Below the pieces are notes generated by a model. That model saw nothing but the letters and a program-made list of their open reading frames with translations, was not told where the DNA came from and searched no databases. Shown here piece after piece: positions 1 through 23,213 of a stretch of 23,213 bases of DNA. This DNA is from Tubiluchus corallicola (Eukaryota; Animalia; Priapulida). How positions within the stretch are numbered: the stretch's first letter is position 1; each line of letters begins with the position of its first letter. The position numbers and the translations under genes are program-made. The DNA lies in NCBI GenBank assembly GCA_030141605.1, contig JAQGDQ010000525.1, positions 130,360-153,572 of the forward strand. The letters run 5' to 3'.

Positions 1-325
1 GAGGATCTTGAAGATTTCACCATATGAAGAGCACCCGTATTGCTGTTTGCCACGAGGCAATTCTTAACACATTTAACAATAAGAACTCCATGCAGTGTCG
101 AGCAGATGTTTAACATTTAGAACGGTATATTATTTGCAGTTATACTTTTGCGATTAAAGGAACAATTCTTAAATTAGCATAATTCGAAACATTTATATTT
201 GTACTTATGCGGTATGGCAGTATTATATGTAATTATTTTGTTGTTGTTATTTCAGCCTGATCATTGCTGCAATATCATAAATAAACCACTTTGATTGATT
301 CAGCAAAAACTTCCATAGTTATTTA
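1..325 (+). repeat. 5' LTR of element 1 (truncated by window start)
   Basis: Matches 5262-5586 except 3 substitutions (positions 20, 53, 78). Identity ends after ...CCATAGTTATTTA (325). Confidence 0.95.
221..285 (+). promoter_or_regulatory. LTR promoter and poly(A) signals: TATA-like TATATGTAA (about 224), Inr-like TCAG (A254 putative +1), AATAAA (280-285)
   Basis: TATA-to-Inr spacing is about 30 nt and a canonical AATAAA lies downstream. The same motifs occur in the 3' LTR. TSS is inferred, not observed. Confidence 0.55.
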
Positions 326-338
326 TGATCAGGCGGAA
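326..338 (+). other. Primer-binding position with no tRNA PBS; complementary to the element's own LTR R region (putative self-priming site)
   Basis: TGATCAGGCGGAA does not begin TGG. It is the reverse complement of 251-263 TTCAGCCTGATCA at 12/13 positions. Confidence 0.7.
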
Positions 339-340
339 GA

Positions 341-2157
341 ATGCCAATTGTTCAATGCCCAATTACTGGCTGCAATTATGCAACAGAGGACTTGTCGGAG
401 GCTATCGTTCTCGAACTCCTGCAAATACATCGTGGTAGTCACACCACGAACACAGAGGCGGCACCACCCGCACATTCTGCTCCAACTGCGAAAATTGAAA
501 AAGTGAAAAGGCCTACTGTATCTGCCGCCGGTACCAGCGAAGAATGGGCATATTTTACCACACGTTGGCAAGAATACGTAGATGCCACTGGTATCACTGG
601 TAAAGACAGAGTAATTCAATTATTAGAATGTTGTGATGAAACGTTACGTAAAGATCTCACTCGTTCTGCTGGTGGCAGTCTCAGTGGCAAAGCAGAAGAT
701 GTAGTTCTTAATGCTATCAAAAAGCTCGCTGTTCGCGTTGAGAACACCATGGTGGCTCGTGTAGCATTGCATGATATGCGACAAGACCGTGAAGAACCTA
801 TCCGTGCATTCTGCGCCCGTCTACGAGGACAAGCCGGCATCTGCAATTATGAAGTGAAATGTCCCGAGTGCGACACCAGTGTCAGCTATACCAACGAAAT
901 AATTCGTGACTGTATCACACGCGGCATCGCAGATCCAGAAATCCAACTGGACATTCTCGGCGACAAAAATCAAGTCATGGAAATCGAAGAATTATTAATG
1001 CTAATTGAAAGCAGAGAATCTGGAAAAAGATCTGCTTCAAAACTCTTCGATACCCACAATGCTGAAGCAGTGCGTAGCTCATACAGACGAACAACAAGCA
1101 ATCTAGCCAAAGATAAAACATCTGAACCATGCAGCCACTGTGGAAGGCACGGTCATGGAAGTGGTTCTGATTTTCAATTACGACAGGACAAATGTCCAGC
1201 TTTCGGCAAAACCTGTACATATTGCAGTCGCAGAAACCATTTCGCTCCGGTATGTAGATCTAGAAATAAGCCAAAACATGCTGTTCCAGACCGTGACAGA
1301 GGTCGTGAACAATCCACCTCACTGGGTGAACAGGGAGCTGTGTTCGATACATTGTGTTCATTTACACCACACGTACATGAAAAAAATAGCCGTCGTACAG
1401 TTCCCCTTAGTCATCACCTATATGACCAGATGTGTAATAGTTGGCTACGCCAACCATCGAAGCCTCAACCATTTGTTACACTGCGCATGTCAATAAACCC
1501 AAGTGACTACACAGCCCTTGGTTTTCGCTGTGGCAGACAACCAAATTCTTGTATAATTTCAGCAATAGCAGACACCGGATGCCAGAGTTGCTTGTGCAGC
1601 CTTAAAATCCTCACTCGCATAGGCATATCAGAGCAACATCTCATACCTGTCACCATGCGCATGCAAGCTGCAAATGATCGTGGAATTAACATCCTTGGCG
1701 CTGCTATCCTAAGATTCACTGGTACATCTACGGCTGGCAAACAACTGGAAACCAGGCAGATCGTATATGTCACCGATACTTCAAACAAATTATACATTAG
1801 CCGTGAAGCTTGTATTGCACTCGGAATGATCACAGAAAGCTTTCCAAAGATTGGTGAGGTGTGCAACACGCTAGAGATATCATCATCAAACAGCACTTCA
1901 TCTGAGACACATGACATATCCAAACCCCAACAAAACAGTAGTGGTTTGACATCTGAGTGCCACTGTCCACGACGACAGCTGCCACCTACACCACCCTCCC
2001 AACTGCCATTTTCACCAACGCAAGAAAATTTGCCAAAACTGAGACAGTACCTCCTTGACACTTACAAGGCAAGCACATTCAACATATGTGAGCACCAACC
2101 TCTCCCACTTATGGAAGGGCCCCCTTTGAAACTCATGGTGAATTCTGATGCCACCCC
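341..2157 (+). CDS. gag: Gag-protease part of the Gag-Pol polyprotein (ORF1 nominally runs to 2239, but homology switches frame near 2154-2157)
   Basis: N-terminal C-x4-C...H-x3-H motif, capsid-like region ([13 protein letters not shown]; [17 protein letters not shown]), zinc knuckles CSHCGRHGH...C and [14 protein letters not shown], aspartic protease [10 protein letters not shown]. Confidence 0.92.
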
Positions 2158-5100
2158 GTGGCACATCACAACCCCATCCCAGTCGCCTTGCATTGGCAGA
2201 AACAAGTCAAAGCAGATATCGATCGCGACGTCCACCTAGGAGTCTTGGAACCTGTCCCCATTGGCGAACCTGTCACTTGGTGCCATCGAATGATTGTATG
2301 CCCCAAGAAAAACGGCCAACCCCGCAGAACTGTTGACTTTCAAGCCCTAAATGTTCATGCCACAAGAGAAACCCACCACACCCAGTCACCATTTCTGCAG
2401 GCAAGATCTGTACCCCCAAACATGAAGAAAACGGTACTTGATGCCTGGAATGGCTACCACAGTGTCCCAATCCGTACAGAGGACCGCCATCTTACTACGT
2501 TTATCACTCCGTGGGGCCGATATCGCTACAAAACAGCCCCACAGGGCTACATTGCTTCGGGTGATGGTTACTCAAGACGCTATGACGAGATTGTGTCACA
2601 CGTACCCCGTCACACAAAATGTATTGATGACACACTCCTCTGGTCACCTACAATCAAAGAAAGCTTTTTCCAGGCAATAGAATGGCTTGACATATGTGGC
2701 CGTCATGGCATCACTCTTAATCCTGACAAGTTCATCTTTGCTGAAGACACAGTTGAATTTGCAGGATTTGAAATTACACCCAATAGTGTCCGCCCTTGTC
2801 GGCGATATCTCCAAGCTATACTAAAATTTCCCACTCCAAAAAACATCACTGATGTTCGATCTTGGTTCGGCGTAATAAACCAAGTTAGTTATGCTTTCAG
2901 TATGGCTGACCGAATGCTTCCATTCCGTGCACTCCTGAAACCCGGGACCCCATTCACATGGAATGCACAACTAGATGAGATATTTAATGAGTCCAAGGCA
3001 CTCATTGTTCAGGAAATAGAAGACGGTGTTCGAATTTTCGATAAAACACGGCCGACATGCTTGGCCACTGATTGGTCAAAGTCAGGCATTGGCTTCTGGC
3101 TGCTCCAAAAACACTGCAAATGCCCCAAATCAACTCCTTTTTGTTGCCGTACTGGGTGGAAAATCACTCTTGTGGGAAGCCGATTCACCACACCAGCAGA
3201 ATCACGATATGCCCCAATTGAAGGTGAAGCCCTAGCAGTGGCAGATGCCCTTCAAAAAGCTAGGTACTTTGTCCTGGGTTGTACAAACCTGACTATTGCA
3301 GTGGACCACAAACCATTGCTCAAGATCTTCAGCAACAGATCCCTTGATGACATGCCCAACCCTCGCCTTAGGAATCTGAAGGAAAAGACGCTCCGTTTCA
3401 AATTCCAGGTCATACATGTCCCTGGAGCAAAACATCGAGCTGCAGATGGCATCTCTCGACACCCGTCTTGCCCTGGCCATGCTGGTGATATGCCTTTGCC
3501 TGACGACATTGCCACAATTCGACAGGACACTAATATTACCTTGCCAAACCTACCTACTTTCTTTTTGGAAGGTATTCGTTGTCAGGAAACGCCTTCAGAT
3601 TCCTTTGAGACATCCTTAATATGTTCAGCTGCCACAAAGCTTGCAAACTTCAAATCAGTGACATGGGATATGGTCCGAGTTGCTACAACAAGTGACACCA
3701 CCATGAACTTATTAAGAGACATCATAGAAACTAACGTGCCAGAAGCACGTCAGGAGTTCCCAGCTCCAATACGTGAGTATTACCAGTTCAGGGAACACCT
3801 CCACACCATCGATGGTGTTATTCTCTATAAAGAACGCATCGTTATTCCCCCATGCCTACGTGACACTGTGCTTTCATCACTCCATGCAGCACACCAAGGG
3901 GTCTCATCCATGATTTCTCGTGCAGAATCATCAGTATTCTGGCCAGGCATAACGACAGCCATATCGGCACTTCGAAGTCGTTGCCAAGAATGCAACCGTA
4001 TTGCACCCTCACAACCGGCAGCACCGCCCGTTCCCCCAGTTTTGCCGGTATACCCATTTCAGTGCATCTGCGCTGACTTCTTTCATTACAAGGGCGTCTA
4101 CTACCTCGTTGTTGTTGACCGTTATTCCAACTGGCCCATTGTCGAACGTTCTCCAATTGGGGCCACTGGTCTCATTGCCTGCCTCCGCCGAGTTTTTGTC
4201 ACTTACGGCATTGCTGAGGAACTGGCCTCAGATGGTGGCCCAGAATTTATTTCATTCCAAACACGCCAGTTTTTTTCAGACTGGGGTGTCCATCATCGTT
4301 TCTCTTCGGTTGCCTTTCCTCACAGCAATTGTAGAGCCGAATTAGGCGTTAAGACCGTTAAGCGCATGATTATGAATAATACTGGCCCCCAGGGAGACCT
4401 TAATACAGACTTGTTTCAACGAGCAATCCTGCAGTACAGAAACTGCCCAGACAGAGATACCAAACTCTCACCTGCCCAGTGTCTGTTTGGCCGCCCTATA
4501 CGAGACTTCATCCCTATAATACCCGGTCGCTACCAACCTCATAACACTTGGCAGGAATCACTACTAGCCCGAGAAGAAGCCTTGCGTAACAGACACATGA
4601 AAGCATCGGAACGGTGGACTGAACACACAAAACGCTTACCCCCACTAGTTGTTGGTGACAAGGTACATTTACAAAATCAGACTGGGAAACATCCTACCAA
4701 ATGGGACAAGTCTGGTATAGTCATTGAAGTCCGTCAATATGACCAATATGTCATCAAGGTGGATGGCTCGGGCAGAGTAACACTTCGGAATAGACGTTTT
4801 CTTCGGAAATATGAACCAATTCATCCACCACGCCCCAGTATCTCTATTGATACTGACCTTGCTTACAATGACAGATGCTTACCAGTTGAGAAACCTGCAA
4901 CATCAACCACTTTGCCACCTAAAACAAACCAACGCCCTAATAATTCAACCTTAGTGTCACCCAAACACATGGATTTCAAACAAACAGACAAACCTGTTGG
5001 ACCAGAGGACCCTCTCCCTAACCTCAGCACACCCTCACATATTCCACTAACTACCATACCAGACAATTCCAAACCAGTTGATAAGTCCATTGACCCTCCT

Positions 5101-5262
5101 TCGACTGCATCAGCTCCACCCAACCCAGTTATACCACTACGTCGTTCAACTCGGCAGAGGACAACTCCTCAGTGGCACAAAGACTTTGATATGTCTGGTA
5201 ATTTGGTCAGTTATCAGTCTTCGACGTATGCTACCTCCGTCCAAGACTTAGGGGGGGGATAG
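2158..5262 (+). CDS. pol: Pol: reverse transcriptase, RNase H and integrase
   Basis: RT motifs [19 protein letters not shown] and CIDD. RNase H TDWS...EGEALA...VDHKPL...ADGISR. Integrase HAAH...CQEC plus D (CADFF), D (ASDGG), E (RAELG). Stop TAG 5260-5262 overlaps the 3' LTR start. Confidence 0.95.
5250..5259 (+). other. Polypurine tract of element 1
   Basis: AGGGGGGGGA immediately 5' of the 3' LTR. Confidence 0.9.
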
Positions 5263-5586
5263 AGGATCTTGAAGATTTCAGCATATGAAGAGCACCCGTA
5301 TTGCTGTTTGCCAGGAGGCAATTCTTAACACATTTAACGATAAGAACTCCATGCAGTGTCGAGCAGATGTTTAACATTTAGAACGGTATATTATTTGCAG
5401 TTATACTTTTGCGATTAAAGGAACAATTCTTAAATTAGCATAATTCGAAACATTTATATTTGTACTTATGCGGTATGGCAGTATTATATGTAATTATTTT
5501 GTTGTTGTTATTTCAGCCTGATCATTGCTGCAATATCATAAATAAACCACTTTGATTGATTCAGCAAAAACTTCCATAGTTATTTA
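5260..5586 (+). repeat. 3' LTR of element 1 (327 bp, TA...TA termini)
   Basis: Starts right after the PPT with TAGAGG. Identity to the 5' LTR ends at TTATTTA 5586. The exact start is inferred from the PPT. Confidence 0.93.
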
Positions 5587-5688
5587 GAGGGTATGCATTC
5601 AATGTCACAGTCTGCGACAATGTTTGAAACCAGGTTGTGCTCCTATCAACGTTTAATTATGCAGTCCACTTTTAAATAGAGTTCTAAG

Positions 5689-6084
5689 TAGGGATGAGCA
5701 TTCTCAAGCAGAAAACTAACTCGAATCGAATCGAATTTGTGACTTTCGAATTCGAAACGAACCGAATTTCAGTATTTCGAATCCGAATCGAATACGAATT
5801 GAGTTTGAAAGATGTTCGAACAAGTTTTCGAACCACTAGTAAAAAGTGGTCTTACAAAGATTACTTGATTTTGTTCTGCAGTAAAACCGCTATTAGTTTA
5901 CTAAAAATTTTGCACAGAAATCACAGCTAAATTGAACTAATTGCGTGACGTTTCAAATGTTTTAATGATAAAGAACATAAGTGGCTGAAGTGCTGAATTA
6001 CTCGAATCTATAATTTTAGCTTCGAATCGAATTCGATCTAAAAAACTCGTTCGAACAAATTCGAACGTTCGATGCTCACCCCTA
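5689..6084. mobile_element. Non-autonomous hAT-like DNA transposon (MITE), about 396 bp
   Basis: TIR TAGGGATGAGCAT / ATGCTCACCCCTA (12/13). Dense subterminal TCGAA repeats at both ends. Flanks GTTCTAAG / GTTCAACT give only a degenerate 8-bp TSD. Confidence 0.75.
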
Positions 6085-6540
6085 GTTCAACTTCAAACTT
6101 ATACGAAAACCCATTTTACAGTTTCATATAGAAAAATTTAGACATGCGTTGGCAAAATAAAAGATTTCTGTTTTGTAGTTACCTGCAGACAGTTTGGCGC
6201 TTTGCGGCAGCTGCGTGTGTTTCGTGGACAAGTGTCCAATTCAGAAGTTCTCAGACTCGTAGCAGAAATATTAGTAGATGAATATAGCAAATATTTAATG
6301 ATTTCCCGGTAGTATAGTCTGCAAGTGCTTTGTTGGCTACACGCAACCCCTTCGGCAGTTTCAGAACTGTGTATAAACGACAAACCAATCCATTTACTTG
6401 ATAATATTATGTAGGTTTTTAGTATGACTCTGCCTGATTTCAGTCTAGTCATTGCTAAAAAATTGCTTGCTTTCTTTATATTGAAGGCACACATAAGACC
6501 GTTAACACTTTCATAGTCTGTTAACACACCGCCAACAAAT

Positions 6541-6897
6541 GTAGGTAAATTGGCAAGGTAAAAATTGCACAGGAAAAAATTGCACATTAAAAATGGCACA
6601 AATGGAAAAGTTGGTAAAAATCGCGCATGTAACAATGGCGCAGCAACAATGGCACAGGAACAATGGCAGAAATGGAAAAGTTGGTAAAAAGCGCGCCGGT
6701 GACAATGGCACAGGAACAACGGCATACGAAAAATGGCAAGGTAAAATGGCAAGGTAAAAATGGCGCAGGAAAAAAATGCACAGAATAATAGCACAGGAAA
6801 AATGACACAGTAAAATATACCACACGAAAAAATGGCACAAATAGGAAAGTAGGTAAAATGGCACACGGAAAAAAATGGCACAGAAAAAATTGCACAC
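6541..6897 (-). repeat. Degenerate 13-15 bp tandem array (AAAAATGGCACAGG-type); left arm of a foldback-like element
   Basis: Repeated aaaaatggcac/aaggt units; reverse complement of the array at 8041-8536. Confidence 0.8.
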
Positions 6898-6954
6898 TTA
6901 GTAAAATATGAGTTTAGGGTTAGGGTTGGGGGGGGGATAATTATTCTAGTTATT

Positions 6955-7982
6955 TTTACCTCTGCCAATGAAGTCATGCTTCAACACAGTTTGTTTGTTT
7001 AGTTAGTGAGTGGCGCACCCTGGTGGGTGAGTCAGCGACATTTTACCAATTGGTAAAAACATTTTAAATAATTAAAAATTTTCTTTTCTAGTTACATAAG
7101 TCTTTCCAGGAGGTAATCAAAATGCTAAGTAATATAGATTTGCATGGAAAGTTTTTTGGGACATAATTTAACATTTCCTTTTCTTCCCCTGATTTACGTT
7201 TGCGTAGTGACGTCATGTAATTACGACAACAGTATTGCGGGAGATTTAAAATGAAAACAAACAAAAATTCCTTGCAACGCGAGTACGATATACGGATAGA
7301 ATTGCTGCAAAATAATATAATTTTTTAAGGTGATTTTTCTGAAACCAGTTCAGGAACCCCTTTTCTTGTCCTTTAATCTTTACTGGATTTGGATGCCTTT
7401 GTGTGCAATAGCAGTAAGAGTGTTACGCAAAAATTACCCAACAGATTTCCACGAAACTTTGTGGAGAAAGCGAGTATTGGCTGCCAAAATTGACGTTTTT
7501 TCGACAATAAAGCACTTCGTGGAGGTCTACGAAGGGGTGTTTAGTATTATCTGGACTATGACAAACAACTACGAGTTAGTTCCGGGTTCCATTTCGAGAA
7601 ATTCTTGCTTGAAAATCTGTGTCCCGCCGTCTACACCCTTTGCTTATTAATGTGTGTAGCCTAGTAAGCTGACTTTTATGTAAATACGTATATATGTCAA
7701 CCTGCTACAATTGCCAAAATTAATGGTTAAAAAGGGTAGAGAAACGAGATGTGTTTACAAGTATAAACACCAATTATAAACATTATTGATCACAATTCTA
7801 TTTAATGAACAAAATATTATTTAGTCTTTAGCTGTTGTATATAATGCTAGTACAGGTACATTTTGTGTGTTTGCTTGTTTATCTTTCTTTTACATTTTTT
7901 TAATCAAAAGAATAAGACGAATAAGTTTAGGATTGTTCGGCTTTAGCAGAAATCTGCTTTCTACTGAGCGCATTCTAGTTTT
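6955..7982 (+). mobile_element. Degenerate HINE/Helentron-like non-autonomous element, interrupted by another repeat
   Basis: 5' TTACCTCTGCCAA followed by a (GTTT)n tract. Degenerate inverted copy TTAGCAGAAAT at 7943-7953, then a hairpin-like GCTTTCTACTGAGCGC and TCTAGTTTT end. Layout recalls DINE-1/HINE elements. Confidence 0.5.
7008..7503 (+). repeat. Interspersed repeat, copy A (probable DNA transposon fragment; may extend to about 7642)
   Basis: Aligns in direct orientation with 15633-16130, roughly 80-85% by eye (shared CTGATTTACGTTTGCG, TTTAATCTTTACTGGATTTGG, CCACGAAACTTTGTGGAGAA). Confidence 0.85.
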
Positions 7983-8040
7983 ATTAAGGAAATCAATTGC
8001 ATCAAAATAACATATTAGCCATTTTTCTAATTTTCTTTTT

Positions 8041-8536
8041 GTGCCATTTTTCCTGTACCATTTTTACCTGTGCCATTTTACCATGCCATTTTCCTTGTGC
8101 CATTTTTACCTGTGCCAATTTACCTTGCCATTTTTCCTGTTCCATTTTTACCTGTGCCATTTTACCATGCCATTTTCCTTATGCCATTTTTACCTGTGCA
8201 ATTTTACCATGCCATTTTTCCTGTACCATTTTTACCTGTGCCAATTTACCTTGCCATTTTTCCTGTAGCATTTGCACCTGTGCGATTTTACCTTGTCATT
8301 TTTCCTGTACCATTTTTACCTGTGCCAATTTACCTTGCCATTTTTCCTGTAGCATTTTTACCTGTGCCATTTTACCATGCCATTTTTCCTGTAGCATTTT
8401 ACCTGTGCCAATTTACCATGCCATTTTTCCTGTAGCATTTTTACATGTGCCATTTTACCATGCCATTTTTCCTGTAGCATTTTTATCTGTGCCATTTTAC
8501 CATGCAATTTTCCTTGTGCCATTTTTACCGCGCACC
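8041..8536 (+). repeat. Tandem array of alternating 13-15 bp units (TGTGCCATTTTTACC / ATGCCATTTTTCC); right arm of the foldback-like element
   Basis: More than 30 units in a higher-order period of about 43 bp; inverse of 6541-6897. Confidence 0.88.
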
Positions 8537-9258
8537 ATAACCAACAATTAACTTTTCTCAGGATGCTGACTTACCAGCAACCTTACTCTTCCGTTTGTCA
8601 AACCTTAATTGGGAATTTTCAGGAGTGTTTGCAAAACTGGTTGAAAAGTTTAGGATGACATGCGTCCCGAACAAAAAAAAACAGCACAAGGTTGTCACTG
8701 TTACCATCGTCTGCGAAGTGTGTATTTTGCATAACGTGACTCACTGCACGACAGAATTTAGGAACTAGAGTATAGAAAATGACTTTCAGTTGTCCGATAA
8801 AATCGCATGTGTGTCAAAACTCGACTGAGAAGATTACCAGAAGAACACTTTGCAGCATTCTGTTGCTGATCTTTTCGCAGCAATTTGCTTCGACAAGAGT
8901 TGTGAGTGTGTCACTGAACGAAAAAGAGGTTTTGATGGGTTGATGCATGTAGAAATAACACTAAAATTTCGACACAGACGTATTGCATTGCACTGCACGT
9001 ATGTAATCACTTATTTATGTCATTTCGCGGAATTGTTTGTGAATGCTAACGACATTTTAGTAAGGTTTGAAATGTTTTATCAATGTCAAACAGCTTGACA
9101 AAGGAAAACACGTTCGCTTGAAGCCAAACAAAGTAAATTTGCGTAAAAGGGTTGATCCGGAAAAAATGGTAAAAATATGTAAACTGATATTTGCTTCGTT
9201 TGTAGTTGCGTGCGCGTTGTACATGTAATCTCATCGGTCGTAATGACAACAAAAACAT

Positions 9259-9393
9259 TACTACTACTGCTGTTACTGCTGCTGCTGCTGTTGTGGTGTT
9301 GCTGCTGCTGCTGCTGCTGCTGTTGCTGCTGTTGTGTGTGTGTGTGTGTGCGTGTGCGTGCGTGCGCGTGCGTGTGCGTGTGTGTGTGTGTGT
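9259..9393. repeat. Compound microsatellite (ACT)n-(GCT)n-(GT)n/(GCGT)n
   Basis: Directly visible. Confidence 0.95.
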
Positions 9394-10468
9394 CCAATAA
9401 GATTTCCTTAACGTACTGATAGCTTTGTACTTGAACTAAAACAGTAGCAGAAATTTCTTACCAACGTCATGGGAGCTTAGATAGTCTGCAAGGAGAAACA
9501 TGAACTGCTCTTGTCCAAAAAATAATTTGATAGCCGAATCCTAGCTGACTTTCATTTTAGATTATTAAACCAGTTTTATCTCAAATTTTACGAAAGTTGT
9601 AGAGACAGTTTTGCAATTAAAAATAGTACTAAAATAGTAATAATAAGTATTGCTGAAAGGATTCATTACATGTCCTGTAACTAGCACAACATTGCCTGAT
9701 TAGTTCTAACTGCGCGCTAAAACGCAGAATTATTAATCTCCCTATGAGCTTGGGTTTTCATAGCATCAATTGTCTGCGCTTGTACAAGTTAAATGCTTTA
9801 AGTACTGTCAATCGAGCTAAGCCGACATGAGCGTATCGATCCAGAACATCTCAAAGACGATTAACTGGATTGATCCCGACTCTAGTTAGTTCAGCTCTGG
9901 AATTAACAAGCTCTCGCTCGTCTGGGTTTGTGTACACAGGCGAAATTGTTCAACAACCATTTCCAAATAGAGAAACAAATGTTTGTACACTTATTAAAAC
10001 GTGCTGCCGTGTCTTTGCATCGGTGAATTTATTGTGTGTTTCGCCTTTGTTAAATTTTTAGCAGAAATTTTTAGTTTTTAATAAATAAGAAAGGAAAGTT
10101 TAAAGATAGAAACTTATTTAGATATTTACTGTTTTGCCGGTAGAGGACGTTAAAAGATATGTCTTACGTACGCGATGCTCTTATGTAGTACTAGTCTACT
10201 GCTCCGAGTAGCTGCTTCAGTCAGCAATTAATTTGCTCGTACGTAAAGCCTAACATATTTCACACTAGAAGGAGAGAGAAAGGGCGTGTTTTTAATTAAT
10301 TATCATCCTCTTTTAAAAGCAGTGATGTAGTTAATCAACTTAGCAGACGACGTGTTAACTATTTAACATAACAGTTACTGAAAAGCGTTGAATCATTTTC
10401 GAAAAGAACTCATTTTGCTCCATAAAGTTAATAGTGTTTATTGTTTATAAACGTCGCTTTAGACGCTG

Positions 10469-11176
10469 TTGTTTTTCACGTGTCTTGTCCATTGTTATTC
10501 ACGTGTCTTGTCCATTGTTTTTCACGTGTCTTGTCCGTTGATTTTCACATGTCTTGTCCGTTGATTTTCACGTGTCTTGTCCGCTGTTTTTCACGTGTCT
10601 TGTCCGTTGTTTTTCACGTGTCTTATCCGTTGTTTTTCACGTGTCTTGTCCGTTGTTTTTCACGTGTCTTGTCCGTTGTTTTTCACGTGTCTTATCCGTT
10701 GTTTTTCACGTGTCTTGTCCGTTGTTTTTCACGTGTCTTATCCGTTGTTTTTCACGTGTCTTGTCCGCTGTTTTTCACGTGTCTTGTCCGTTGTTTTTCA
10801 CATGTCTTGTCCGTTGTTTTTCACGTGTCTTGTCCATTGTTTTTCACGTGTCTTGTCGGTTGTTTTTCACGTGTCTTGTCGGTTGTTTTTCACGTGTCTT
10901 GTCCGTTGTTTTTTACGTGTCTTGTCCGTTGTTTTTCACGTGTCTTGTCCATTGTTTTTCACGTGTCTTGTCCGTTGTTTTTTACGTGTCTTGTCCGTTG
11001 TTTTTCACGTGTCTTGTCCATTGTTTTTCACGTGTCTTGTCCGTTCTTTTTTACGTGTCTTGTCCGTTGTTTTTCACGTGTCTTGTCCGTTGTTTTTCAC
11101 GTGTCTTGTCCGTTGTTTTTCACATGTCTTGTCCGTTGTTTTTCACGTGTCTTGTCCGTTGGTTTTCACGTGTCTT
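10469..11176. repeat. Minisatellite, 23-bp unit TTGTTTTTCACGTGTCTTGTCCG, about 31 copies
   Basis: 708 bp / 23 = about 31 head-to-tail units with no spacers. Translated ORFs repeat every 23 aa (3 units). Confidence 0.96.
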
Positions 11177-11808
11177 TTTTCGTTTCCCGCAGTTTTTAGC
11201 TGTCGATTCATTATTTCAAAGCTGTACCAATTATTGCGTAACTGGCTATTTTTAACAACGCAAATATTTTCAAAAATCGATATTTGTTTTCTTCGACATG
11301 GCTATACAGCAATACTGAAGATGGCTCGTTATTATGCTAAACAACAAGAAAATGGCGGCTATTGTCTCAACTTGTGCTTTAAATCTTTGATACGTTTACT
11401 CTTTGCTGACAATTCTGCTGAAGAAACGTGGTCACGTGACACGCGTGTTGTGTGAAAATTGCATTTTATTCATTTCGTGTTTGTAATTGCCCTAGAGTCT
11501 CATACGCCTGCATCGCTGGCCAAGCAGAGATGAAGTTATTATTGCCGACGATTTCAGAACAAATGGAAAACTGATTTCAGTCAGTCTGTCAATACACCGA
11601 AGATTAATATTTTGTTTATATAAGTTGGTCCTCGGAAAGGTTTTTGTTGCACAGTGGAGACAACGTACTTGAAATGGGTTGCAACTTTTGTTGGACTCGA
11701 TGAGCATGCTGCTTTGTGCTGCTACACAAAAGTACTTAAACTACAAAAATGTTTGTAAACGACCTGGCTTTTGATTTAGCATGCAAGTATTCTAGAAACT
11801 GCATGTAT

Positions 11809-12074
<266 letters not shown>

Positions 12075-12226
12075 GAGCTACTGAGCCACAGAAGCCATTA
12101 GGGTGGATAAGACCTGATATGTACAGGCGTCGTCGGGGATGAGACCATTCATTCACAGAGAAGTGTCAATTTGAAAGCCCCTTGTTTGTCTTTTTAGTCA
12201 CTTTTTGGTTTTTGTTTTGTTATCGG

Positions 12227-12360
12227 TCCTCCTCCCCTCCTCCCCCTCCTCTTCCTCCTCCTTTCCCTCCTCTTCCTCCTCCTCCTCGTCCTCCCCTCCT
12301 CCCCCTCCTCTTCCTCCTCCTTTCCCTCCTCTTCCTCCTCCTCCTTCTCCGCCTCCTCCT
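12227..12360. repeat. (CCT)n-like polypyrimidine tract
   Basis: About 134 bp almost entirely C/T on the + strand. Confidence 0.92.
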
Positions 12361-12916
12361 GTTTGTAAATATGTATATATGTAAATCTTGTTAGAGATGT
12401 TGTACGGAAAAAGTTGTTATAAATTAATTCAAATTATATTTTACAGAAAAACATGTACTGAATTAATCGTTATATAAATTATAGTGTAAAATATGTATAT
12501 GTTTAAACTTTTTCTTAATAGGTGTTGTGAAAGTTAATATTGTGGTTTTGATGTATATATGTAAAAGTTATGTAAAAGTTAGAAAACTGAAACACTACTG
12601 GCAGAGTATGTTGGTACAAAATTGGCATTATGTATAATATTGTTATCGTAGATAACTATTTTGTAAACGAACCCCTGTAAACGAATATTTTGTAAACGAA
12701 ACAAATAGAGGGGAAACAATGTACTTATTGTTTAATAAAAAGACTTATAAAAAACACCTCCAGTTTTTTCATATTTCCTTTGTCAGCTTTCTTGTCTTCA
12801 CCACCACTGCCGTCATTTTTCTTTTTGTCTCTTGGTTCTTCACTTGCTACTTATTTCCATCTTTGTGTCATTTTTGCTTTTTCGTTTCATTGATAAACAT
12901 TTTGCTTCCATTTCAG

Positions 12917-13037
12917 GGAGATCTGGAGTTGGAAAATTTCGTTCATGAAGACAGTTCAAAATGCGGTCTGCGCTCCTGTGCATTTAACGAGGATTGTTGC
13001 GGGGATGACCTCTGTGTAGATGTGCCAGGAAGAGAAG
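12917..13037 (+). CDS. Internal exon (121 bp, phase 0 to phase 1) of a host gene encoding a Cys-rich protein, prohormone-3/ITG-like precursor family
   Basis: Pyrimidine-rich tract and TTTCAG acceptor; perfect AAG|GTGAGT donor. Translates GDLELENFVHEDSSKCGLRSCAFNEDCCGDDLCVDVPGRE(G), fitting the remembered prohormone-3 pattern C-x2-R-x-C-x2-NE-x-CC-x4-C-x2-V-x-G-x2-G. Confidence 0.78.
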
Positions 13038-13309
13038 GTGAGTAATAGTGGGAGGCGCTTGAGAAGATGAGTACTAATGGGAGAGGGGGGCATGTTTTGT
13101 AGGGTGACTGTGACAATATAGGAAAATATAGGCGCTTCTACAATAAACAGTACAGATAAAATTTGCTGAAGTGCTGAAATATGCTAATCAATTTCAATCA
13201 TTTTCAAATAATTAATGTGGTTGTGTTAATTAATTTAGTAAGTGATTGTACTGCAAGAATTACTGCAAATGTACACGGTTAAATTGCAGTCAGAAGCAGG
13301 AGCAACGCG

Positions 13310-13528
13310 CAGGGCCTATTTCAGGGGGGTATACTTCCCCGGGGCCTCACCCTCCAGGGGGGCCTCACGCCGAGGTAATTTTTTTTGCTTCATGCAAACA
13401 TACTGCGTCCTCTCCCCCTCTCTCTCTCTGTTGCGTTGCCGCACGCACCCCCTCCCCCCTCCCCCCCCCCCCCCCCGAGGGGCCTCACACGCCCCACTTC
13501 CCCGAGCGTCGCTTAGGCTGAGGCCCTG
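13310..13528. mobile_element. GC-rich hAT-type MITE, 219 bp
   Basis: TIR CAGGGCCT / AGGCCCTG. 8-bp TSD GCAACGCG (13302-13309) / GCAACGTG (13529-13536), 7/8 with one CpG-type change. Internal GGGGCCTCAC repeats. Confidence 0.88.
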
Positions 13529-13811
13529 GCAACGTGGCATATTGTGAAAAACACACTCAAATTCATCAGGTTGGCTCAAATTTGGTTCAAAACGAACTTG
13601 CACTTCCGCTTTGAGACATCATAATATTGCAAAAATTCCAATTTCTTTTGACTTAATTTTCAACTTTGATAATGACATTTGTGTCATGCAAATAAAAAGC
13701 ATGCATGTTGATTCCTAAAGTCCGGCTCTTTCTTGTATAAGAAATACTTACGTTATTCCAAGTTTTCTACCGTATAACTTGCTTTTTGCGCATTCCAAAG
13801 TGTCTATATCA

Positions 13812-13833
13812 GCTTTTTCTGGAACACCCTGTA
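13812..13833 (-). mobile_element. Single Tc1/mariner-like TIR remnant
   Basis: Reverse complement reads TA-CAGGGTGTTCCAGAAAAAG, resembling mariner termini. No partner TIR found. Confidence 0.4.
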
Positions 13834-14357
13834 GAAACAGTCAAATGTGGCATACGAACTGACAAACGAATCGAAAAGCATCAATAGTCTGGTCCATTGT
13901 GGGACAGACAAATGCGACCTAAGTCATCTTACAAAATAGTTGGTAATTGTACACTCCCAGTTGGAAACACACAAATATTCGATTGATACAGACAATGTTG
14001 TCTCTGCTTTTAAATATCTCACTTGACATGCGATATCTCTAATAATTCATGCTGCATCTAGAATGAACAACATCACATTTAGCCGATTCATAGTCATACC
14101 CTTGATTCCTTGTCGAGGCTTATAGAAAATGCCCTCCTTTTACGTTCCGAGTAGCACTTCTACCATTGGTCATTGATGGTTAAATTTAACAAAAAAATTT
14201 GACCTTTGCGAGGAGGGAAATGGGCGCCCCCCTCTGATATCAAGGTAAGCACTTGTTTCAAACAGACAACGCAGGCAGGCAAAAACTAATGCTTCAGACA
14301 CACGGATTAATCAGAACTCTTAAATGCTTTTATTAAAACTTTATAAATTGAAAATCA

Positions 14358-14411
14358 TTGGAAATCAGTTGGGATTTTCCCGCACAGGTTCGAATCCTGT
14401 CGACTGCGCCA
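14358..14411 (+). pseudogene. 3' half of tRNA-Ser with encoded CCA (retro-copy / extended PBS)
   Basis: GAAATCAGTTGGGATTTTCCCGCACAGGTTCGAATCCTGTCGACTGCG-CCA contains the anticodon 3' strand, long variable arm (GGGA TTT TCCC), T arm (ACAGG TTCGAAT CCTGT), acceptor strand, discriminator G and CCA. No D arm upstream. Confidence 0.88.
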
Positions 14412-14416
14412 AAATT

Positions 14417-14951
14417 TGTAGTGTTTTGTTTCTCTCGGAAGGCTCGTTGACAAAACCAGAAAACACGTCGTCAAACTAAACTAGTTTATTATGCGAGAAT
14501 TCTACAACACAAAAGTATGAAGGAACGCGAAATGTTTACAGTAAATGTGATAATCTGGAAACGTGAAAGCAAGAAAGCGTATCTGAGAATCTGAGAATAC
14601 AAGAGAATAAACTACAGCGGCCAGCTCCACCTTATATATCAGTGCAAAGGAACAATCTAGAAATAGAAAGTTCTAGAAACTTCTACAAGGTAAGAAGATT
14701 GTTCTACTATAGTACAGAATATTCCAGATCTCCACAACAGATACAAAATAACACAATTCTCTTTGTAAAAAATTTAACACAAAACAGTCTGCTAAAAAGT
14801 AGTTCCCAACTCCTCCGCCTTCCTGCCAAATAGTTCCACATTAACAAAAAAGGAAGAAATTTGTTGTTTCCTACGTTCCTCGCGACAAGGCCTCTCTGTT
14901 GAAGTTCCACAAGCCAATATATTAGCGTAGTAAGATCATCATCTCGCTACT
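14417..14951 (-). repeat. Putative lone LTR (about 535 bp) of a third, tRNA-Ser-primed Gypsy family
   Basis: On the - strand: starts AGTAGCG, TATATAAG at 14638-14631, AATAAA at 14490-14485, ends CACTACA, then 5 nt and TGGCGCAGTCGACAGGAT (Ser PBS). No second copy is present, so the outer boundary is uncertain. Confidence 0.6.
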
Positions 14952-15632
14952 GACCCGCATTTTGCTGTACAAAATAATTTAATGTGGACGTGCAGAAACC
15001 GAAATTCACACAGGGGAATCACGTATAACACAGGTCAGCTATGAATTATACATGAATGGCACAGATGATCCAAATTTGGTTAGGGGAATCCAAATCCCGT
15101 AAAGATGGTAAAGATAATGAATCTGGTCAAGGATTTTGACGCCAGGGCGTAGAGCTCTAAAACTTTGCTTCCTCTTACAACAAACTAAAGCTTTAGTAGG
15201 CCATCCCAAAATGCGAAATTCAAAAATAGACCATACTTTAACAAATTTTTAACTGAGGGGGTGGAACCTTTAGTGGAAAAATAAACGCAAACACCACCCA
15301 CGCAGAGAAACATCTTTCGATTCTTTCGATGATCTAATGCTTCAGTATCTTAGCTAATATACAAGCCTATATTACTGTATTTTGCTTAAATGGTAAGCAA
15401 GCACTCTTCATTAATAAAGCTTAAAAATTCGTCTTGAAATCACCACTTGCATGCTGACTTATTGCATAAAGAGATTGCATTAGCAGTAACGTTGTATAAA
15501 ACATGTCAATTTAAACTGCTGCAATGACCTTTAGACGCAGCCATTTTAACGGTAAATCGTTTGAAACAAGTTTCGACAATCAGAGCATTCGTAGCGCACT
15601 GTTCCCTAACTAAGCATAAGTTTTTGGTGTTC

Positions 15633-16130
15633 CAGTGGTGCACACTGGGTATGGCCATGCAGTGACACCTTACAGCGAATATTTTAAATTATTAAGAATT
15701 TTCTTTTCCTCTTACGTAATTTTTTCAAGCAGGTAATCGAAATGCTAAGTAATGTAGATTTGCATGAAAAGTTTTTTAGGACGTAATTAAACATTTCCTT
15801 TTCTTCCCCTGATTTACGTTTGCGTGGTGACGTCATGTAATGGCGACTTCGGAACAGTATTGCGGGAGATTTAAAACAAAAACAAACATAAATGCCTTTC
15901 AACGCGAGTGCGATATGTGCATGAAAATGCTGCAAAGTAATATAATTTTTAAGACGATTTTTCTGCAGCCTACTTCAGGTACCCTTTTCTTGTCCTTTAA
16001 TCTTTACTGGATTTGGTTGCCTTTGTGTGCAATAGCAGTAAGCCTGTTGCGCAAAAATTACCCAACAGATTTCCACGAAACTTTGTGGAGAAGGCGGGTA
16101 TTGGCTGCCAAAATTGACGTTTTTTTTTCG
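15633..16130 (+). repeat. Interspersed repeat, copy B (homologous to 7008-7503), CAGTGG hAT-like start
   Basis: Direct alignment with copy A. Confidence 0.85.
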
Positions 16131-16354
16131 CTCGTGGTGTATAAGCTAAGTAGAATGGCTTTGTATGAGAAGTTTTTTTGAGATACACTTTAAAATTTTC
16201 TTTCTTCGTATGTGGCAGGTTACCTATGGTTATGGTTATTGGCTAACACGCCGAAACGTTTGATTAAAGAAAGATGTTTCCAATCCTAGGATCTTATAAT
16301 AAATTATGTTTAAATTACAGATGTCTCTTTACGTGTGGTGGATTCACCTTACAC

Positions 16355-16828
16355 CAGGGGTGTGCAAATTATCTGACTAGCCGGGCGAGATTAAACTTTC
16401 CCGCAATTCCTGCGGGCCACAGACACTTTGATCAAGAAGCCAAGTACAGAAAGGCCTAATAACGATTTTTTTTGCAAACGACCTGCGTACATCATTACTA
16501 CTACACTCAAGAAACTAGTTATTAAAATTTATATTACATACCATATATTTCTACTTTCAGGACAGATAGTTGTAATTTCATTACAATGCATATTAGTAAT
16601 GTGTATCACACAGTCTGTGTAGTACAGTGACATTAAGCTACAACCGTCTTGTAAGGGTTAATGGCATCTGATCTAGTAGAAAAAACTAACCGCACTATCT
16701 TTGGGATCGTGGCACGGACTTCAGCTGGATACACTCAATTAATCGCCGGGCCGCACTTTCATTAGGTTGACAAATCTCTTCGTGAGCCGAACAAATTTTC
16801 TCGGCGGGCCGCAATTTGCACACCCCTG
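16355..16828. mobile_element. hAT (Charlie-like) MITE, 474 bp
   Basis: Perfect 16-bp TIR CAGGGGTGTGCAAATT / AATTTGCACACCCCTG. Perfect 8-bp TSD CCTTACAC (16347-16354, 16829-16836). Subterminal GCGGGCC motifs. Confidence 0.95.
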
Positions 16829-16989
16829 CCTTACACGTTCTGTGTGAAAGAAGCGTGTCCATTCTGATTGCTCTATGTTGTGCGTGGATAATGTGTTTGT
16901 TTGTCTGTTAAATTTTATTAATTGTTTATTAAACTGTTGCACAAGGAGAACCGATTAAACTCGAACATGAAGTAAAACGTCTTGGTCAC

Positions 16990-18203
16990 TGTGACGCCGT
17001 GTAATAACTAAATCAGGACGTTAAGAAATCAGAGTACTGTATTCAGGGTTCTCGAGCGTTTCCGTCACTTTTATATGCTAAATCTACAGGATAATCATTC
17101 ATTTGTGTAGGCTACGTGAATCCGTGTCACTGATGAAACACTTGTGTGCACGTGCAAATTATTTAATCAGAACGAAAACGGAACTAAAAGCTAATATTTA
17201 GATTTAGAATTTAATCAGTAAAACAACAATAGCAAATTAAATTGATAACAATTTCGAACAATACCTAATTCCCCCAAAGTAACGTTGGCCGGCTACGCTT
17301 CTGTCTCTCATCAGGCTTCCGGATCTATCAACCACGCTCTTGAGTCTCCAACCATACGGCATCGGCTTTTCATCTCCAGCAGTCAGCCACGTCCTCGCCA
17401 GCAACTCTTTGCCAATGGTCACCAATCCAGCCTCTGCATGGACCACGCTTTAAAACTGCTCCAGCAATCCAGCGGTTGAACTCGTACCTGGTTGCCTCGG
17501 GATTGAACTCTCGCCTGGTTGACTCGGACTTCCAGTAATAAAGCCAGATATCGTCCTTTTGCAGGGTGACAAACAGAACCTTCAGTTCAGACAAACAGAC
17601 AGACCATTGGTCCAAGTAGAACTGGTCCACGACTGGTTTTCCACTACTATTCAACGAGAATTTTAGTCCTATTCTGCAGGTAGAAATATGGTTACCAAAC
17701 ACTTGCTTCTTGGAATGTCAAGACAGTGTCATCACAGCAAACAACGAATAAACAAAAGTAGACAAAACCATTGCCTTTATGACAAATCATCTCACTGCAT
17801 ACGAGTACCATTAAAGACAGGTTCACACCAAACTTGGTGTTCAGCCATATAAAATAACCTCAGGATGTGGACTAACCAGCAAAACTCCACCACCCTGTAA
17901 CTTTGACAGTCAGAACATAACTAGTGTAAAACACGAACTCTGTAGTAAGATCCCAAAACAGGTTGAAGCCATTTGGTATTCGAATTTTCAGGTAACCTAA
18001 TTACAGGTAAGCAGAGAAATAAGCGGCCAGAGCCATCTAGTGTCAAAATCTTACAAAAACACACAATGTAATATAAGTTTAAATAAACAGTGCAATAAAT
18101 CAATCAGGTACTTAGATCATTATTTATGCGCACGCAACAACATACGAAAGATATATCAAAATAGGTGTTGCGACAATGATGGGTGGTATAACCGATCATC
18201 ACA
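16990..18203 (-). repeat. 3' LTR of element 2 (about 1214 bp)
   Basis: TGTGACG...CATCACA terminal inverted repeat (6/7); aligns with 22034-23213. An alternative boundary at 18208 cannot be excluded. Confidence 0.9.
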
Positions 18204-18208
18204 TAGCA

Positions 18209-18221
18209 TCTCTCTCCTTTT
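18209..18221 (-). other. Polypurine tract of element 2
   Basis: - strand AAAAGGAGAGAGA just upstream of the 3' LTR. Confidence 0.8.
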
Positions 18222-18480
18222 AAAACTCTGAAGGAGTTTTCACAACATAGCGACACCTATATTGAAACGATTGAAGAAAATAAAAGCTAAACAATGATTT
18301 GCTAACTAAATGGGCTATCTTAATTACTCTGAGAAGCAACTTCAATCAATACTGATACAAAATAAATCTACGAATAACACAATAAACGACTTTACTTCTG
18401 CCATTTCACTTTTAAAGGCTTTATGTTGTTTAATTAAAAAAACAATTTCTTCGTATAAAACTATCAAAATTAGGCAAAAT

Positions 18481-21414
18481 TTATAGGCGTGAAAGTGCAT
18501 CCGCCACAACATTCATTCGTCCCGGAATATTCTCCACCGTGTAAGAGTATTCCTGGAGAATGAGCAACCAGTGACACAACCGGCGGTTATTACGCTTAAT
18601 GCGAGGAAGGGCCAACAAGCTGCGCTGGTCAGTTCGGATAGTAAAATGCCGCCCTTCCAGGAAGTATCTCAACTTCTCCACACAGTAAACAACTGCTAAA
18701 CACTCCACTTCTACCACACTGTAATTACGCTCAGTAACAGTTAATTTTCTGCTGAGGTCTGTTATAGGTAGTTCGCCATGTTCACTTTGTTCTTGGGATA
18801 GTACCCCACCTACACCACTCAAAGATGCATCAGTAGTCAGCATGAAAGGCTTCATGAAATCTGGAGAGTGCAATACAGTGTCGGAGCCAAGGCAGTCTTG
18901 CAATTCCACAAAACTCCGCTCGCAGGCTTCTGTCCACTCAACTTTGGTTGGAGCGCTTTTCTCAAGTAGCTGAAAAAGAGCAGCAGCCTTGGTACTAAAC
19001 ATAGGAATGAACCTACGGTAGAAGCCAACAAGTCCCAAGTAGGCCCGTACTTGTTTCTTGTTTTGTGGACGTGGGAAGTTGTGTATGCGTAGAATCTTGT
19101 TGGGTTGTGGCCAAGTATATTCCTGCAGTACTCGCTTAGTAGTTTTTCCAATGCCTAAATGTCCAGCCATCTTATTATCATGTGCCAGGGAGAGCACCTC
19201 CAGTCTCCTTGTCTTAGGCACAACCAGTAGTTCTCGTGGTTCTAGGCTAGGACGCTCACATGCCAGGTAATAAAGTACTCCTTCACGAAGATAGTAGCCT
19301 TTGCCTTCTTTCCTCACAATTTCTTCAGTGCGTGCATTGTCGCGTAAGTTCCTTAAAGTTACATCATCTACTTGTTCTTGGTGTAACTGTGATTTACTGA
19401 GCACAGTTAGGTGCATTTGGTTTTGCTTTGACTCGTGCTCAGTCAGTGGAGGTGCTTTGATTCTGTCTTGCAAAAACTCTTGTTGGAGGGTCTTGTCTCT
19501 TTTCTCAAGGTTTTGCAGTTTCGCAGCTTTACTGCGTGTAACAACTAATGCCGTGTGCAGCTTGTCACCACTACTGTTTTCATCCTGCTTCATAGCATGC
19601 TTTTTAAATTGGCAGGAGGAATCCATGTTGGCCACAGTAGCTGTTGAAGCTGGTTTCGGTACACACTGGAAGTTCTTACTCCTCTTTGCCGGGAATGGAG
19701 TAACTGCCGTCCGAAAGTCATTACCAAGTAAGAAGTCAACTGGAAGGTCACCAGAGACAGCCACTGTCAAATACCCACTGACCATCGGACTTTCAACCTC
19801 CGCAATAGCCATGCGTACTTCCTTGGAATCTCCATGTACACACTTAATCGTCCTGGTTGACTCATCAACATATTGCTCTGGCCTTACCAAATCTGGGTGA
19901 ACAAGGCTAGTGCATGCCCCAGTGTCGCGCATGCATTTCACATTCTTGCCATTCACAGATGCCCAGCAGCAATATTCATCTTCAGAAGATGCAATAATGT
20001 TGCGCAACTTCTTTGTGGTTTTTCTTGAACCACCTTCCTGGGTCTTCTTAGCATCACCTTTAGCTAAAAAATTCCGACCCATCGTGCTTCTGCCTTTCCC
20101 GGTGGCTTCAGCACCTGCCATGCTTCTTCTGCATTGATTTCTTTTATGTCCCAACTCGCCGCAGGAATAGCACTTCACATTAGATCCACTATACGTGCTT
20201 CTTCCTCTTGCTAAGCTACTACCATCGTGCATTGGCTGCTTGAATCCTTTCTTAAATGTGTGAGGTTGCATGACTTTTAGGCCACCCTGTATCGACATCA
20301 CAGATGCTTGGTACAAGTCTGCTTTTTCCACAACATCATCGAAGGAATGAAGATCTTGCCTCCGGACCCATTCACACATGTCACGTGACATCAGTGTTAA
20401 GACTTGTTCCTTACAGACCAATTCCACAACTTTATCTACAGAGTCAGCATCTTCTGCATTTCTGTACTCATTGTAGGCACGAACAAGTCTTCTGCCAACT
20501 TGCTGAAAAGTCTCATTGGCCCTCTTTTTTATAGCACGAAAACGTTTCAAGTAGCTCTCGCTGGTTAATACATATGCTGCCAAAAGTGCTTTCTTCACAG
20601 CATCGTAGTTGCTCATTTGCTCAGGAGGTATTTGGTGAAAAGCAATGGAAGCTTTCCCGGTGAGTGCAGGCCCTAAAGATGCTGCATATACGTCCTGAGG
20701 AAGCTTATTTGCAGCTGCAGTTGATTCAAACTGACTTAAGAAATCGTCAATGTCTTCAGCGTTTTCATCAAAGACCCTCATTTTGATACGCTGGATGGGT
20801 GCATGCAATTGCGGGTTAACAGGAGGGGAAGGGTTTGCGACCTGTAATAAAGTGGGTGCGATCTCAATTCGTGCAAGCTCGGCACGCAATTTTTCAAGCT
20901 CAACCCGTTCCTGATGTTCAAGTTGCTTAATACGTAACTCTTTGTCCATCTGCATTTGCATCTCCATCTGCTTGACAGCTCGACGCTCTTCGCTGCGTAG
21001 CTTTTCCAGTGTAATCATAACTGAATACCTCTCTGAGGGGGGTAATTGCTGCATTCCGTCAGTAATGTCATCTACCATAAATGACAAGTCGGGCGGAGGT
21101 GTGTGTTCTAACCTCGTTGCCACAGTTGGCTTCCTTTTCACGCCACCTGAAATAGGGTTCACGGGAGTTGCTGCATTTAAATTAGTTTCAACATATGTAC
21201 CCCCGTCCAGGTCCGCATCACCAAGGCCTTGAATTGCTTGTGTTAGCGCAGGTTGCGTCATATTCAAAGGAAGCTGAGCTTGTAGGATAGCAGCTATTAA
21301 AACAGGTTTAGTCGCTGTTGAGGCAACTGTGATCCCGCATTCAGCTATAATTTCTTTTAGCTGTGACACTTTTAAAATATTTAACTCGTTTTCAGTGTAT
21401 GCGTTTGCTGCCAT
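18481..21414 (-). CDS. gag-pol: Gag-protease-(truncated integrase)-(RT thumb)-RNase H fusion, 977 aa
   Basis: SAP/HeH-like N-terminus, coiled coil, capsid/SCAN-like region, CYSCGELGHKRNQC knuckle, protease RDTGA, IN N-terminal AHD...GHLG...WP joined directly to RT thumb PRPQNKKQVRAYLGLVGFYRRFIP, RNase H TDAS/E/TD/ADALSR. No YxDD and no IN DDE core. Confidence 0.93.
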   Translation of the reverse strand: MAANAYTENELNILKVSQLKEIIAECGITVASTATKPVLIAAILQAQLPLNMTQPALTQAIQGLGDADLDGGTYVETNLNAATPVNPISGGVKRKPTVATRLEHTPPPDLSFMVDDITDGMQQLPPSERYSVMITLEKLRSEERRAVKQMEMQMQMDKELRIKQLEHQERVELEKLRAELARIEIAPTLLQVANPSPPVNPQLHAPIQRIKMRVFDENAEDIDDFLSQFESTAAANKLPQDVYAASLGPALTGKASIAFHQIPPEQMSNYDAVKKALLAAYVLTSESYLKRFRAIKKRANETFQQVGRRLVRAYNEYRNAEDADSVDKVVELVCKEQVLTLMSRDMCEWVRRQDLHSFDDVVEKADLYQASVMSIQGGLKVMQPHTFKKGFKQPMHDGSSLARGRSTYSGSNVKCYSCGELGHKRNQCRRSMAGAEATGKGRSTMGRNFLAKGDAKKTQEGGSRKTTKKLRNIIASSEDEYCCWASVNGKNVKCMRDTGACTSLVHPDLVRPEQYVDESTRTIKCVHGDSKEVRMAIAEVESPMVSGYLTVAVSGDLPVDFLLGNDFRTAVTPFPAKRSKNFQCVPKPASTATVANMDSSCQFKKHAMKQDENSSGDKLHTALVVTRSKAAKLQNLEKRDKTLQQEFLQDRIKAPPLTEHESKQNQMHLTVLSKSQLHQEQVDDVTLRNLRDNARTEEIVRKEGKGYYLREGVLYYLACERPSLEPRELLVVPKTRRLEVLSLAHDNKMAGHLGIGKTTKRVLQEYTWPQPNKILRIHNFPRPQNKKQVRAYLGLVGFYRRFIPMFSTKAAALFQLLEKSAPTKVEWTEACERSFVELQDCLGSDTVLHSPDFMKPFMLTTDASLSGVGGVLSQEQSEHGELPITDLSRKLTVTERNYSVVEVECLAVVYCVEKLRYFLEGRHFTIRTDQRSLLALPRIKRNNRRLCHWLLILQEYSYTVENIPGRMNVVADALSRL

Positions 21415-22012
21415 GGTAATTTACCGTTTCGTTTTATTATTAATTTAATAAGGTTAATACAGCAGTCAAATACTATGTGCAATTGTATTTACCTTATAGT
21501 ATTAGATTCTATGTAATTAATTTTTTTGCAAAGTATTTATTTGCGTTTTGTTTCGTTTTAACTTTGCTATTACACTTGTGAAAATTTATTCACCACTCAC
21601 GTGGTTTCTTTTACTCTTCTCTCACTCTGTACACAAGCAAATTGCTCTGGTTACATACAGCTAGTACTGTGCAAAATAAGTCCCGAACCGAACAGGAAGT
21701 TACAAGCCGTTCAATATATTACTAGGGCTCACCAATTCGTAAACAAGCTTTTGCGTCGCATGCACTTCACAGTCAGACAATGTGACCTAGTTTACCTATA
21801 GTTCGAAATCTCCTACTGCAATGAAACTACTAACTATTTGCGCAGAGAAATTTATACCTACAGCACGGTCAACGCAAGTGTCAAAAGTTCTAAGCTTACT
21901 CAGTAGAAATATTATATTATCAGTTCTGCAAAGGGCAGAGATGCTATTTTTTTCAACAATAAACAGAATAAATAATCTGCACAGCGGTTTCATTCAGTGG
22001 CAGGCCTTAATT

Positions 22013-22030
22013 ATCCCACCGCTGCCACCA
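22013..22030 (-). other. Primer binding site complementary to tRNA-Leu (AAG/TAG type)
   Basis: - strand TGGTGGCAGCGGTGGGAT is the complement of the tRNA-Leu 3' end ATCCCACCGCTGCCA-CCA (18 nt, from memory of metazoan tRNA-Leu); 3 nt from the LTR. Confidence 0.92.
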
Positions 22031-22033
22031 AAT

Positions 22034-23213
22034 TGTGACGCCGTGTAATAATTAAATCAGGATGTTAAGAAATCAGAGTACTGTGTTCAGGGTTCTCGAG
22101 CGTTTCCGTCACTTTTATATGCTAAATCTACAGGATAATCATTTATTTGTGTAGGCTACGTGAATCCGTGTCACTGGTGAAACACTTGTGTGCACGTGCA
22201 AATTATTTAATCAGAACGACAACGGAACTAAAAGCTAATATTTAGATTTAGAATTTAATCAGTAAAACAACAATAGCAAATTAAATTGATAACAATTTCC
22301 AACAATACCTAATTCCCCCAAAAGTAACGTTGGCCGGTTACGCTTCTGTCTCTCATCAGGCTTTTGGATCTATCAACCACGCTCTTGAGTCTCCAACCAT
22401 ACCGCATCAGCTTTTCATCTCCAGTAGTCAGCCACGTCCTCGCCAGCAACTCTTTGCCAAACGTCACCAATCCAGCCTCTGCATGGACAACGCTTTAAAA
22501 GTGCTCTAGCAATCCAGCGGTTGAACTCGTACCTGGTTGCCTCGGGCTTGAACTCTTGCCTGGTTGCCTCAGACTCCCAGATATCGTTCTTTTGCAGGGT
22601 GACAAACAGAACCTTCAGCTCAGACAAACAGACAGACCATGGGTCCAGGTAGAACTGGTCCTCGACTAGTTTTCCACTACTATTCAGCGAGAATTTGAGT
22701 CCTATTCTGCAGGTAAACATATGGTTACCAAACACTTGCTTCTTGGAATGTCAAGACAGTGTCATCACAGCAAACAACGAATAAACTAAAGCAGACAAAA
22801 CCATTGTCTTTGTAATAAATCATCTCACTGCATACGAGTACCATTAAAGACAGGTTCACACCAAACTTGGTGTTCAGTCATATAAAATAACCACAGGATG
22901 TGGACTAACCAGCAAAACTCCACCACCCTGTAACGTTGACAGTCAGAACATATCTAGTGTAAAACACGAACTCTGTAGTAAGATCCCAAAACAGGTTGAA
23001 GCCATTTGGTATTCGAATTTTCAGGTAACCTAATTACAGTTAAGCAGAGAAATAAGCGGCCAGAGCCATCTGGTGTCAAAATCTTACAAAAAACACACAA
23101 TGTAATATAAATTTAAATAAACAGTGCAATAAATCAATAAAGTAATTAGATCATTATTTATGCACACACAACAACATATGAAAGATATATCAAAATAGGT
23201 GTTGCGACAATGA
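22034..23213 (-). repeat. 5' LTR of element 2 (truncated by window end)
   Basis: Aligns with 16990-18179; about 52 substitutions and 3 indels counted by eye. Confidence 0.93.

Follow-up and report, generated by a model that had tools for sequence, protein, structure and literature searches.

A Ty3/gypsy retrotransposon occupying positions 1-5586 of the window (the whole stretch of 23,213 nucleotides analysed here) probably primes reverse transcription with a piece of its own RNA, in the manner of Tf1: the 5' segment 255-263 would fold back on positions 326-334, be cut near A263 and prime the minus strand without a tRNA. We give this reading a probability of about 0.78, and are highly confident that the element self-primes in some form. 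The pairing of the long terminal repeat (LTR) with the primer-binding site (PBS) from which both judgements start is, judging from sequence comparison across families, a real and lineage-wide feature. Self-priming has been demonstrated in the fission-yeast element Tf1, while for related chromoviruses and some groups of plant Copia elements it has been predicted; the mechanism itself is known, and what would be new is its presence in this non-chromovirus animal clade.

The LTRs, the polypurine tract and the order protease, reverse transcriptase (RT), RNase H and integrase identify the element as a Ty3/gypsy LTR retrotransposon (Table 1). It is young; its two LTRs show 3 mismatches over window positions 1-325 and diverge from 326 on. 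Since the 3' LTR starts with TA, the 5' LTR is taken to begin two bases before the window. The LTR end at 325 is backed by other insertions, in which contigs leave into unlike flanks (2, 8 and 6 contigs in runs X1, X2 and X3, runs X2-X4 being one sample), and exact 5-bp duplications are found at 7 related insertions. The gag ATG lies 15 nt past the LTR, and the acidic motifs of RNase H are present. The window copy is frameshifted at ~2150-2240; its relatives carry one gag-pol ORF of 1500-1690 aa. No tRNA genes were found in the window, and one doubtful call was made among 19 loci. A search against Rfam returned two weak miRNA-like matches, far under threshold and outside the finding, and no ribozyme; the viral contigs scanned yielded nothing.

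Table 1. Features of the Ty3/gypsy element, in window coordinates.
Feature	Position	Strand	Remarks
5' LTR	1..325	+	ends ...TTTA; first two bases TA would fall just 5' of the window
Weak TATA-like run, candidate only	221..232	+	TATA not enriched in relatives
T-rich tract with TTTCAG at its end	236..255	+	likely initiator marking the RNA 5' end; also splice-acceptor-like
Predicted self-primer segment	255..263 (251-263 with one mismatch)	+	predicted 3' end A263
Inner helix adjoining the primer helix, 5' strand	265..269	+	predicted fold
AATAAA, likely poly(A) signal	280..285	+	would be used in the 3' LTR
Inner helix adjoining the primer helix, 3' strand	301..305	+	predicted fold
Putative PBS, complement of 255-263	326..334 (to 338 with one mismatch)	+	without TGG
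gag-protease frame	341..2239	+	N-terminal Cys motif, two zinc knuckles, DTG protease
pol frame	2149..5262	+	RT (CIDD), RNase H, integrase; without chromodomain
Polypurine tract touching the 3' LTR	5250..5259	+
3' LTR, 327 bp, TA...TA	5260..5586	+	99% identity to the 5' LTR
Likely right copy of a 5-bp target-site duplication	5587..5591	+	left copy beyond the window; based on 7 related insertions

Directly 3' of the 5' LTR the sequence is TGATCAGGCGGAA and not TGG, as the sequence-only reading had it; the LTR end on which that observation depends is confirmed. The same reading had proposed that this site pairs perfectly with 255-263 and, over a longer stretch, with LTR bases 251-263. We count 9 of 9 pairs between 326-334 and 255-263 (10 of 10 counting T264:A325), and 12 of 13 between 326-338 and 251-263, where A254, facing G335, is the sole unpaired base. 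A 9-nt complement starting at 326 was obtained in none of 300 shuffles of the LTR. The fold of 250-345 has a z of -3.66, and in the folding ensemble the probability across six trial 5' ends is 0.87-0.89 for pair 263:326 and 0.99-1.0 for pair 266:304. Extra helices, and switching between them, had also been put forward. They do exist as sequence (274-284 with 319-329, 11 of 11 pairs; 264-269 with 301-306), but switching is unsupported: in the ensemble the first is present at a probability of at most 0.01 (pair 279:324), and a hairpin at 263-273 at 0.0.

Relatives were collected with the Gag-protease alignment as query, which gave the best 80 of 237 metagenome loci and 14 loci from genome records. 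From these, 75 sequences (window included) with at least 140 nt before gag were grouped into 47 families, four loci without a usable gag start being excluded. The named relatives (~50% Gag identity, 74-79% RT-RNase H identity) come from sea anemones, a gorgonian, a mussel, an oyster, a clam, a scallop and sea urchins, that is, from cnidarians, molluscs and echinoderms. LTRs of the lineage are 88-331 nt long, start with TA, and end with TA in 37/40 and with GA in 3/40.

In a first test, LTR ends were fixed independently by LTR-LTR comparison; two of them were shortened, by 1 and 3 nt, so as to end on a true match. All 12 families carry a perfect complement of their own LTR, 9-17 nt long, from the first post-LTR base; the observed length was reached by 0/300 shuffles in every family, and sites 20-60 nt further downstream gave just 2-8 nt. 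Pairing of a site with its own LTR averages 12.8 nt, against 4.0 with the LTR of another family, and the 4/132 cross-family combinations that reach at least 9 nt all stem from two family pairs with near-identical sites. In a second test the boundary was placed blind by a weight matrix built on LTR ends. The threshold of 9 nt was then reached in 22 of 36 held-out families, versus 3 of 280 control (next-best) sites. Overall the helix is found in 40 of the 47 families, 7 of these 40 having been rescued non-blind (a wrong site had been picked, or the helix holds a G-U or a mismatch). Of the seven families without it, one has too short a contig and several have suffered decay or deletion, while L005 and L073 lack an explanation. 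Further copies within families reach 9 nt in 16 cases out of 27 and stay below in 11. The helix measures ~9 to 18 nt across the lineage, and its register is tied to the first post-LTR base in every helix-bearing family. Leader length ranges from 15 to 267 nt with the helix position unmoved. The 40 sites amount to 36 different 10-mers, none of which starts with TGG, a triplet found inside the helix in 3 of the 40.

The sequence-only reading had suggested looking for covariation between the 5' end of R and the PBS in related families, and compensatory changes are indeed found. All four Watson-Crick pair types are seen at helix positions 4, 6, 7 and 9, and a comparison of 20 disjoint pairs of families (true sisters in some cases only, and from families chosen for pairing) counts 69 compensated changes versus 3 one-sided. 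The helix runs one pair into the LTR (T:A, 40/40) and then halts, at T:T in 36, T:G in 3 and C:T in 1. G-U pairs account for 3 of 480 primer-helix pairs versus 81 of 589 predicted inner-loop pairs, again in families chosen for pairing. When G-U was allowed in the blind search just one extra family reached 9 nt, and the G-U gap is therefore not accounted for by having selected perfect runs. In one family of 11 copies, three have a changed LTR letter: L020 and L021 have a PBS changed to match, and L019 keeps the old PBS; L038 of the same family shows a PBS change without an LTR match. An LTR-first order, as seen in the single intermediate copy L019, is what would be expected if the retained primer were copied into the PBS. 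A PBS rewritten from the LTR segment in each cycle would leave the helix Watson-Crick while its sequence drifts.

A third test drew on five genome records holding host contigs, which gave 40 regions around other RT matches, 33 of them with an LTR pair. Two are members of the lineage (74% and 54% RT identity, the former being the same insertion as L083), and they self-pair over 15 and 11 nt. Among the 31 outgroup elements (at most 35% identity, some near-duplicates and some with uncertain ends) none has a self-complement of at least 9 nt, the maximum being 7 nt; in 22 of them TGG lies close to where the LTR ends. L128, the nearest outgroup with readable ends (34% RT identity), has TG...CA termini and a TGG site. 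In a quick, unrooted RT-RNase H tree of 44 rows, from which ten near-duplicates were excluded and which holds no named chromovirus or Mag reference, the 9 self-pairing rows fall on one side of a branch with an SH-aLRT of 100. The lineage occupies its own long branch, and several TGG-bearing lineages stand between it and the RTs that carry the Ty3-type MPFGL..AP motif. On a poorly resolved gag tree (43/47 rows, bootstrap unsettled) the short- and long-leader groups cluster without being clean clades. The central proposal of the sequence-only reading, tRNA-free self-priming in a non-chromovirus Gypsy lineage, is thus supported by a conserved, covarying LTR-PBS complementarity that is absent from the 31 outgroup elements. 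Since the signature occurs in a non-chromovirus animal clade beside tRNA-primed relatives, we argue that tRNA-free priming arose more than once, and self-priming was likely gained independently in this clade. As a separate observation, the loci L081-L092 and L125-L164 (G001-G005) lie in bacterial genome records rich in animal LTR retrotransposons with their flanks, which indicates that host contigs are present in these records; a bacterial label is also found on some of this lineage's database proteins.

Chromovirus integrases carry a chromodomain or a GPY/F module, and chromoviruses usually have one CCHC knuckle. None of 10 proteins has a chromodomain, and none of 61 full-length relatives shows the GPY/F pattern; all 61 carry a CCHC knuckle and 44 a preceding one, the first knuckle having a spacer of 10-12 residues. 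The RT motif is CIDD or CVDD in 112/117, for which the literature search gave no match, and the RT-RNase H region reaches 92.6 bits when scored against Ty3. This score and the distance from Ty3-type RTs speak, indirectly, against a grouping with Tf1, sushi or Ty3. Among 1.84 billion proteins searched, the closest outsiders with a name are 'K02A2.6-like' (4 of the 10 looked up, with one 'hypothetical' and five unnamed), a label that presumably denotes Mag-type elements. Judged by these motifs, the lineage, which combines TA...TA ends with a CxDD RT, appears to be Mag-like and outside the chromoviruses, where 'Mag' stands for resemblance by motifs and nearest named relatives. Mag elements are described as ~5.5 kb long with a single gag-pol ORF and short LTRs (PMC11117352) and two CCHC-type knuckles (PMC2577118). 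These traits are shared between our lineage and the A, B and C clades, MolGy3, MolGy11, PolGy1 and LGF7-9 of Lamellibrachia, as are the 'K02A2.6-like' neighbours and the hosts among cnidarians, molluscs and echinoderms. Among the elements recorded in a survey of Lamellibrachia are 13 Gypsy elements that have TATA ends, lengths of 5.1-5.6 kb and LTRs of 117-191 bp (PMC8220671). The LTRs of Mag A and C are reported to end TG...CA (PMC3601003), whereas those of this lineage are mostly TA...TA. The earlier designation as Mag-like and non-chromovirus fits the missing chromodomain and GPY/F, the two knuckles and the single ORF; the termini differ from those of Mag A and C.

The inner helix adjoining the primer helix is strong in the window and only weakly conserved across this lineage, whereas adjoining R-U5 structure and inner helices are important in Tf1-type self-priming. 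Across families the inner helices have a mean run of 4.85 versus 4.42 in shuffles, weakly above, and the mean inner-fold z is -0.55. An AAAT(A/G)G motif occurs in 22 of 40, with a hairpin following in 14 of these 22. The predicted folds of L013 and L063 pair AATAAA with a TTTTAT close to the end of the LTR, which may be a hairpin that masks the poly(A) signal.

In Tf1, the RNA's first 11 bases pair with the PBS, and cleavage by RNase H falls between bases 11 and 12 (PMC7175516, PMC4600332). The likeness extends to Tf1/Tf2 of Schizosaccharomyces pombe, Tj1 of S. japonicus and the Tf1/sushi chromoviruses, in all of which the PBS is described as complementing a segment of the element's own 5' LTR. 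Unlike Tf1/sushi, our lineage has neither chromodomain nor GPY/F, and shows two zinc knuckles, the CxDD RT and TA...TA ends; its helix, in contrast to that of Tf1, varies in length, and cleavage is here only predicted. For the plant TAR Copia elements (Houba, Osr-1) and the Tcn1 chromoviruses, self-priming was likewise predicted from LTR complementarity near the LTR end, of at least 10 bp and starting 0-5 nt past the LTR (PMC6317226), but these belong to another superfamily or to a chromovirus clade, and to plant hosts. The fungal GalEa Copia elements, with a conserved hairpin site, and the bivalve biv-TRIM are also described as lacking a tRNA PBS (PMC5445492, PMC6934838); their hairpin is entirely downstream of the LTR and conserved in sequence, whereas here the partner lies within the LTR and covaries. 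Self-priming thus appears in print for Tf1/Tf2/Tj1, the Tf1/sushi group, Tcn1 and TAR Copia, and the available parts of the literature searched (including PMC8556966, PMC6238403, PMC13524379 and PMC12440569; Repbase, GyDB and subscription journals were outside the scope) hold no report of it in a Mag-like animal lineage.

By analogy with Tf1, transcription would start at or beside TTTCAG (250-255), and the predicted primer segment, likely about the first ten bases of the element RNA, would fold back onto the PBS. The element's own RNase H would then cut near A263, whose 3'-OH would be extended across 325-264 in minus-strand synthesis. The retained primer would be copied during plus-strand synthesis, and each cycle would rewrite the PBS from the LTR segment, a last step suggested by our data rather than by Tf1.

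As to the 5' end of the RNA, a TATA-like box had been read at about 224; the run is there, but it is weak, and neither TATA motifs nor branch points are (significantly) enriched upstream of the helix in relatives. The initiator-like TCAG is likewise present (252-255), but the proposed +1 at 254 is uncertain, as A254 is unpaired and the helix starts at that A in just 1 of the 20 window-like families. These 20 short-leader families, the window among them, have a T-rich tract and TTNYAG upstream of the helix, which starts one to three positions past the A of YAG in 12 families, further downstream in 5 and four positions before it in 2; in the window and L033, pairing extends 3-4 nt upstream of this A. 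The motif therefore seems to mark the 5' limit. Of the 11 long-leader families, 9 have a helix that begins exactly at the A of an initiator-like TCAGTT, giving a predicted primer of 13-14 nt. Long-leader families (e.g. L016, L081, L082, L043) also have a recurrent (GA)(T/C)CCTTACC ~20-12 nt upstream of TCAGTT, possibly a core-promoter element.

The same motif could be read in another way, namely that the element self-primes with something other than a capped 5' end: TTTCAG would be a splice acceptor (of an LTR intron or of a host read-through RNA), or the primer would be a 3' R copy or a second RNA molecule. We consider this unlikely, though it is the strongest of the competing explanations. 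In the short-leader families TTNYAG follows a T-rich tract with T at -5 in 20/20 and a pyrimidine at -3 in 18/20 (the AG having been chosen by pyrimidine content), and the helix usually starts after the AG. However, AG is not depleted in what would be an AG-free zone (24 versus 26 expected), and the branch-point enrichment is not significant. A first test for a splice-junction primer was blank. In a refined donor test, L079 alone gains pairs from an in-LTR donor, 6 of them, which favours splicing but is at about chance level; the window gains 2 nt only, and the donors of L006 and L033 are outside the LTR. The LTRs of L010 and L051 (109 and 88 nt) have just 34-36 nt upstream of the helix (U3), so that their promoter must be mostly internal or borrowed; this scarcity of promoter room speaks for a spliced primer, yet such U3s are too small for an LTR intron. 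The leader tail after the helix is moreover not shared, and plus-strand synthesis would find no natural stop on a long spliced leader. A wider scenario, which we regard as more doubtful still, is that this large animal Gypsy clade, found in cnidarians, molluscs and echinoderms, gave up tRNA priming separately from Tf1 and rewrites its site each cycle, while in the window-like subgroup a splice acceptor where U3 meets R supplies the primer RNA and lets near-promoterless LTRs ride host transcripts. Separately, 3 of the 40 families (L013, L062, L078) have a 9-10 nt copy of the PBS in U3, 39-118 nt upstream of the primer segment, which in the 3' LTR might base-pair with the second copy of the primer and so hide it.

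It is very improbable that the helix is instead a regulatory RNA structure, acting in translation, packaging or poly(A) control, with priming by another route. A start codon so close to the LTR, whose pairing depends on the 5' end chosen, would suit such a role, as would the A(A/T)TAAA between primer and LTR end, within the loop, in 14 of 20 short-leader families. Yet a regulatory helix would not account for a register fixed at the first post-LTR base, for a position unmoved by the changes in leader length, or for the near absence of G-U pairs, which are normal in structural helices, and no other primer site is visible. Priming at 326 by a host tRNA half or an internal tRNA fragment, with the LTR complement as a by-product, is the least probable explanation: half-tRNA primers exist in Copia groups (PMC6317226, PMC10886601) and 30 of 40 sites start with TGA, but the many different 10-mers are each matched by their own LTR, single-letter changes within one family are compensated in the LTR, and the tRNA-primed neighbours retain TGG without an LTR complement.

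If the Tf1-like reading is right, the tRNA-primed neighbours of this lineage make a switch of priming mode comparable across a tree, and the drifting, self-rewritten site is a natural set of 36 variants for RNase H recognition. Such elements would also be expected to escape tRNA fragments that target the PBS. Because of the TA...TA ends and the missing tRNA site, default LTR finders would under-annotate the clade.

The rest of the window holds further repeats. A second Gypsy element lies on the minus strand at 16990-23213, with LTRs of ~1190 bp that are 94% identical and end with CA, the 5' LTR being cut by the window end, and with a TGG primer site. Its 979-aa frame contains SCAN, a zinc knuckle and protease, after which an integrase zinc finger precedes RNase H, as in Gmr1-like elements; it lacks the core of the integrase and the greater part of the RT. 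Just downstream of the 3' LTR of the first element, 5700-6000 is a high-copy repeat with short TCGAA-rich units. The tandem arrays at 6543-6900 and 8042-8529 have related units of 14, 42 and 70 nt on opposite strands and could represent the two termini of a DNA element with inverted repeats, and a 23-bp tandem array with 31 copies (94% matches) occupies 10468-11176. Finally, a dispersed repeat of ~440 bp is present in two copies (7058-7501 and 15678-16125), 87-96% identical.
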